64,000 bases of DNA, from assembly GCA_046302855.1 (NCBI GenBank), contig JBKCHH010000005.1, forward strand, positions 26-64,025, read 5' to 3'. Of the stretch, positions 1 to 64,000 are shown in pieces. Each line of letters starts with the position of its first letter. The stretch's first letter is position 1. The notes beneath the pieces are model-generated. The model made no database searches. It saw only the letters and a program-made list of their open reading frames with translations, and was not told the DNA's origin. A program made the position numbers and the translations under genes. Origin of the DNA: Alphaproteobacteria bacterium. Lineage in GTDB: Bacteria > Pseudomonadota > Alphaproteobacteria > Rickettsiales > UBA8987.

Positions 1-124
1 CCAACTTAAAAATCCATCGCGGACTATCAAAAACCAGAAAGAAAAACGCTATAAAATTCTTCCTAAAAAACTTCAAAAAAAAACCAAAATAGCACCACAC
101 TTATTTAATTATGCCAAGTTTTTC

Positions 125-236
125 CGCTCTAGTGCACCACGCTTTGCCCTTAAGGCTTCGCGTGGCGCAGCCATCCGAAACCGTTAGGCTGAAGCAGTGT
201 CCGTCGCAACTCGCAAGAGCGAAGACGGGCTGATGA
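125..236. repeat. G+C-rich structured segment downstream of hemC, possibly a divergent fragment of the palindromic element family
   Basis: G+C well above flanks. Nested stems include a ctcGCAAgag hairpin. Shares the aaggcttcg motif and a ...ctgatgac terminus with elements elsewhere in the window. Confidence 0.3.
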
Positions 237-253
237 CATATGCTCTAAGTGTA

Positions 254-1198
254 TCACCACCTTAATAAATTTCCAGCGTTTTTTGTTATTTCTTCAGCAG
301 AAATTTCGCACATTTCTTTAGCATCGCTTAAATTGCCTTGCTTTTTTACTTCGTAGCTCTCTGTTCCATCTTCTGAAAATAAAATTGCCTTGAAGGAAAA
401 TTTATCGTCATCCACAATTTTGCCAATGCCGGCTAAGGGCGTAACGCAAGAACCCTGCATTTTACGAAGAAAAGCCCGCTCTGCCTTTATCTCTAAAAAA
501 GATTCCTTATGGTTAATTTTTTCTAACATAGCAATTATATGCTGATTTTTTTCTAAACACTCTATGCCAATAGCACCCTGCCCAATGGCTGGCAGAATTT
601 CCGCTTCTGAGAAAATATATTTTATATGGGCAGTCATATCGCTTCTTTTAAGGCCGGCAAAGGCAAGTATTGTGGCATCCACCTGCTTTTCTTGCAGTTT
701 TTTTATGCGGGTGTGAATATTGCCCCTAAAAGGCACAATTTTTATATCATTCCTAATTCTTAGCATTTGAGCTTTTCGCCTTAGCGACGATGTGCCAATT
801 ACCGCACCCTTTGGTAATTCTTGTATGGAATTGGTATTTAGAGATATAAAGGCATCCCTTGCATCCTCCCTCTCCAAAATGCAGGCAATTTTCATTTTTT
901 CTGGTAGCTTATAGGGCATATCTTTCATTGAATGCACGGCTATGTCTATTTTGTTCTCGCTTAAAGCATCTTCCAGCTCTTTAGTAAAAAGCCCCTTGCC
1001 ACCAATGGTAGCCAAGTTTTTGTTAAATAATTTATCGCCCGTTGTTACAATTTTAACAATTTCAATTTGATTTTGCGTAAGCTCTGGATAAGCACCAAGA
1101 AGCCTGTTTTTAACCTCACTTGCTTGTGCAATAGCAAGCAGGCTGTTTCTTGTTCCAATTCTAATTTGGGCAGGGCATTTATTCACTTTTTTATTCAA
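254..1198 (-). CDS. hemC: porphobilinogen deaminase (hydroxymethylbilane synthase)
   Basis: HemC core IRIGTRNSLLAIAQA...GGKGLFTKELE...AVHSMKDMP. The first 74 codons of tracked ORF 254..1420 overlap tsaE and look non-coding. TTG at 1198 (or ATT at 1201) gives about 314 aa; the start is uncertain. Confidence 0.85.
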   Translation of the reverse strand: MNKKVNKCPAQIRIGTRNSLLAIAQASEVKNRLLGAYPELTQNQIEIVKIVTTGDKLFNKNLATIGGKGLFTKELEDALSENKIDIAVHSMKDMPYKLPEKMKIACILEREDARDAFISLNTNSIQELPKGAVIGTSSLRRKAQMLRIRNDIKIVPFRGNIHTRIKKLQEKQVDATILAFAGLKRSDMTAHIKYIFSEAEILPAIGQGAIGIECLEKNQHIIAMLEKINHKESFLEIKAERAFLRKMQGSCVTPLAGIGKIVDDDKFSFKAILFSEDGTESYEVKKQGNLSDAKEMCEISAEEITKNAGNLLRW

Positions 1199-1244
1199 AA
1201 TATTAGCTTTCCTGATAGAAAGAAATGAATAGTTTGCAAGTAAT

Positions 1245-1664
1245 ATGATTATTAAAAGTTTAAATGATTTAAAAAAATTCTTAAAAAGTTTCGCCAAACA
1301 AATATCTGGTAATGAAATTATTTTGCTAAAAGGTGGTTTAGGGCTTGGTAAAACTACTTTTGTAAAGGAGCTTTTAAAAATTCTGCACCCAAAACTTAAC
1401 CTTAGCGTAACTAGCCCCACCTTTACTATTTTGAACCTATATGAAGCAGAAAATAAAAAAATTTATCATTATGATTTGTATCGCATAAAATCAACAGCTG
1501 AACTTTATGAGATTGGCTTTTTTGATAATCTTGGTGAAGATTTAATTTTTATAGAATGGCCAGACTTAATAATTGATTACTTAAAAAAATCTAAATTAAA
1601 ATTCATAACTATAGAGTTAAAATTTGTTGGGGAAACAAGAGAGATTCTAATCAATGGCACTTAG
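1245..1664 (+). CDS. tsaE: tRNA t6A37 biosynthesis ATPase TsaE
   Basis: 139 aa. P-loop LKGGLGLGKTTFVKELL, then SPTFTI and YHYDLYR motifs typical of YjeE/TsaE. Confidence 0.85.
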   Translation: MIIKSLNDLKKFLKSFAKQISGNEIILLKGGLGLGKTTFVKELLKILHPKLNLSVTSPTFTILNLYEAENKKIYHYDLYRIKSTAELYEIGFFDNLGEDLIFIEWPDLIIDYLKKSKLKFITIELKFVGETREILINGT

Positions 1665-2376
1665 TGCCATGCACAAAAGGCGGATGCAAAAACAAGGTTA
1701 AAAAAGCAACCATAATTATTATTACGGCTAGAATTTTGGGCAAAATAATGGTGTTTTTTATTCTATCAATAATTTCTTTACCAACCACTCCGCTAGTTAC
1801 CATAGAGGGCAAGGTTCCAATACCAAAAAAAAGCATAATAATTCCACTACTTAATATATTATAATTTTGTAGGCTGGCGGAAGTGGTAAGGGCATAAAAA
1901 ATAGTGGAATAGACCATGCTGCAGGGCAACAAACCCCACACCATTCCGCTAAAAAACCAAGCTGGTTTGCTTTTGAATCTATCTAGCCTTGCCCCAATTT
2001 TGCTAACAGTTTTTTCTATTCTGCCAAAAAAACTAGTAAATAATTTTATGTTTGGCAAAAAATTTCCTATTTTAAAGGCAAGATACAAAAGGGTGAAACA
2101 GGCAATTAGCCTCAAGATACTTAAACCATAGCTTTGATTAATGTGGCCAACAAACTCTGCCCCTAAAAACCCCACCAAAATTCCAAACAACAGGTAAGAA
2201 AAAACTCTACCAAAATTATAGAGGAAAATTTTTATATAGTTCTTGTTCGCATTGGTAGTTATTCCAATGGAAGAGGCAATAGCCCCGCACATTCCAAGAC
2301 AGTGCAAACTAGCTGATAGCCCAAGTATCAACCCACTTAATGCATTTAAAGCTATTATGTAGATTTCTGGTGTCAT
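1651..2376 (-). CDS. polytopic membrane protein, DsbD_2 / TauE-SafE-like
   Basis: 241 aa with about 6-7 hydrophobic spans. HCLGMCGAIA and GLLPCSMVY motifs. 4-nt overlap with the upstream MetW-like ORF. Confidence 0.6.
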   Translation of the reverse strand: MTPEIYIIALNALSGLILGLSASLHCLGMCGAIASSIGITTNANKNYIKIFLYNFGRVFSYLLFGILVGFLGAEFVGHINQSYGLSILRLIACFTLLYLAFKIGNFLPNIKLFTSFFGRIEKTVSKIGARLDRFKSKPAWFFSGMVWGLLPCSMVYSTIFYALTTSASLQNYNILSSGIIMLFFGIGTLPSMVTSGVVGKEIIDRIKNTIILPKILAVIIIMVAFLTLFLHPPFVHGTKCH

Positions 2377-2990
2377 AACACCTTTCCCTCTTCCACCACA
2401 AAAACTCCGTATTTGCCAAATAGATTAGGGATGAATCTACCATCGCTAAAAAATGGTATGGTGGTTTTTCTTATTATATAATACTTGTTTAAAATTTTGT
2501 ATTTCAGTTCTTTTTTTAGCAGATGATACATATCGGTAATGGTGCAAAAGTGAATGTTTGGCGTTTCGTACCAAGCAAATGATAGGTCTTTGGTAACAGG
2601 CATTTTGCCCTTAATTCCAAGATAAAATCTATTTTGAATATAGCCAAAATTAGGAATCACAATAATAACCTTGTTTGCTATCCGCATTGCCTGCTCAATA
2701 ACCTGTTTGGGGTTTTTTGTTACCTGAGAGGTTTGGCACAAAATAGCGTAATCGAAGCGTTTGTTACCGTAATAATGCAAATCATTATCAGCATCACCTT
2801 GGATAACATTAAAACCTTTGCTTAATGCCTTGCCTACCTTTTCTGAATCTATATCTATGCCGTTTAGAGTAATATTTTTCTTTTTCTTAAGAAGGCTAAG
2901 CAATCTTCCCCCACCGCAACCAATATCTAGCACAGAAGAGTTATCTTCAATTAGCTTGTAGATTATTTTATGATCAGTTCTGGCTACCAT
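2373..2990 (-). CDS. MetW-like SAM-dependent methyltransferase
   Basis: 205 aa. LDIGCGGGRLL SAM motif and C-terminal KGKMPVTKDLSFAWYETPNIHFCTITD, closely matching MetW. No metX is adjacent. Confidence 0.7.
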   Translation of the reverse strand: MVARTDHKIIYKLIEDNSSVLDIGCGGGRLLSLLKKKKNITLNGIDIDSEKVGKALSKGFNVIQGDADNDLHYYGNKRFDYAILCQTSQVTKNPKQVIEQAMRIANKVIIVIPNFGYIQNRFYLGIKGKMPVTKDLSFAWYETPNIHFCTITDMYHLLKKELKYKILNKYYIIRKTTIPFFSDGRFIPNLFGKYGVFVVEEGKVL

Positions 2991-2996
2991 TATATA

Positions 2997-3323
2997 TTAT
3001 TTTTTTCGTAATTTATGATACAAGTCGCCAAATCTTTTAACAAAACTATCGTTTAACTTATCTATTGATAGAAACAATGAAACTAAACTTGCTATAAAAA
3101 TTTGTGTTTTCTTATCACTTAAATAAAATGGCAACTGATTAGAGTTTATTATAACCGTATATAATAAATCGGTACACATCATTACTGTTAAGAAAGAGGC
3201 GATAATCTCTACTAGGTCTAAAGTTCTAAAGTGTTGTTTAAGAGCTATACTTTTTATAATATTAAGAATTATCACAAGAGCTATAAAACTTAGTAAAATA
3301 TATAAAAGTTTTCCCTGAAACAT
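2997..3323 (-). CDS. hypothetical membrane protein
   Basis: 108 aa ORF with three hydrophobic segments and no recognisable motif. Confidence 0.4.
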   Translation of the reverse strand: MFQGKLLYILLSFIALVIILNIIKSIALKQHFRTLDLVEIIASFLTVMMCTDLLYTVIINSNQLPFYLSDKKTQIFIASLVSLFLSIDKLNDSFVKRFGDLYHKLRKK

Positions 3324-3330
3324 TTCTACA

Positions 3331-3546
3331 CTACTTGCTATTTTCCTTCTGCTCCATTTCAGCTAATATCCAGCCCAATAAACCACCCACTAAAGCCCCA
3401 ACTAAGCCCGGAATAATCATACTTCCTAAAAAAGCAGTGCCACCAGCAATAACCGCCTTGTAGGCAGTATCTTGAGTATAATCTTGATTTTTTGAAGAAT
3501 TTTTCCGCATAAGCCTGTTTATAGCACAAATATTAAAAATATGCAA
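3331..3546 (-). CDS. small glycine-zipper membrane protein (hypothetical)
   Basis: 71 aa. C-terminal GGTAFLGSMIIPGLVGALVGGLLGWIL. The start may be the internal Met at 3510. Confidence 0.4.
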   Translation of the reverse strand: MHIFNICAINRLMRKNSSKNQDYTQDTAYKAVIAGGTAFLGSMIIPGLVGALVGGLLGWILAEMEQKENSK

Positions 3547-3564
3547 ATTTTAAAATTATTTAGC

Positions 3565-5490
3565 TCAGTAGCTTGTTATAAAATCCAAAAAAATTTTTTT
3601 AGGAACATTTAAAATATCAATATCGGCAATGTTTTGTGGCTTATCATAACCAACATAAACGCCAACTACAACATCTGAATTGTAACCTATATACCAGCTA
3701 TCAAAATTTTCTCTTGTGATACCGTTTATGCCAACATATTGAATTTCATTAATTGCATCCTCAAAGTTTTTATTTAGATTTTCAATTTTGTTAGTTTCAA
3801 AAAGCTGGTCTTTTTTTATGATGGTTTTATACACAGTTTCGCCTTCGTTATCCTGCACAAAATTTATTGAGGTGAGGGGAATTTTTACGCCACTATTAGC
3901 AAAAACTAAAAATGCCTCAACAATATTTAGCAAACTTTCTTCGCTAGATTTAATTACTTTTGAATCATCTAAAAGTTCTTTTGTTAACAGCAAAAAGGGA
4001 TTAATTAAAGTGCCAAGTTTTCGCTTAGATAAGGCCCTGTTAAATTGGCTTTGCTGATAGTTAAAGCCACCAATAAGGGAAAGAATTTCCCCTGTTTTTG
4101 CATTTGCCACAATCATCGCCCCATTAATTATAGGAATCTGCACTGGCGTATAGGCCTTATTATTTTTCTGCACTAGAATTATATCGCCTAAAGATAGAAC
4201 CTCTTGAATGGGTTTGAGTGAAGATTGCTTTTCGCCATTTTCATCTATTACATAGTTTGTTTTATAGGCTCTTTTCATCCAATCAAATTCGTTTAAAGGG
4301 ATAACGGCAACCTTACCAGTGCTAAGACCAATTATTATCTCATTATTTTTTGCATCGATTCGCAAAATGGCGGCAATTTCCACATCGTCATTATATTTTA
4401 AACTGTTTAGGTGAGAAAATTTGTTTTTTAGCTCACTTTCCCACTCCACAAAATCATCCACCTTGCCAATTTTGCCTAAAAAACCAAATGATTTAGAATA
4501 GCTTACCAAGTTATCTTGAAAGGTTTTTAGGGCAAGTTTATGAGTTTTTTCATCTAGGGTAGAAAAAATACTTAAGGCGCCAGATTCTATTTTATTTTCA
4601 TCTAACTTGGTTCGTAATTCTTTTAAAAGAGCGTCTCTAAAATACTGCTTATCTGCAATTAGGGGAGACTTCTGCATATTGTTTTTTATCACCACCTTTT
4701 CATTTATGGCGTTGATGAATTCAGCATCTGAAATTAGATGATTTTCACGCATCATGTGCAAAATTATATTGCGTCTGTTAATGGCATTATCGTAATTTCT
4801 AATGGGGTTGAACTTTGATGGAGCCTTAGGAATGCCAGCCAGCAGGGCTATTTCTGCAATGGTTAAATCTTCTAGTTTCTTATCAAAATATTTTTTGGCA
4901 CTGCTTACCACGCCATAAGAGTTTGAGCCTAAAAAAGTATTATTCAAATAAATTTCTAAGATTTTTTCTTTAGAAAAACTTTGATTAATGCGGTTGGCAA
5001 GAATTGCCTCCTTTATTTTTCTCTCAAAGGTTTTATCTTGCGATAGAAAAATGTTTTTAGCAATCTGTTGCGTTATGGTAGAGCCACCCTGCAGGCTTCC
5101 TGTATCTAACTCTAGGGAGAGCTTTAGATTGTTAAAAATTGCCCGCAAGATGCCCTTAAAATCTAGCCCGCCATGTTCATAAAAGTTTCTATCTTCAGCT
5201 ATTAAAAAGGCATTTTGGATTGCTTTGGGGATATATTCTAGTGGCACAAAGGCTCGGTTATCCCGCCCAAAATCGTCAATTAGATTATAATTAGAGGTGT
5301 AGATTTTAGAAATTTTTTGCGGTTGCAGGGAATATAATATTCTGTGGTCTGGAATTTCACTATTAAAATAGGCAATAAGCACAATTATCGTGCTAATTAA
5401 CAGCAGTGCCAATAGCAAAAACACAGAGAAAATGCCTTTTAACAGACGGAATTTCGGGCGGTATTTATTGTTATTCTTTCTTTTAGGCAT
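3565..5490 (-). CDS. class A PBP-like protein: intact GT51 transglycosylase domain, degenerate transpeptidase domain
   Basis: 641 aa with an N-terminal TM anchor. GT51 motifs EDRNFYEHGG, GGSTITQQIAKN and RKIKEA are present. At the expected SxxK position it reads LGTLINPF, and the KTG-equivalent reads GINGIT. Confidence 0.8.
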   Translation of the reverse strand: MPKRKNNNKYRPKFRLLKGIFSVFLLLALLLISTIIVLIAYFNSEIPDHRILYSLQPQKISKIYTSNYNLIDDFGRDNRAFVPLEYIPKAIQNAFLIAEDRNFYEHGGLDFKGILRAIFNNLKLSLELDTGSLQGGSTITQQIAKNIFLSQDKTFERKIKEAILANRINQSFSKEKILEIYLNNTFLGSNSYGVVSSAKKYFDKKLEDLTIAEIALLAGIPKAPSKFNPIRNYDNAINRRNIILHMMRENHLISDAEFINAINEKVVIKNNMQKSPLIADKQYFRDALLKELRTKLDENKIESGALSIFSTLDEKTHKLALKTFQDNLVSYSKSFGFLGKIGKVDDFVEWESELKNKFSHLNSLKYNDDVEIAAILRIDAKNNEIIIGLSTGKVAVIPLNEFDWMKRAYKTNYVIDENGEKQSSLKPIQEVLSLGDIILVQKNNKAYTPVQIPIINGAMIVANAKTGEILSLIGGFNYQQSQFNRALSKRKLGTLINPFLLLTKELLDDSKVIKSSEESLLNIVEAFLVFANSGVKIPLTSINFVQDNEGETVYKTIIKKDQLFETNKIENLNKNFEDAINEIQYVGINGITRENFDSWYIGYNSDVVVGVYVGYDKPQNIADIDILNVPKKIFLDFITSY

Positions 5491-5570
5491 TTCTACTTGA
5501 ACCTTAATATAGTTTTTAAGCTATGATGAGAAGCTATTAATATCAATAGTAAAAAATTTGGTTGTGAGGG

Positions 5571-6914
5571 CTAAATGCTAATCCTTTTCACAACCTCATC
5601 CACGCCTAAAATTTTGATTAGTTCAGAAAGGGAGGGGCCTTCTTCTATGCCAATAAGGGCTTTTCTAAGCGGAATACCAAGCTCTTTGAATTTTAGATTA
5701 TGGTCTTTTAAATAGGTTTTTATGAACTGCTCTGGATTTTCTAAAAAACTGCTTTGGTGCTTTGCTAGATAATGGCTAAACTGTTGAATAATAGGCTTTT
5801 CTTGTGCAGAGATTTCTAATTTTTCAAAATTGCCTTCTATTAAGTTTGTAACCAGTTGCTTTAGCTCATTTAGGTTCTTTACTCTGTCTTTAAATAGGTT
5901 GATTGCTTGCAGAGTTTTATCATCATCTAATAGGTTAGATAATTTAGCCAAGCTATTGTTATCACTATTTTTTATATAGTGATGATTCAAAAAATGCAGT
6001 TTTTCTAAATTAAACATTGCAGGGGCGGAGCCTAAGCCTTCTAAGGAAAATAGCTCTATGGCCTGCTGTTTGGAAAAGATTTCATCATCGCCATGCCCCC
6101 AGCCAAGGCGAAGCAGATAGTTAAACATCGCTTCTGGCAAGATGCCCATATGTTTATAATCTATAAGGCTAGTAGCACCGTGCCTTTTGGATAGTTTGGC
6201 ACCATCACTGCCGTGAATTAGGGGAATGTGGCAGGTTTGAGGCATGTGCCAGTTCATAGCATCATAGATAATTTTTTGGCGGAAGCTGTTGGTAAAGTGG
6301 TCATCACCGCGGATTATGTGGGTAATTTGCATATCAAAATCATCCACCACTACCGAGTGCATATAGGTGGGCGTGCCATCTGAACGAAGGATTATAAAAT
6401 CATCCAGCTCTTCTGCCCGCACCCTTACTTCACCCTTTATGGCATCATTTATAACTACCTCACCGTTTAGAGGTGCCTTTATGCGGATGGAAGGCTGGAC
6501 CGTTTGCTGAATGGTTTTTGATGGCTCTGCATCCCGCCACTTTCTATCATATTTATAAACTCTACCTTCTTGCTCTGCCTTCTCTCTTTTTTCTTTTAGC
6601 TCATGTTCGGTTTCGTAGCAGTAGTATGCCTTGCCTTGTTTTAATAGTTCAATAGCAACTTGTTTGTGCCTTGCTTCCGCCTGGGATTGTATATAGGCAT
6701 CCCCATCCCAATCTAGCCCCAGCCATTTTAGCCCTTCATAGATGGCATTAATTGCCTGAAGAGTTGAGCGTTTTTTATCTGTATCTTCAACTCTCAGCAA
6801 AAACTTGCCATTATTTCTTTTAGCAAAAAGATAATTAAACAAGGCGGTTCTTGCCCCACCAATATGAAGATAACCAGTGGGCGAGGGGGCGAAGCGAACT
6901 GTTATATTAGTCAT
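5571..6914 (-). CDS. gltX: glutamyl-tRNA synthetase
   Basis: 447 aa. Class I signatures HIGGARTALFNY and KLSKR. Confidence 0.9.
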   Translation of the reverse strand: MTNITVRFAPSPTGYLHIGGARTALFNYLFAKRNNGKFLLRVEDTDKKRSTLQAINAIYEGLKWLGLDWDGDAYIQSQAEARHKQVAIELLKQGKAYYCYETEHELKEKREKAEQEGRVYKYDRKWRDAEPSKTIQQTVQPSIRIKAPLNGEVVINDAIKGEVRVRAEELDDFIILRSDGTPTYMHSVVVDDFDMQITHIIRGDDHFTNSFRQKIIYDAMNWHMPQTCHIPLIHGSDGAKLSKRHGATSLIDYKHMGILPEAMFNYLLRLGWGHGDDEIFSKQQAIELFSLEGLGSAPAMFNLEKLHFLNHHYIKNSDNNSLAKLSNLLDDDKTLQAINLFKDRVKNLNELKQLVTNLIEGNFEKLEISAQEKPIIQQFSHYLAKHQSSFLENPEQFIKTYLKDHNLKFKELGIPLRKALIGIEEGPSLSELIKILGVDEVVKRISI

Positions 6915-6957
6915 AATAAATAAGCAAAAAGTTTAGGCATAAAAATAAAAACGGATC

Positions 6958-7096
6958 GTTATTGCGAGGAGTCAAAATTTATTTTTGGCGACAAAGCAAT
7001 CCATAAGCAAGGTAGAGTTTAGTTTTCAGAAATAGTTATTGCAAGAAAAACCATTTTTGTGGATTGCCACGCTCGCTAAAGCTCGCTCGCAATGAC
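6958..7096. repeat. palindromic MITE/RPE-like element, type A
   Basis: Termini gttattgcgagg...ctcgcaatgac. Core caatccataagcaaggtagag...tgtggattgccac is shared with the copies at 15954, 17539, 23706 and 56906. Confidence 0.8.
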
Positions 7097-7102
7097 GATA
7101 TG

Positions 7103-7147
7103 TAAAAAAATAGGGTTGCTTTTAAGAAAACTTAAAGCCAACCCTAT
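7103..7147 (-). terminator. Rho-independent terminator of the pilin-like gene
   Basis: On the minus strand, stem tagggttg/caacccta is followed by a T7 run, about 30 nt after the stop at 7179. Confidence 0.55.
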
Positions 7148-7178
7148 CTTAAAGAACTTTTATAATTTATAATAAATA

Positions 7179-7964
7179 CTAGAAACCAATTTTAGTAGCT
7201 ATTATACAACCTGGTATTATAGCAGATGCGTTAGCAGTAGTATTAGCTTCATCTACATAATAGTCTGTAGGAGCAGGAGCAGTACCAACTACTGCACAAT
7301 TAGCTACCGTGGCAGACATTGGGGTACTAACTACACCACTAGCAGTTGTGGCGGAAGTTACAAAAAATGTACCAGTATGCGGTTTTGCATCATCTATTTT
7401 ACTATCTAAAGCATATGATTCTGAACCAGAAAGACCGCTAGTGCCAGTTAAAGCATCTACCCCCGTATAGGAATTGCTCGCAGCTACATAGGTTGGAGTT
7501 GTACCAAATATTAGATAGTTTGCGGTTGTTGTGCTACCAGAGTTTAACAAAAGACCAGAAGATTTCCTAACTTTTGCAGGTATAACATTCGCGGCATTAG
7601 GTGCAGTATCTTGTATTAAGCCAGCCAAGAAAAGCGACTGAAAAGCAACATTAGCTTCTGTTCCGGCGGTCTGTACAACACCCTCAATAAACCCATCCCC
7701 ATCTGGGGTTGTTGTTGCAGCAATAGTGCTAAAAAATCTGGTAGGATTTGGTAAATCACCCGGTAAAAAGCTGTATTTTGTTTGGAAAGCACCAATTGAA
7801 GTTTTTATCTCTTCAATTTGGCGTAATTGACCCCTTACTTTTGCTTGGGCTATTAGAGCTTGCCCAGCAAGCACACCTGAAACTATTAAGCCAATTATTA
7901 CTAGAACTATAGAAAGCTCTACCAGTGTAAAACCTGCCTGGTTTTTTTGTTTATTGATATTCAT
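7179..7964 (-). CDS. type IV pilin / pseudopilin-like protein with prepilin N-terminal methylation motif
   Basis: 261 aa. N-terminus KNQAGFTLVELSIVLVIIGLIV (G/F cleavage site, Glu5). Thr/Ala/Gly-rich body and a C-terminal Cys pair (NCAVVG...PGCII). TAGGAG RBS. Confidence 0.75.
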   Translation of the reverse strand: MNINKQKNQAGFTLVELSIVLVIIGLIVSGVLAGQALIAQAKVRGQLRQIEEIKTSIGAFQTKYSFLPGDLPNPTRFFSTIAATTTPDGDGFIEGVVQTAGTEANVAFQSLFLAGLIQDTAPNAANVIPAKVRKSSGLLLNSGSTTTANYLIFGTTPTYVAASNSYTGVDALTGTSGLSGSESYALDSKIDDAKPHTGTFFVTSATTASGVVSTPMSATVANCAVVGTAPAPTDYYVDEANTTANASAIIPGCIIATKIGF

Positions 7965-8042
7965 AAATTATTCTCCTAAAAAGGGTTGATTACACCCTAC
8001 TGTTATTACAAGTATTTATATATGCAAGCTATTTTTTAGTTT

Positions 8043-9302
8043 ATGACCTTCAATTACAAAAAACACCTCCATCACCTTTGGTTACCATATAGTAATGGGG
8101 TTGATGAGCCGATTTTGCAACCTATCAAAAGGGCAAGGGGCGTGCATTTAACCAATTATAAGAATGAGAAGATAATTGATGGCATTTCTTCTTGGTGGTG
8201 TGTATCGCACGGGCATAACCATCCACACATTGTTAAGGCTATAAAAAGCCAGCTAAAAGATTTTTCGCACATTATGTTTGGCAACCTTGCCCATAAGCCG
8301 GCTTATCTTTTGGCAGAAAAATTAATAGGGCTAATTGGTAGTGGTATTAAGAGAGTATTTTATAGTGATTCCGGCTCAGTAGCGGTAGAAGTGGCGTTGA
8401 AGATGGCGGTGCAGTATTATACTAATCAAGGCTTTGTTAACAAAACAAAATTCATTCATTTTGAAAATGGCTATCATGGGGAAACCCTTGGCGCAATGAG
8501 CGTATCACAAGGTTTTGGTAATTTTCAAACTAGCCTTGGCAATTTTGTTCCGCAAAACTTTTGTTTAAAAATTCCAAATTCAGATAAAGATTTTGCTCAG
8601 TTTGAAGAATTCTTGCATAAAAACCACGGGCAAATTGCAGGGCTAATTATTGAGCCTTTGGTGCAGGGTGCTGGTGGTTTTAAATTCCACAGCAAAGAAA
8701 CTTTAGAAAAAATATTTAGCATCACCAAAAAATACGATATTTTATTTATTCTAGATGAAATTATGGTGGGGTTTTTAAAGCTGGGCAAAAGCCTGTTTGC
8801 TTTTCAGCAAACTAATATTCAGCCAGATATAATATGTTTAAGCAAGGGTTTAACTGGCGGAGCATTGCCCCTTGCCATTACTGCTGTGAGGGAGGAAATA
8901 TACAAACAGTTTTCATCAAAAGATGGAGAGAAAACCTTTAATCACGGTGGCACCTTTATGGCAAACCCGCTTGCCTGTAGCGCCGCCATTGCCTCACTTG
9001 AATTGTTTGCAGGGGAGAAAAGAAAAAACCAAGTGGCAAAAATTGAGGAGCAGTTGAAATTAGGGCTGAAGCCCAACGCCAAAATCAAAGAAATCCGCAT
9101 TCAGGGGGCAATTGGCGTTCTGGAGTTAAAAACCAGCAACCCAAAAATAATCCACAAATTAAGGGAAAAGTTCTTGTATGAACAGCTGGTGCTAATTCGC
9201 CCCTTTGCTAATGTTATTTACTTAATGCCTCCATTTATTATAAGGGAAGGGGAACTAGAAAAATTAATCAAAGCCATATATAAGGTGCTTGATGAAATCT
9301 AA
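8043..9302 (+). CDS. bioA: adenosylmethionine-8-amino-7-oxononanoate aminotransferase
   Basis: 419 aa. SSWWCVSHGHNHPHI, DEIMVGF, and PLP-lysine context LSKGLTGG. Confidence 0.85.
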   Translation: MTFNYKKHLHHLWLPYSNGVDEPILQPIKRARGVHLTNYKNEKIIDGISSWWCVSHGHNHPHIVKAIKSQLKDFSHIMFGNLAHKPAYLLAEKLIGLIGSGIKRVFYSDSGSVAVEVALKMAVQYYTNQGFVNKTKFIHFENGYHGETLGAMSVSQGFGNFQTSLGNFVPQNFCLKIPNSDKDFAQFEEFLHKNHGQIAGLIIEPLVQGAGGFKFHSKETLEKIFSITKKYDILFILDEIMVGFLKLGKSLFAFQQTNIQPDIICLSKGLTGGALPLAITAVREEIYKQFSSKDGEKTFNHGGTFMANPLACSAAIASLELFAGEKRKNQVAKIEEQLKLGLKPNAKIKEIRIQGAIGVLELKTSNPKIIHKLREKFLYEQLVLIRPFANVIYLMPPFIIREGELEKLIKAIYKVLDEI

Positions 9303-10236
9303 AAACAAACAAATAGCCATAATTGGTGCTGGGGCTTGGGGAACGGCAATAGCCAATGTAATTTCTAACAATCTTGAGCAGGTAAAAATTTGGGCATTAG
9401 AAAAGCAGGTGGCGGATGAAATTAATCTGCATCACAAAAATAGCCTCTATTTACCAAATATTATTTTAAACAAAAAAATCATAGCATCTAATATCTTAAA
9501 AGAAATAGTTGATAATGTAGATTATATATTTTTAGTAACCCCTTCTAAATTTATAGAAAATCAGGTTATAGAGTTAAAGTCAATAATTCCACCCAAAACG
9601 CCAATAGTAATTTGTAGCAAGGGGATAGATGAAAAAACTGGCGAACTGCCCCACCAAATAATATCAAGGCACTTAAAAAATCCGCTACTGGTTTTAAGTG
9701 GACCATCTTTCGCCAAAGAGGTTGCAAATGGCATCTATACAGAAGTTTGCTTGGCGGGCAGTTCCACAAAAATTGCTACTGAAATAAAGGGCTATGTTGA
9801 GACTAAAAGTTTTAAAGTTAAGGTTACAAAAGATTTAATTGGGGCAGAAGTTGCAGGGGCGATGAAAAATGTAATAGCTGTAGCCTGCGGTATTCTAGAT
9901 GGCAAAGGTGAGGGGCAAAATACAAGGGCGGTTATGATAACCAATGGTTTACAAGAAATGGTTGCAATCACCAAAAAAATGGGTGGGGCAGAAAAAACCA
10001 TCTATAACCTTTGCGGAGTGGGTGATTTAGTTTTAACTGCAACCTCCACCACTTCTCGCAACTTTTCTTTCGGCGTGGAGCTGGGCAGAGGCGGAAAAAA
10101 ATCCATTATCGAAAAACAAAAAAAATCAGTTGCAGAAGGAGTTTTTTCTTGCTACGGCTTAATGGTATTGTGTAAAAAAATTAATTATAACTCAAAAATT
10201 TGTGAGTTTGTTTATGAATACCTTCAAAAAAATTAG
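9289..10236 (+). CDS. gpsA: NAD(P)H-dependent glycerol-3-phosphate dehydrogenase
   Basis: 315 aa. IAIIGAGAWGTAIA Rossmann motif, LSGPSFAKEV, GAMKNVIAVACG. Confidence 0.9.
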   Translation: MMKSKNKQIAIIGAGAWGTAIANVISNNLEQVKIWALEKQVADEINLHHKNSLYLPNIILNKKIIASNILKEIVDNVDYIFLVTPSKFIENQVIELKSIIPPKTPIVICSKGIDEKTGELPHQIISRHLKNPLLVLSGPSFAKEVANGIYTEVCLAGSSTKIATEIKGYVETKSFKVKVTKDLIGAEVAGAMKNVIAVACGILDGKGEGQNTRAVMITNGLQEMVAITKKMGGAEKTIYNLCGVGDLVLTATSTTSRNFSFGVELGRGGKKSIIEKQKKSVAEGVFSCYGLMVLCKKINYNSKICEFVYEYLQKN

Positions 10237-10831
10237 CCTATTTTTTTCAATATCAATTATTTTAAGTTCTTGCTTAGCCCTAGCCATTGGCGGTGGGGCA
10301 ATAGTTGCCACCAATACCATTAAAGAGAAATCTTACGGACAATCTTTAGATGATGCCACCATCAAAACAAAAATCACCACAGAGCTAGTAAATAAAATGG
10401 GTAAGTACTTCGATATTTATCTGGATGTAAATGAAGGTAATGTGCTTATAACCGGTGCGGTTATAAGTGCCGAAGATAGTGCCAATGCAGAAAATATTAT
10501 AAAAAACACGCCTAATGTGCAAAGAATTTTTAATCGCTTAGAGATAGGCAAAAGCAGAAGTATTGGGCAAAAAACTAGCGATAAGCTAACCTCCGCCAAT
10601 CTTTCCCGCAAGTTTTTGTTTGATGATTCGGTTGATTATATCAATGAGTATATAACCGTGTATAATAATAAGGTTTATATAATGGGTATTGCTAGAAGTG
10701 AGGCGGAACTGAACAAAATCATTGGCATCGCTAAGGCAGAAGACGGGGTGGAAAAGGTTGAAACCTTCGTTAGAATTGAATCTGGCTATGTAAAACCGAA
10801 GGTGAATAATAAGGTAAATAAGGGTGAGTAG
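10214..10831 (+). CDS. BON-domain lipoprotein (OsmY-like)
   Basis: ATG at 10214, lipobox ILSSC, two BON-like segments (DDATIKTKI...NVLITGAV; KVYIMGIARSEAE). Confidence 0.65.
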   Translation: MNTFKKISLFFSISIILSSCLALAIGGGAIVATNTIKEKSYGQSLDDATIKTKITTELVNKMGKYFDIYLDVNEGNVLITGAVISAEDSANAENIIKNTPNVQRIFNRLEIGKSRSIGQKTSDKLTSANLSRKFLFDDSVDYINEYITVYNNKVYIMGIARSEAELNKIIGIAKAEDGVEKVETFVRIESGYVKPKVNNKVNKGE

Positions 10832-10842
10832 CTGTAGTTCTT

Positions 10843-11331
10843 ATGACCATAATTCTTGGAATAGATCCGGGGCTAAATAATACTGGGCTTGGGCTAATTG
10901 ATTTTGATGGCAATAAACTTGCCTTTATAGCCAGCCAAACCATTATCAATAAACATTCCCTTTCCACTAGCGAAAAGCTAAAAAATTTAAATGAGCAACT
11001 AAATTTGTTCATAAGTAAGCACGCAACTAATGAGGTAGCGATTGAAGAAACATTTGTGAATGTAAACCCGCTTACCTCCTTAAGCCTAGGGCAGGCAAGG
11101 GGGGCAATAATATTAACTATCGTGTTAAATAATTTGCCTATTTTTGAATATTCCTCTACTAAGATAAAAAAATCGGTAACCTCTTCTGGGCGGGCATCTA
11201 AAGAGCAAATTTCTTCTATGATAAAATTTTTTCTCCCAAAGGCAGTTTTTGATTCTGAACATTCAGCTGATGCCTTAGCTGTAGCCATTTGCCACGCTAA
11301 TAACTCTAATTTAAGAAAATATGTTCGCTAA
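10843..11331 (+). CDS. ruvC: Holliday junction resolvase RuvC
   Basis: 162 aa. ILGIDPGLNNTGLG, AIEETFVN, and DSEHSADALAVAICH catalytic acidic residues. Confidence 0.9.
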   Translation: MTIILGIDPGLNNTGLGLIDFDGNKLAFIASQTIINKHSLSTSEKLKNLNEQLNLFISKHATNEVAIEETFVNVNPLTSLSLGQARGAIILTIVLNNLPIFEYSSTKIKKSVTSSGRASKEQISSMIKFFLPKAVFDSEHSADALAVAICHANNSNLRKYVR

Positions 11332-11935
11332 ACTAAACGGCATTGTAGATAGTGTAAAAGATAATGAGCTTATAATAGATGTAAATGGCGTGGGCTATGT
11401 GCTTTCCTGCTCTATTCTAACCAGTTCAAAGTTGGAGCTTGGCAAGCCAGCCAAGGTTTTTGTTCATACGCAGGTTAAGGAAGATGCTATTGATTTATTT
11501 GCCTTTTTTCAAGAGGAAGAAAAGGAGTGGTTTTTGCTTCTAAACCAAGTAAATGGCGTTAGTGGCAAAACGGCAATCAATATACTTTCGCAAATTTCTT
11601 TGAGCGAAATTGCCTATTCCATTCAAAATGAAGACAAAAAAATACTGCAAAAAATTTCTGGTATTGGCGAAAAGCTGGCCGCCAGAATTATTCTGGAGCT
11701 AAAAAATAATAAAAAAGTTAAGCTACTACTGGGTAGTATGGGGGCAGAAAGGGTTGATGGCGGCAAGCTAGCTTCTAACCTAAATTTACAAGAGGTTGAA
11801 GTGGCATTAGTATCTTTAGGCTACAAGAAATATGATATAAATCAAGTGCTTAACAATTTAAGTAAAGAGGTAGCAGATTTTAATAAAATCCCCACTTCGC
11901 AACTAATACGCCTTGCCTTGCAGAGGTTGAGGTAG
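11321..11935 (+). CDS. ruvA: Holliday junction DNA helicase subunit RuvA
   Basis: 204 aa. GVGYVLSCS, LFAFFQEEEKEWFLLL, HhH-like ISGIGEKLAARIILELK. Overlaps ruvC by 11 nt. No ruvB follows. Confidence 0.9.
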   Translation: MFAKLNGIVDSVKDNELIIDVNGVGYVLSCSILTSSKLELGKPAKVFVHTQVKEDAIDLFAFFQEEEKEWFLLLNQVNGVSGKTAINILSQISLSEIAYSIQNEDKKILQKISGIGEKLAARIILELKNNKKVKLLLGSMGAERVDGGKLASNLNLQEVEVALVSLGYKKYDINQVLNNLSKEVADFNKIPTSQLIRLALQRLR

Positions 11936-11936
11936 G

Positions 11937-12365
11937 TTAAAACTCCGCAATCGCGTGCAGGGCAGAGGTATAAGATGAAATTCCAAGCCCACAAATTACA
12001 CCATTTGCCGCGCGGGATATATAAGAAACCTGCCTAAAGTCTTCTCTTTTAAAAATGTTAGAAATGTGAACCTCAATAATTGGTTTTTTAAAGCTAAGTA
12101 AAGCGTCCATAATTGCAATTGAGGTGTGGGTGTAGGCCCCTCCATTAATTATAATTCCATCAATTTTGCCAATAGAATCTTGAATCTTATCTATAATGCC
12201 ACCTTCACTGTTAGATTGAAAGAAATCAACCTTAAGCCCCAGCTCTTTTCCAACCGATTTGCATTTTTTCTCGATACTTTCTAAAGTAATTGAGCCGTAA
12301 ATTTCTTTTTCTCTAATATCTAACTTATTTAAGTTAGGGCCGTTGATAATTAGTATGTTTTTCAT
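11937..12365 (-). CDS. aroQ: type II 3-dehydroquinate dehydratase
   Basis: 142 aa. ILIINGPNLNKL...REKEIYG, NGGAYTHTSIA, EVHISNI. Confidence 0.9.
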   Translation of the reverse strand: MKNILIINGPNLNKLDIREKEIYGSITLESIEKKCKSVGKELGLKVDFFQSNSEGGIIDKIQDSIGKIDGIIINGGAYTHTSIAIMDALLSFKKPIIEVHISNIFKREDFRQVSYISRAANGVICGLGISSYTSALHAIAEF

Positions 12366-12411
12366 ATAATAGTTCTAAAGTGGGAAGAATTATTACACCA
12401 AAAAATTGTAA

Positions 12412-13815
12412 ATGTCAAAAAAAGGGATAATATTATTTAGAAATGACCTTAGGCTGTTTGATAATCCAGCTATTTTTCATGCCGTGAATGAAAATAGCAG
12501 GGTTGTATTTTTATATATTTTAGATGAAGATTCAGAAAATAAGTGGCAGATGGGTTCTGCCCAAAAGTGGTGGTTGCATAATTCTTTAAAGGCACTGGAT
12601 GAATCTTTAAAACAATATGGGCAAAGGCTAATACTAAAAAAAGGCAATACTGAAAAAATATTAAGAGAGTTAAAAGATGATGATACAACCATCTATTGGA
12701 ACAGGGTTTATGAGCCTTATTTTATTAGTAGAGACAACTACTTAAAAGAAACACTCGAAAGCAAATCTTATAATGCTAGCCTTTTATATGAACCTTTTGA
12801 AATAAAAAACGGTAGTGGCGAATATTACAAGGTCTTTACCCATTTTTGGAAGGCGTGCCTTGCTTTAAACAAAAAGTTTTTCACTTATAAGATTCCACCA
12901 ATTCCATCTCTACAAGAAAATATAAAATCAGATAGGCTGGAGGATTTTAATCTTCTACCAAAACGCAATTGGGCTGATGGCTTTGGCGACATTTGGGTGG
13001 CGGGTGAAAATGGGGCAATAAAAAAGTTTGATAGGTTTATTGAATTTGGGCTAAATAACTATGATGGCGGAAGAGATTTGCCTGCTAAAAACTTTGTCTC
13101 CAACCTTTCCCCTCATCTGCATTTTGGCGAAATTTCGCTTAAGTATATGCTGGAAAAGTTGCAAGCCCTTCCCCCAAGCAACCACATTACCAAATACATT
13201 GCTGAGCTTGGTTGGCGAGAATTTTCGTATCACCTGCTTTATAACTTTCCACAACTTCCAGAGCAGAATTTTAGAAAGGAATTTGATAAGTTCCCTTGGG
13301 TTAGCGATGCTAATTTGCTAAAAAAATGGCAAAGGGGTGAAACTGGCTACCCCATAGTAGATGCAGGCATGAAGGAGTTGTGGCTTACTGGCACTATGCA
13401 TAATAGGGTGCGGATGATTACCGCCTCTTTCCTAATAAAAGATTTGCTGATTGATTGGAGGGAGGGGGCAAGGTGGTTTTGGGATTGTTTGCTGGATGCA
13501 GATTTGGCTAGCAATTCCGCCTCTTGGCAGTGGGTGGCAGGCAGTGGAGCAGATTCCGCGCCATATTTTCGCATTTTTAACCCCGTGCTACAGGGTGAAA
13601 AAAATGATAGTGATGGCGAATATGTAAAAAAATTCTTACCAGTTTTGGCAAATATTCCTAAAGAATTTATCCACAAACCTTGGGAAATAGGCGAGACAAG
13701 GCTAAAACAATGCGGTGTTATTTTGGGAGAAAATTATCCCCACAGAATAGTTCTGCATCAGCAGGCAAAGGATAGGGCAATGGCTGGGTATAAGGGGATG
13801 AGGGGTTTGCCATGA
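12412..13815 (+). CDS. phrB: deoxyribodipyrimidine photolyase / cryptochrome family protein
   Basis: 467 aa. LSPHLHFGEIS, GYPIVDAGMKELWLTGTMHNRVRM, DADLASNSASWQW. Confidence 0.85.
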   Translation: MSKKGIILFRNDLRLFDNPAIFHAVNENSRVVFLYILDEDSENKWQMGSAQKWWLHNSLKALDESLKQYGQRLILKKGNTEKILRELKDDDTTIYWNRVYEPYFISRDNYLKETLESKSYNASLLYEPFEIKNGSGEYYKVFTHFWKACLALNKKFFTYKIPPIPSLQENIKSDRLEDFNLLPKRNWADGFGDIWVAGENGAIKKFDRFIEFGLNNYDGGRDLPAKNFVSNLSPHLHFGEISLKYMLEKLQALPPSNHITKYIAELGWREFSYHLLYNFPQLPEQNFRKEFDKFPWVSDANLLKKWQRGETGYPIVDAGMKELWLTGTMHNRVRMITASFLIKDLLIDWREGARWFWDCLLDADLASNSASWQWVAGSGADSAPYFRIFNPVLQGEKNDSDGEYVKKFLPVLANIPKEFIHKPWEIGETRLKQCGVILGENYPHRIVLHQQAKDRAMAGYKGMRGLP

Positions 13816-13950
13816 TTTTTACGCTACTAAAATTTATTCCTTTAAAAATAATTATATGGTGATAGTAATAAATCTTATGTTGAAATTAATTTTTTATATT
13901 ATAAAAGCGAAAACTATTTAAAAACTGAACTTAACTAAAAGGTAATAAAA

Positions 13951-14184
13951 ATGAGCGATATAGAATCTAAAGTTAAAAAAATTGTTGCTGAACACTTAGA
14001 TACAGACGAAGATAATGTTCGCATTGATTCTAATTTTGTGGACGATTTAGGTGCCGATTCTCTAGATCAAGTAGAGCTAGTAATGGCTTTTGAAGAAGAA
14101 TTCGATATTGAAATTCCAGATGATGCCTCCGAAAAAATTCTTACAGTGGGTGATGCTGTAAGGTATATAGAAGCTAATTCTTAA
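13951..14184 (+). CDS. acpP: acyl carrier protein
   Basis: 77 aa. [20 protein letters not shown] phosphopantetheine site. Confidence 0.95.
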
Positions 14185-14195
14185 ACTAACCATAA

Positions 14196-15464
14196 ATGGT
14201 TCATCAATTAAGAAGAGTAGTAGTAACCGGTATTGGGCTTGTTACCCCCTTAGCTTGTGGGGTTGAACATACTTGGAAAAAGCTAATTGCTGGCGAAAGT
14301 GGGGTGGGGAAAATTACCCGTTTTGATGCCTCTAATATCTCTGCTCAAATAGCGGGGGAAGTGCCTTTTGGTGAAGAAGACTGGCAGTTTAATCCGGAAA
14401 GAGCCTTTTCTAAAAAAGATATCAAAAAAAATGACCTCTTCATTCAGTTTGCCATGCATGCTAGTGATGAGGCGATTAAAGATTCTGGCTGGTTGCCAGA
14501 AAAGGAAGAAGATTTCAAAAGAACCGGCGTTTTAATTGGGGCTGGTATTGGTGGCTTACCCGCCATTGAAGAATGTTCGCTAATTATGGAGAGGGATGGC
14601 TACCGCAGGGTTAGCCCATTTTTTATCCCTTCTGCCTTAATAAATTTAAGTTCAGGGCAGGTTTCTATAAAATATGGCTATAGAGGCCCTAACCACTCAG
14701 TAGTTACCGCCTGTGCCACAGGCGCACACGCTATTGGTGATGCTGCCAGATTAATTCAATTTGGTGATGCCGATGTTATGATTGCAGGTTCAAGCGAAGC
14801 AACCATTTGCCCAGCTGGCATAGGCGGTTTTGCGGCCGCTAGAGCCCTTTCTACAAAATATAATGATACTCCACAAAAGGCATCTAGACCTTGGGATGAT
14901 GCCAGAGACGGCTTCGTAATGGGCGAAGGGGCTGGAATTGTGGTATTAGAAGAATATGAACATGCCAAAAAAAGAAATGCCAAAATATATGGCGAAGTGG
15001 TTGGCTATGGCTTATCTGGCGATGGTTATCATGTAACTGCTCCACACCCTGAAGGTAGGGGTGGGTATGATGCTATGTTTAACGCTATGAAACGCTCTGG
15101 GCTAAATACTTCCGATGTAGATTACATCAACGCCCACGGCACCTCTACGCCACTTGGTGATATTATAGAGCTAAATGCGGTAAAAAAACTATTTGGTGCT
15201 AGTTCTTACGATTTGGCAATGTCTTCCACTAAATCTGCCATTGCACACCTGCTAGGTGGGGCTGGTAGCGTGGAGGCAATCTTTTCAATTCTTGCCATGC
15301 GGGATGGTATAATTCCACCCACCTTGAATTTAGATAACCCATCTGAGGGTTGCGATTTAAACCTTGTTCCCCATAAGGCGCAGGAAAAAAAGGTAAAGGT
15401 GGCAATGTCTAACTCCTTTGGCTTTGGTGGCACTAATGTGAGTTTGGTATTTAAGAAGGTTTAG
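14196..15464 (+). CDS. fabF: 3-oxoacyl-ACP synthase II
   Basis: 422 aa. VVTACATGAHAIGDA (active Cys), INAHGTSTPLGD, NSFGFGGTN. Confidence 0.95.
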   Translation: MVHQLRRVVVTGIGLVTPLACGVEHTWKKLIAGESGVGKITRFDASNISAQIAGEVPFGEEDWQFNPERAFSKKDIKKNDLFIQFAMHASDEAIKDSGWLPEKEEDFKRTGVLIGAGIGGLPAIEECSLIMERDGYRRVSPFFIPSALINLSSGQVSIKYGYRGPNHSVVTACATGAHAIGDAARLIQFGDADVMIAGSSEATICPAGIGGFAAARALSTKYNDTPQKASRPWDDARDGFVMGEGAGIVVLEEYEHAKKRNAKIYGEVVGYGLSGDGYHVTAPHPEGRGGYDAMFNAMKRSGLNTSDVDYINAHGTSTPLGDIIELNAVKKLFGASSYDLAMSSTKSAIAHLLGGAGSVEAIFSILAMRDGIIPPTLNLDNPSEGCDLNLVPHKAQEKKVKVAMSNSFGFGGTNVSLVFKKV

Positions 15465-15488
15465 AGTGGTTTTTGTGGGGGAAGAAAA

Positions 15489-15513
15489 GTGGGCCCCTTG
15501 TAAGGGGACCCAC
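15489..15513 (-). terminator. Rho-independent terminator of unit A
   Basis: On the minus strand, gtgggtcccc-ttacaa-ggggcccac is followed by ttttctt. Confidence 0.65.
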
Positions 15514-15536
15514 GGTTAGTTCTTCGGTCAGTCGCC

Positions 15537-15779
15537 CTAAAAATTAGGGTTGTTATTGTAGCAGGACGTTAATGAGAAGGTGCGCCTGCCTCCGAAGAGG
15601 GCGGTGTGTAAATTACTTCGGAAAGCTAACATAGCCTTCTTTATAATTTCGTGTTTCTGCTCATCGGGAAAGCTACCGATTGGGTCAATACGCCCATTGA
15701 CGACCACTTCGGTGACATACCAATTTCCATCACTCACATTCCGACTTATCTCAAGGGTGACTTTAACTTTTTCGTGCAT
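15537..15779 (-). CDS. hypothetical 80 aa protein inside unit A (coding status uncertain)
   Basis: AAGGAG lies 9 nt upstream of the ATG. The N-terminal 55 aa look protein-like (KVKVTLEISRNVSDGNWYVTEVVVNGRIDPIGSFPDEQKHEIIKKAML). The C-terminal third runs through stem-loop sequence. No family recognised. Confidence 0.35.
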   Translation of the reverse strand: MHEKVKVTLEISRNVSDGNWYVTEVVVNGRIDPIGSFPDEQKHEIIKKAMLAFRSNLHTALFGGRRTFSLTSCYNNNPNF

Positions 15780-15845
15780 GATGCTGTTCTCCTTAGCTAG
15801 TGGAAGGAATTAATCAAAAGGGACACCTGCCTCCGAAGGTGTAAA

Positions 15846-15950
15846 AATGGAACAATAGCAGTTTAACAGAGAGAGAGAGATAGAGTTTTCAATATAAAAT
15901 ATTGATTTCAGATAAGATTTTTTTGAAGTTTTAACCAAATTTTAACACTC
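15846..15950 (-). promoter_or_regulatory. conserved upstream module, copy A (paralogous to 45269..45365)
   Basis: Aligns with copy B. TTAA-N7-TTAAC (15931..15946), TTGAAA (15887..15892), (GA)n tract 15868..15880, TGCTATTGT extended -10-like (15852..15860). Confidence 0.5.
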
Positions 15951-15953
15951 TCT

Positions 15954-16084
15954 GTCATTGCGAGCGAGAGCTTTGCTTAGAAAGCGTGGCAATCCACAAA
16001 AATGGTTTTTCTTGAAAAAAACGACTGAAATCTAAGCTCTGCCTTGTTTATGGATTGCCTTGTCGCTTCGCTCCTCGCAATGAC
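15954..16084. repeat. palindromic MITE/RPE-like element, type A (inverted relative to 17539 copy)
   Basis: gtcattgcgagcgag...cctcgcaatgac termini. The core is the reverse complement of the 17539..17667 copy. Confidence 0.85.
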
Positions 16085-16140
16085 GACAAAAATAATAACG
16101 CCTAAAACTTTATAAAAAATTAATAATGCAGTAGTCTTTA

Positions 16141-16258
16141 ATTGCTATTGAATCGAAGTAAAAAACAATCCATAAACAAGATAGAACTTGGGCGTAAGGT
16201 ATTTTTTCAAGAAAAAACATTGTTGTGGATTGCTTCACCAAAAATGGCTCGCAATAAC
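16141..16258. repeat. degenerate type A palindromic element
   Basis: attgctattgaatcgaag...caatccataaacaagatagaacttgg...tgtggattgcttc...ctcgcaataac. Decayed termini. Confidence 0.6.
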
Positions 16259-16274
16259 CTGATAATAGCAGCTA

Positions 16275-17015
16275 TTAATCCTCATCTCCTTCAGAATCAT
16301 CATCTTCGCTATCTTCGTCTGATTTCTTTTTGGATTTTTTATCGCCATCTTTACAGGCAACTTGCAACCCATTATTTTCAGTTGGGCAGTTAGAAACCTT
16401 TAGTTCTTTTTTAGCTTCAACAGGAGCCGGTTTTGCTATAGAAGACTTGATTATAGCAGGGGTTAGCTTTTTGCTCTCACCAGTAAAGCCTTTGAAGAAC
16501 TTTTCAGTTGTTTTAACATTGCTTTTTACCCTTATGTTTAAACTACCATTATCTTCTTTATTGCTAAAGGCGTGAACGAACATATCTTTAGTTTTGTAAT
16601 CTTCTGGTTTCCAATCTAGCACAATATCGCCAAAATAGTTCACTTGACCCTTTTTAGCAACAAAGCTGTAGCCTTCTATGGTTTTGTTTCTTTCTAAGTG
16701 TTTAATAGAATAGCCCTTGCCAGCTAAATTACAGTGAATTTTAGTGAAATCCACATTGCCAGCCGGAGATTCTATAATCACATAATTATTTTTGGTTTTA
16801 TAAACATTTACTTCGCCAGCGGTGCTAGTAAAGGTATAGTCGCAACCGTTTTTGAATTCAGTTCCGTTAGATGTAAAATCTTTAAAGTTAGTAGTTATTT
16901 TTCCAACTGAAACCACTTTGTTTTTTGGTGTTTGTGATAAATTGTATTTATCAATTTTAGAGCTAGAGCAGGCAGTGAATAAAAATAGAGATAAAACCAA
17001 TATTAAAAAACGCAT
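16275..17015 (-). CDS. hypothetical lipoprotein with acidic C-terminal tail
   Basis: 246 aa. Signal plus lipobox LFLFTACSS. C-terminus KKSKKKSDEDSEDDDSEGDED. Confidence 0.6.
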   Translation of the reverse strand: MRFLILVLSLFLFTACSSSKIDKYNLSQTPKNKVVSVGKITTNFKDFTSNGTEFKNGCDYTFTSTAGEVNVYKTKNNYVIIESPAGNVDFTKIHCNLAGKGYSIKHLERNKTIEGYSFVAKKGQVNYFGDIVLDWKPEDYKTKDMFVHAFSNKEDNGSLNIRVKSNVKTTEKFFKGFTGESKKLTPAIIKSSIAKPAPVEAKKELKVSNCPTENNGLQVACKDGDKKSKKKSDEDSEDDDSEGDED

Positions 17016-17095
17016 AAATTTTTCCTAAAGTAAGTTGTTAATTGTATTGCCTAATAAGCCTTTTGTTTGTAATTGCAAGCACTAAAGCTATTGAT

Positions 17096-17527
17096 ATGAA
17101 AAATAAAAACATAGTGTTGGCAGGTTTGGGGAGCTTTTTGGCTCTGTTAATTCTTGGGTTTTTAAATGATATAAGTTTGCACCCTTTACTGGTTGCATCT
17201 TTTGGTGCATCGGCAGTTTTGCTATTTGTAGTGCCAGATGCCCCCTTTTCGCAACCAAAGAATGTAATTTTTGGGCATCTTATCTGTGCTGCCATTGGGC
17301 TAATATTTGTGGAGATTCCTTTTAACCCCATTTTTATGCAGGCATTGGCTCTTGGCGTTGCTATTATGCTGATGATGGCTTTTAAGGTGGTTCACCCAGC
17401 CTCTGGTAGCTTGCCTATTATAATTTTCCACACCCACCCAACACCCTTGTTTATTCTATTCCCTGTTTTTAGCGGAACTATTATTTTGGTAGCTACGGCT
17501 TATATTTATAATAAGGTTAGAAAATAA
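17096..17527 (+). CDS. HPP-family membrane protein
   Basis: ATG at 17096. Four hydrophobic spans. VVHPASGSLPII resembles the HPP motif. Confidence 0.55.
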   Translation: MKNKNIVLAGLGSFLALLILGFLNDISLHPLLVASFGASAVLLFVVPDAPFSQPKNVIFGHLICAAIGLIFVEIPFNPIFMQALALGVAIMLMMAFKVVHPASGSLPIIIFHTHPTPLFILFPVFSGTIILVATAYIYNKVRK

Positions 17528-17538
17528 TAAAAAAAGCC

Positions 17539-17667
17539 GTCATTGCGAGGAGCGAAGCGACAAAGCAATCCACAAACAAGGCAGAGCTTGGATTTCAGAT
17601 GCTTTTTGCAAGAAAAACCTTTGTTGTGGATTGCCACACTTCGAGCAAAGCTCTCGCTCGCAATGAC
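17539..17667. repeat. palindromic MITE/RPE-like element, type A (best-preserved copy)
   Basis: gtcattgcgaggagcgaagcgacaaagcaatccacaaacaaggcagagcttgg...ttgttgtggattgccacacttcgagcaaagctctcgctcgcaatgac. Lies in the convergent gap between the HPP gene and frr. Confidence 0.9.
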
Positions 17668-17690
17668 CTCCGTCGAATTAACAAATAATC

Positions 17691-18248
17691 CTAAAAACTT
17701 AAAATATCCTTTTCCTTATCATGGAAAAGTTTTTCAAGCTCGGCTATATATTTATCGGTAAGTTTTTGCACTTGGTCAGAGCCTCTACGAAGATCATCTT
17801 CAGTTATTTCATCTTCCTTTTCTTGTTTTTTGAAAAAATCAATAGAATCCCGCCTAATGTTGCGAATAGCAATCCTAGATTCCTCTAAAAACTTAGAGGC
17901 AATTTTTACTAGCTCTTTTCTTCTCTCGCCACTTAGTTCTGGCATTGGTAGGCGAATTAAAGTGCCATCTACCACTGGGTTGATGCCAATTTGTGAATCT
18001 ATAATTGCCTTTTCAACCGCCTTTATATTTGCCTTATCCCACACCTGCAAAGAAATCATTCTTGCTTCTGGCACAGAAATGGTTGCAACATTGCTAAGTG
18101 GAGCTGGGCTACCATAAACCTCAACCCTAATATTATCAACTAGGCTAGCAGATGCCCTGCCGGTTCTAAGCCCAGATAACTTTTGCTTAAAAAAAGCAAC
18201 TGCTTTTTGCATTTTTTCTTCTGTTTCTTTAAGGCTATGGATTGTCAT
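17691..18248 (-). CDS. frr: ribosome recycling factor
   Basis: 185 aa. LSGLRTGRASASLVDNIRVEVYGS, IRNIRRD. Confidence 0.95.
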   Translation of the reverse strand: MTIHSLKETEEKMQKAVAFFKQKLSGLRTGRASASLVDNIRVEVYGSPAPLSNVATISVPEARMISLQVWDKANIKAVEKAIIDSQIGINPVVDGTLIRLPMPELSGERRKELVKIASKFLEESRIAIRNIRRDSIDFFKKQEKEDEITEDDLRRGSDQVQKLTDKYIAELEKLFHDKEKDILSF

Positions 18249-18260
18249 AAGACTTGCCCC

Positions 18261-18452
18261 TTATTCAACGATGAAAGCGGCTGGCTCTTCAAATATTTTT
18301 CTGCCATTATAATAGCCATCTGGCGAAATTTGATGCGGGCGAGAAAGCTCCCCCGAAGTAGCGTTTTCAACCAAATTCACTGCCTTTAAAGCATCGTGAG
18401 ATCTTCTCATGTTGCGACAAGATTTAGACTTTTTCTTTTTTGGAACTGCCAT
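18261..18452 (-). CDS. rpmF: 50S ribosomal protein L32
   Basis: 63 aa. [22 protein letters not shown]. Confidence 0.9.
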
Positions 18453-18550
18453 AAAATTTAAGGGTTAAATTAATATTTTTTTGTTGATATTTTAGTTAAA
18501 GTGTGTGTCTCTATACATTATAATAAACAAAATTCTACTATTTTTTTACT

Positions 18551-18994
18551 ATGAAAAAAATTATTTTATTACTTACCATTTCTGTTTTATTTTCTGCCTG
18601 TGAAAAAAATGTAAAAACGGGCTATATAATCGACCCCCTAAAGGTGGATCAAATAAAGGTGGGCAAAACAAAATCAGATACTGTAAGAAAAATTCTTGGC
18701 ACACCATCTTTTGTTTCAACCGCTAGTAATTTAGAATGGTATTATGTGGGTTCAGACCTAAAGCAAAAGCCAGTTACCAAGCCAAAGCTAACTAAAAACA
18801 CCGTGCTAATAATAAGGTTCGATAAAAAAGATGTGGTTTCCTACATTAGCGAAGAAGATAATATTAATAAGGTGCGGGATATAAAATTTGTGCAAGAATC
18901 CACCAAAACTGAAGGCAATAGCACCACCGCCGTTGAGCAGTTCTTAGGAAATTTAGGTAAGTATAACACTGCTGATGACAAAGACAGCAAGTAA
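18551..18994 (+). CDS. bamE: outer membrane protein assembly factor BamE (SmpA/OmlA lipoprotein)
   Basis: 147 aa. Lipobox LFSACE. GYIIDPLKVDQIKVGKTKSDTVRKILGTPSF. Confidence 0.7.
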   Translation: MKKIILLLTISVLFSACEKNVKTGYIIDPLKVDQIKVGKTKSDTVRKILGTPSFVSTASNLEWYYVGSDLKQKPVTKPKLTKNTVLIIRFDKKDVVSYISEEDNINKVRDIKFVQESTKTEGNSTTAVEQFLGNLGKYNTADDKDSK

Positions 18995-19008
18995 AAAATA
19001 ATTTCCCT

Positions 19009-19036
19009 CTTGAAATAATTTTTTATCATCCTAAAT
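19009..19036 (+). promoter_or_regulatory. RpoH (sigma32)-type heat-shock promoter upstream of groES
   Basis: CTTG-N17-CCTAAAT versus the alphaproteobacterial consensus CTTG-N17/18-CYTATNT (6/7 in the -10 part). About 35 nt upstream of the groES ATG. No CIRCE seen. Confidence 0.5.
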
Positions 19037-19069
19037 AGACCATCCAAACAATTAAAAGGAGAAAAAACA

Positions 19070-19369
19070 ATGTCTATAAGACCATTACATGATAGGCTTT
19101 TGGTAAAAAGGCTGGAAGAAGAAACCAAAACATCATCTGGTATTATAATTCCAGATTCTGCCAAAGAAAAACCAACTAAAGGCAAGGTGGTTGCCATTGG
19201 GCATGGTTATAGAAATGAAGAAACTGGCAAATTTACCCCGCTTGATGTTAAGGTGGGTGATGTAATTCTGTTTGCTAAATGGGGTGGCACAGAAGTAAAA
19301 TATAATGGCGAAGAATTGCTTATCTTAAAAGAAAGCGATGTTCTAGCTGTTGTTGATGAGAAGAAATAA
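19070..19369 (+). CDS. groES: co-chaperonin GroES
   Basis: 99 aa. [33 protein letters not shown]. Confidence 0.95.
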
Positions 19370-21064
<1,695 letters not shown>

Positions 21065-21073
21065 TCGCTAACA

Positions 21074-21290
21074 GTCATGAGCCGAGGGAGTCTCGCTGAA
21101 GCGATAGCGGAAGCAGACGACGCGGCAATCCAGACTAGCCTTCACCGTCATTGCGAGAAGTCTCGCTGAAGCGATAGCGGAAGCAGACGACGCGGCAATC
21201 CAGTTTATAAATACAATATTTTAGAATTTCTTTTTGAACTTTATTTACTGGATTGCTTCTGCACGAGCCTTGCTCTGCTAAGCTCATGAC
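21074..21290. repeat. composite type B palindromic element with tandemly duplicated left arm
   Basis: Left arm ...agtctcgctgaagcgatagcggaagcagacgacgcggcaatccag occurs twice (21074..21133 and 21147..21203). Outer termini are gtcatgagc / gctcatgac. Core ctggattgc. Confidence 0.8.
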
Positions 21291-21321
21291 GATCTATATT
21301 TAGCAAACACTTCTAACCCTC

Positions 21322-23475
21322 CTACTTCACCATTTTTCGAACAACATTTCTGGTGCCTTCGCCTATTTTGTTGCCTATTTGTTCGTTATCACCGGTAATT
21401 ATTTTGCCGACACTCTCTATACTTGCAATCTTACCGCCAAAGCCGAAAGATTGCCACAGGTTCACCATATTCTGTAGCAGGGCAAAAACAAAATATAGGC
21501 TAGCTAAAAACACTAGGAAGTAGCTAAATACATCGCTCCATTCTAAACGAACGCCACCCTCCTCTACATTCCCTTCGGTTGTTAACACTGGCACAAACAA
21601 GGTAAAGGTGCTAGCACCAGTAGTAGTAGCACTAGAAGAAGAGGCTACGCTAGATCCTGCACCCCCACCACCACCTTTATTATTAAGCACAGCCCCTGTA
21701 ATGCAATTTCCTATAGGGTTTACAGCCCCGCCCCCAGTTGGGTAACATTCAAAGTGTAAATGCACACCTGTACTTCTACCCGTAGTTCCCATATCTGCTA
21801 TTCTTGCCCCAGCCTCTACTATATCGCCCCTTTCCACTAAAAATTTATTTAAGTGAAGATACCTAGTGAAACCACCGTTACAATCCCACACTTCTAGTTC
21901 ATTACCCGCCTTAGAACCGGGGTAATCAGGAACAAGCCTATTAACTATACCGTAAACATTAGCACAAACTGGTGAACCTTTGTCCCAGGCAAGATCTATT
22001 CCCCAATGCATTCTACCCCATCTCCAGCCATAGCCTGAAGTAAATACATGGAAAGGAGCTGGATGGCACCTATCGCTAACAGCAAATCCCTTAGTCTTTG
22101 TTGCATCTGGATTGCAATCGGTAATTCTGCATCCTGGACCAGCCTTACCGCTACCAGGCGAGCCATTACAAGTAGCCAAAAATTTCTGTTTTTCAGCCTG
22201 ACTCAATCCCCCACCGCCACCATAGGCACCACTTGAAGTGGCACTGGATGATTGGTCTGAATTTTGTGTTTTGCCCCCAAGGATAGATTTTTTATCTATC
22301 TTACCTCCATTTATTACCGTCCAAGCATCACACAGGTTTTTACTACTTTTGTCTAATATATTGAAAGAAAAGAATAAAACCCCAACATAAATACCAAAAA
22401 ATAAGGCATTGCCAAATATTACTATGGTTAGCGTATTAAGCATTTTTCTAAATTTTTTGAAAATGGAAAGGGGGCCAAACAATGGGAGCAAAAGAATGGT
22501 GAGCAGAAACAATAGACTTGTTCCCACATAGATAAAAAATATGTTGATGGTAAGGCGAATTATATACCAGATAATCATTATTAGTATCAAAGCTAAGGCT
22601 AAGCCAAAGCCAAAGGAAAAAAACAGCACTATAAAGAAGGTGATTATTTTAAACTCTTTTGAAAAGGCTAATTGGTATAAGTTAAAACCACTCGCACAGG
22701 CTCCCTCGCCAGAAAAGATAACCAAGCCAAAAACACGCATTATAATGGTGCTTAGTTTTTTAAATACCACCAACAAAACCCCATCTTGCGAACTGGCATA
22801 ATAGGTGGGGTCATAGGCTTGTGAGGCACTAATTGCAATCCCTTCCCCTATTCCCCTTATGAACTTCATTAACTCTTCTACATTATCTATATTAATGGTG
22901 GCAAAGGCGAAAGAGGCGTAAAAAACGGTGGTGAAGAATTCTGATACTGGATTTTCTATTAAACCTAGTGAAAGCCTATAACCAAATAGAAAAATAAAAA
23001 CTATTACTATAGAGTAGCTAAGTGTTTTAATAAAATCATCCTCGAAAATTATCTTTCTTACCTCCTCCATATTTCTTGTTGCCTCATAGATTATACAATG
23101 GGCAATTTTTCCTAAAAAGGGGTCGTAATAGGCAATATTATTTTCATCACCACATTTCATACTATCACCCGCCAAAGACCAGTTTAGGGCAGTATTGCCA
23201 GTGCAATCTGCATAGGCTATAAGGTTTTTTTCATTAGCCTCGTTTAGGGCTTTTATTTTAGCTTGAATGGAAACAAGTAGCGATTGGTTATTGTTCTGCC
23301 TAGCTATGTCTTGTTGCTTGGCATAATCTTCCATTGTTTTAGCATAGGCCGTCATATCCGCCTTTGCCTTATTACATTGTTCTGGAGTGGGAGGGGTGGT
23401 GGCACCAAACCCAAAACTTGGCATTAAAACCAGCAGCAAGCATAACAGTATATATTTTATAGAAGCTCTTATCAT
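21322..23475 (-). CDS. polytopic membrane protein with embedded M23 (LytM-type) metallopeptidase domain
   Basis: 717 aa. Signal peptide, then at least six hydrophobic spans (residues about 150-380). Gly/Ser linkers. M23 motifs HWGIDLA (HxxxD) and GVHLHFE (HxH). A further C-terminal TM segment. Confidence 0.75.
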   Translation of the reverse strand: MIRASIKYILLCLLLVLMPSFGFGATTPPTPEQCNKAKADMTAYAKTMEDYAKQQDIARQNNNQSLLVSIQAKIKALNEANEKNLIAYADCTGNTALNWSLAGDSMKCGDENNIAYYDPFLGKIAHCIIYEATRNMEEVRKIIFEDDFIKTLSYSIVIVFIFLFGYRLSLGLIENPVSEFFTTVFYASFAFATINIDNVEELMKFIRGIGEGIAISASQAYDPTYYASSQDGVLLVVFKKLSTIIMRVFGLVIFSGEGACASGFNLYQLAFSKEFKIITFFIVLFFSFGFGLALALILIMIIWYIIRLTINIFFIYVGTSLLFLLTILLLPLFGPLSIFKKFRKMLNTLTIVIFGNALFFGIYVGVLFFSFNILDKSSKNLCDAWTVINGGKIDKKSILGGKTQNSDQSSSATSSGAYGGGGGLSQAEKQKFLATCNGSPGSGKAGPGCRITDCNPDATKTKGFAVSDRCHPAPFHVFTSGYGWRWGRMHWGIDLAWDKGSPVCANVYGIVNRLVPDYPGSKAGNELEVWDCNGGFTRYLHLNKFLVERGDIVEAGARIADMGTTGRSTGVHLHFECYPTGGGAVNPIGNCITGAVLNNKGGGGGAGSSVASSSSATTTGASTFTLFVPVLTTEGNVEEGGVRLEWSDVFSYFLVFLASLYFVFALLQNMVNLWQSFGFGGKIASIESVGKIITGDNEQIGNKIGEGTRNVVRKMVK

Positions 23476-23705
23476 TGGCCAAAATCTATAATAAAAAGAA
23501 TAACTACCTGAATTTATAGCAGTTTTTTATGAATAAATTATTATAAAGCTATAGAATCTTAAAGTTTTTTATCACTTCTTTTCTTCGCTGTAAAGGTTTA
23601 GGATATGTAGTGGTTTTTAGTAAGGGGAATAAAAGCAAACAATCGTAATTGATGTAAAGGTGTAATGCCAATAAGTATAAATAAGTATCCAAATCTAGGT
23701 ATATC

Positions 23706-23834
23706 GTCATTGCGATGAGCTTTAGCGAAGAAGCAATCCATAAACAAGGTAGAGCTTGGGTATCAGATATTTTTTCAAGAAAAACCATTTTTGTGGATTG
23801 CCACACTTCGAGCAAAGCTCTCGTTCGCAATGAC
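23706..23834. repeat. palindromic MITE/RPE-like element, type A
   Basis: gtcattgcgatgag...caatccataaacaaggtagagcttgg...gtggattgccacacttcgagcaaagctctcgttcgcaatgac. Confidence 0.9.
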
Positions 23835-23841
23835 GATTTCT

Positions 23842-23886
23842 AAAAAAAAGGCGAACCCTAAACATTGTATGTTTAAAGCCCGCCCT
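23842..23886 (-). terminator. probable Rho-independent terminator after the phasin-like gene
   Basis: On the minus strand, an imperfect stem (ggcg...aaacat-aca-atgttt...cgcc) is followed by a T8 run. Confidence 0.45.
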
Positions 23887-23909
23887 TATTCAAAAATTAT
23901 CAGCAATAA

Positions 23910-24503
23910 TTAGTTGCTTTTTTTAGCAGAAGACTCAGCCTTTTTTGCAGCAGAGCTTGCACCATTGCTAGCAGCAGAATAGCCATTTTGTAAATTGCTA
24001 AAGCTACTTTGAGCCTGTTTGAAGAACTCAGAAATTAACTGAGAAAAATCATTAGCAGACTGAGACGCTTGCTTAGAAAGGCTTTCTAAAACTTGGTTAT
24101 TAGCTTGAGCCACTTTCGCACCAATGCTACTAACATCGTTAGCTAGTTTTTCAGAAGATTGTTGAAATGTTCTAGAAACAATTGCGGCAGCTTCTCTTGG
24201 GTTTTTTGAAGCAACTATTTCTTTAAAGGCATTTAAACCTTCATCGGCATTAGCTTGCAAAGTTTTTGCAATTTGATTAAAATTGTTTTGGCTGTTTTCA
24301 ACCACTACTTCCATAGCTTCTTGAGCAGTTGCAACATTTTGCTTTAAGAACTCTTGAGCCTTTTGTTGAAAAGCGTTATTCTTGCTAGAATTTTGTGCTT
24401 GGCTGAAAAAACCCTGCACATTATCTTGCCAAGATTGGTAGTTATTTTGGAACTGTTCTTGAAAATTTTTTCCAAAACTAAAAATATCATTGTAGTTAGC
24501 CAT
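23910..24503 (-). CDS. phasin-like (PHA granule-associated) protein, tentative
   Basis: 197 aa. Helical, Q/N/A/S-rich, no Cys or Trp-rich core. Composition and Ala/Lys-rich C-terminus resemble phasins. phbB is present in the window. Confidence 0.45.
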   Translation of the reverse strand: MANYNDIFSFGKNFQEQFQNNYQSWQDNVQGFFSQAQNSSKNNAFQQKAQEFLKQNVATAQEAMEVVVENSQNNFNQIAKTLQANADEGLNAFKEIVASKNPREAAAIVSRTFQQSSEKLANDVSSIGAKVAQANNQVLESLSKQASQSANDFSQLISEFFKQAQSSFSNLQNGYSAASNGASSAAKKAESSAKKSN

Positions 24504-24606
24504 TTTTCCCCCTATTTAGGTGTTAAAGTTTACTCTAACATTATATAGGCTTAAACTTCTATGGAGTCAAGAATTATTTTGTGCAATGCAAAAAATATAA
24601 AGAGAT

Positions 24607-25203
24607 ATGCGTATAAGTAGTGGGCTTTTAAAAGGAAGGAAAATCTCTTCCAAACTGCCGAATAACAAAGAACTAGAAGGCTTTCGCCCAACTTCTGGTA
24701 AGGTAAAACAGGCTATTTTTAACATAATAATTCACAACCAAAATTTTCCTGATAGGTTTTTACAAAGTGCAAATGTGCTAGATTTATGCTGTGGCACAGG
24801 CTCACTTGGTATAGAGGCAATTTCACGCGGGGCGTTAGGTGCCACCTTTATTGATAATAATATTGAAATTCTAAAATTAGCTGAAAAAAATGTGGCCCAT
24901 TTAGGGGCAGATTACGCTAAAAAAGCCAAGTTTTTACGCATGGACGCCTTTGAAATTCCACCCAAAAAGCCCACCCAAGCTGGGTTTGATTTAATTTTTT
25001 TAGACCCGCCCTATAAAGAGCCTAAAACCTATATTCTGCCTAACCTTATGGTTGATACTGGCTGGCTAAATAAAAATGGTTTTATAGTTTTAGAAACCAA
25101 TAAAAGTTTTGAGATAAAAGAATTAAGCCCCAAATTAAAACTGCTGATTGAGAAAAAATACAATAACACTAAGGTGTTTATTTTTGGGTATAATCTTCTC
25201 TAA
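24607..25203 (+). CDS. rsmD: 16S rRNA (guanine966-N2)-methyltransferase RsmD
   Basis: 198 aa. RPTSGKVKQAIFNI, LDLCCGTGSLGIEAISRGA, IFLDPPY. Confidence 0.85.
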   Translation: MRISSGLLKGRKISSKLPNNKELEGFRPTSGKVKQAIFNIIIHNQNFPDRFLQSANVLDLCCGTGSLGIEAISRGALGATFIDNNIEILKLAEKNVAHLGADYAKKAKFLRMDAFEIPPKKPTQAGFDLIFLDPPYKEPKTYILPNLMVDTGWLNKNGFIVLETNKSFEIKELSPKLKLLIEKKYNNTKVFIFGYNLL

Positions 25204-25720
25204 CATAAACTGGCTCTATGTTATTGGTGGTAAGATGTTGAAACTTATGATAAAAACTTATCATATCTTTGGCTGAGAAATCTATTTCATCAAATTCATT
25301 TGCATCTTTTAATGTTATTTCGCTGATTGCCTTCAAATTCTTATCAAATTTTTGATGAAAAATTTGCCCCCTTTTGGCATCTTGCTTTATTTCTATTGGG
25401 TTTAGCCCATCGTATAATTTGAATGCCAAAAGTTGTGTTGAGGTTATTCCTATCAACTGGGTATTCATAGCCAGCCTAAAGCCTATGGCGGTTGAAATGG
25501 CAATTCTAATTCCGGTAAAGGTTCCGGGGCCTAAATTTACTAGAAGTGTTTTAATATCTTGGTGCTTTAGATTAGTTTTTTTTATTAACTGATTGATTTT
25601 TAACATCAAAACTTTGGAGGTATTTTCTTTTATTGCAGAATCTGCATCTTCAATAACCTCGCCATTATTTTCTATAGCTACTGAATAAATAGAATGGGCG
25701 GTGTTAATGGCTAGGAGCAT
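25178..25720 (-). CDS. tsaB: tRNA t6A37 biosynthesis protein TsaB
   Basis: 180 aa. LVNLGPGTFTGIRIAISTAIG. Starts 42 nt after the rplO stop, in the position normally held by secY. Confidence 0.75.
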   Translation of the reverse strand: MLLAINTAHSIYSVAIENNGEVIEDADSAIKENTSKVLMLKINQLIKKTNLKHQDIKTLLVNLGPGTFTGIRIAISTAIGFRLAMNTQLIGITSTQLLAFKLYDGLNPIEIKQDAKRGQIFHQKFDKNLKAISEITLKDANEFDEIDFSAKDMISFYHKFQHLTTNNIEPVYVREDYTQK

Positions 25721-25762
25721 AAACTTCTTCTAATGAACCTAATAAGATTAACAACCAATAAA

Positions 25763-26248
25763 CTATCCAACCAAGGTTTCTTTTGGCAGTTCCACTAGAA
25801 CACCGGCTGATTTTAAAGTATCGATAGCCTTTTGAGAAGCGTTATCTACCTTAATGGTGAACTTTGTTTTGCTTTTTATTTCGCCACGGGCAAGCAGTTT
25901 AATGCCATCTTTATTATTAGCCACAAGACCTAGCTTTTCTAAGCGAGTAGAATCTAAAGTATCCCCTGCTTTTATTCTACCAGATTCAAGCAGACGATTT
26001 AAATCATCTAGGTTGATTACTTCAAATTCTTTGCGATTATAATTGTAGAAGCCCCTTTTTGGTAAACGGCGGTGAATTGGCATTTGCCCACCTTCAAAAC
26101 CATTTATGGCAACGCCACTTCTTCCCTTTTGACCCTTACCACCACTTCCGCAAGTTTTACCTTTGCCAGAACCAATGCCACGCCCTACCCTTTTAAATTT
26201 TTTGTTAGAGCCTTCGGGTAATCTTATTTCATTTATTGCTAATCCCAT
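25763..26248 (-). CDS. rplO: 50S ribosomal protein L15
   Basis: 161 aa. KRVGRGIGSGKGKTCGSGGKGQKGRSG. Operon position. Confidence 0.95.
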   Translation of the reverse strand: MGLAINEIRLPEGSNKKFKRVGRGIGSGKGKTCGSGGKGQKGRSGVAINGFEGGQMPIHRRLPKRGFYNYNRKEFEVINLDDLNRLLESGRIKAGDTLDSTRLEKLGLVANNKDGIKLLARGEIKSKTKFTIKVDNASQKAIDTLKSAGVLVELPKETLVG

Positions 26249-26267
26249 AATTTTTACCTTTTTTAAG

Positions 26268-26576
26268 TTATTTTACCACTTCTAGCAGATGCTTTACCTT
26301 TTCTATCATCCCTCTAATACAAGGATTATCAGGAAGGGTTTTAGTTCTACCAATTTTATTTAAGCCAAGACCTTCTAAAACATAGGTTTGGCGAATGTTT
26401 CTTCTAGCTGCACTTCTAATTTGCTTTATAGTTACCGTTTCCCCAGTGTGAACTTTTTTAGTTGCCTTGACATCAGGTTTTACAGATGTTTTTATGGCTG
26501 GCTTTACAACCTTCTTCTCAGCCTTCTTTTCAACTTTTGTTTCAAGGGGTTTTTTATTTAAAGATTTTTCTGTCAT
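26268..26576 (-). CDS. rpmD: 50S ribosomal protein L30 with Lys-rich N-terminal extension
   Basis: 102 aa. uL30 core VTIKQIRSAARRNIRQTYVLEGLGLNKIGRT is preceded by about 40 Lys-rich residues. Confidence 0.9.
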   Translation of the reverse strand: MTEKSLNKKPLETKVEKKAEKKVVKPAIKTSVKPDVKATKKVHTGETVTIKQIRSAARRNIRQTYVLEGLGLNKIGRTKTLPDNPCIRGMIEKVKHLLEVVK

Positions 26577-26594
26577 AATTTTTGCCTCTATTTT

Positions 26595-27272
26595 TTATGC
26601 TTTTCTTTGAGCTAGAATTTCAGTAACCGCCTTGCCTCTTCTTAAAGCCACTAGTTTTGGCGGGTTAATTGATTTCAAAGCCTTAAATACTGAATATATC
26701 ATATTGAAAGAATTAGAAGATCTGGTTGATTTTACTACAACATCTTTTACTCCCAAAGCATCAAACACTGGGCGAAGTGGCCCACCTGCAATTACGCCCG
26801 TTCCAGACGGAGCAGAGCGAAGAACAACTCTACCAGCCCCTACTTTACAGGTTATATCGTGGTGAATGGTTCTGCCTTCTTTTAATGAAACCTTAAACAT
26901 CGATTTTTTTGCAAGCTGAGTGGCTTTTATTTTTGCGTCCATAACCTCTTTAGCCTTACCCTTACCAAACCCTACCCTACCCTTGCCATCACCTACTATT
27001 ACTAAGGCTGTGAAGCTAAATCTTCTACCACCCTTTACTGTTTTAGAGGTTCTATTTACCGCTACCAACCAATCTTTTAAACCATCATCTTCCCTATCAT
27101 CACCATCTCTTCTGCCTCTTTTTTGTTTTTTTGAAGCAAATTTATCGGCGTCGAAAGATTGTTTGGCAGCCTCATTTGCAGCCACTTCTTCAATAGCTTC
27201 CGCAGTGAAAAGCTCAGCAACTTCCCCTTCCGCTAGATTTTCAGTTTCGATTAAGTTTTTTTCTTCTACCAT
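26595..27272 (-). CDS. rpsE: 30S ribosomal protein S5 with acidic N-terminal extension
   Basis: 225 aa. Core VAVNRTSKTVKGGRRFSFTALVIVGDGKGRVGFG, with about 55 aa of Glu/Ala/Asp-rich leader. Confidence 0.95.
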   Translation of the reverse strand: MVEEKNLIETENLAEGEVAELFTAEAIEEVAANEAAKQSFDADKFASKKQKRGRRDGDDREDDGLKDWLVAVNRTSKTVKGGRRFSFTALVIVGDGKGRVGFGKGKAKEVMDAKIKATQLAKKSMFKVSLKEGRTIHHDITCKVGAGRVVLRSAPSGTGVIAGGPLRPVFDALGVKDVVVKSTRSSNSFNMIYSVFKALKSINPPKLVALRRGKAVTEILAQRKA

Positions 27273-27289
27273 TTTTCCTCTTTTTTATA

Positions 27290-27655
27290 TTAGAATTTTA
27301 AGCCTGATTTTCTAGCACCTTCCGCCAAGGCCTTAACTTTGCCGTGAAACAGATATGCACCCTTATCAAACAATACTTCTTTTACACCCCTTTCAAGTGC
27401 TTTTTTTGCAACCACTTCACCCACTTTTTTAGCAGATTCTATAGTAAAGCCCTTTAAGGAGTCTCTAATTTCTTTAGTTTTAGTAGAGGCGGCAGCTAGT
27501 GTTACGCCCTTTTCATCATCAATTACTTGAGCATAAATATGCTGGTTAGAACGAAAAACGCTAAGGCGAGGCTTGCCATAAGCTACTTTTTTTAGCTTAA
27601 AGCGAACCCTTCTGGCTCTGTTAATTGTATTTTCTTTCTTTTTATTCTTAAACAT
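27290..27655 (-). CDS. rplR: 50S ribosomal protein L18
   Basis: 121 aa. [18 protein letters not shown]. Operon position. Confidence 0.95.
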
Positions 27656-27672
27656 AATTTTTATTTTAAATG

Positions 27673-28206
27673 TTATTTCTTTTTACCTTCTTTGATTCTT
27701 ACATATTCACCAACATAGCGAATTCCTTTGCCCTTATAAACTTCTGGCACTTTTATTTTTCTAATTTGCGAAGCAATTAAACCAACCTCTTGTGGGTTAG
27801 CACCTTCAATAACCAATTCAGTTGGCTTTGGAGTGGTAATTTTAACTGTTTTTGGGAATTCATATTCAACTGGATGGCTAAAACCAACATTTAAAATCAG
27901 TTTATGCCCTGCAACCGAAGCCTTATAACCAACCCCCTGTAATAGCATTTCAATTTTTACGCCATTAGTAACGCCAGTAATTGCACCTTGAATTACGCTC
28001 CTGCCGGTTCCCCAGAAGGCTTTATCTTGCACCTTATCATGCAATGGCAAAACATTAATTTTATTACCAGCAATATTTACCTTGATATTTTTAGGCAATC
28101 TAACCCTAGCTTCACCTTTTGGACCCTTGGCAATAAAAAATTCGTTTTCAAGACGAACTTGAACATTAGAGCCAAACTCCACTTCTTTTGCACCTACTCT
28201 AGACAT
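27673..28206 (-). CDS. rplF: 50S ribosomal protein L6
   Basis: 177 aa. [11 protein letters not shown]...GVGYKA. Operon position. Confidence 0.95.
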
Positions 28207-28238
28207 TTTTTCCTCAAAAATATTTTATAAGTTATTAA

Positions 28239-28634
28239 TTAAAATATACTGCAAATTATTTCTCCACCTAAATTCTGCTCTCTGGCCTTATAATCAGCCA
28301 TTACACCTTTAGAAGTTGAAACAATCGCTATACCTAAACCATTACGCACCTTTGGCAACTTATCTTTAGTTGAATAGATGCGAACACCTGGTTTAGAAAT
28401 TCTTTTTATATCTTGAATAACGGCATCGTTATTATAGTAAGAAAGGGTTATTTTCAAAACTTTTTTGTTTTTACCCACTTCTTCTTCAACGAAATCTTTT
28501 ATAAAACCTTCTTCTTTAAGCACTTGCAAAACATCTTTTTTGAATTTTGATGATGGGCTACTTACATAAGCAAGCCTTGCATGCTGACCATTTCTAATGG
28601 TGGTTAATACATCTGCTATTGGATCTGTTAACAT
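28239..28634 (-). CDS. rpsH: 30S ribosomal protein S8
   Basis: 131 aa. MLTDPIADVLTTIRNG. Confidence 0.95.
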   Translation of the reverse strand: MLTDPIADVLTTIRNGQHARLAYVSSPSSKFKKDVLQVLKEEGFIKDFVEEEVGKNKKVLKITLSYYNNDAVIQDIKRISKPGVRIYSTKDKLPKVRNGLGIAIVSTSKGVMADYKAREQNLGGEIICSIF

Positions 28635-28643
28635 ATATTTCCT

Positions 28644-28949
28644 CTACCAACTTGATTTTGTTAAACCGGGAATTTCGCCTTTATTGGCAAGATCCCTTAA
28701 TGCTAGCCTACAAATGCCAAACTTACGGTAGTAAGCCCTTGATCTGCCAGTTAATTCGCATCTATTTCTTATTCTGGTTTTTGCTCCATTTCTAGGCAAA
28801 TCAGCTAATTTCATTACTAGATCAAACCTTTCTTCCATAGGAAGTTTTTTGTCGTAAATTTTTTCCTTCAATGCCAAGCGTTTTTTCTCAAACTTTTTTG
28901 ACAGTCTGATTCTTTTTTTGTTATTATTTATTGTGCTTTGTTTTGCCAT
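28644..28949 (-). CDS. rpsN: 30S ribosomal protein S14
   Basis: 101 aa. [41 protein letters not shown]. Confidence 0.95.
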
Positions 28950-28957
28950 ATTTTTTA

Positions 28958-29518
28958 TTAGTTGAGGAATGGAAAGTTAAATGCTTCTAATAATGCCCTT
29001 GCTTCAACATCATTTTTAGCGGTTGTTACAATACTAATATCTAAACCACGAATAGCACTTACATTTTCGTATGAAATTTCAGGGAACACAATCTGCTCTT
29101 TAATGCCAAGGGAATAATTGCCCTTACCATCAAAACTTTTGCCATTTAGACCCCTAAAATCTCTAATTCTTGGCATAGCGATATTTACTAGCCTATCTAA
29201 AAATTCATACATTCTGGCCTTTCTTAAGGTAACAGCACAGCCAATTGGCATGCCCTGCCTTAATTTGTAGGTGGCGATTGATTTTTTGGCTAATTTTACC
29301 TGTGGTTTTTGCCCTGCAATTGCAGTTACATCTGCCACGGCTAGATCTACTACTTTTTTATCTTTCACAGCTTCAGAGCCGACACCCATATTGATGGATA
29401 TTTTTTTGATACGAGGAACCTGCATAAGGTTAGTATAACCAAACTGCTCGGATAGTTTCTTTACCACCTCAGTATCGTAGAATTCTTGTAATCTTGCTTT
29501 ATATGCTGTTTTTTTCAT
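28958..29518 (-). CDS. rplE: 50S ribosomal protein L5
   Basis: 186 aa. [18 protein letters not shown]. Operon position. Confidence 0.95.
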
Positions 29519-29526
29519 AAATTTTA

Positions 29527-29850
29527 TTAGTCAATTATTTCTCCAGAAAGTTTAGCGAAGCGAACTTTTTTACCATCTTCTAGAATTTTATAGCCAATTT
29601 TAGTTGGCTTTTCTTCTTTAGGATCAAGATATGCAACATTAGAAATAGCAATTGGCATTTCTTTTGAAATTACGCCACCTTGTGTTTTCATAGATGGTTT
29701 AGAATGCCTTTTTACTTGATTCACACCCTCTACTAGTAGCTTTCTTTCTTCCTTGATAACCTTTAGAACAATTCCTTGCTTGCCCTTATCTTTACCAGCA
29801 ATAACTATTACCTTATCGTTCTTTTTTAGTCTTAATTTTATATTACTCAT
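29527..29850 (-). CDS. rplX: 50S ribosomal protein L24
   Basis: 107 aa. [21 protein letters not shown] motif. Confidence 0.95.
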
Positions 29851-29853
29851 AAT

Positions 29854-30222
29854 TTATAGCACCTCTGGGGCAAGGGAAAGAATTTTCATAAACCCTTTGC
29901 TTCTTAGCTCTCTTGGAACTGGGCCAAAAACCCTAGTGCCAATTGGTTCATTTTGTTTATTTAAAAGAACGGCGGCATTAGTATCAAACTTTACCGTTGA
30001 GCCATCTTTTCTTCTAATTTCTTTCTTGGTTCTAACCACTAAAGCACGGTAAACATCACCCTTATTCACTTTAGTTTTAGGAAGAGCCTGCTGAACAGAA
30101 ACTATAATTATATCGCCGATGCCACCGGTCATTTTTCTAAAGCCACCAAGCACACGGAAGCACTTAACCTTTTTAGCACCGCTGTTATCTGCCACTTCAA
30201 GAACGGTTTCTGAATTTATCAT
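29854..30222 (-). CDS. rplN: 50S ribosomal protein L14
   Basis: 122 aa. [18 protein letters not shown]. Confidence 0.95.
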
Positions 30223-30227
30223 AATAA

Positions 30228-30497
30228 TTATCCTTTTATTTCTTGTGTTACGCCCTTAGCCCTACCAGAAGAAGCAATCACCAACCACTTTTTGGTTTTT
30301 GAAATTGGCCTACTTTCTTCTATAGAAACTAAATCCCCTACCTTATATTTATTATCCTCGTCGTGAGCATAATATTTTTTAGTATCGGTAATAATTTTTT
30401 TGTATAGCTTATGAGCAAATTTTCTTGTTACCTTAACAGTAACAGTCTTATCGCCCTTATCGCTTACCACTACACCATGTAAAACTTTTTTTGACAT
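30228..30497 (-). CDS. rpsQ: 30S ribosomal protein S17
   Basis: 89 aa. [18 protein letters not shown]. Confidence 0.95.
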
Positions 30498-30502
30498 ATT
30501 TT

Positions 30503-30757
30503 TTATTTCTTAACTCTTTTTTTAACTCTTGCTTCTTTTTTAGAAACCTTTTTTTCCACCACTTCAATTCCTTTTTTTAGCTGGTTAAGCCTTGTGATAG
30601 CCTTTGCTACGGTTTTTCTATTTTTAGAAAACTGGGTAGTATCAGCTATTTCACCAGAATTTTTTTGGAGGCGAAGTTTATATAACTGCTTTTTAGTGTC
30701 AAGCACAATTGTTTTTAGTTCGTCTTCGCTTTTATTTAAAAAATCATTGAATTTCAT
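30503..30757 (-). CDS. rpmC: 50S ribosomal protein L29 with Lys-rich C-terminal tail
   Basis: 84 aa. uL29 core followed by [18 protein letters not shown]. Confidence 0.9.
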
Positions 30758-30760
30758 AAA

Positions 30761-31168
30761 TTATACCACTCTTTTTACAAATTTAGTTTTTATAGGAAGT
30801 TTTGAAGCTGCCAAATCAAAAGCACCCCTTGCCACCTCTTCACTCACCCCTTCAATTTCAAACAACACTTTGCCGGGCTTTACTCTAACTGCCCAGAATT
30901 CCACATTACCCTTACCTTTACCTTGACGAACCTCTAAAGGTTTTTTAGAAACTGGCACATCTGGAAAAATTCTTATCCAAAGTTTACCAGTTCTTTTAGT
31001 AAACCTTTGAATGGTAGATCTGCAAGCCTCAATCTGCCTTTCAGTAACTCTTTCTGGCTCTAACGCCTTCAGAGCGTAGGTTCCAAAGCTAACCTTGCTA
31101 CCAGCATAGGCTAGACCATGAATTCTGCCCTTATGAGCTTTGCGATATTTTGTTTTTTTAGGTATCAT
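30761..31168 (-). CDS. rplP: 50S ribosomal protein L16
   Basis: 135 aa. [15 protein letters not shown]. Confidence 0.95.
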
Positions 31169-31175
31169 AAGTCCT

Positions 31176-31847
31176 CTATTTTATTAATCCTTTAATTCTT
31201 TTTTCGTGCGAATAGGGATCGTGAGCGGCAATCTCGCCCTTATAAATCCATACCTTTACACCAATTACGCCATAAGTAGTATGAGCTTCTGAAGTAGCGT
31301 AATCAATATCTGCCCTTAAAGTATGAAGAGGCACCTGACCTTCTCTATACCATTCCATTCTAGCAATTTCAGAACCATTTAACCTGCCAGAACAGTTAAT
31401 TCTGATGCCCTTAGCACCAAACTTCATTGTGGTTTGCACCGCTTTTTTCAGAGCCTTTCTAAAAGCAACCCTTCTTTCAATTTGCTGAGTGATAGAATCT
31501 GCAACAATTTTAGCGTCCAGTTCTGCTTTTTTAATTTCAACTATGTTAATTTTTACCTCATCTTTAGTAATTTTACCAACTTCTTTTTTGATGGCATCTA
31601 AATCAGCCCCTTTTTTACCAATTACGATACCGGGTTTTGAAGTAAAAATTACTATCAACATTTTATTGGAAGATCTTTCAATTATCACCCTACTTACACC
31701 AGCGTTTTTTAGCTTTTCAGTGGCAATTTTTTTAATTTGAAAATCTTCGTGCAATTTGGTTTTATACAGTTTTTTTGCAAACCATCTTGAACTCCAAGTT
31801 TTGTTAATTCCTAAACGGAAACCTATTGGATTTACCTTCTGACCCAT
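31176..31847 (-). CDS. rpsC: 30S ribosomal protein S3
   Basis: 223 aa. [13 protein letters not shown]. Confidence 0.95.
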
Positions 31848-31848
31848 A

Positions 31849-32544
31849 CTATACAGCCCTCCTAGCAGTTGCTTGTAATTCTGTTACTTCAATAGTTATA
31901 TTGCTGAAAGGTTTTCTTATTTTAAATGCCCTACCCCTTGCACGGGTGTGGATTCTTTTCATTACCAAACCCTTGCCAACAATAACTTTACTAATTACCA
32001 AATTATCTATGTTTAGATTATGATTGTTTTCTGCATTGGCAATAACTGATTTTAATAGCTCTTTTACTGGCTTCGCGATTCTTTTTCTAGAAAAGTTTAG
32101 CTGCGTTAAAGCATCTGCCACATTTTGATTTCTAATTAGCGCTGCCACTAAATCTAATTTTCTAGGTGAAGTGCGAAGAAGTTTTAAGGTTGCAAATGCC
32201 TTTTTTTCGCCCGCCTTACTTACATTAGCTACCCTTTTATTTTTGCCCTTTCTTGCTTGCTTTTCAGCACCAGTAAGTTCTTTTGTTAGGGGCTTTGCTT
32301 CAATTACTTCATGCTTGTGATCATGGCTGTGACCGTGAGAATGATTATGATTATGATCGTGGCTATGGTCATGCCCGTGGTCGTGACCATGATCATGGTG
32401 ATGACGGTGATCATGCCCATGATGATCTTCATGATGATGAATAGGGTCTTTTTTATTTAACTCATTCACATTTTTTAAATGCTTATGATCATCATGCGAA
32501 GCCGAATGAGGAAAATTGCTATCTGTTTTTTTATCCTTTGTCAT
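31849..32544 (-). CDS. rplV: 50S ribosomal protein L22 with ~100 aa His/Asp-rich N-terminal extension
   Basis: 231 aa. The C-terminal ~115 aa is the uL22 core ([20 protein letters not shown]...[26 protein letters not shown]). The ATG lies 2 nt after the rpsS stop. 28 His in the first 80 residues. Confidence 0.9.
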
Positions 32545-32546
32545 AA

Positions 32547-32849
32547 TTATTTTTTAGCTGCGGTTGAAGCGGCGGCTTGTGCCATCACTTTTTTATCGTT
32601 AGGCGTATGCCCTTTGAATATGCGAGTTGGCGAAAATTCACCAAGTTTATGCCCTACCATCTGTTCTGATACCAAAACAGGCACATACTGTTTACCATTG
32701 TAAACGCCAAAAGTAAAGCCCACAAACTGAGGCAATATGGTAGATCTTCTAGATCTAGTTTTAATTACCGAGTGAGTGTTTTTTGCGTTAAGTGCTTTTT
32801 TTAATAGATGGGAATCTACAAAAGGCCCTTTCCAAACTGATCTTGTCAT
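32547..32849 (-). CDS. rpsS: 30S ribosomal protein S19
   Basis: 100 aa. [21 protein letters not shown]. Confidence 0.95.
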
Positions 32850-32860
32850 AATTTTATCCT

Positions 32861-33691
32861 CTATTTCTTATGTCTAGATTTTACTATAAAACGGCTAGAA
32901 AGTCTTCTTTTATTTCTAGTTTTTAAACCCTTAGCTGATTGACCCCAAGGCGAAACTGGGTGTCTTCCACCTGAAGTTTTACCTTCACCACCACCTAGTG
33001 GGTGATCAACCGGATTCATTGCAACACCACGCACAGTTGGGCGAATACCAAGCCATCTGCTTCTGCCCGCCTTACCAATGGTTTTATTCGAATTATCTAG
33101 GTTAGAAACCACGCCAATGGTAGCGAAGCAATCCCCATGAATTTTTCTTAGTTCGCCAGAGCGAAGTTTTACCAAAATATAATCACCATCCCTACCAGAC
33201 ACCTGTGCAAAGCTACCAGCAGATCTTGAAAGAACCCCACCGCCACCAACTTTTAGTTCTAGATTGTGGATAAATGTGCCAACTGGAATATTTTTCAGTG
33301 CCATAGCATTGCCAACCTTTATATCAGTTGTTTCATCTGCTATTACTCTATCTCCAGCCTTTAGTTTATCAGGTGCTATAATATAGGCAAGCTCACCTGT
33401 AGATTCATACTTGATTAATGCTATATAGGCTGTGCGGTTAGGATCATACTCAATCCTTTCAACACCTGCAAAAACGCCACGAACTAAGCGTTTGAAATCT
33501 ATAATGCGATATTTCTTTTTATGCCCACCGCCCTTATGACGAGTAGCAATAGTTCCAGCATTTCTTCCCTTTTTTCTATGCACATTTAGGGTTAGAGATT
33601 TTTCAGACGAACCTTTGTAGAGTTCAGACTTATCAACCGCAATATGCCCCCTAGTGCTAGGAGTAGTTGGACTGTAATTTTTTAATGCCAT
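32861..33691 (-). CDS. rplB: 50S ribosomal protein L2
   Basis: 276 aa. [30 protein letters not shown]. Confidence 0.97.
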
Positions 33692-33705
33692 AGTTTTTTC
33701 CTATA

Positions 33706-34170
33706 TTATATTGATGCGGTTAAATCTATTTGCTTAGTTCCAGAAATTGTAACGATGGCTTTTTTATAGCCACTTCTAACCCCAATTCTGCCTTTAAATA
33801 CTTTAGTTTTTGGCCTTTGATTTAAAATATTTACTTTAGAAACTTCAACGCCATAAATTTTCTCTATTGCTTCCTTCACGCTAGCCTTATTAGCATTTGG
33901 AGCAACTTTGAAAGTGGTTTTAGAAAGTTGGCTTAAAGAAGTTGCCTTTTCAGTAATGATTGGCTTAATAATTAAATCGAAATATTTTGGTTTTAAATCA
34001 ACCTCTTTCTTTTTTTCTTTCGCTGGCTTAACTGATTTTTTAGCCTCTATTTTAGCTTGAACCTTAACCTTTCTTTTAGTTTTTGCTTCAACTAAATGTG
34101 GGTTAGCTTTAAAATTAGCTTCTTTAACCAATTTTTTTGTTCTATTTTTTATTTTGATATTCTTTTTCAT
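33706..34170 (-). CDS. rplW: 50S ribosomal protein L23 with Lys-rich N-terminal extension
   Basis: 154 aa. uL23 core starts near YFDLIIKPIITEKAT and is preceded by about 52 Lys-rich residues. Confidence 0.9.
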   Translation of the reverse strand: MKKNIKIKNRTKKLVKEANFKANPHLVEAKTKRKVKVQAKIEAKKSVKPAKEKKKEVDLKPKYFDLIIKPIITEKATSLSQLSKTTFKVAPNANKASVKEAIEKIYGVEVSKVNILNQRPKTKVFKGRIGVRSGYKKAIVTISGTKQIDLTASI

Positions 34171-34176
34171 AAACTT

Positions 34177-34980
34177 TTAAGCTACCTTTTTAGCTGATTT
34201 TTTTACTGAAGATTTTTTTGCAGATGACTTCTTGGCTGGCTTTTTCTTGCCTTCGTTTTTTGCCTCAGCTTCTTTTCTTGTGGCAATTTTTTTGGTTTTT
34301 CTTTTATTTTCTTGCTCAGATTTTGCTTTTTCTACTTTCTTACCAGCAATACGGTTAAAACCAGTAATTTTTTCTTCTATAGATTGCAAAGCCTCTTTAG
34401 TTAAAACTACATTCCTACAACGCAAGATGGACATTACATTAATTGCCTTTTCTTCTAAAAACCTAGTATTTTTTATGTTGCGAACTGAAAGGTAGAAGTT
34501 TTCGTCCCTTTCTTTATTGCCCACAAAAAGTATTTTGCCCAAATTTAGTTTCTCAACCTTTTTCGCCATATCGTTAGTTGCCACCTTATCTAGCTTAAAG
34601 CTATCAACCACTATAACATTTTTTGAAGCAACCTTATCAGAAAGGGCGTGTTTTAAGCCCAAAATTCTAACTTTTTTGTTAAGTTTAATTGGATTATAAA
34701 TTTTATGATAAGCATGCGCTAAACCACCGCCACGCATTTGAGCTGAACGAAGCGAACCCTGCCTTGCTCTGCCAGTCCCCTTTTGTTTCCACGGCTTTTT
34801 GGTTGTTCCCATTACATCTTTAATGCTTTTGGTTTTTTTAGAACCATAGTGAGAATTAGCAAACTGCCAGTTGTAAACCCTTGCAATCAAGTCTTTGCGA
34901 ACCTTTAAGCCAAACACATCTTTATTTAGCTCAACTGAACCTTTTTTATCGCCATCTAAATTTATTATATCTAATTTCAT
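34177..34980 (-). CDS. rplD: 50S ribosomal protein L4 with Lys-rich C-terminal tail
   Basis: 267 aa. Core KPWKQKGTGRARQGSLRSAQMRGGG, with a tail of about 60 aa ending KKPAKKSSAKKSSVKKSAKKVA. Confidence 0.93.
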   Translation of the reverse strand: MKLDIINLDGDKKGSVELNKDVFGLKVRKDLIARVYNWQFANSHYGSKKTKSIKDVMGTTKKPWKQKGTGRARQGSLRSAQMRGGGLAHAYHKIYNPIKLNKKVRILGLKHALSDKVASKNVIVVDSFKLDKVATNDMAKKVEKLNLGKILFVGNKERDENFYLSVRNIKNTRFLEEKAINVMSILRCRNVVLTKEALQSIEEKITGFNRIAGKKVEKAKSEQENKRKTKKIATRKEAEAKNEGKKKPAKKSSAKKSSVKKSAKKVA

Positions 34981-34981
34981 A

Positions 34982-35647
34982 TTATTTCTTTAACTGAACT
35001 TGTTTTTTTGTTCTTTTTGCAACATCTTTAATTACCACAAAAGAATTTTCAGAACCAGGCACCGAACCCTTTACGCCTAGTAAATTTTTTTCAGCATCAA
35101 TCAATACAACTTTTAAGTTTTCAACTGTAATTTGATCGCAACCGTCATGACCTGCCATTTTTTTGTTTTTGAACACTCTACCTGGATCTTGCCTTTGTCC
35201 AGTTGAGCCATGCGAACGGTGAGAAATTGAAACACCGTGTGAGGCTTCTAACCCTGCAAAGTTCCATCTTTTCATAACACCAGTAAAGCCCTTACCTTTT
35301 GTAATGCCAGTAACATCTACCTTAGAATTTAATTGAAAGTGATTGGCAGAAATAGCATCACCCACCTGCGGTAGAGTAGAATTTTTAGAAACTCTAAACT
35401 CCTTCATAACTTTTTTTGGCTCTAATTTAATTTTGGCGAAATAGCCCTTTTGTTGATTGTTTAGCTTTGATGTTTTTATATCAATGGCACCAACCTTAAC
35501 ATTAACTTCTGTCTCTGATTTTATATCAACAATTTCCAAAACTTGATTATTAGCAAGTTCAAATAAAGTAATTGGCACCGCATCCCCATTATCTTGAAAT
35601 AGGGAGGTCATACCTAATTTTTTTGCTATTATTCCTACTCTTTTCAT
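34982..35647 (-). CDS. rplC: 50S ribosomal protein L3
   Basis: 221 aa. GIIAKKLGMTSLF, GKGFTGVMKRWNF. Confidence 0.95.
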   Translation of the reverse strand: MKRVGIIAKKLGMTSLFQDNGDAVPITLFELANNQVLEIVDIKSETEVNVKVGAIDIKTSKLNNQQKGYFAKIKLEPKKVMKEFRVSKNSTLPQVGDAISANHFQLNSKVDVTGITKGKGFTGVMKRWNFAGLEASHGVSISHRSHGSTGQRQDPGRVFKNKKMAGHDGCDQITVENLKVVLIDAEKNLLGVKGSVPGSENSFVVIKDVAKRTKKQVQLKK

Positions 35648-35651
35648 ATAT

Positions 35652-35972
35652 TTACGCTACATCTAAAATTTTAACATCAACTTCCACACCTGCCGGCAAA
35701 TCTAAGCGAGATAAAGCATCTAGCGTTTGTGTGTTTGATTCTAGTATATCAATTAAGCGTTTTTGCGTTCTTATTTCAAACTGCTCTCTTGATTTTTTAT
35801 CCACATGCGGGCTTCTGTTTACTGTAAATACTTCTCTTTTTGTTGGAAGAGGTATTGGCCCCTTAGACTTAGCCCCAGTTCTACGAACAGTTGCAATAAT
35901 TTCACGGGCAGATTGGTCTATCAACCTATAATCAAAACCTTTCAGTTTTATTCTTATTTTTTGCTTTTCCAT
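35652..35972 (-). CDS. rpsJ: 30S ribosomal protein S10
   Basis: 106 aa. [18 protein letters not shown]. Confidence 0.95.
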
Positions 35973-36000
35973 AAATCTGCCCTAAAATTTTTATAAGTTG

Positions 36001-37176
36001 TTATGCGATAATTTTAGTTACCACACCAGCTCCAATTGTTCTGCCACCTTCACGGATAGCAAAACGCAAGCCTTCATCCATCGCAACCGATGCAATTAGC
36101 TCAACTGAAAACCTTGTATTGTCTCCCGGCATTACCATTTCCACACCTTCTTTTAAGGTTACGGAGCCAGTTACATCGGTAGTTCTAAAATAAAACTGTG
36201 GACGGTAGCTTGTAAAGAAAGGAGTATGTCTTCCACCTTCTTCTTTGCTAAGCACATAAACTTCACATTCAAACTTAGTGTGCGGAGTAATTGAACCAGG
36301 TTTTGCTAATACTTGACCTCTTTCAACCTCTTCTCTTTTAGTTCCACGAAGAAGAATGCCCACATTATCACCAGCCTGACCTTCATTTAATATTTTACGG
36401 AACATTTCAACGCCAGTACAGATAGTTTTAATAGTTGGTTTTAAGCCAACAATTTCAATATCTTCACCAACTTTAATTTGACCCTTTTCAATTCTACCAG
36501 TAACAACCGTACCCCTTCCTTCAATTGAAAACACATCTTCAACTGGCATTAGGAAAGGTCTATCAATATCTCTTTTTGGTTGTGGAATGTAAGAATCAAC
36601 TTGGTTTAAAAGCTCACGAATTGAATCTTCACCAATAGCCTTATCCCTTCCTTCAAGCGCAGCTAAAGCCGAACCCTTAACGATTGGGATTTTATCTCCT
36701 GGGAAGTTATATTTAGTTAAAAGGTCTCTTATTTCCATTTCAACCAGCTCTAAAAGCTCTGGATCAGAAACTTGATCAACCTTATTTAAATACACAACAA
36801 TGGCCGGAACGCCAACCTGCCTTGCAAGCAGAATATGCTCACGCGTTTGTGGCATAGGACCATCAGCTGCATTTACAACTAGAATGGCACCATCCATCTG
36901 GGCAGCACCGGTTATCATGTTTTTTACATAGTCTGCGTGACCTGGACAATCCACATGCGCGTAGTGCCTTTTTGGAGTTTCATACTCCACATGCGCTGTA
37001 TTAATAGTAATACCCCTTTCCCTCTCCTCTGGAGCAGAGTCAATTTGATCATAAGCCTTAAATTCACCAAAATACTTAGTGATAGCGGCAGTTAGCGTAG
37101 TTTTTCCGTGATCCACGTGACCTATGGTTCCTATATTACAGTGTGGCTTATTTCTTTCAAATACTGCCTTATTCAT
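36001..37176 (-). CDS. tuf: elongation factor Tu
   Basis: [27 protein letters not shown]. Start taken at ATG 37176 ([12 protein letters not shown]), with AGGAG 10 nt upstream. The 14 upstream codons of the tracked ORF are rejected. Confidence 0.97.
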
Positions 37177-37228
37177 AAAATTAATACTCCTTGTTAATGT
37201 TAATAGTTTAACCACCACTTTGCTCTTT

Positions 37229-37302
37229 TGGAGCGGGTGATGGGAATCGAACCCACCTAGCCAGCTTGGAAGGCTGGAGCTTTACCACTAAGCTACACCC
37301 GC
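37229..37302 (-). tRNA. tRNA-Gly (anticodon UCC)
   Basis: 74 nt cloverleaf folded by hand. Acceptor gcgggtg/cacccgc, anticodon arm ccagc-cuUCCaa-gcugg, T-loop ttcgatt, encoded CCA. Confidence 0.9.
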
Positions 37303-37989
37303 TAAACAATTAAAAATTAACTGTTCGCCCTTAAAGCATGACTGGATTTTTCAAGTTCTTCTTAAAAAATTTTTCTTATTTTATAAGAGTTAGAGTTAGT
37401 TAAACTATTAAGCTAGATGGTGCTTTTGCCCCAGCAAAACCCAAGTAAAAATAGCCCTAAAACCTAAAAATTAGATGGCGGTTATAGTAGATAAAATTAT
37501 TATTGCAATAGCTTTTTTTGGACTTTTTTGTGGATTTTTTGGGGTTTCTAGTGGTTTTTCTATAGTTTTTTGCCAAGGCTAGAAGAGATAACTTGAAAAA
37601 TAGGTTTGGGTGTATTATGATGTTTCCCTAATTGACATCTAGTCACCTCAGCCCTAAGAAATTAGGGTCGACTAATTTTACCTAAACAACAGTTTTTTAA
37701 ATTTTTCACTTCTTTCTTTATAAAAAAAAGAAGGAGGGGGGCATTTTAGCCATCCTCCTACGCAACCGCAACCTTAACGCTTAGGTTTAACGCTTAGTTC
37801 GCTTTCTAAGCGCTCTCATTTTCATCACAGACCGGATGAAAAAATAGAGTAGCACCAGCTTTGTGAGCAGCGCTAAAAAAAGTGAAGTGACCAAAACGGT
37901 ACCTCGAAACATGTGAACACCCCTATTCTACCCTACGAAAAAAAAATCAAGAGTAAATTACTGATTTTATGCAGAAAAATATGGGTGTT

Positions 37990-38949
37990 TTAACAAATCT
38001 TTAACAAAGCTCTCTCTATTTCTTTATTACTTCTTTTGTAGCAGTAGGGAATGCCCAAATCTTGCAACTCACTAATTTCAGTAATTAGGGGAATTTCGCC
38101 AAAAAATGCCACCCCTTCTTTTTTGCAGAAAACCTGCACATTGCCATTACCGAAGGGGAATAACTTCTTGCCCGCCACTTCAAAAAAGCTCATATTTTCT
38201 ATTACACCAAGCACTGGAACCTCTAGCTTGCGGAGCATTTCTAAGGCTCTTTTTACATCTATTAACGCCACCTGCTGTGGGGTAGAAACCAAAACTACGC
38301 CACTAACATTATAAGTGCTAAACACGGTTAAATGAATATCGCCTGTGCCGGGGGGCAGGTCTAAAATTAAATAATCACAATCATCCCAACTTGCCTGCAC
38401 CATTAATTGCGAAACGGCTTTTGAAACCATTGGTCCACGCCAAATAAGGGCAGAACCCTCATCCACCAGCATTGCCATAGAAAGCACCTTTACCCCATAC
38501 TTTATAAAGGGAATGATTTTATTATCCTTAATGTCTGGCTTTTTACTTAGCCCAAAAATTTTGGCTATGGAAGGCCCGTGAATATCTAAATCTGCCAAGC
38601 CAACCCTATAGCCCTGCTTTGCTAAAGCCACAGCTAGATTAGCTGCTACAGAAGATTTCCCCACCCCACCCTTGCCACTTGCAACCGCAATAATTTTCTT
38701 TACCCCCTCTATATTTTTTTTGTTAGAAGAAATTTCCAGTTTATTAGTAAAAACAACTGAATTGTTAGCAAAGTGATATTTTTCTTTAACTAACTGCTCA
38801 ATTCTTGCTTTTAGCTTGTCTAATAAATTTTTATTTTGAGAGTCTGTTTCAAGTATTATAATTAAACGATTGTTATCAAAAGAAACTTGGCTTTTTAGCA
38901 AACTTAACTGCTCAATTTCTTTTTTTAATTCTTCCAACTTTGCTTGCAT
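37990..38949 (-). CDS. apbC: Mrp/ApbC-type iron-sulfur cluster carrier ATPase
   Basis: 319 aa. VASGKGGVGKSSVAANLA deviant Walker A, DLPPGTGD. Confidence 0.88.
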   Translation of the reverse strand: MQAKLEELKKEIEQLSLLKSQVSFDNNRLIIILETDSQNKNLLDKLKARIEQLVKEKYHFANNSVVFTNKLEISSNKKNIEGVKKIIAVASGKGGVGKSSVAANLAVALAKQGYRVGLADLDIHGPSIAKIFGLSKKPDIKDNKIIPFIKYGVKVLSMAMLVDEGSALIWRGPMVSKAVSQLMVQASWDDCDYLILDLPPGTGDIHLTVFSTYNVSGVVLVSTPQQVALIDVKRALEMLRKLEVPVLGVIENMSFFEVAGKKLFPFGNGNVQVFCKKEGVAFFGEIPLITEISELQDLGIPYCYKRSNKEIERALLKIC

Positions 38950-38996
38950 AATTATAAATTTTATTTACATAACTAATAATATCACTTTTAAAATAA

Positions 38997-40178
38997 ATGA
39001 AAAAGAAAAAGAAATTTGCTAACCAACTTATCCATTCATTCGCTACTGGGCCTTGGGGTAATTCAGGGGGTAGCTCTGGTGATAATAAGCCCAAACAACC
39101 AGCTAAAGCTATTCAAGAAAAGGGTAAAAACTTTTTTGAAGAGTTAAAAAAGAAAAAGGGCGAATTCGGCGGAAAATTTTTAAAAGACGATGGCAATAAA
39201 TCGCTTATAATCTTAGCTATTATAGTGGTTGCCTTTTTATGGCTAATAAGTGGGCTTCATGAAGTTGATGCTGGCGAGCAAGGTGTTGTGCTTCGTTTTG
39301 GGGCTTATGATAGGTTCGAATTGCCGGGGCTTCGTTACCACCTACCATACCCTATTGAAAAGGCAATTATCGTTCCCGTAGAAAAGGTGAACACAGAAAA
39401 TATCGGCTACGGTCAATCTAAAAATGTGCGTAAGTTTTTCGCTAACAACCAAAATACAAAAGAAAATTCAGTTGAAAAGAAAAACATAGCGGTGCAGGAA
39501 GGCTCGATGCTAACCTTTAACCGCAATATTGTGGTAGTGCCTTTTGCGGTAAACTGGAAAATTAAAGATGCCTATTCATTTTTATTCAACACCAAAGACC
39601 CAATAAATACCATTAGAAGCGTTGCAGAAAGCTCAATGCGGGAAATTATTGCTCAATCTAAATTCATCGATGTAATTGCGCAAGGGAAAGAAAAAATTGC
39701 CGATGATGCCAAAAATCTAATGCAAAAAATTTTAGATGACTACAAAACTGGCATTCAAATAACGCAAGTAAACTTAACCGATGTTCAACCTCCGGAAGAG
39801 GTAAAGGAAGCAATGGATGATGTAAACGGCGCTATTCAAGATAGAAACAAGGCAATAGAGCAGGCAAAGGCTTATAGGAATGATATTATCCCACGGGCAA
39901 GGGGGCAGGCACAACAGGTGATTGAAGATGCTAAGGCCTATTATGAAAAGGTAAAGGCTAATGCAGGTGGTGATTCTGAAAGGTTCCGCCAGATATATAA
40001 TGAGTACAGAAAAAATCCAGAAGTAACTAAAAGAAGGCTATATATAGATGCTATGGAACAGATTTTTACTGGTTCAGAAAAATTAATCTTAGATAAAAAA
40101 GGTTCTGGTGGCGTAGTGCCCTTTCTACCGCTAAATAATTTTGATAACTTTAACAAAGCAACCACAGTACCCAAATGA
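38997..40178 (+). CDS. hflK: FtsH protease modulator HflK
   Basis: 393 aa. N-terminal GPWG, TM, and SPFH/band-7 domain (VLRFGAYDRFELPGLRYHLPYPIE). Confidence 0.88.
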   Translation: MKKKKKFANQLIHSFATGPWGNSGGSSGDNKPKQPAKAIQEKGKNFFEELKKKKGEFGGKFLKDDGNKSLIILAIIVVAFLWLISGLHEVDAGEQGVVLRFGAYDRFELPGLRYHLPYPIEKAIIVPVEKVNTENIGYGQSKNVRKFFANNQNTKENSVEKKNIAVQEGSMLTFNRNIVVVPFAVNWKIKDAYSFLFNTKDPINTIRSVAESSMREIIAQSKFIDVIAQGKEKIADDAKNLMQKILDDYKTGIQITQVNLTDVQPPEEVKEAMDDVNGAIQDRNKAIEQAKAYRNDIIPRARGQAQQVIEDAKAYYEKVKANAGGDSERFRQIYNEYRKNPEVTKRRLYIDAMEQIFTGSEKLILDKKGSGGVVPFLPLNNFDNFNKATTVPK

Positions 40179-41224
40179 TAAAGCCTAGAAACATAATAAT
40201 ATTTATAATATTGGCTGTAGTGCTATTTTTATTTTCAGGCTCACTATTAATTGTTCGCCAAACAGAGCAGGCTTTGATATTAAGTTTCGGTCAACCCCTT
40301 AGAATAATTAATGGTGTGGATGAAGATAAACCCGGCATCTACCTAAAAAAGCCATTCTTTTTAGAAACAGTAGTAAAGTTCGATAAAAGAATTATGCATT
40401 TTGATGCGGATGCAAAGCTGGTTTCAATATCTGGTTTGAGTGTTGGTGGCGATTTAGATTCTTCTAACAAGGCAAAAAAGAAGGTGGAAATAGAAAAACT
40501 GGATGAGAAAAAGGAAGAAAAGAAAGAAGCCAGCAACACTAATATTACCGAAGATGTTAACACTTCTCGTATTATTGTAGATGCCTTCGCCAAGTATAGA
40601 ATTAACAATCCTTTAGATTACTATCAAGCAGGCTTTACTGATAGCACCCTTAGAACTAGGCTGGATGCAATTTTAGAATCTAACCTAAGAAAGGTAATAG
40701 GCACAATTTCTTTAGATGATTTGCTTACTTCAAAAAGAAGAGAAGTAATGGAAGAAATAAGGAATAAAATCAACGCAGAGCTTAGCAAAAACAAGGATGA
40801 TAAATCTAAAAACAGCACCTCTTTTGGTATAGAAATTGTTGATGTTCGCATAAAAAGGGCAGATTTAGTGCCAGACAATTACTTTCGCGTAGTAAATAAA
40901 ATGAAAGCAGAATTTGAAAAGGCTGCCAGAGAATTTAGAGCACAAGGGGCGGAAGAGGCTCAAAAAATTACCGCTGAAGCAGACAAAGAAAAAACTATTT
41001 TACTAGCAGAGGCTGATAAAAAATCAAAAATCCTAAAAGGGCAAGGCGAAGCTGAAGCTACAAAAACCTATTCTGCCGCCTATTCTCTAGATAGAAACTT
41101 CTACGAATTTTATCGTAGCCTTGAGGCCTATAAGAACTCATTAAAAAGCACTGATACTAAATTTATTTTGTCTCCAGATAGTGAATTTTTAAAATTCATG
41201 AATAAAAATCGCGATGGCGAATAA
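40175..41224 (+). CDS. hflC: FtsH protease modulator HflC
   Basis: 349 aa. 4-nt overlap with hflK. SPFH domain with a Lys/Glu-rich insertion. GIEIVDVRIKRADL. Confidence 0.85.
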   Translation: MIKPRNIIIFIILAVVLFLFSGSLLIVRQTEQALILSFGQPLRIINGVDEDKPGIYLKKPFFLETVVKFDKRIMHFDADAKLVSISGLSVGGDLDSSNKAKKKVEIEKLDEKKEEKKEASNTNITEDVNTSRIIVDAFAKYRINNPLDYYQAGFTDSTLRTRLDAILESNLRKVIGTISLDDLLTSKRREVMEEIRNKINAELSKNKDDKSKNSTSFGIEIVDVRIKRADLVPDNYFRVVNKMKAEFEKAAREFRAQGAEEAQKITAEADKEKTILLAEADKKSKILKGQGEAEATKTYSAAYSLDRNFYEFYRSLEAYKNSLKSTDTKFILSPDSEFLKFMNKNRDGE

Positions 41225-41227
41225 GAA

Positions 41228-42673
41228 ATGACGAATAGAAAACAAAAACTCTTTAACTTTCTTCTTACCCTTGCCCTATTTTTTTATTCATCACCCCTAT
41301 TTGCCAAAGATTCAATTAACGATGTTCTATTTAAAATAGAGCCAACAATAGTTACCCTATACGCTTATGGCGATAATAACTTTAGCATAAAGCGGGAAGA
41401 TTTAATTCAAAAATCTTTCGGCAAAATTCAAGTGGATCACTTTTTAAATGGCTATACCGACCAATTAACTGATCCTGCTGATAAGTTTGATGAAGAAAAA
41501 TTATCTAAAATAAAAAATTATCTAGGCACAGGCTTTATTATAGACGCAAGTGGCTATATTCTAACCAACTATTCCATTATAAAAACTGATAGTAAAATTA
41601 AGGCAATAATTGAAGGCAAGGAATATGATGTAGATACTGTTGGGGAGGATAGAAAAACCAATTTATCTCTACTAAAAGTAAAGGAGCTTTCTAACTTTCC
41701 AAGTATTGGTATTGCAGATTCAGATGCGGTAAAGGTTACCGATGAGGTTTTTATAGTAGCCAACCCCTTTAATATTGGCACCTCTGCCAGTAGCAACCAA
41801 ATTAGCTTCCGCCCCAAAGTAATGTCTGTGGGGAATTGGGAAGATTTTTTCCAGCTTTCATCTTACACCTCTATCTACTGCGGTGGTGCACCTTTAATTA
41901 ACAATGCGGGTGAAGTAGTTGGCATTTGCGATCCAAGACTTGAGAATAAAAATAACATTGGCTTTGCCATTCCCTCATCCGTAATAAAAATCTTCTTAGA
42001 GCATGTAAAAAAAGATAGGCGGATGAAAAGAATAAATGTGGGCTTTAAAGCAAAAGATATAGATGATTACGATATTTCTAAATACGGGCTATATTCAACG
42101 CAGGGGCTAATTATAGATTCAGTAAAGCCTGCAACCCCAGCTAGTGATTTGGGTTTAAAGCAAGGTGATATCATAACCCGCTTTAATGGCTTAACTGTAA
42201 AAAATAAATATAGTTTTGAGCAGATTTTGTCATCCATTCCCGTTGGCTCTAGGGTGGATGTTGATTTCATAAGAAACAGCAGGGTTAGAACCCTTGTAAT
42301 GTCTATTCAGGAATTGGAGCAAAAGGCAAATGTTTTGGCTGAAATTAATAAATCTAAAAAAAGAGAGAAACCAAAAACAAAAACCATTCTTGGGCTTGTG
42401 TTAGAGCCAATTACCGAAGAGTTAATAAAGGAATATTCTCTTGTGCAAAGCTCTAAAGGCTTGGTGGTAACGGCCGTAACTGCTGGCTCTCCTGCTGAAA
42501 CTAAGGGTATTAAATCAGGCGATTTAATTATAAAGGCAGATAGCACTGAACTAGAAAAAACAGAGGATTTATCTACCACCCTAGCTGAAGCAATAAAGGG
42601 TGGTAAAAGCTCTGTTCTTCTACTAGTTATCCGCAAGGAAAGCAGCTTTTTTGTAGTGATAGATGTGAAGTAA
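41228..42673 (+). CDS. HtrA/DegP-family protein with all three catalytic-triad positions substituted (predicted inactive), two PDZ-like regions
   Basis: 481 aa with a signal peptide. Hand alignment to E. coli DegP: TNNHVV becomes TNYSII (His to Ser), SDIALI becomes TNLSLL (Asp to Asn), GNSGGAL becomes YCGGAPL (Ser to Gly). PDZ-type GLKQGDIITRFNG and GIKSGDLIIKAD are retained. Confidence 0.8.
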   Translation: MTNRKQKLFNFLLTLALFFYSSPLFAKDSINDVLFKIEPTIVTLYAYGDNNFSIKREDLIQKSFGKIQVDHFLNGYTDQLTDPADKFDEEKLSKIKNYLGTGFIIDASGYILTNYSIIKTDSKIKAIIEGKEYDVDTVGEDRKTNLSLLKVKELSNFPSIGIADSDAVKVTDEVFIVANPFNIGTSASSNQISFRPKVMSVGNWEDFFQLSSYTSIYCGGAPLINNAGEVVGICDPRLENKNNIGFAIPSSVIKIFLEHVKKDRRMKRINVGFKAKDIDDYDISKYGLYSTQGLIIDSVKPATPASDLGLKQGDIITRFNGLTVKNKYSFEQILSSIPVGSRVDVDFIRNSRVRTLVMSIQELEQKANVLAEINKSKKREKPKTKTILGLVLEPITEELIKEYSLVQSSKGLVVTAVTAGSPAETKGIKSGDLIIKADSTELEKTEDLSTTLAEAIKGGKSSVLLLVIRKESSFFVVIDVK

Positions 42674-42693
42674 GAACCCCTAACCATTGTAAA

Positions 42694-42815
42694 GTCGCCA
42701 TTGCGAGGAGCTTTCTCAAAAAAGCGACGCGGCAATCCAGTAAATAAAATTCAAAAAATATACCAAAAATATTGTATTTATAAACTGGATTGCTTGCGTG
42801 CCGCCTCGCAATGAC
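42694..42815. repeat. palindromic element, type B
   Basis: gtcgccattgcgagg...gcgacgcggcaatccag...ctggattgcttgcgtgccgcctcgcaatgac. Lies in the convergent htrA/miaA gap. Confidence 0.85.
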
Positions 42816-42843
42816 GCGGTTTTGCCCAAAAATAAATCTTCGC

Positions 42844-43704
42844 TTACAAATCCACCCTCTCAAAAAAACTAAGTTGCGTTCTGTAAAAGGTGAATTGGCG
42901 TTTGGCGTAGTTTCTGGTATTTTGCTTGGCTTTGGTAATAGCATCTAGAAGTGAAATTTCTCCATTTAGATATTTTTTAATTTCTGGCACACCGTGCGCG
43001 CGCATTATGGGGTAAGAATCATCTAGGTTTAATTCTAGCAAGCCCTTCACTTCCTCTATCACCCCCCCTTTAATCATAGAATCAAACCGATTATTAATAT
43101 TTTCGTAAACCACCTGCCTATCAACATTTAAAAATAGTGGAGTAAAGTCTTGCAAAGGAAAACAAGGATTATCTTCAAGTTGCTGAAATTTACTAATAGA
43201 AAAACCAGTTTCAATCACCACTTCTAACGCCCTTTTTATGCGTTGCGTATCGCCTGCCTTTAGTTTATTTGCCATTAAAGGGTCTAGTTTTTGCAATTCC
43301 TCTAATTGATTGATATCCTTCACCAACTCTTTAGTTTTATTAGAAATTTTTGGAATATTACTAATGCCAAAAATAAGTGATTTTATATACATGCCAGTTC
43401 CCCCCACCAAAATTGGCGTTTTGCCAGAATTTAAGGCGTGATTAATTTCTTGCAGAGCCTTATTTCGCCAACTAGCAACTGTGCCTATTTCACTGGCATT
43501 AAGGTAAGAAAATAGCTTATGAGGATACATCTCTAGCTCTTCACTACTTGGTTGATTGGTAAGAATTGGCAGATTCTTATAAGATTGCATGGCATCGGCA
43601 TTAATTATTACCGCCTGCTTAAAGTTTTTTGCCAATTGGTAAGAGAATTTTGTTTTTCCGCTTGCAGTAGGCCCAAAAATGATAATAATTCGCGAAAATT
43701 TCAT
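42844..43704 (-). CDS. miaA: tRNA dimethylallyltransferase
   Basis: 286 aa. IIIFGPTASGKT P-loop, LVGGTGMYIKSL. Confidence 0.9.
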   Translation of the reverse strand: MKFSRIIIIFGPTASGKTKFSYQLAKNFKQAVIINADAMQSYKNLPILTNQPSSEELEMYPHKLFSYLNASEIGTVASWRNKALQEINHALNSGKTPILVGGTGMYIKSLIFGISNIPKISNKTKELVKDINQLEELQKLDPLMANKLKAGDTQRIKRALEVVIETGFSISKFQQLEDNPCFPLQDFTPLFLNVDRQVVYENINNRFDSMIKGGVIEEVKGLLELNLDDSYPIMRAHGVPEIKKYLNGEISLLDAITKAKQNTRNYAKRQFTFYRTQLSFFERVDL

Positions 43705-43722
43705 AAAGAATAAGGTATATCA

Positions 43723-44634
43723 ATGCAGGTATTAACAGCAGTATCTAACCCACATCTTACTAAACTAGATGGCACACAAATCAACCATATTACTGATATT
43801 ATTAAGAAAAATGATGGAAAAATACTAGATATCGATGCCTTAAAACAGCTAGAAGCCTTTGAGATAAGTTTTTCTACCCTCAACCCCGCCTCAGTAGATA
43901 AGATTTTTATAGAGATGGAGAAATTTAAGCAACTAAACCTAATAGACTTTGCCATTCAAGAAAAAACTGATGATAGGAAAAAAAAGCTCCTTCTTGCCGA
44001 TATGGATTCTACCATAATAGAGCAGGAATGTTTGGATGAAATGGCACTGCTAGCTGGCATAAAAGATAAAATCCAGCTAATTACCGAAAAGGCAATGCGG
44101 GGCGAAATTAACTTTGAAAATGCTTTAATTGAGAGAATAAACTATCTAACTGATGTTCCTGTAAAAATAATGGAGCAGGTCTATGAGAAAATAAAAATAA
44201 GGGCAGGTGCCAAAAGTTTGGTAAATACTATGAAGGTAAATGGCGCTAGAACAATTTTAATTTCTGGCGGCTTTACCTTTTTTACCGAAAAAATTGCTAA
44301 TGCCGTTGGTTTTGATATTCAAAAGGCAAATGTGCTAGAGGAATCAAACGGCATGTTTACCGGCAAGGTAAGAATGCCAATTTTAGGGCCAAATGCAAAG
44401 CTGGAATGTTTAAAAATAAACGCCAAAGAGCTTGGAATTTCTATCAAGCAAGCAATAGCCGTGGGTGATGGGGCAAATGACTTGGGCATAATTCAAAATG
44501 CTGGTATTGGGGTTGCATTTAAAGCCAAGCCTATAATCCGCAACGCCACTAAATTTAGAATTGATTATTGTGATTTAACTGCTTTACTATACTTTCAAGG
44601 TTATAATAGCTACGAGATTCACTATATAAATTAA
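43723..44634 (+). CDS. serB: phosphoserine phosphatase
   Basis: 303 aa. HAD motifs LLLADMDSTIIEQE, ILISGGFTFF, AVGDGANDL. Confidence 0.85.
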   Translation: MQVLTAVSNPHLTKLDGTQINHITDIIKKNDGKILDIDALKQLEAFEISFSTLNPASVDKIFIEMEKFKQLNLIDFAIQEKTDDRKKKLLLADMDSTIIEQECLDEMALLAGIKDKIQLITEKAMRGEINFENALIERINYLTDVPVKIMEQVYEKIKIRAGAKSLVNTMKVNGARTILISGGFTFFTEKIANAVGFDIQKANVLEESNGMFTGKVRMPILGPNAKLECLKINAKELGISIKQAIAVGDGANDLGIIQNAGIGVAFKAKPIIRNATKFRIDYCDLTALLYFQGYNSYEIHYIN

Positions 44635-44694
44635 CTATTTATTAATCTCTATTGTTATATATACAGAAATTAACTAAATGCTTCAGGTAGTGCC

Positions 44695-44970
44695 ATGCTA
44701 TATCTTTCTAGAAAAATAGGGGAAACGATTATAATAAATGATAATATTGAAGTTACCGTTATTGATGTAAGCGGTAAAACCGTAAAGCTGGGCTTTGTTT
44801 ACCCAAATACTGCCAGCGTTTTACGCAAAGAAATTCACGAAAGAATAAAGGCAGAAAATGAATCTGCCAAACTTTCTAACAATAGTGATGAAAATATTCA
44901 AGAAATTCAAAAGGCGTTCAAAACCCTAACCCTACGCCGTAAACAACAGCAAGAAGAAGAAAATAAGTAG
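44695..44970 (+). CDS. csrA: carbon storage regulator CsrA with extended C-terminus
   Basis: 91 aa. MLYLSRKIGETIIINDNIEVTVIDVSGKTVKLGF...VLRKEIHERI, followed by about 35 extra residues. Confidence 0.85.
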   Translation: MLYLSRKIGETIIINDNIEVTVIDVSGKTVKLGFVYPNTASVLRKEIHERIKAENESAKLSNNSDENIQEIQKAFKTLTLRRKQQQEEENK

Positions 44971-44996
44971 GCTGAAAGATTTTTAAAAGTGAGGTT

Positions 44997-45268
44997 AAAA
45001 GACCCCCAGCGGTTGCTGGGGGGGGTAGTGGGGGTGAGCTAGGCTTTCTTGCCTAACTCATCAAGATGTGATAGAGAACGGCAGGGGGAAGCGAAGCGTT
45101 ATGGCCGTCCCTTGTTTTAGGACGGTATACGACCCCCGTTCTGTTCTCATACACCCGGGAGAAGCACTGGCTTCTGTCAAATCCTCAATCAATTGACTGA
45201 GGATTCTTGCGTCGCAGGTGAAGTGCGCTTGTAGGACTTGTAGGCGACCCATTGTGGGACTCCGTAAA
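44997..45268 (-). ncRNA. G+C-rich transcription unit B: candidate structured RNA of unknown class
   Basis: G+C well above flanks. Extended -10-like TGCTATTGT (45276..45284, minus) upstream and a terminator at 45003..45022. Hairpins aatcctca-N10-tgaggatt and ccgtcc-N9-ggacgg, long-range gagaac...ggggg / ccccc...gttctc pairing, tandem cctacaag x2. The only ORF (63-97 aa) has no family-like features. Confidence 0.4.
45003..45022 (-). terminator. terminator hairpin of unit B (possibly bidirectional with csrA)
   Basis: cccccagc-ggtt-gctggggg. On the minus strand it is followed by tctttt. Lies 33 nt after the csrA stop. Confidence 0.6.
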
Positions 45269-45365
45269 AAGGTGGACAATAGCATTTTAGTAGAGAGAGA
45301 GTTGTCAATACAAAATACTGATATTTTAAAAGAAAGTTTTAGGTTTTTAACCAAATTTTAATATA
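45269..45365 (-). promoter_or_regulatory. conserved upstream module, copy B (paralogous to 15846..15950)
   Basis: TTAA-N7-TTAA (45347..45361), TTGACA (45303..45308), (GA)5 tract 45292..45301, TGCTATTGT (45276..45284). Similarity continues into the first ~15 transcribed nt (CCAYYTTTTTAC). Confidence 0.5.
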
Positions 45366-45480
45366 TGATTCAAGTGGTAACAAAGGGGCTTGGCATATTT
45401 TTATTGCTAATAATTACATCTTCTAATATAGAACCCATACTTTTAAACTTAAGTTTATTTCTATAGTTTACCTATTCTAC

Positions 45481-45497
45481 GGGGTAGAGCAGTCTGG
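45481..45497 (+). repeat. duplicated 5' fragment of tRNA-fMet
   Basis: 17/17 nt identity (ggggtagagcagtctgg) with positions 4-20 of the tRNA at 45579. Followed by a perfect 12-bp hairpin tataagtttttt/aaaaaacttata. Confidence 0.7.
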
Positions 45498-45578
45498 CCT
45501 TATAAGTTTTTTCCTTTAAAAAACTTATATAAATTAAATTTGCTACCAGACTTTTATCTCCCTCGTGTTATTACCCGT

Positions 45579-45655
<77 letters not shown>

Positions 45656-45732
45656 ATCTAAAAGTATAATTAAAAAAATGCGGCGCGTTTTAAGAATTTT
45701 TTAAGTTTGATTTTCTACCAACCCTTAAATCT

Positions 45733-46458
45733 TCAACCCATAAACTTGCCACCGTTTATGTGCAAGGTTGTGCCAGTTATATAGGAAGATTCTTCTGATG
45801 CTAAAAATAAGGCACATCTGGCAATTTCATCGGCCTGCCCTAGCCTTTTTACCGGAACAGAATCAACAATATGTTGTAAGATGGTTGCATCTATTTTTGC
45901 TACCATATCTGTTTCTACATAGCCCGGTGCTATTGCATTTACAGTAATTCCCTTAGTAGCATTTTCTAAAGCCAATGCTTTTGTGAAGCCAAGAATTCCA
46001 GCCTTTGAAGCACAATAGTTAGTTTGCCCTATCTGCCCAGTTGAGGCGTTGATTGATGCCATGTTAATTATTCTGCCAAAGCCCTTCTCCCTCATAGATT
46101 TTATTACTAGGCTTGATAAATTAAATACTGAACCTAGGTTGGTATTTATTACCGCATCCCAATTTTCTCTTGTTTGTTTGTGAAGAAAGCCATCCCTAGT
46201 AATGCCAGCGTTATTCACTAATATTTCGATAGAGCCATGCTCTTCTTCAATTTCTTTCACCGCCTTTTCACATTGAGAAAATGAAGAAACATCCCACTTT
46301 TTTACTATAATCCCAGTTTCTGCATTAAACTTATTTGCAGATTCATCATGGCTTGCATAGTTGGCTATTACCTTGTATCCACTTTCTTTAAACAGTTTGG
46401 ATACTGCCTCGCCTATTCCTCTTGTGCCGCCTGTTACTAAAACTAATTTTTTGCTCAT
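45733..46458 (-). CDS. phbB: acetoacetyl-CoA reductase (SDR family)
   Basis: 241 aa. VTGGTRGIG, NNAGITRD, and YCASKAG catalytic Tyr/Lys. The overall pattern matches PhaB better than FabG. Confidence 0.75.
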   Translation of the reverse strand: MSKKLVLVTGGTRGIGEAVSKLFKESGYKVIANYASHDESANKFNAETGIIVKKWDVSSFSQCEKAVKEIEEEHGSIEILVNNAGITRDGFLHKQTRENWDAVINTNLGSVFNLSSLVIKSMREKGFGRIINMASINASTGQIGQTNYCASKAGILGFTKALALENATKGITVNAIAPGYVETDMVAKIDATILQHIVDSVPVKRLGQADEIARCALFLASEESSYITGTTLHINGGKFMG

Positions 46459-46475
46459 ATTGCTACCATAGGTTG

Positions 46476-47687
46476 TTATTTGTGAACATATTTTCTTTTT
46501 ACAAATTCATCAACAATTTTTATGAAGTCTTGATAAATATTTTCGCCCCTTAGAGTGTGGGTTTTTTTACCATCAATAAATACTGGTGCAATGGGTGATT
46601 CTCCAGTGCCAGGCAAGCTAATGCCAATATCTGCATGTTTACTTTCTCCAGGCCCATTTACAATACAGCCCATTACCGCCACCTTCATATTTTCCACCCC
46701 CTTATATTTTTTGCTCCATTTGGGCATCTGCTCTTTTAAATAGAATTCAATATCTTGTGCTAATGTTAAAAAATATTCTGAAGTGGTTCGCCCACAACCT
46801 GGGCAAGCAGTAACTGTTGGCAAAAAAGCCCTTATGCCAAGCGATTGCAAAATTTCTCTAGCAACCTGCACCTCTTTTGTTCTATCGCCATTTGGTTCTG
46901 GAGTAAGTGAAACCCTAATGGTATCGCCAATGCCTTCATTTAATAAAATAGATAGGGCAGCAGATGAGGCAACTATGCCCTTTACCCCCATTCCAGCCTC
47001 TGTTAAGCCAAGGTGAAGGGCAAAATTGCACTTTTTTGCAAGCTCCCTATAAACCTTAACAAGGGTTTGCACCTTGCTAACCTTGCAAGAAATTATAATC
47101 TTATCTTCACCTAGCCCATACTCCATAGCCTTGTTAGCAGAAATTATGCTAGAGGAAACTAACGCCTGAACCATTACTTCATCGGCTGGTTGTGGATTTT
47201 TTAACCTAGCATTTTCATCCATTAGACTCGCTAACAAGGCTTGGTCTAGCGAACCCCAATTAACTCCAATCCGCACTGGCTTGTTGTTTTGAATGGCAAT
47301 TTGAATAATTTGAGCAAATTGCTTATCCTTTTTTTCTCCAAAGCCAACATTTCCGGGATTAATGCGATATTTATCTAATAGCCTTGCCGTTTCTGGATAT
47401 TTTTCTAGCAACAAATGCCCATTATAATGAAAATCGCCCACTATGGGAACGGGAATGTTGTTTTTTATAAGCCTTTGTTTTATTTCAGGAAATTTTTGAG
47501 CCGAAGCCTCATTATTCATGGTAATTCTAACAATTTCGCTCCCCGATAAATAGAGTTCTTTTATTTGTTGATAGGTTTTCTCAACATCACTACTATCAGT
47601 ATTGGTCATGGATTGCACCACGATAGGATTATTACCGCCCACCCAAATATTTCCAACCTTCACTGCTATAGTTTTATGCCTTAACAT
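46476..47687 (-). CDS. ispG: 4-hydroxy-3-methylbut-2-en-1-yl diphosphate synthase
   Basis: 403 aa. [30 protein letters not shown]. Confidence 0.93.
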
Positions 47688-47731
47688 TTATATTTACTGA
47701 TAGTTAAAATTTAGTAGCTTAAGGGTTATCT

Positions 47732-48208
47732 ATGAATAAAACTTTATACATAATATTTCTGCTGACCATTTTCTATGGAAATATAGTAAAGGCAAGCGCG
47801 GATTTGCAAATCCCCCGATTTGTATCTTTAAAATCAGATTCCGCTAATGCACGGTTTGGACCCGGTGCTAAGTATGACATAAAATGGCAGTATATAAAAA
47901 AGAATATGCCTATCGAAATTATTGCAGAATTTGAAGATTGGCGTAAGGTTCGTGATGTGCAGGGCGATGAGGCTTGGCTTCACCGTGCTATGCTAAGTGG
48001 TAGAAGAACCGCAATCATAACAAATAAAACGCAGTTTATAAGAGAAAAGCCAGATGAAGATTCAAAGCCAATAGCAAAACTAGAGGTGGGGGTTAGCGGT
48101 ATTTTAAAATCTTGCCAAAAAGATTATTGTTTATTTTCTATAAGAGGTTATGAGGGCTGGATAGGAAAAAAATTCATTTGGGGCGCTTATAAGGACGAAA
48201 CCTTTTAA
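47732..48208 (+). CDS. secreted bacterial SH3-like domain protein (DUF1058-like)
   Basis: 158 aa. Signal peptide, then RFVSLKSDSANARFGPGAKYDIKWQYIKKNMPIEIIAEFEDWRKVRD. Confidence 0.6.
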   Translation: MNKTLYIIFLLTIFYGNIVKASADLQIPRFVSLKSDSANARFGPGAKYDIKWQYIKKNMPIEIIAEFEDWRKVRDVQGDEAWLHRAMLSGRRTAIITNKTQFIREKPDEDSKPIAKLEVGVSGILKSCQKDYCLFSIRGYEGWIGKKFIWGAYKDETF

Positions 48209-48230
48209 AACTAATTTTAACTAATATTTT

Positions 48231-49808
48231 ATGCGAAGAATTTACCTTTATGATACTACTTTAAGAGATGGCGCCCAAACCAAGGGGATAGATTTTTCCT
48301 TAACCGATAAGCTCTCAATTATAAAAAAACTGGATGGATTTGGCATAGACTATATTGAGGCTGGCTTTCCCACTGCTAATGAAACTGATGATGCTTTATT
48401 TGCTAATTTGCCAAAAACCAAAAAATCTAATATCGTAGCCTTTGGTATGACCCATAGGGCAGATGTTAAGGTTGATAAGGATGAGCGGCTAAATAAGCTC
48501 GCAAAACTAAAGGCTAAAAAAGTTTGTATTTTTGGCAAGTCTTGGGATTTTCACCTAAAGGAAGATTTAAAAATTTCACCACAAAAAAACTTAGAGATTA
48601 TAGAAAATTCCGTTTTATACCTTGTGCAACACAAAAAAGAGGTAATTTTTGATGCTGAACATTTTTTTGATGGTTATAAATCCAACCCCTCTTATGCTCT
48701 GCAGGTAATAGAATTAGCCTTTAAGGCGGGTGCTAGATGGATTTCTTTATGCGATACTAACGGTGGCACCTTGCCTAATGAAATATTTGAAATCGTATCA
48801 AAAGTAAGCCGTGTAATTGATGGGGAAAATTTGGCAATCCACTGCCATAATGATACAGAAAATGCGGTTGCCAATTCACTTTCCGCCATTCAAGCCGGTG
48901 CTTGCCAAGTGCAGGGAACAATAAATGGTTATGGGGAAAGGTGTGGTAATGCCAATTTAATTTCCATAATCCCCTCTCTAAAATATAAAATGAAGCTGGA
49001 TGTTGGTATAAAAAATCTAGAAGATTTAAGCGAAATTTCGCAGTGGTTTGAAACCAAGCTAAATCAAGCCCATATTAATAATAGACCCTATGTTGGCAAG
49101 GATGCCTTTGCTCACAAGGGTGGTGTGCATGGCTCAGCGGTGAAAAAAAATCCCAAACTTTATGAACATATAGAGCCAGAATTAATAGGTAATGAAAGAG
49201 AGGTGGTAATTTCTAACCAAGCAGGCAAGGCTAGTTTTATTGAAAGGCTAAAGGGCGTGGGGTTGAAAATAGACTTCGATGCAAAAGAAAATAAAGCAAA
49301 GCTAGAAGAATTAGTGAGGCTTGTAAAAAATCTAGACCAAAAGGGCTACGCTTACGATAATGCTAATGCCAGTTTTGCGATTCTAGCAAAAAAGCACTTC
49401 GACCAGTTAAAAACCTTTTTTGAGCTAAAAAACTTTCGCGTAATTGTAGAAAAAAGGGTAAATGCTAATGGGGAATTGGTTACCTTTTCAGAAGCCAAAA
49501 TTAAACTAAAGGTAGGTAAAGAAGTTATTTTAGATATGGCAGAAGGGATTGGACCGGTAGATTCAATATACAAGGTATTATCTAAAACTTTAGTTAATAA
49601 GTATAAAATATTGAATAATATAAGTTTAATTGATTACAAGGTTCGCATAATTACCCCAGAAAAGGCAACGGAAGCAATCACCCGTGTGGAGATAGTATTT
49701 TTAAATAACAAGACCAATAAAAACTTTACCACCATTGGCGTATCTGAAAACATAATCGATGCCTCTTACAACGCCATAGCCGATGCCTTTAACTTTGTTT
49801 TGGGGTGA
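48231..49808 (+). CDS. cimA: citramalate synthase (isopropylmalate/citramalate synthase family)
   Basis: 525 aa. LYDTTLRDGAQTKGIDFS, HCHNDTENAVANSL, and a C-terminal LeuA-dimer-type regulatory domain. Confidence 0.8.
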   Translation: MRRIYLYDTTLRDGAQTKGIDFSLTDKLSIIKKLDGFGIDYIEAGFPTANETDDALFANLPKTKKSNIVAFGMTHRADVKVDKDERLNKLAKLKAKKVCIFGKSWDFHLKEDLKISPQKNLEIIENSVLYLVQHKKEVIFDAEHFFDGYKSNPSYALQVIELAFKAGARWISLCDTNGGTLPNEIFEIVSKVSRVIDGENLAIHCHNDTENAVANSLSAIQAGACQVQGTINGYGERCGNANLISIIPSLKYKMKLDVGIKNLEDLSEISQWFETKLNQAHINNRPYVGKDAFAHKGGVHGSAVKKNPKLYEHIEPELIGNEREVVISNQAGKASFIERLKGVGLKIDFDAKENKAKLEELVRLVKNLDQKGYAYDNANASFAILAKKHFDQLKTFFELKNFRVIVEKRVNANGELVTFSEAKIKLKVGKEVILDMAEGIGPVDSIYKVLSKTLVNKYKILNNISLIDYKVRIITPEKATEAITRVEIVFLNNKTNKNFTTIGVSENIIDASYNAIADAFNFVLG

Positions 49809-50012
49809 TTATGGGGAGCGAATACTAGGTGTAAAACCATAAACGGTAGCTCATTTAAAACAAGCACAATGGTTCTATTTCAATTCAACAGAGCCGAATT
49901 TCATATATTAGACTTCTTTCGTAACTATAAGTATCTCCCCTGTTTATTGCATTGATTTTAAAAGACTTTTTGAATAATTTTTACTTAATAATTTTTTGAA
50001 GAAAAATTATAT

Positions 50013-50080
50013 GCCCGCCCCTAATTTGCTGAAGGCAAATAGGGGCAGTGGGGGCGGGCACTTCTCAAAGGTTTTTTTTT
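50013..50080. terminator. long G+C-rich imperfect hairpin with flanking T-runs at left border of the island
   Basis: gcccgcccctaatttgc-tgaag-gcaaatagggg-(cagtg)-ggggcgggc. A T9 run lies 12 nt downstream on plus, and there is T-rich sequence on minus. The strand served is unclear. Confidence 0.35.
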
Positions 50081-50116
50081 AAGAAATAGCTTAGGTTATG
50101 AAAGAAGTCTATTACT

Positions 50117-50160
50117 CCAGTCCGCCTTCGCCAAGGCTTCGGCGAGACACTCGCTTTTGC
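50117..50160. repeat. fragment of a palindromic-element arm
   Basis: Reverse complement gcgagtgtctcgccgaagccttggcgaaggcggac closely matches the right arm of the 56906..57056 copy. No terminal inverted repeat is retained. Confidence 0.6.
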
Positions 50161-50228
50161 AACTCCGCACCAAAGGTGCGGGCAAAATCGGTGGTGGCGC
50201 AAGAAACTAACTCAGCTACTCATGCTGT

Positions 50229-50258
50229 GTATTTTTCCCTGAGAACAGGGAAAAATAC
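50229..50258. repeat. perfect 13-bp inverted repeat
   Basis: gtatttttccctg-agaa-cagggaaaaatac, followed by a third half-site cagggaaaatt. About 150 nt downstream of the CocE/NonD gene. Confidence 0.7.
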
Positions 50259-50404
50259 AGGGAAAATTCAAATTATAGCATCATGTTTTAGTATAGTTCT
50301 TAACAAAACAAAAATAACTACAATTTAACCTCTAGTCTATATAGCCAACATCTTAGTTTTTAAGTTCGTTTAATTTTTTATACCATTCCCAAGGGCGCTT
50401 GCCG

Positions 50405-52195
50405 CTAAAACTTAATTTCTCTACTTTCTGGAATAACCGGCAATATAAGTTGCGATGGGTATTCTTTTGTGTGAAAAATTTTCTGCTTGGCAACTTTTGA
50501 TTTAGTAGCAGTAGGTATGAATTCCCCCGTATTAAGGTTGCGATCATAGCGGGGGAAATTGCTACTTGATACTTCCAGCCTTATTTTATGCCCTTTTAAG
50601 AAAACATTACTGGTTGGCCATAGCTCTATTTCAATTTTAGTGGGCGCATTGCCATTAGATGCTTTGTAGGTTTGGCGTAATATTCCATCTGAAAGATTAT
50701 ACGCCAAGCCATCGGGGTGAACATCTACTAGCTTTGCGGTGAAATCTGTTGATGGCGCATCGGTTGAAACGTAGAGTATGGCTTTAATTGGGCCCGTTAC
50801 CTCAATTTTTTTAGATAACGCTGCGGTGGTGTAGACCAACACATCTGGTCGTTCTTCAATTGTATTTTGAAGTTCAATTCCTGCTCTATTACTTAACATC
50901 GCTCCCCCAGCTGTAGGTACTGGATTAGTGGGGTCATAAATATATGCATCATGTTCAGCTTTATCGTTAGTTGAAGAAATACTCAAAAAGCCATCACCAT
51001 TTAGAGTGTTCGCTTTGCCGTTACTGTGCAGATAAAATGGAACATATTTTGTGCGAGCTAATGGCCACTGGTTTTCATCACGCCAGCGATTTTCCCCCAT
51101 AACAAAAATCTTTACCTTTGGCATATTTAGTGGCGCGTTCGTTATACCCAGCACATAATCAAACCATGCGATGCTTTGGGTAACGCTTTGACTTCGGTAT
51201 GGCACTTCTTCATTTGAATTTGGCAGCTTTACAGATTTAGCATGTCCCCACGGTCCAATAACTAGGCGTGTTTCTTTGGCAACAGATGGTTTCGCCTTGG
51301 TGGCAATGGTGCTAAAATCTTCAAGTTGCGTGGGCAAGAATGGATCAAACCAACCAGCCATAAGTAATACGGGGGCCTGAATTGTTTGGGCTCTATGCTC
51401 ACCATCAATTTTTTTCCAATAATCATTTTTTTGAGTATTTAATGCCCAGTCATTGAAGAAATTCGTATCGCCAATAGCTTCATCATCAGCTTCAATAGTC
51501 GGCAAGTGATTTACACCACGGTCTAAATCTTTAAGATCAACATCCCTATCTTTTTTGCCACGACTGCGTATTGCCCAATTGATAGCGCTTTCCAGCGAGA
51601 AGGCATTTCCTGGATAAAACATTTTATAAAAATTGCTGCTGGCAATTTGTATAAAAAAAGCATTTACGCTTGGATTTTTTTGATCAGCAACTGCCCACTG
51701 GGTATAGCCAAATGCAGAGCCACCCCACATGGCAAGGCGTCCGTTATACCAAGGCTGGCTTGCTACCCATTTAAGGGTTTGAATTCCATCTTCGCGTTCA
51801 TGCATCAGCGGATAAAATTCACCGCCAGATTTATATCTACCACGTGTACCTTGTAGTACTACCGTGTAACCTCTGCTCGCCCAGTAACGCGCGATAATGC
51901 CAGAGCGCGCCTGATTACTAATGGTATCACTAAGCGGAATTCGTACTAAAATTGTTGGGGTTTTTTTAAGTCCTTTTGGGTGATATATATCCGCCACCAA
52001 TTTAACCCCATCACTGGTTTTAAAGCTAATTGTTTCCTTCGTTACACTATAATCTGCTTGCCGCACACCTTCCGAAGAAAGTAAAAATTTATTTGCAACA
52101 AAATCAGTGGTAATCGCACAGCCAGAAAGCACTAAAATAACAGTTGCCAGTTTTATGGCATTGAAAGTACGTTTTGTTAATTTTAAAATGTCCAA
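50405..52195 (-). CDS. CocE/NonD-family (S15 X-Pro dipeptidyl-peptidase-like) alpha/beta hydrolase, lipoprotein
   Basis: 596 aa. Lipobox VLSGCA. GYTVVLQGTRGRYKSGGEF. Nucleophile elbow WGGSAFGY. C-terminal WPTSNVFLKGHKIRLEVSSSNFPRYDRNLNTG. Confidence 0.8.
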   Translation of the reverse strand: MDILKLTKRTFNAIKLATVILVLSGCAITTDFVANKFLLSSEGVRQADYSVTKETISFKTSDGVKLVADIYHPKGLKKTPTILVRIPLSDTISNQARSGIIARYWASRGYTVVLQGTRGRYKSGGEFYPLMHEREDGIQTLKWVASQPWYNGRLAMWGGSAFGYTQWAVADQKNPSVNAFFIQIASSNFYKMFYPGNAFSLESAINWAIRSRGKKDRDVDLKDLDRGVNHLPTIEADDEAIGDTNFFNDWALNTQKNDYWKKIDGEHRAQTIQAPVLLMAGWFDPFLPTQLEDFSTIATKAKPSVAKETRLVIGPWGHAKSVKLPNSNEEVPYRSQSVTQSIAWFDYVLGITNAPLNMPKVKIFVMGENRWRDENQWPLARTKYVPFYLHSNGKANTLNGDGFLSISSTNDKAEHDAYIYDPTNPVPTAGGAMLSNRAGIELQNTIEERPDVLVYTTAALSKKIEVTGPIKAILYVSTDAPSTDFTAKLVDVHPDGLAYNLSDGILRQTYKASNGNAPTKIEIELWPTSNVFLKGHKIRLEVSSSNFPRYDRNLNTGEFIPTATKSKVAKQKIFHTKEYPSQLILPVIPESREIKF

Positions 52196-53271
52196 TTTAA
52201 CCCCAACCCTTTGATGTTATTTTCGCCTAAATTCACCATTCCTTTTTTACCAAACATGATGGGGCTATCATTAATATCGTGTTCTAACAGGTGCGTACCA
52301 TAAGCGCCTTCCTGAGCGATTAGGATGTCACGATATGCATTTGCCAAAGATATAGCTACTCGCGTTAAGATGCTGGTTTCGCCAACTTGTGCGCCGATGA
52401 TGAATTTAATGCCGCGTTTCCTGCATTCTTCCGCTATATCAAGTGAGCGAAGCAACCCACCCATTTTTGAAATGCGAATGTTGGGTATCCAAATGTTGGA
52501 ATCGCCTGATAAATGGTCAAGGTCTGCAATTTTTAAAAAACTCTCATCCAGAATAATTTTGCAGCCCAAATGTTCTGCCAGTGTTTTTAAGCCCACATAA
52601 TCACTAATTTTTATTGGTTCTTCAACTGCCCAAAAATATTTGGCAATAGAAGATAAATAAGTGATTGCTTCATCTGCATTATTCCATAAATTATTTGCAT
52701 CCAGCCTTATTTTAGCACTTGGTAGTGTGGTGCTAATGGCTTTGATATTTGCTTTATCAATAGAGGCATCACCAGAGATTTTCACCTTGAAATCATTAAA
52801 ACCAATCTGAATATATTGCGCCAGCTGCGCCGCAAAAACTTTGGGGTTAGATATACCAAGCACGGCGGTGTAATGAAAGCTGCCCTGAATTTCTGGAATA
52901 CCCAACACCGCTTCAATAGATTTATTTTCTAGTTTGCCAAGCAAATCAAGAATTGCCGTTTCTATGGCGCACCAAGCGGCAGGGTTTTTGTCAATAGCGG
53001 GTTGGTTGGCAGATATAAACCTTTTCAGTGAATCAATACCATCTACTTTTACTATGTCATGATGGTGGTTTGCGATAAAATCCATGCATGATTTTATACT
53101 CTCACCCGTAACATAACTGCGTGGGCAGCCCTCACCATAGACAATTACACCACTTTCTGAATAGGCTAGTGCTATTATAGTTTCTGTTTTAGTTCTCTGC
53201 GCTGATGCGTGCTTGAATGAAACACGAAACGGTATTTCCAGTTTCTTTAGTTCTATTTTTTTTAATTTCAT
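52183..53271 (-). CDS. enolase-superfamily enzyme, muconate-lactonizing-enzyme subgroup (dipeptide epimerase / N-acylamino acid racemase-like)
   Basis: 362 aa. FKVKI (KxK), RLDANNLW, VEEPI, ILDESF and RISKMGG give the MLE-subgroup ligand/base pattern. ATGA overlap with the GH3 gene. Confidence 0.75.
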   Translation of the reverse strand: MKLKKIELKKLEIPFRVSFKHASAQRTKTETIIALAYSESGVIVYGEGCPRSYVTGESIKSCMDFIANHHHDIVKVDGIDSLKRFISANQPAIDKNPAAWCAIETAILDLLGKLENKSIEAVLGIPEIQGSFHYTAVLGISNPKVFAAQLAQYIQIGFNDFKVKISGDASIDKANIKAISTTLPSAKIRLDANNLWNNADEAITYLSSIAKYFWAVEEPIKISDYVGLKTLAEHLGCKIILDESFLKIADLDHLSGDSNIWIPNIRISKMGGLLRSLDIAEECRKRGIKFIIGAQVGETSILTRVAISLANAYRDILIAQEGAYGTHLLEHDINDSPIMFGKKGMVNLGENNIKGLGLNWTF

Positions 53272-54944
53272 GGCTGTATATGCTCCTGAAATGGAAATTG
53301 TACATCGGCGCGGTATTGCAATTTTATCACCTTAAATTGCCCTTCGCGTTGTCCCGCTTTAATGCAAAGTGATTTATAGGCTTCAAGCGTTCCTTTTTTT
53401 AAGCGTTTTACATCCGCAAACTTTATTCTGCCGCTTTGTGCTTTTGATAGATATTCAATATTTAGCTCACCTAGATGGGAATTTAGTTGTTGTGCGAAAC
53501 TTAAAACATCAAATTTATCTGCTGATTCAATGTAAAGCGTATATGAGAAATCTTGCTGATCAGCCAGCATCATAAAGAATTCAGGCGTGATATTATGGGC
53601 TTTTGCAGCTTCGGTAGCGGCAGTAATTACTTGGCTTTCATAAAGCTTTTCACCTGTAAAACTGGTAACACCTTTGCCTTTTTGCACAAAAGCGATAGTT
53701 GGAGTATTTTGGTAACGGCCTGTAACTTCAATAATATCATTGATAAAATAGCGGTAGAGTCCATTTGACGTAGTGACGATGATGTAGTATTTTTTGCCCA
53801 TCTCTAGCTGCGACAGTAGTAAGATTTTCTTATTACCACCATCCCAACTTTCCACTTGCGCAAATTCGAAGAAATTATCCTGCAATGTAGGAATACCAAG
53901 GTTACGCTCACAATCAATAGTGATAGTTCCTCTAAATTCGCTTGAAAGATAGCCCATTTCAACAATTTTTGTTTCGGGTAATAGTTGTTTTTTTAGTTTT
54001 GGTATTAATAGTGCGCAGTTACCACTTGTCCAGGTTACAACACCTTGCAAATTCGGCCATATATCAGTAAAATGCAAATTTCCTTTATTTTTTTTAAGCA
54101 ATTTAAGTGCTTTTGCCCTTTGTGGATCAGGTGTAGCATAGTCTGCAAATTGCTGTTTCTGCTTGCTATTTAGCGTAACATTAAGCGCATCAAAATTGCC
54201 TGTTTCTATAAATTCTATTATTGCATCGCCTTGTTGCTGAATTATTTCGCTAAGGCGAATTAATGTGGATGGGTTTGCAGTGCCTATACAAGAAATATAA
54301 TCTTCACGCATTGCAAATGCTGCCATAAGGCTATACTTTGTCTCATAATTTTCAATTTCAAATACTGCAGGTTTTAAGACATATTTTGAAAAAATAATAT
54401 CTGGCATGTTTTCATAGATTAGCCCTGACATTGAGCCATAAGGCGTTTCATCACTTAAATGCCCTTCGATGGCGGGGCTGACAATAGCCAAAATTTTACC
54501 AGAAAAAATTTTAGGAATATCTCGGTACTGTATAAATGAAAAAATACGCTGGGCGCGTTTGTATGAATTAATCGTGCCTTTTAAAATAGGAATATATTTA
54601 GGTTTGCCCGTAGTGCCGCTTGTTTGTGCATACATTAGTGGTTTTTCGGGAACGATAGCGAAATCACCTGTTGTAATTTGCTTTTCAATGTATGGGCGCA
54701 AGTCTTCATAGGTATGCACGGGAACGCTTTTAATGAAATCTCCTACATTACGGATAGAGGAAAAATTATAATGCTTACCAAACTCAGTGTTTTTATTTTG
54801 TTTTAGTATGCGCCTAAAAATATCTTTTTGGCATTTATCTGGATTACGAGCATTACTAATAAGCGAACGCAAAAGAATATGCTTCACCAGCAGCATTTTT
54901 AGCCACATTAAACTATTGGTGATTTTTTGTTTGCGATAACTCAT
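53268..54944 (-). CDS. GH3-family acyl-acid amido synthetase (adenylate-forming)
   Basis: 558 aa. YAQTSGTTGKPKYIP, GYLSSEFRG, GLYRYFINDIIEVTG. ATGA overlaps at both ends. Confidence 0.8.
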   Translation of the reverse strand: MSYRKQKITNSLMWLKMLLVKHILLRSLISNARNPDKCQKDIFRRILKQNKNTEFGKHYNFSSIRNVGDFIKSVPVHTYEDLRPYIEKQITTGDFAIVPEKPLMYAQTSGTTGKPKYIPILKGTINSYKRAQRIFSFIQYRDIPKIFSGKILAIVSPAIEGHLSDETPYGSMSGLIYENMPDIIFSKYVLKPAVFEIENYETKYSLMAAFAMREDYISCIGTANPSTLIRLSEIIQQQGDAIIEFIETGNFDALNVTLNSKQKQQFADYATPDPQRAKALKLLKKNKGNLHFTDIWPNLQGVVTWTSGNCALLIPKLKKQLLPETKIVEMGYLSSEFRGTITIDCERNLGIPTLQDNFFEFAQVESWDGGNKKILLLSQLEMGKKYYIIVTTSNGLYRYFINDIIEVTGRYQNTPTIAFVQKGKGVTSFTGEKLYESQVITAATEAAKAHNITPEFFMMLADQQDFSYTLYIESADKFDVLSFAQQLNSHLGELNIEYLSKAQSGRIKFADVKRLKKGTLEAYKSLCIKAGQREGQFKVIKLQYRADVQFPFQEHIQP

Positions 54945-55828
54945 TTCGCTTTATCAATACCTTTAATAAACGGGGTTTTCATTTGGGTTATAAAGTCATA
55001 AGGATAGTTTCTGTTCAGTAGCCCAAGGTCGCCAACTTTCCTTTCTTTCGGGTAAAAAAAGGTACCGAACAAAATATCCCACACAATAACATTGTTACCA
55101 TAATTACTGTTAGATTCTTTAATGGTTTTAGAGTGGTGCCAGCGATGCAGCTCAGGACCACTGATGATATAGTTCAGCCAGCCCAGTTTAGTATCAACAT
55201 TACTGTGCTGAAAAAATCCTTTAATGGAATATACCACAAAATAAAGCGTCAGCACTTGTTCTGATACTCCAAGCAAGATGAATGGCAGCGCATCACAAAG
55301 AAATTGCAGTGATTTATCGATGGGGTGGAATCTGCCCACATTCAGCCAATATAACTTTTGCACCGAATGATGCACGGCATGAACACGCCAAAGCGGGATC
55401 CACATATGCGAGGCGCGGTGCAGCCAGTAACGAAGAAAATCGGCTAAAAACATCATAAGTAGCATCTGTAACCATACTGGCCAGGTGTGTGGCCATAAGC
55501 CTGTTAGTTCAAGTCCATATGCCTTTGCAAACGATACCAAATATACAGCTGTGAGTATGGTTAAAAGTTTCGGCAACACCACTTGTATAAGTAGCATGAA
55601 TGCAAGGTCGGTCTTGATTTCACTGCGATTAGGAAGCCATTCTTTTCGGTAAGGCAAAACAATCTCAAACAACGTAATTAGGCCAAGCCCGCCAATAACA
55701 CCTGCTGTAAAGCTGCTTAAGGTAAAACTTACCCCATAATGAATCAGTCCATAATACAGCCCAAGGCTTACCGCCATAACCGCTGGATACACCGTCCAAG
55801 TTAGAATATTTCTGATTTTGTTATTCAT
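54941..55828 (-). CDS. fatty acid hydroxylase superfamily (sterol desaturase-like) membrane di-iron enzyme
   Basis: About 295 aa from ATG 55828 (MNNKIRN), which overlaps the upstream stop by 8 nt. His boxes HRASH, HAVHH, HRWHH. Four or more TM spans. Confidence 0.8.
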   Translation of the reverse strand: MNNKIRNILTWTVYPAVMAVSLGLYYGLIHYGVSFTLSSFTAGVIGGLGLITLFEIVLPYRKEWLPNRSEIKTDLAFMLLIQVVLPKLLTILTAVYLVSFAKAYGLELTGLWPHTWPVWLQMLLMMFLADFLRYWLHRASHMWIPLWRVHAVHHSVQKLYWLNVGRFHPIDKSLQFLCDALPFILLGVSEQVLTLYFVVYSIKGFFQHSNVDTKLGWLNYIISGPELHRWHHSKTIKESNSNYGNNVIVWDILFGTFFYPKERKVGDLGLLNRNYPYDFITQMKTPFIKGIDKAK

Positions 55829-56267
55829 ACGCCCCCTTTTTATTACCATTTTTATAGTGAAAATGCCCAACCAGCAAAAAGAATGATGCCAGCACGATAT
55901 GAAAGAATGCAGGAATATGCGCACCCAACCAAGGGTGGCTAGTTGCAAATGTGAACCCCGCAATTAGCCGAAGCACCATCACCACAAAATAGATGCCACC
56001 CAACGCAAGCATCCATATACCTAATTTGCGCCGCGCTAAAATGTGCCCCTTTACAAAACCAGCAATTACCCAAATCATAACAAGAATAATTAGAATTTGT
56101 GATACTAGCAGCCAAGGGTAAGCTAGCTTACCACTATACCACGCCTCAAACGGCGGTAAAAAAGGCAGGTTATAAAATTTCTGGATCAACTGCACAATAA
56201 CGCGGAAAACGAATAGAATAAAGCAAATGCAAAGCCAAAGGGTATAATGCGTAACAAAAGATTTCAT
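55821..56267 (-). CDS. 4-TM membrane protein with conserved-looking intramembrane His residues (unknown family)
   Basis: 148 aa. First gene of the block. His in or near TM segments (THYTLWL; HIPAFFHIVLASFFLLVGHFHY). Its layout loosely recalls b-type cytochrome subunits. Confidence 0.5.
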   Translation of the reverse strand: MKSFVTHYTLWLCICFILFVFRVIVQLIQKFYNLPFLPPFEAWYSGKLAYPWLLVSQILIILVMIWVIAGFVKGHILARRKLGIWMLALGGIYFVVMVLRLIAGFTFATSHPWLGAHIPAFFHIVLASFFLLVGHFHYKNGNKKGAYE

Positions 56268-56718
56268 ACTTATTATCCCGTTAACCTTATTGGCTTGCTT
56301 GTATTTTTTATCTATTCCAAGACTTTTTTAATGGCAATTATATCCGATTTTCATTTTCCTCACCCTAATACGCGAGACTATTTATGAGAAAATAATTGAA
56401 AAATGAGAATAATCAACTATTTTTGAAGTTGTATTTATTTGAATGTAAAAAGAAGAAATAAGTTATGATCCCGTGGTGTATACAAATCACAATTTAATCT
56501 GATATTTTAGTTCTTTTTTTACGGTTGTGGATAAGTTTTAAGGGTAAGGGCTCAAGCATTGTTGGTCTCGAAATTTCCCGGCTGATGTTTAGCGGTACGA
56601 ATAGGGCTGATTTCAAGACCATTAGTGGTCTGAGAAAAGATGCAATCGTTGAACCTCCCTGATTTCGCGCCAGTGTGACCGCAATTAAGAATATCGCTAC
56701 AAATCAATTAAGTCAATT

Positions 56719-56794
56719 ATGGTGGAGGATAGCGGACTCGAACCGCTGACGTCTTGCTTGCAAAGCAAGTGCTCTACCAACTGAGCTAATCCCC
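56719..56794 (-). tRNA. tRNA-Ala (anticodon UGC)
   Basis: 76 nt. Acceptor gggggat/atcctcc gives the G3:U70 pair. Anticodon loop uuUGCaa. Encoded CCA. Confidence 0.9.
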
Positions 56795-56905
56795 CAAAAA
56801 ATAATATATTTATGTGATATATGTAGGGGGGTCTTTAAATGTAATATAATAAATAGTCAATAATAAACCTATTTATTTGTGGGGGGGGGGTGCTAAAGGA
56901 AAATC

Positions 56906-57056
56906 GTCATTGCTATTGACGCGAAGCGACAAAGCAATTGTCCAAAAACAAGGCAGAGCTTGGATAACAGACAAGTTTTTGCAAGAAACGCCTTTGTTGT
57001 GGATTGCCGCGTCGTCCGCCTACGCTAAGGCTTCGGCGAGACTTCCTCGCAATGAC
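56906..57056. repeat. palindromic element, type A core with type B-like extended right arm
   Basis: gtcattgctattgacgcgaagcgacaaagcaat...ggcagagcttgg...gtggattgccgcgtcgtccgcctacgctaaggcttcggcgagacttcctcgcaatgac. Confidence 0.85.
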
Positions 57057-57073
57057 GAATATCGGAACAAAAC

Positions 57074-57826
57074 CTAAAAAGGTGTAATTATATCAATAAC
57101 TTGGTTGCCAATTCTTGGTTGCTGAACATCTGAAATTAAGCCCCTACCACCGTAAGAGATTCTAGCCTCGGCTATTCTTTCCGCATCTACCGTATTTTGC
57201 GGAGTTATGTCATCTGGGCGAACCACCCCCTCTACTGTTAACTGCCTAATTTCGTTATTCACCCTAATTTCTTGTGAGCCATATATTACCAAATTGCCAT
57301 TATTAGTTACTTGGGTTACAACCGCTGCCACCTTAGTTTCAATCTTTTCTTGCCTACCAATTGAGCCTTCCCCCTTATTATCTAGGTTAGAGCTTTTGGA
57401 TAACAAATTAGAAGGGTCTGGCGTGCCGGGTAGATTTTTTATCAACAGATTATTTTCTGCACCAAATAGTTTTGGAATGCCAAGTTTATCAGATTCCTCC
57501 CTTGTTCTTTCTGTTTTATTGTTCAAATCTGCCTTATCTGAAATGGCAACATTTACGGTTAGAATATCGCCCGCATTTTTGGCTCTTTTATCGGCAAAAA
57601 ATTGCCTTGCCCCATCACTCCACAGGGAATTTTTCTTTATGTTTGCCTTATTATCTTGCTTGGCGGTGCTTGGCCACTTAATTGGCACGGAGGATTGCTT
57701 TTCATCTGGAATTTTAGATTCGCTCATCGGCGGAGCCTTGCCCACCCATTTTAGCCTATCTACCTGCGAAGATACGCATCCAGATAAAGATAAAGCTAGT
57801 AATATTGTTGCGGTAATAATTTTCAT
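57074..57826 (-). CDS. flgH: flagellar L-ring lipoprotein FlgH
   Basis: 250 aa. Lipobox LSLSGCVS. DKRAKNAGDILTVNV...NGNLVIYGSQEIRVNNEIRQLTVEGVVRPDDI. Confidence 0.9.
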   Translation of the reverse strand: MKIITATILLALSLSGCVSSQVDRLKWVGKAPPMSESKIPDEKQSSVPIKWPSTAKQDNKANIKKNSLWSDGARQFFADKRAKNAGDILTVNVAISDKADLNNKTERTREESDKLGIPKLFGAENNLLIKNLPGTPDPSNLLSKSSNLDNKGEGSIGRQEKIETKVAAVVTQVTNNGNLVIYGSQEIRVNNEIRQLTVEGVVRPDDITPQNTVDAERIAEARISYGGRGLISDVQQPRIGNQVIDIITPF

Positions 57827-58623
57827 AAGCTCTGTTCCTTTTCAATGCTTGCGGTTAAGTTATTAGCAGAAGAAAAAACGCTACCACTTCCATCTTCATT
57901 AATTTTCACCTTAATAATTTTGCCACTATCGATATTTTTTGCATCAATTATTTCACCAACTTCTGCATTTTTCATAGCCTGCAATTTGGTTTGAATGGTT
58001 ATATTGTTTGCCACATAAGTGCCAGTTATTACATCATTCTTTTTTACTAGAAATGGTCTAGTAAAATATATTGCCTTTAGCATCGCCCCTTCACGCACAG
58101 CACGGGAAGAGCTTTTGCCGATAATTTCATCTGAGGATAACATTATATCACCCCTAACCAATTTTTTTGGCATATCTGCAACCTTAATATCGCCTTCTCT
58201 TATCACTTCGCCTTTTTTAAATTCCCTTGCTAAAACAGGAACTTTAACTAATTGAACTACCCTGCCCTTTAGAGTAATTTCTTTATTTTCGCTATCTAAC
58301 ATTTCTGCCACGAACTCACCCTTTTTTTCGTTATAAGCTATATCTTTTAGCTGAAAGGTTTTGTTAGTGTTGCTGGCATTTTCTTCAAGGATTTTAAAAG
58401 GCACTAGATTGCTTTTACCCTTATAACTAAATCTTAACTGCGATAGTTTAAATTGATTATTGATATTAGGCACGCCCTTTTGGGTGGGGTTGATTTCTTC
58501 TAATTTCAGCAAAACTTCTGCTTGCAGAACTTCATTTAAATCTTCCAGTTTAAAATATTCCCCTTCCGCTTTTAGTTGAGTGAAGGAAAAAATTATAGCA
58601 AAAAATAATAGTAGCCTATTCAT
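57823..58623 (-). CDS. flgA: flagellar basal-body P-ring formation chaperone FlgA
   Basis: Start taken at Met24 of the tracked ORF (MNRLLLFF signal). C-terminal SAF-type segment LVKKNDVITGTYVANNITIQTKLQAMKNAEVGEIIDAKN. Confidence 0.75.
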   Translation of the reverse strand: MNRLLLFFAIIFSFTQLKAEGEYFKLEDLNEVLQAEVLLKLEEINPTQKGVPNINNQFKLSQLRFSYKGKSNLVPFKILEENASNTNKTFQLKDIAYNEKKGEFVAEMLDSENKEITLKGRVVQLVKVPVLAREFKKGEVIREGDIKVADMPKKLVRGDIMLSSDEIIGKSSSRAVREGAMLKAIYFTRPFLVKKNDVITGTYVANNITIQTKLQAMKNAEVGEIIDAKNIDSGKIIKVKINEDGSGSVFSSANNLTASIEKEQSL

Positions 58624-58631
58624 AAAAAATA

Positions 58632-59417
58632 TTAGTTTAATTGTGATACCCTTGCCAACATTTCGTCTGAACGCTTTAGTAGCTGAGAGCAAAATTCATA
58701 AACCCTTTGTGCCTTCATCATGTTGGTAATTTCATCCACTGAATTTACATTGGATGATTCTAAATAGCCCTGTTTTAACTCACCAAATCCGGGGTCGCCA
58801 GCAAAGCCTTGAATGGGGGCGCCACTAGTTGCAGTTTCTAAAAATAGATTGTCACCTTGAGCCTCTAACCCACCTTCATTTACAAAATTTACTATTGTAA
58901 TCTGCCCAATAATGGTATCTTGCACCTGCCCATTTACCTTGGCAGATACCACTCCTAAGTTATTGATGCTTACAGATATTGCTTCTGGTGGAATAGTAAT
59001 TCCAGGTTGAATTATATAACCTTCAGATGTTACCATTTCGCCATTTGCATTTACTGAAAAGCTCCCATCCCTTGTATAGGCCTCGGTTCCATCTGGTCTT
59101 TCTACAATAAAATAGCCTCTGCCATTTACGGCTAAATCGAACGGTCTATCAGTTTGCTGCAAGGCACCCTGCTCTAACCTTTTAGAAACAGCCACAGCCC
59201 TTACACCCAAACCAATCTGCAAGCCACTTGGAAGCAGGGTTTCATCTTGTGAAGAATCTGAACCAGTTCTCCTTAAATTTTGATATAATAAATCTGTAAA
59301 TTCCGCCCTACCCGCTTTAAAACCAGTAGTGTTGGAGTTGGCAATATTGTGCGAAATTACCTCGGTTAAAAGCTCTTGTGCTTTCATCCCTTGGGTTGCG
59401 GTGTTCATCGTTCTCAT
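58632..59417 (-). CDS. flgG: flagellar distal rod protein FlgG
   Basis: 261 aa. VISHNIANSNTTGFK, GYLESSNVN. GGGGAG RBS. Confidence 0.92.
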   Translation of the reverse strand: MRTMNTATQGMKAQELLTEVISHNIANSNTTGFKAGRAEFTDLLYQNLRRTGSDSSQDETLLPSGLQIGLGVRAVAVSKRLEQGALQQTDRPFDLAVNGRGYFIVERPDGTEAYTRDGSFSVNANGEMVTSEGYIIQPGITIPPEAISVSINNLGVVSAKVNGQVQDTIIGQITIVNFVNEGGLEAQGDNLFLETATSGAPIQGFAGDPGFGELKQGYLESSNVNSVDEITNMMKAQRVYEFCSQLLKRSDEMLARVSQLN

Positions 59418-59442
59418 AGTTTACTCCCCTTTTGGTTAATTA

Positions 59443-60282
59443 TTAATTTCCACCACCTAGCAAAACATCTATCGATTTTAATTGCAGGCGATGGTTATCT
59501 GCAACTAAACTGGCGATTGAGGTGGCATTTCTATTTACCTTCATCATCTCCGCCGTTTCAGAGATGGCACTTATATTTGAATCTTCAAGCATTCCTTGCG
59601 CCAAAACAAAATCTTCAAAAGCAGTGGCAACAGTTGGCTCTTCTTTTTTGTTGATGAACAGGCTAGAGGCAACCATTTCCATATTTAGTAAATTTTTGAA
59701 CTTAACAACTCTAAGCTGACCTCTATTTTCCCAAGCACCATTTATTCTAGAAGTTACCATTCCTTCATCTGATATTTGAATTTCTTGATCCTCCTCACCA
59801 AAGGTTATATCGCCACCTATGCTTAATATACTGTAGCCTTCTGCGTTTGTTAGCCTACCATCAGCAGAGATGGTAAAATTACCGTTTCTTGTATAGGCAT
59901 CTCCAAAGGGAGCCTTCACCACAAAAAATCCTTCGCCATTTATGGCAACATCTAGCTGTTTAGCAGTGGATTTAAGCGGACCTTGAGAAAAATCATTAAC
60001 GCCTGCGTAATCTTGCCCATAAGAAAGGGTGCGTTTGCCGTATCTAGTATTTAAATGTTTATATTCATTAAACATAACATTTTTCTGCTTAAAGCCAGAA
60101 GTATTGGCATTTGCCATATTGTTTGAAACAGTATCCAGCTGGTTATAAAGCCCAGATTGGCGAGAGATTCCAACATAAATAGCATTATCTGCTGCAAAAC
60201 TATTTATAGTATAGGTAAGCAGAATTAACGGAATAACAAAAAAATAGGCAAGATATTTTGTAGCTATTTTAGGTATCACCAT
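59443..60282 (-). CDS. flgF: flagellar proximal rod protein FlgF with ~31 aa hydrophobic N-terminal extension
   Basis: 279 aa. The rod-protein N-terminus DNAIYVGISRQ...NMANANTSGFK begins at residue 32. It is preceded by MVIPKIATKYLAYFFVIPLILLTYTINSFAA. Confidence 0.85.
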   Translation of the reverse strand: MVIPKIATKYLAYFFVIPLILLTYTINSFAADNAIYVGISRQSGLYNQLDTVSNNMANANTSGFKQKNVMFNEYKHLNTRYGKRTLSYGQDYAGVNDFSQGPLKSTAKQLDVAINGEGFFVVKAPFGDAYTRNGNFTISADGRLTNAEGYSILSIGGDITFGEEDQEIQISDEGMVTSRINGAWENRGQLRVVKFKNLLNMEMVASSLFINKKEEPTVATAFEDFVLAQGMLEDSNISAISETAEMMKVNRNATSIASLVADNHRLQLKSIDVLLGGGN

Positions 60283-60310
60283 AAGTAAAAACTATTGACC
60301 CTAGACTAAA

Positions 60311-60326
60311 GGCAATATCTGTGCCA
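60311..60326 (-). promoter_or_regulatory. sigma54 (RpoN)-type -24/-12 promoter upstream of flgF
   Basis: The minus strand reads TGGCAC-AGATA-TTGCC, matching TGGCAC-N5-TTGC. It lies 28 nt upstream of the flgF ATG and 18 nt after the preceding stop. Confidence 0.6.
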
Positions 60327-60343
60327 AAAAATTTATTCACATA

Positions 60344-60907
60344 CTACTCACACACCACCACCCTTTTATCGGTAATAATAACATCTAGTTTGTAATCATG
60401 CTCTTGTGGGCTAATGTGGTTGATTATTTGAAAATCATATGCCAAGCCAACCGCCACAATTTCTTCTACCTTGCTTAATGCCTGCAAGGTTGCATCATAG
60501 TAGCCACCGCCATAGCCAATTCTGTTGCCCTTTAAATCAACCGCAAGTAGAGGCACCAAAACTATATTCGGTAATAATAATGGCTTGGTAGATAAAGGCT
60601 CTGGAATTAGATGTTTAGCAGATTTGTATAATCTATCGCCCTTATTAAACTGCCTAAATTCTAGCAATTTAGAATTTTCAACTATTGCTGGGATGGAGGT
60701 TCTATAACCCATATCTTGCAATATTTCTATTATCAGTTCGCAACCAATTTCACCATTAATACTTGCGTAGCCTGCAACTGCGTCCCCTAACTCTAGCGGA
60801 AAATTGCCCATAAATTTAGAGGCAAGATTTCTTTCCATTAGCTTTCTTTGCTTATCATCCAAGGCTTTTCTTCTAGCCAAAATGGTTTGGCGGATTTTAC
60901 TTTTCAT
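60344..60907 (-). CDS. 5-formyltetrahydrofolate cyclo-ligase
   Basis: 187 aa. IRQTILARRKAL, LVPLLAVDLKGNRIGYGGGYYD. Confidence 0.8.
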   Translation of the reverse strand: MKSKIRQTILARRKALDDKQRKLMERNLASKFMGNFPLELGDAVAGYASINGEIGCELIIEILQDMGYRTSIPAIVENSKLLEFRQFNKGDRLYKSAKHLIPEPLSTKPLLLPNIVLVPLLAVDLKGNRIGYGGGYYDATLQALSKVEEIVAVGLAYDFQIINHISPQEHDYKLDVIITDKRVVVCE

Positions 60908-60949
60908 ATTACATATTGAATGGTATAAGTTAATTTTTAAACTTTACTC

Positions 60950-61930
60950 ATGCAACCTTTATTTAAACAGATAAAAATAGATAATATAACCTTGGCTAAT
61001 AATGTTATTCTAGCACCTATGAGTGGCGTTAGTGATAATCCTTTTAGAAGGTTAGTAAAGGGCTTTGGAAAATCTTTGGTGGTATCTGAAATGATAGCCT
61101 CTAGAGCGATGATTATGCAAACAAAAGAGTCTATGCAAAAGGCTCATTTCGATAAGACAGAATATCCCTCCAGTGTGCAATTAGCAGGGTGCGAGCCAGA
61201 TGTTATGGCAGAGGCCGCAAAACTAAATGAAGATATGGGAGCCTCTATTATAGATATTAACTTTGGTTGCCCTGTAAAAAAGGTGGTGAATGGGCATGCT
61301 GGCTCTGCCATGATGCGAGATGAAGCCAAGGCAAGGGAAGTGCTAGAGGCAACTGTAAAGGCGGTAAAAATTCCAGTAACTTTAAAAATGCGTATGGGGT
61401 GGGATTTTAATTCGCTAAATGCTCCAGTAATTGCCAAAATTGCCGAAGAGGTGGGGATAAAAATGCTTACCATCCACGGCAGAACAAGATCGCAAATGTA
61501 TGATGGCAAGGCCGATTGGAAGTTTATCCGCACTGTAAAAAATGCGGTAAAAATCCCTGTAATTGCCAATGGTGATATAAATTCCGTGCAGGACGCAGTG
61601 CAAGCATTAGAAGATTCTGGTGCAGATGGGGTAATGATTGGCAGGGGTGCTTACGGCAAGCCTTGGCTTATAAACAATATAGCCCATTATTTTGAAACAG
61701 GTGAGGTTTTGCCAGAACTAAGCAATCAAAGAAAAAAAGAAATTATTATAGAGCATTACACAGATATGCTTTCTTTCTACGGCACAGAACTTGGCGTTAG
61801 AATGGCAAGAAAACACCTGGGCTGGTATAGTGCTGGCATGCACTCCTCCGCTGATTTTCGATACAGAGTTATGAGAGAAGACTGCCCCACCAAGGTGAAG
61901 CAATATGTAGCTGAGTTTTTTAAGGATTAA
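60950..61930 (+). CDS. dusB: tRNA-dihydrouridine synthase B (NifR3 family)
   Basis: 326 aa. [31 protein letters not shown]. Confidence 0.9.
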
Positions 61931-62164
61931 AAATAGTTTTTACCACAAATCTCCCCAAAAAAACACATCTGTTAACTATTTATTAACTAAGTTTTTAGAA
62001 ACCATAATAAATACAATCATAGGTTGAAGAAAATGGGTGACGATGAACTGAGGCAAATTAGCAACATATCAACAATATTTAACCATCTTATTTAAAATCA
62101 CCCTTCCGCACTCAACTAAAAATTGTAATTTTGAATAACTAATAAAACAACAATAGGAGAGTTT

Positions 62165-62566
62165 ATGGAAGATAATTTTAACCTAAAGCACGAAAATTCT
62201 ACTGAATATGATTCTAAGCAAACAAGCCCAGAAACAGCCCTGTGGCGGGCGGTAATTACGCAGGCTTTAATGGACGCTGGCTCTTCCTCTAAAAAACAAG
62301 AAATGAACTATTCTAGGTATCATGCCAAATCTTGGTTGCAGGGCGATAGTAAAGATTTTGAACTAGTGTGTGATTTAGCAGGTTTAAACCCATATTATGT
62401 TTCTAAAAACTCTAAAAAGGCAATAGCGAAAAAATGCACTTGGCGAAAAACTAAAAAGGAAAAGGCTAGAAACTATATAAATATAATTACCCCAGATTCT
62501 ATTGATGGAATTATTACCATACCTATGCAGGCGGGGTTTCCTTCTGGTGCATCCGACGGGATTTGA
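62165..62566 (+). CDS. hypothetical phage-like protein; 3' end runs 22 nt into tRNA-Arg
   Basis: 133 aa, AGGAG RBS. The central [16 protein letters not shown]...[24 protein letters not shown] is of a kind seen in small prophage proteins (recognition by memory only). The last ~20 codons look like read-through. Confidence 0.4.
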
Positions 62567-62621
62567 ACCCATAACCTTTGCCTTCGGAGGGCAATGCTCT
62601 ATCCAGTTAAGCTACGGATGC
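62545..62621 (-). tRNA. tRNA-Arg (anticodon CCG)
   Basis: 77 nt. Acceptor gcatccg/cggatgc, anticodon arm uugcc-cuCCGaa-ggcaa, T-loop ttcaaat, encoded CCA. Confidence 0.9.
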
Positions 62622-62672
62622 TTGGGTGTAGCGATAATAGCCCTTCAATAACCATAATTATAAAATAAATCT

Positions 62673-63080
62673 ATGATTACTTTATTCGGTAGCCTTATTG
62701 GCTTTTTTGGCTCAATAATTCCAGACATTGTAAAAATATTTCAAGATAGGCAAGATAAAAGGCACGAGCTTGAGATATTAAAGTTGCAAATTGAGCGAGA
62801 AAAAACCATCCACGGACAAAAGCTAGAGGCAATTTCTCAGCAGGCAGATATTGCAGAGGCGAAAGTTTTGTATCAAACCTATAAAACAGAAATAAAATGG
62901 GTGGACGCCCTAAATGGCACTGTTCGCCCTGTTATTGCCTATAGTTTCTTTTTTCTATACGCCTTTTTAAAAATTGAACTTAGCGATAATTTGTGGACTG
63001 AGGAGGACCAAGCCATCTTCGCCGGCATCATAAGTTTTTACTTTGGGCAAAGAAGCATGTGGAAAATGCGTGGAAGATAA
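62673..63080 (+). CDS. holin-like protein (3-TM, GTA/phage-release holin type)
   Basis: 135 aa. N-terminal IIPDIVKIF..RHELEILKLQIERE, central coiled region, hydrophobic RPVIAYSFFFLYAFL and IFAGIISFYFGQRS. Immediately precedes the lysozyme. Confidence 0.55.
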   Translation: MITLFGSLIGFFGSIIPDIVKIFQDRQDKRHELEILKLQIEREKTIHGQKLEAISQQADIAEAKVLYQTYKTEIKWVDALNGTVRPVIAYSFFFLYAFLKIELSDNLWTEEDQAIFAGIISFYFGQRSMWKMRGR

Positions 63081-63085
63081 GTTTT

Positions 63086-63517
63086 ATGAAAACCAACACT
63101 TACGGCATTGAAATTATTAAGCATTTTGAAGGGTTTTCTTCCACACCCTATCTATGCCCTGCGGGCTACAAAACTATTGGCTATGGGCATTTAATAAAAG
63201 CTAATGAAAACTTCACCAGTATTACTTTAACTGAAGCGGAAGAATTACTTATAAAAGATTTAAGAAAAGCAGAAAATTCCGTGATAAATTTAATCAATAC
63301 CACACTGCATGAAAATCAATTTTCCGCCCTTGTTTCCTTTGTATATAATTTAGGTGGCGGAGCCTTGCAAGGCTCAACCCTTCGGATGAAAATTAATCGT
63401 GGTGAAACAAATGTAGAAAATGAATTTTTAAAATGGGTATATGCCAATGGTAAAAAATTGCGTGGCTTACTAAACAGGCGTATTGCAGAAGCGGAATTAT
63501 TTGCTAAGATTGATTAA
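63086..63517 (+). CDS. GH24 phage-type lysozyme (endolysin)
   Basis: Start at ATG 63086, just after the holin stop. GIEIIKHFEGFSSTPYLCPAGYKTIGYGH, NQFSALVSFVYNLG. Confidence 0.8.
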   Translation: MKTNTYGIEIIKHFEGFSSTPYLCPAGYKTIGYGHLIKANENFTSITLTEAEELLIKDLRKAENSVINLINTTLHENQFSALVSFVYNLGGGALQGSTLRMKINRGETNVENEFLKWVYANGKKLRGLLNRRIAEAELFAKID

Positions 63518-63535
63518 GGTTAACTAAAAAATTCT

Positions 63536-64000
63536 ATGAAAATAATTTTTATGGGCACGCCAAACTTTGCCCGTAATATTTTAGAAACATTAATTTCTAA
63601 TAAAAAAAATATTGTTGCTGTCTATACGCAAGCTCCTAAGCCCGCTAAAAGGGGGCAGGAATTGCAAAAATCCCCCGTTCATCTATTGGCAGAAGAACGC
63701 AATTTGCAAGTTTTTACTCCGCAAAATTTAAAAAATGAGGCAGAAAATATAAAGGCAATATCGCCAGATATTATTTTAGTGGTAGCCTATGGCATGATTC
63801 TGCCAAAAGAGATTTTAGAAATACCAAAATTTGGCTGTTTTAATGTTCACCCCTCTCTACTACCCAGATGGCGCGGTGCTTCACCCATAGAACATACTAT
63901 TATGTATAGAGATGACTCTACTGCTTGTGCAATCATAAAAATGGAGCTAGGGCTTGATGTGGGCGATATAGTTTTGGAAGAAAAAATTCAATTGAATCAT
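63536..64000 (+). CDS. fmt: methionyl-tRNA formyltransferase (5' part, truncated by window end)
   Basis: MKIIFMGTPNFA..., VVAYGMILPKEIL, NVHPSLLPRWRGASPI. Confidence 0.9.
   Translation, partial: MKIIFMGTPNFARNILETLISNKKNIVAVYTQAPKPAKRGQELQKSPVHLLAEERNLQVFTPQNLKNEAENIKAISPDIILVVAYGMILPKEILEIPKFGCFNVHPSLLPRWRGASPIEHTIMYRDDSTACAIIKMELGLDVGDIVLEEKIQLNH

Follow-up and report, generated by a model that had tools for sequence, protein, structure and literature searches.

A G+C-rich, strain-variable minus-strand unit between csrA and tRNA-fMet in an uncultured alphaproteobacterium

The locus and the question it raises

What is carried by the G+C-rich stretch that separates csrA from the initiator tRNA gene in this A+T-rich genome: a structured RNA, a small protein gene, or a relic of some inserted element? 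The stretch, referred to here as unit B, has a G+C content of 0.50–0.55 against 0.373 for the window as a whole (by window we mean the entire 64-kb stretch of DNA that was analysed). The initial annotation had taken it for a candidate structured RNA read towards csrA, and all the motifs that it listed for the unit were recovered on the minus strand where it had placed them. The immediate surroundings are as follows.

44695..44970, plus strand: csrA, 91 aa (PF02599, 1.1e-19), convergent neighbour of unit B
44995-45365, minus strand: unit B, G+C-rich, between csrA and tRNA-fMet
45579..45655, plus strand: tRNA-Met (CAT), initiator type with C1/A72, one of four tRNAs in the window (Rfam scan)

The Pfam domain of this CsrA covers residues 1–52 and is followed by a K/E/Q/N-rich C-terminus of ~39 residues. 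The same tail is present in the closest relatives (92 aa) and is absent from most CsrA matches (73–87 aa).

A promoter-like module and a terminator frame unit B

The upstream end of unit B is formed by a promoter-like module, M1, which ends in a short leader.

45264..45361, minus strand: module M1, promoter-like, ~98 nt, common to unit A (15841-15945)
45361-45347, minus strand: TTAAAATTTGGTTAA (TTAA-N7-TTAA), inside M1
45350-45323, minus strand: TTAAAA-N16-TAAAAT, the sole consensus promoter match inside M1
45308-45303, minus strand: TTGACA, inside M1
45301-45292, minus strand: (CT)5, inside M1
45284-45276, minus strand: TGCTATTGT, inside M1
45275-45264, minus strand: CCACCTTTTTAC, leader, inside M1

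That this module is shared by units A and B, as had been proposed, was confirmed over ~100 nt: the one other site in the window is that of unit A, where 70 nt (15876-15945) are 77% identical and another 26 nt are 88% identical, with an exact block of 17 nt. The two TTAA-N7-TTAA boxes (units A and B) belong to this one duplicated module and are not independent copies, and TTAA-N7-TTAAC occurs in the A+T-rich window at chance frequency (four matches against 3.0 expected), with no enrichment. The box extends over the −35 element of the TTAAAA-N16-TAAAAT site; the control by CtrA that this might suggest found no support in the analysis. TTGACA and TATTGT lie a non-standard 21 nt apart here, 19 nt apart in a second allele of the unit (allele 2, see below) and 29 nt apart in unit A, and therefore do not constitute one standard sigma-70 promoter. 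The length of the (CT)n tract between them, which alters their spacing, is itself variable, with five repeats here, four in allele 2 (about 3590-3600 of contig L002) and, in unit A (about 15860-15885 of the window), a greater length with interruptions; this could be slipped-strand variation.

In unit A the module is followed by a longer leader, an AAGGAG Shine–Dalgarno sequence (SD) and an 80-codon ORF (15537-15779) that is annotated by gene callers in other assemblies. The unit A sequence shows no folding excess (z = −0.4 to −0.7), the only homologue found for its ORF was the ORF itself, and its AF2 model (pLDDT 66) gave no match in a PDB fold search. Contigs of other strains stop 57–340 nt past fabF at the unit A locus, suggesting that this locus is also variable or bounded by repeats.

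The downstream end of unit B consists of a C-rich tract and an intrinsic terminator.

44997..45035, minus strand: conserved 3' end, present in all three alleles with differing loops
45035-45023, minus strand: C-rich tract CACCCCCACTACC
45022-45003, minus strand: terminator hairpin CCCCCAGCAACCGCTGGGGG, followed by TCTTTT at 45002-44997

The hairpin begins 33 nt past the csrA stop codon (44970) and had been thought to terminate both transcripts. A terminator scan reported the site for the minus strand only, and on the plus-strand side the hairpin continues in G's rather than T's. As the T-run is found only on the minus strand, the hairpin is the terminator of unit B. To csrA it would offer no more than a hairpin that lacks a U-tail, and termination shared by the two transcripts found no support. 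A promoter-like module common to unit A and a terminator oriented for the minus strand agree with the initial view of unit B as a separate minus-strand unit, and the locus is best explained as a minus-strand unit transcribed independently of csrA, in a hot spot of strain variation between csrA and tRNA-fMet. Transcription of unit B and its start site are inferred.

The body of unit B is exchanged between strains with identical CsrA

Seventeen metagenomic contigs carry the exact CsrA of the window, and the DNA of seven of these (L001-L007) was compared with it. All seven encode 100% identical CsrA and have flanks 95–100% identical to the window, and they fall into three alleles that differ in one segment.

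45026..45254, minus strand: allele-specific body, with no similarity to allele 2 and with similarity to allele 3 ending at 45036

Allele 1 comprises the window, L001, L004 and L006, with a body that is 100% identical throughout. In allele 2 (L002 and L007) csrA, terminator, module and leader are kept at about 95% identity (the module, at L002 3561-3872, with (CT)4 and a changed −10-like box), and an unrelated sequence of about 210 nt takes the place of the 229 nt at window 45026-45254; alleles 1 and 2 cease to be homologous immediately past the ATG(G). Allele 3 (L003 and L005) keeps similarity to 45036 and then continues as a third sequence; it contains only a 22-codon frame, its upstream sequence is different and its contigs end in a copy of the motif that flanks tRNA-fMet on the 3' side. 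Copies of each allele are all identical in the data examined. On two further csrA contigs, covered through their gene tables only, gene callers place minus-strand genes (121 aa on one, at least 75 aa on the other) that end about 96–100 nt past the csrA stop, in the same place as the ORF of unit B. This suggests one or two alleles beyond the three that were sequenced, each with a minus-strand ORF.

Outside these strains nothing comparable was found. The next most similar CsrA proteins share 78% and 75% identity with that of the window, and on those csrA contigs of relatives that have sequence past csrA a same-strand gene follows, with no trace of unit B. No match to the module, to the leader or to either body was obtained in pattern scans of genome contigs, of metagenome contigs (scanned twice, the second time with a csrA 27-mer) or of viral contigs, and blastn against phages and plasmids returned nothing meaningful. 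No SerB relative above 51% identity was present in the GTDB representative genomes, which indicates that these include no close genome.

Since strains exchange the body, unit B can be neither a housekeeping RNA nor a conserved RNA of another kind. The idea of a conserved structured RNA is consequently not supported: the body is swapped for unrelated sequence among strains with identical CsrA and is absent beside csrA in the nearest relatives.

The body is predicted to fold strongly and matches no known RNA family

Within the body the following elements were located.

45244-45228, minus strand: tandem CCTACAAG
45205-45180, minus strand: near-perfect 26-nt palindrome AATCCTCAGTCAATTGATTGAGGATT with 13-nt arms (92% complementary), forming a 12-13-bp hairpin centred on CAATTG
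45148-45074, minus strand: long-range helix GAGAAC..GGGGG / CCCCC..GTTCTC, enclosing the CCGTCC/GGACGG hairpin
45125-45105, minus strand: CCGTCC/GGACGG hairpin
45036..45059, minus strand: 10-bp hairpin GAGTTAGGCA-AGAA-AGCCTAGCTC, directly past the ORF stop

The strong fold of unit B held up as a prediction. The putative transcript of 281 nt has a predicted energy of −102.5 kcal/mol (z = −5.27 against shuffled sequence), and the fold is stronger on the sense strand: the body of allele 1 without leader and terminator gave z = −4.86 in the sense and −3.97 in the antisense orientation. The values for allele 2 were −4.62 with leader and terminator, −3.70 for the body and −1.08 for the antisense body, and those for allele 3 were −3.53, −2.34 and −1.42, respectively, so that sense folds better than antisense in all three alleles. 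Thirty host coding segments of 224 nt, used as controls, had a mean z of −0.16 (sd 0.99, minimum −3.24), and the bodies of alleles 1 and 2 lie beyond all of them. The folding excess of unit B is thus real, and the architectures predicted for alleles 2 and 3 differ from that of allele 1.

These values raise the alternative of a strain-specific non-coding RNA, in which the leader and the 3' tract with its terminator would frame a multi-hairpin body and the ORF described below would be incidental; such an RNA would act, for example, as a regulatory sRNA or as a protein- or nucleic-acid-binding RNA. None of the 30 coding controls reaches z = −3.7, and pairing is predicted for the GGAG of the leader, some of it, in allele 1, with the C-rich tract that is conserved at the 3' end. 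A scan of the window with Rfam 15, the check that the initial annotation had called for, returned at gathering score the four tRNAs only (6S, tmRNA, RNase P and SRP RNA were not found) and assigned unit B to no known family. A permissive Rfam scan gave unit B no match at E ≤ 10, and the best match in 44800-45600 had 16 bits (E > 2); scans of alleles 2 and 3 gave no match, and ARAGORN found no tmRNA. The lack of an Rfam match for any allele counts against the non-coding alternative, as does the fact that the alleles share neither sequence nor an evident common architecture; taken with the evidence on the ORFs that follows, we consider it doubtful.

A more specific version, in which unit B would be a CsrB/RsmZ-type decoy that sequesters the adjacent CsrA, is scarcely credible. 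Like CsrB, RsmZ and RsmY, unit B would be a structured RNA of several hairpins that lies next to csrA and ends in its own intrinsic terminator, and the SD-like ACGGAG could serve as a CsrA site. Unlike them it has exactly three GGA in 281 nt (positions 12, 91 and 165, two of them within predicted stems) instead of many loop-exposed ones, a number that the initial annotation had already thought too small for a decoy; allele 2 has six, which is about chance level. As the body is not conserved together with CsrA, varying among strains in which CsrA is identical and being absent in relatives, the decoy was rejected on both the GGA count and the absence of conservation.

A small ORF opens at the conserved SD and start codon

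The leader of unit B ends in a potential translation start, from which an ORF extends through most of the body.

45250..45263, minus strand: conserved leader end, GGAG (45263-45260), 7-nt spacer, ATG (45252-45250)
45061..45252, minus strand: 63-codon ORF plus stop, MGRLQVLQAHFTCDARILSQLIEDLTEASASPGCMRTERGSYTVLKQGTAITLRFPLPFSITS, with its ATG 7 nt past GGAG

The ORF ends 38 nt ahead of the terminator. It had been dismissed for want of family-like features; the dismissal overlooks the placing of the ATG 7 nt past the GGAG of a conserved leader. In allele 2 the corresponding AAGGAG-N5-ATG opens an unrelated frame of 64 codons (L002 3560-3366). A frame of 63 codons was open in 402 of 5000 dinucleotide shuffles of allele 1 (0.08) and one of 64 codons in 204 of 5000 shuffles of allele 2 (0.04), so that the chance of both frames jointly is about 0.003. 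This figure counts against a non-coding RNA, as do the ORFs called on the same strand in other alleles (121 aa in one, 75 aa or more in another), and the copy of the module at unit A likewise drives a called ORF.

The product itself is an orphan. The 63-aa sequence had no homologue among 5.8 billion clusters in a word-index search, and a full phmmer search against 1.84 billion representatives found no real homologue; its one match, a 3054-aa Calx-beta repeat adhesin weakly matched 16 times, was judged spurious. Searches of Pfam, PHROGs, PADLOC, NCBIfam and PDB sequences were all empty, and the AF2 model (pLDDT 51; a helix and three strands predicted) is uninformative. The products of alleles 1 and 2 show no similarity to each other (p = 0.37–0.79), and neither the 63- nor the 64-aa product has a hydrophobic stretch of membrane-spanning length. 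Codon-position G+C is flat in the 63-codon ORF (0.52/0.52/0.53 against 0.51/0.36/0.32 for host genes) and gene callers annotated the ORF on no contig, both of which count in favour of a non-coding RNA.

In the folds predicted for alleles 1 and 2 the first two G's of the SD are engaged in base pairs (unpaired probability ≤ 0.05). Their partners in allele 1 are in part the C-rich 3' tract, and in allele 2 they sit in a local 7-bp hairpin that has the AUG in its loop. Pairing of these G's together with fold z values beyond those of the controls fits an mRNA that is translationally masked.

The reading that we favour, tentatively, is that unit B is a strain-specific mRNA for a small protein, with a strongly structured fold that masks the SD, at a recombination hot spot beside tRNA-fMet. 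An accessory cassette peculiar to the strain is the most economical account. The fixed frame consists of the ~100-nt promoter module, the short GGAG/ATG leader and the C-rich tract with the intrinsic terminator, and the payload of a G+C-rich body of ~220 nt that is exchanged wholly between conspecific strains. The payload of this strain would be the 63-codon ORF, starting at the conserved SD and ATG and contained in a stable multi-hairpin fold, and base-pairing of the SD in that fold would restrain translation through mRNA structure. The anatomy of the unit, the exchange of its body, the ORFs, their lack of homologues and the folding excess are shown, and translation and any function of the product are inferred. 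Several observations argue for such an mRNA: a fixed frame around unrelated bodies, a conserved SD and ATG that open 63 and 64 codons, ORFs called in other alleles and behind the module of unit A, and a promoter-like site and an oriented terminator both on the minus strand. Others argue against it, namely the flat codon-position G+C, the lack of a gene call or a homologue and the pLDDT of 51, as well as the unrelated products of alleles 1 and 2 and the short frame (22 codons only) in allele 3. Folding excesses as large as this one are, moreover, commoner in non-coding RNAs than in mRNAs.

Type I toxin mRNAs (hok/Sok, AapA1/IsoA1) offer the closest parallel in layout, with a transcript of ~270 nt that has its own promoter and terminator, a stable fold and a small SD-led ORF, unannotated and strain-variable, whose SD is predicted to be paired. 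They differ in that neither of the peptides predicted for unit B (63 and 64 aa) contains a hydrophobic or membrane-spanning segment, and in that there is no sequence relative. A consensus scan of 44600-45700, which is a weak test, showed no promoter-like site on the plus (antisense) strand.

If the small-mRNA reading is correct, orphan small genes are being swapped in an uncultured A+T-rich alphaproteobacterium within a fixed promoter/SD frame and terminator, and one of them gives a small mRNA with an unusually strong fold, missed by gene callers. For genome scans the case also illustrates that good folding does not by itself make a G+C-rich island of an A+T-rich genome a conserved RNA gene, and that it is strain comparison which separates the two. 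Unit B is confined to one species-level lineage and comes without a functional clue, which limits its wider importance for now; its sequences are orphans.

Unit B adjoins a variable region at tRNA-fMet

Accessory cargo genes accumulate at hot spots beside tRNA genes, and the small-mRNA reading would make unit B such a gene, coding for an orphan small protein, instead of placing it in a conserved family of structured RNAs. In the window a direct repeat is formed by the first 18 nt of tRNA-fMet (CGGGGTAGAGCAGTCTGG; 45480-45497 and 45581-45598), and the two copies bound a unit of ~101 nt with an A+T hairpin (TATAAGTTTTTT/AAAAAACTTATA). One such extra unit is found in the window, two in L001 (10240-10405) and at least three in L002 (3772-4204). 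This pattern suggests att-type repeats, or else a tandem duplication, at a hot spot of recombination. L002 also has a 1.15-kb insert (4300-5440) that lies between tRNA-fMet and fabG and encodes two products on the minus strand, one of 143 aa and one of 169 aa; the latter weakly matches the PADLOC candidate defence model PDC-M32A (E = 1.5e-5). The variable partial repeats of the tRNA 5' end and this two-gene insert speak for a hot-spot context. On the csrA side the junction reads GGGGTAG(A/T)G on the plus strand and resembles a tRNA 5' end, a weak hint that it is an old attachment core.

Such features would also suit a non-functional remnant, in which the body would be foreign or mobile DNA left at a hot spot beside tRNA-fMet, whether by an integrative element since decayed or by an insertion rich in hairpins; its promoter and ORF features would then be due to chance or vestigial. 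The strain-variable number of ~101-nt units bounded by tRNA 5' repeats, the tRNA-like sequence exactly at the csrA-side junction and the recurrence of the tRNA 3'-flank motif in allele 3 and at window 92-112 are all in keeping with it, as are the foreign G+C content, the absence of the unit from relatives and the palindromic insertions by which other intergenic spacers of these strains also differ. A relic would not, however, be expected to retain a module, an SD with ATG and an oriented terminator within precise boundaries common to the alleles, nor is a fold of z = −4.9 expected of decaying DNA. Neither the 64-kb window nor the 35 loci examined, furthermore, contain a repeat copy of an allele body, and the body was not found in the phage, plasmid and viral collections. 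We therefore think a remnant unlikely.

Two groups of known elements bear on this choice. Morons and orphan small-ORF islets by tRNA genes resemble unit B in having a promoter, a small ORF and a terminator, a deviating G+C content and att-like partial repeats; around unit B, in contrast, the window contains no prophage, integrase or mobile-element gene, and the cassette measures only ~370 nt. REP/BIME sequences, Rickettsia palindromic elements and MITEs are likewise G+C-rich, hairpin-rich and strain-variable at gene 3' ends in an A+T-rich genome, and the window does carry a REP-like repeat family (CATTGCGAG...GCAATCC elements), to which the body of unit B is unrelated. That body differs from all of them in being single-copy in the data examined and in having a promoter, SD, ATG and terminator. 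The sole candidate for terminal inverted repeats is an A+T-rich inverted repeat of 28 nt (71% complementary, 44973-45000/45345-45372) that flanks the whole of unit B.

A bolder idea, for which we see only a slim chance, is that this is one site of a modular system, a cassette-exchange locus into whose fixed frame unrelated, highly structured G+C-rich bodies of about 200 nt (structured RNAs or toxin-like masked mRNAs) would be swapped under diversifying selection, with the promoter module also serving further sites such as unit A; it might be under cell-cycle control by CtrA and tied to recombination at tRNA-fMet.

Other repeats in and around the locus

The motif ATAATTAAAnAAnTGnGGnGC begins 10 nt past tRNA-fMet (window 45666-45686, plus strand) and recurs at window 92-112 (minus strand), beside a G+C-rich, hairpin-rich stretch (113-253) downstream of hemC; these two matches in the window compare with 0.08 expected by chance. 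It is also found at the end of allele 3 (L003 7338-7358) and in L002 (4290-4310 and 4451-4472), where it recurs inside the insert. Over 24 nt, the leader immediately upstream of tRNA-fMet (45542-45565) shows 75% complementarity to the 5' acceptor/D-arm part of that tRNA (45579-45602). An apparent variable site inside hflK proved to be a scaffold gap of Ns.

A G+C-rich, hairpin-rich spacer between convergent genes at 50010-50260 contains GCCCGCCCC...GGGGCGGGC, repeats of the GCCAAGGCTTCGGCGAG type and a GTATTTTTCCCTG/CAGGGAAAAATAC hairpin. The dispersed palindromic family has the form CATTGCGAG...GCAATCCA(C/T)AA...TTGTGGATTGC...CTCGCAATG, with copies at 6984-7100, 15960-16270, 17553-17667, 21089-21203, 23721-23834, 42696-42830 and 56941-57080. 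One of these copies (42693-42843) is missing from L002 and L003, indicating that the elements are mobile or were recently gained.
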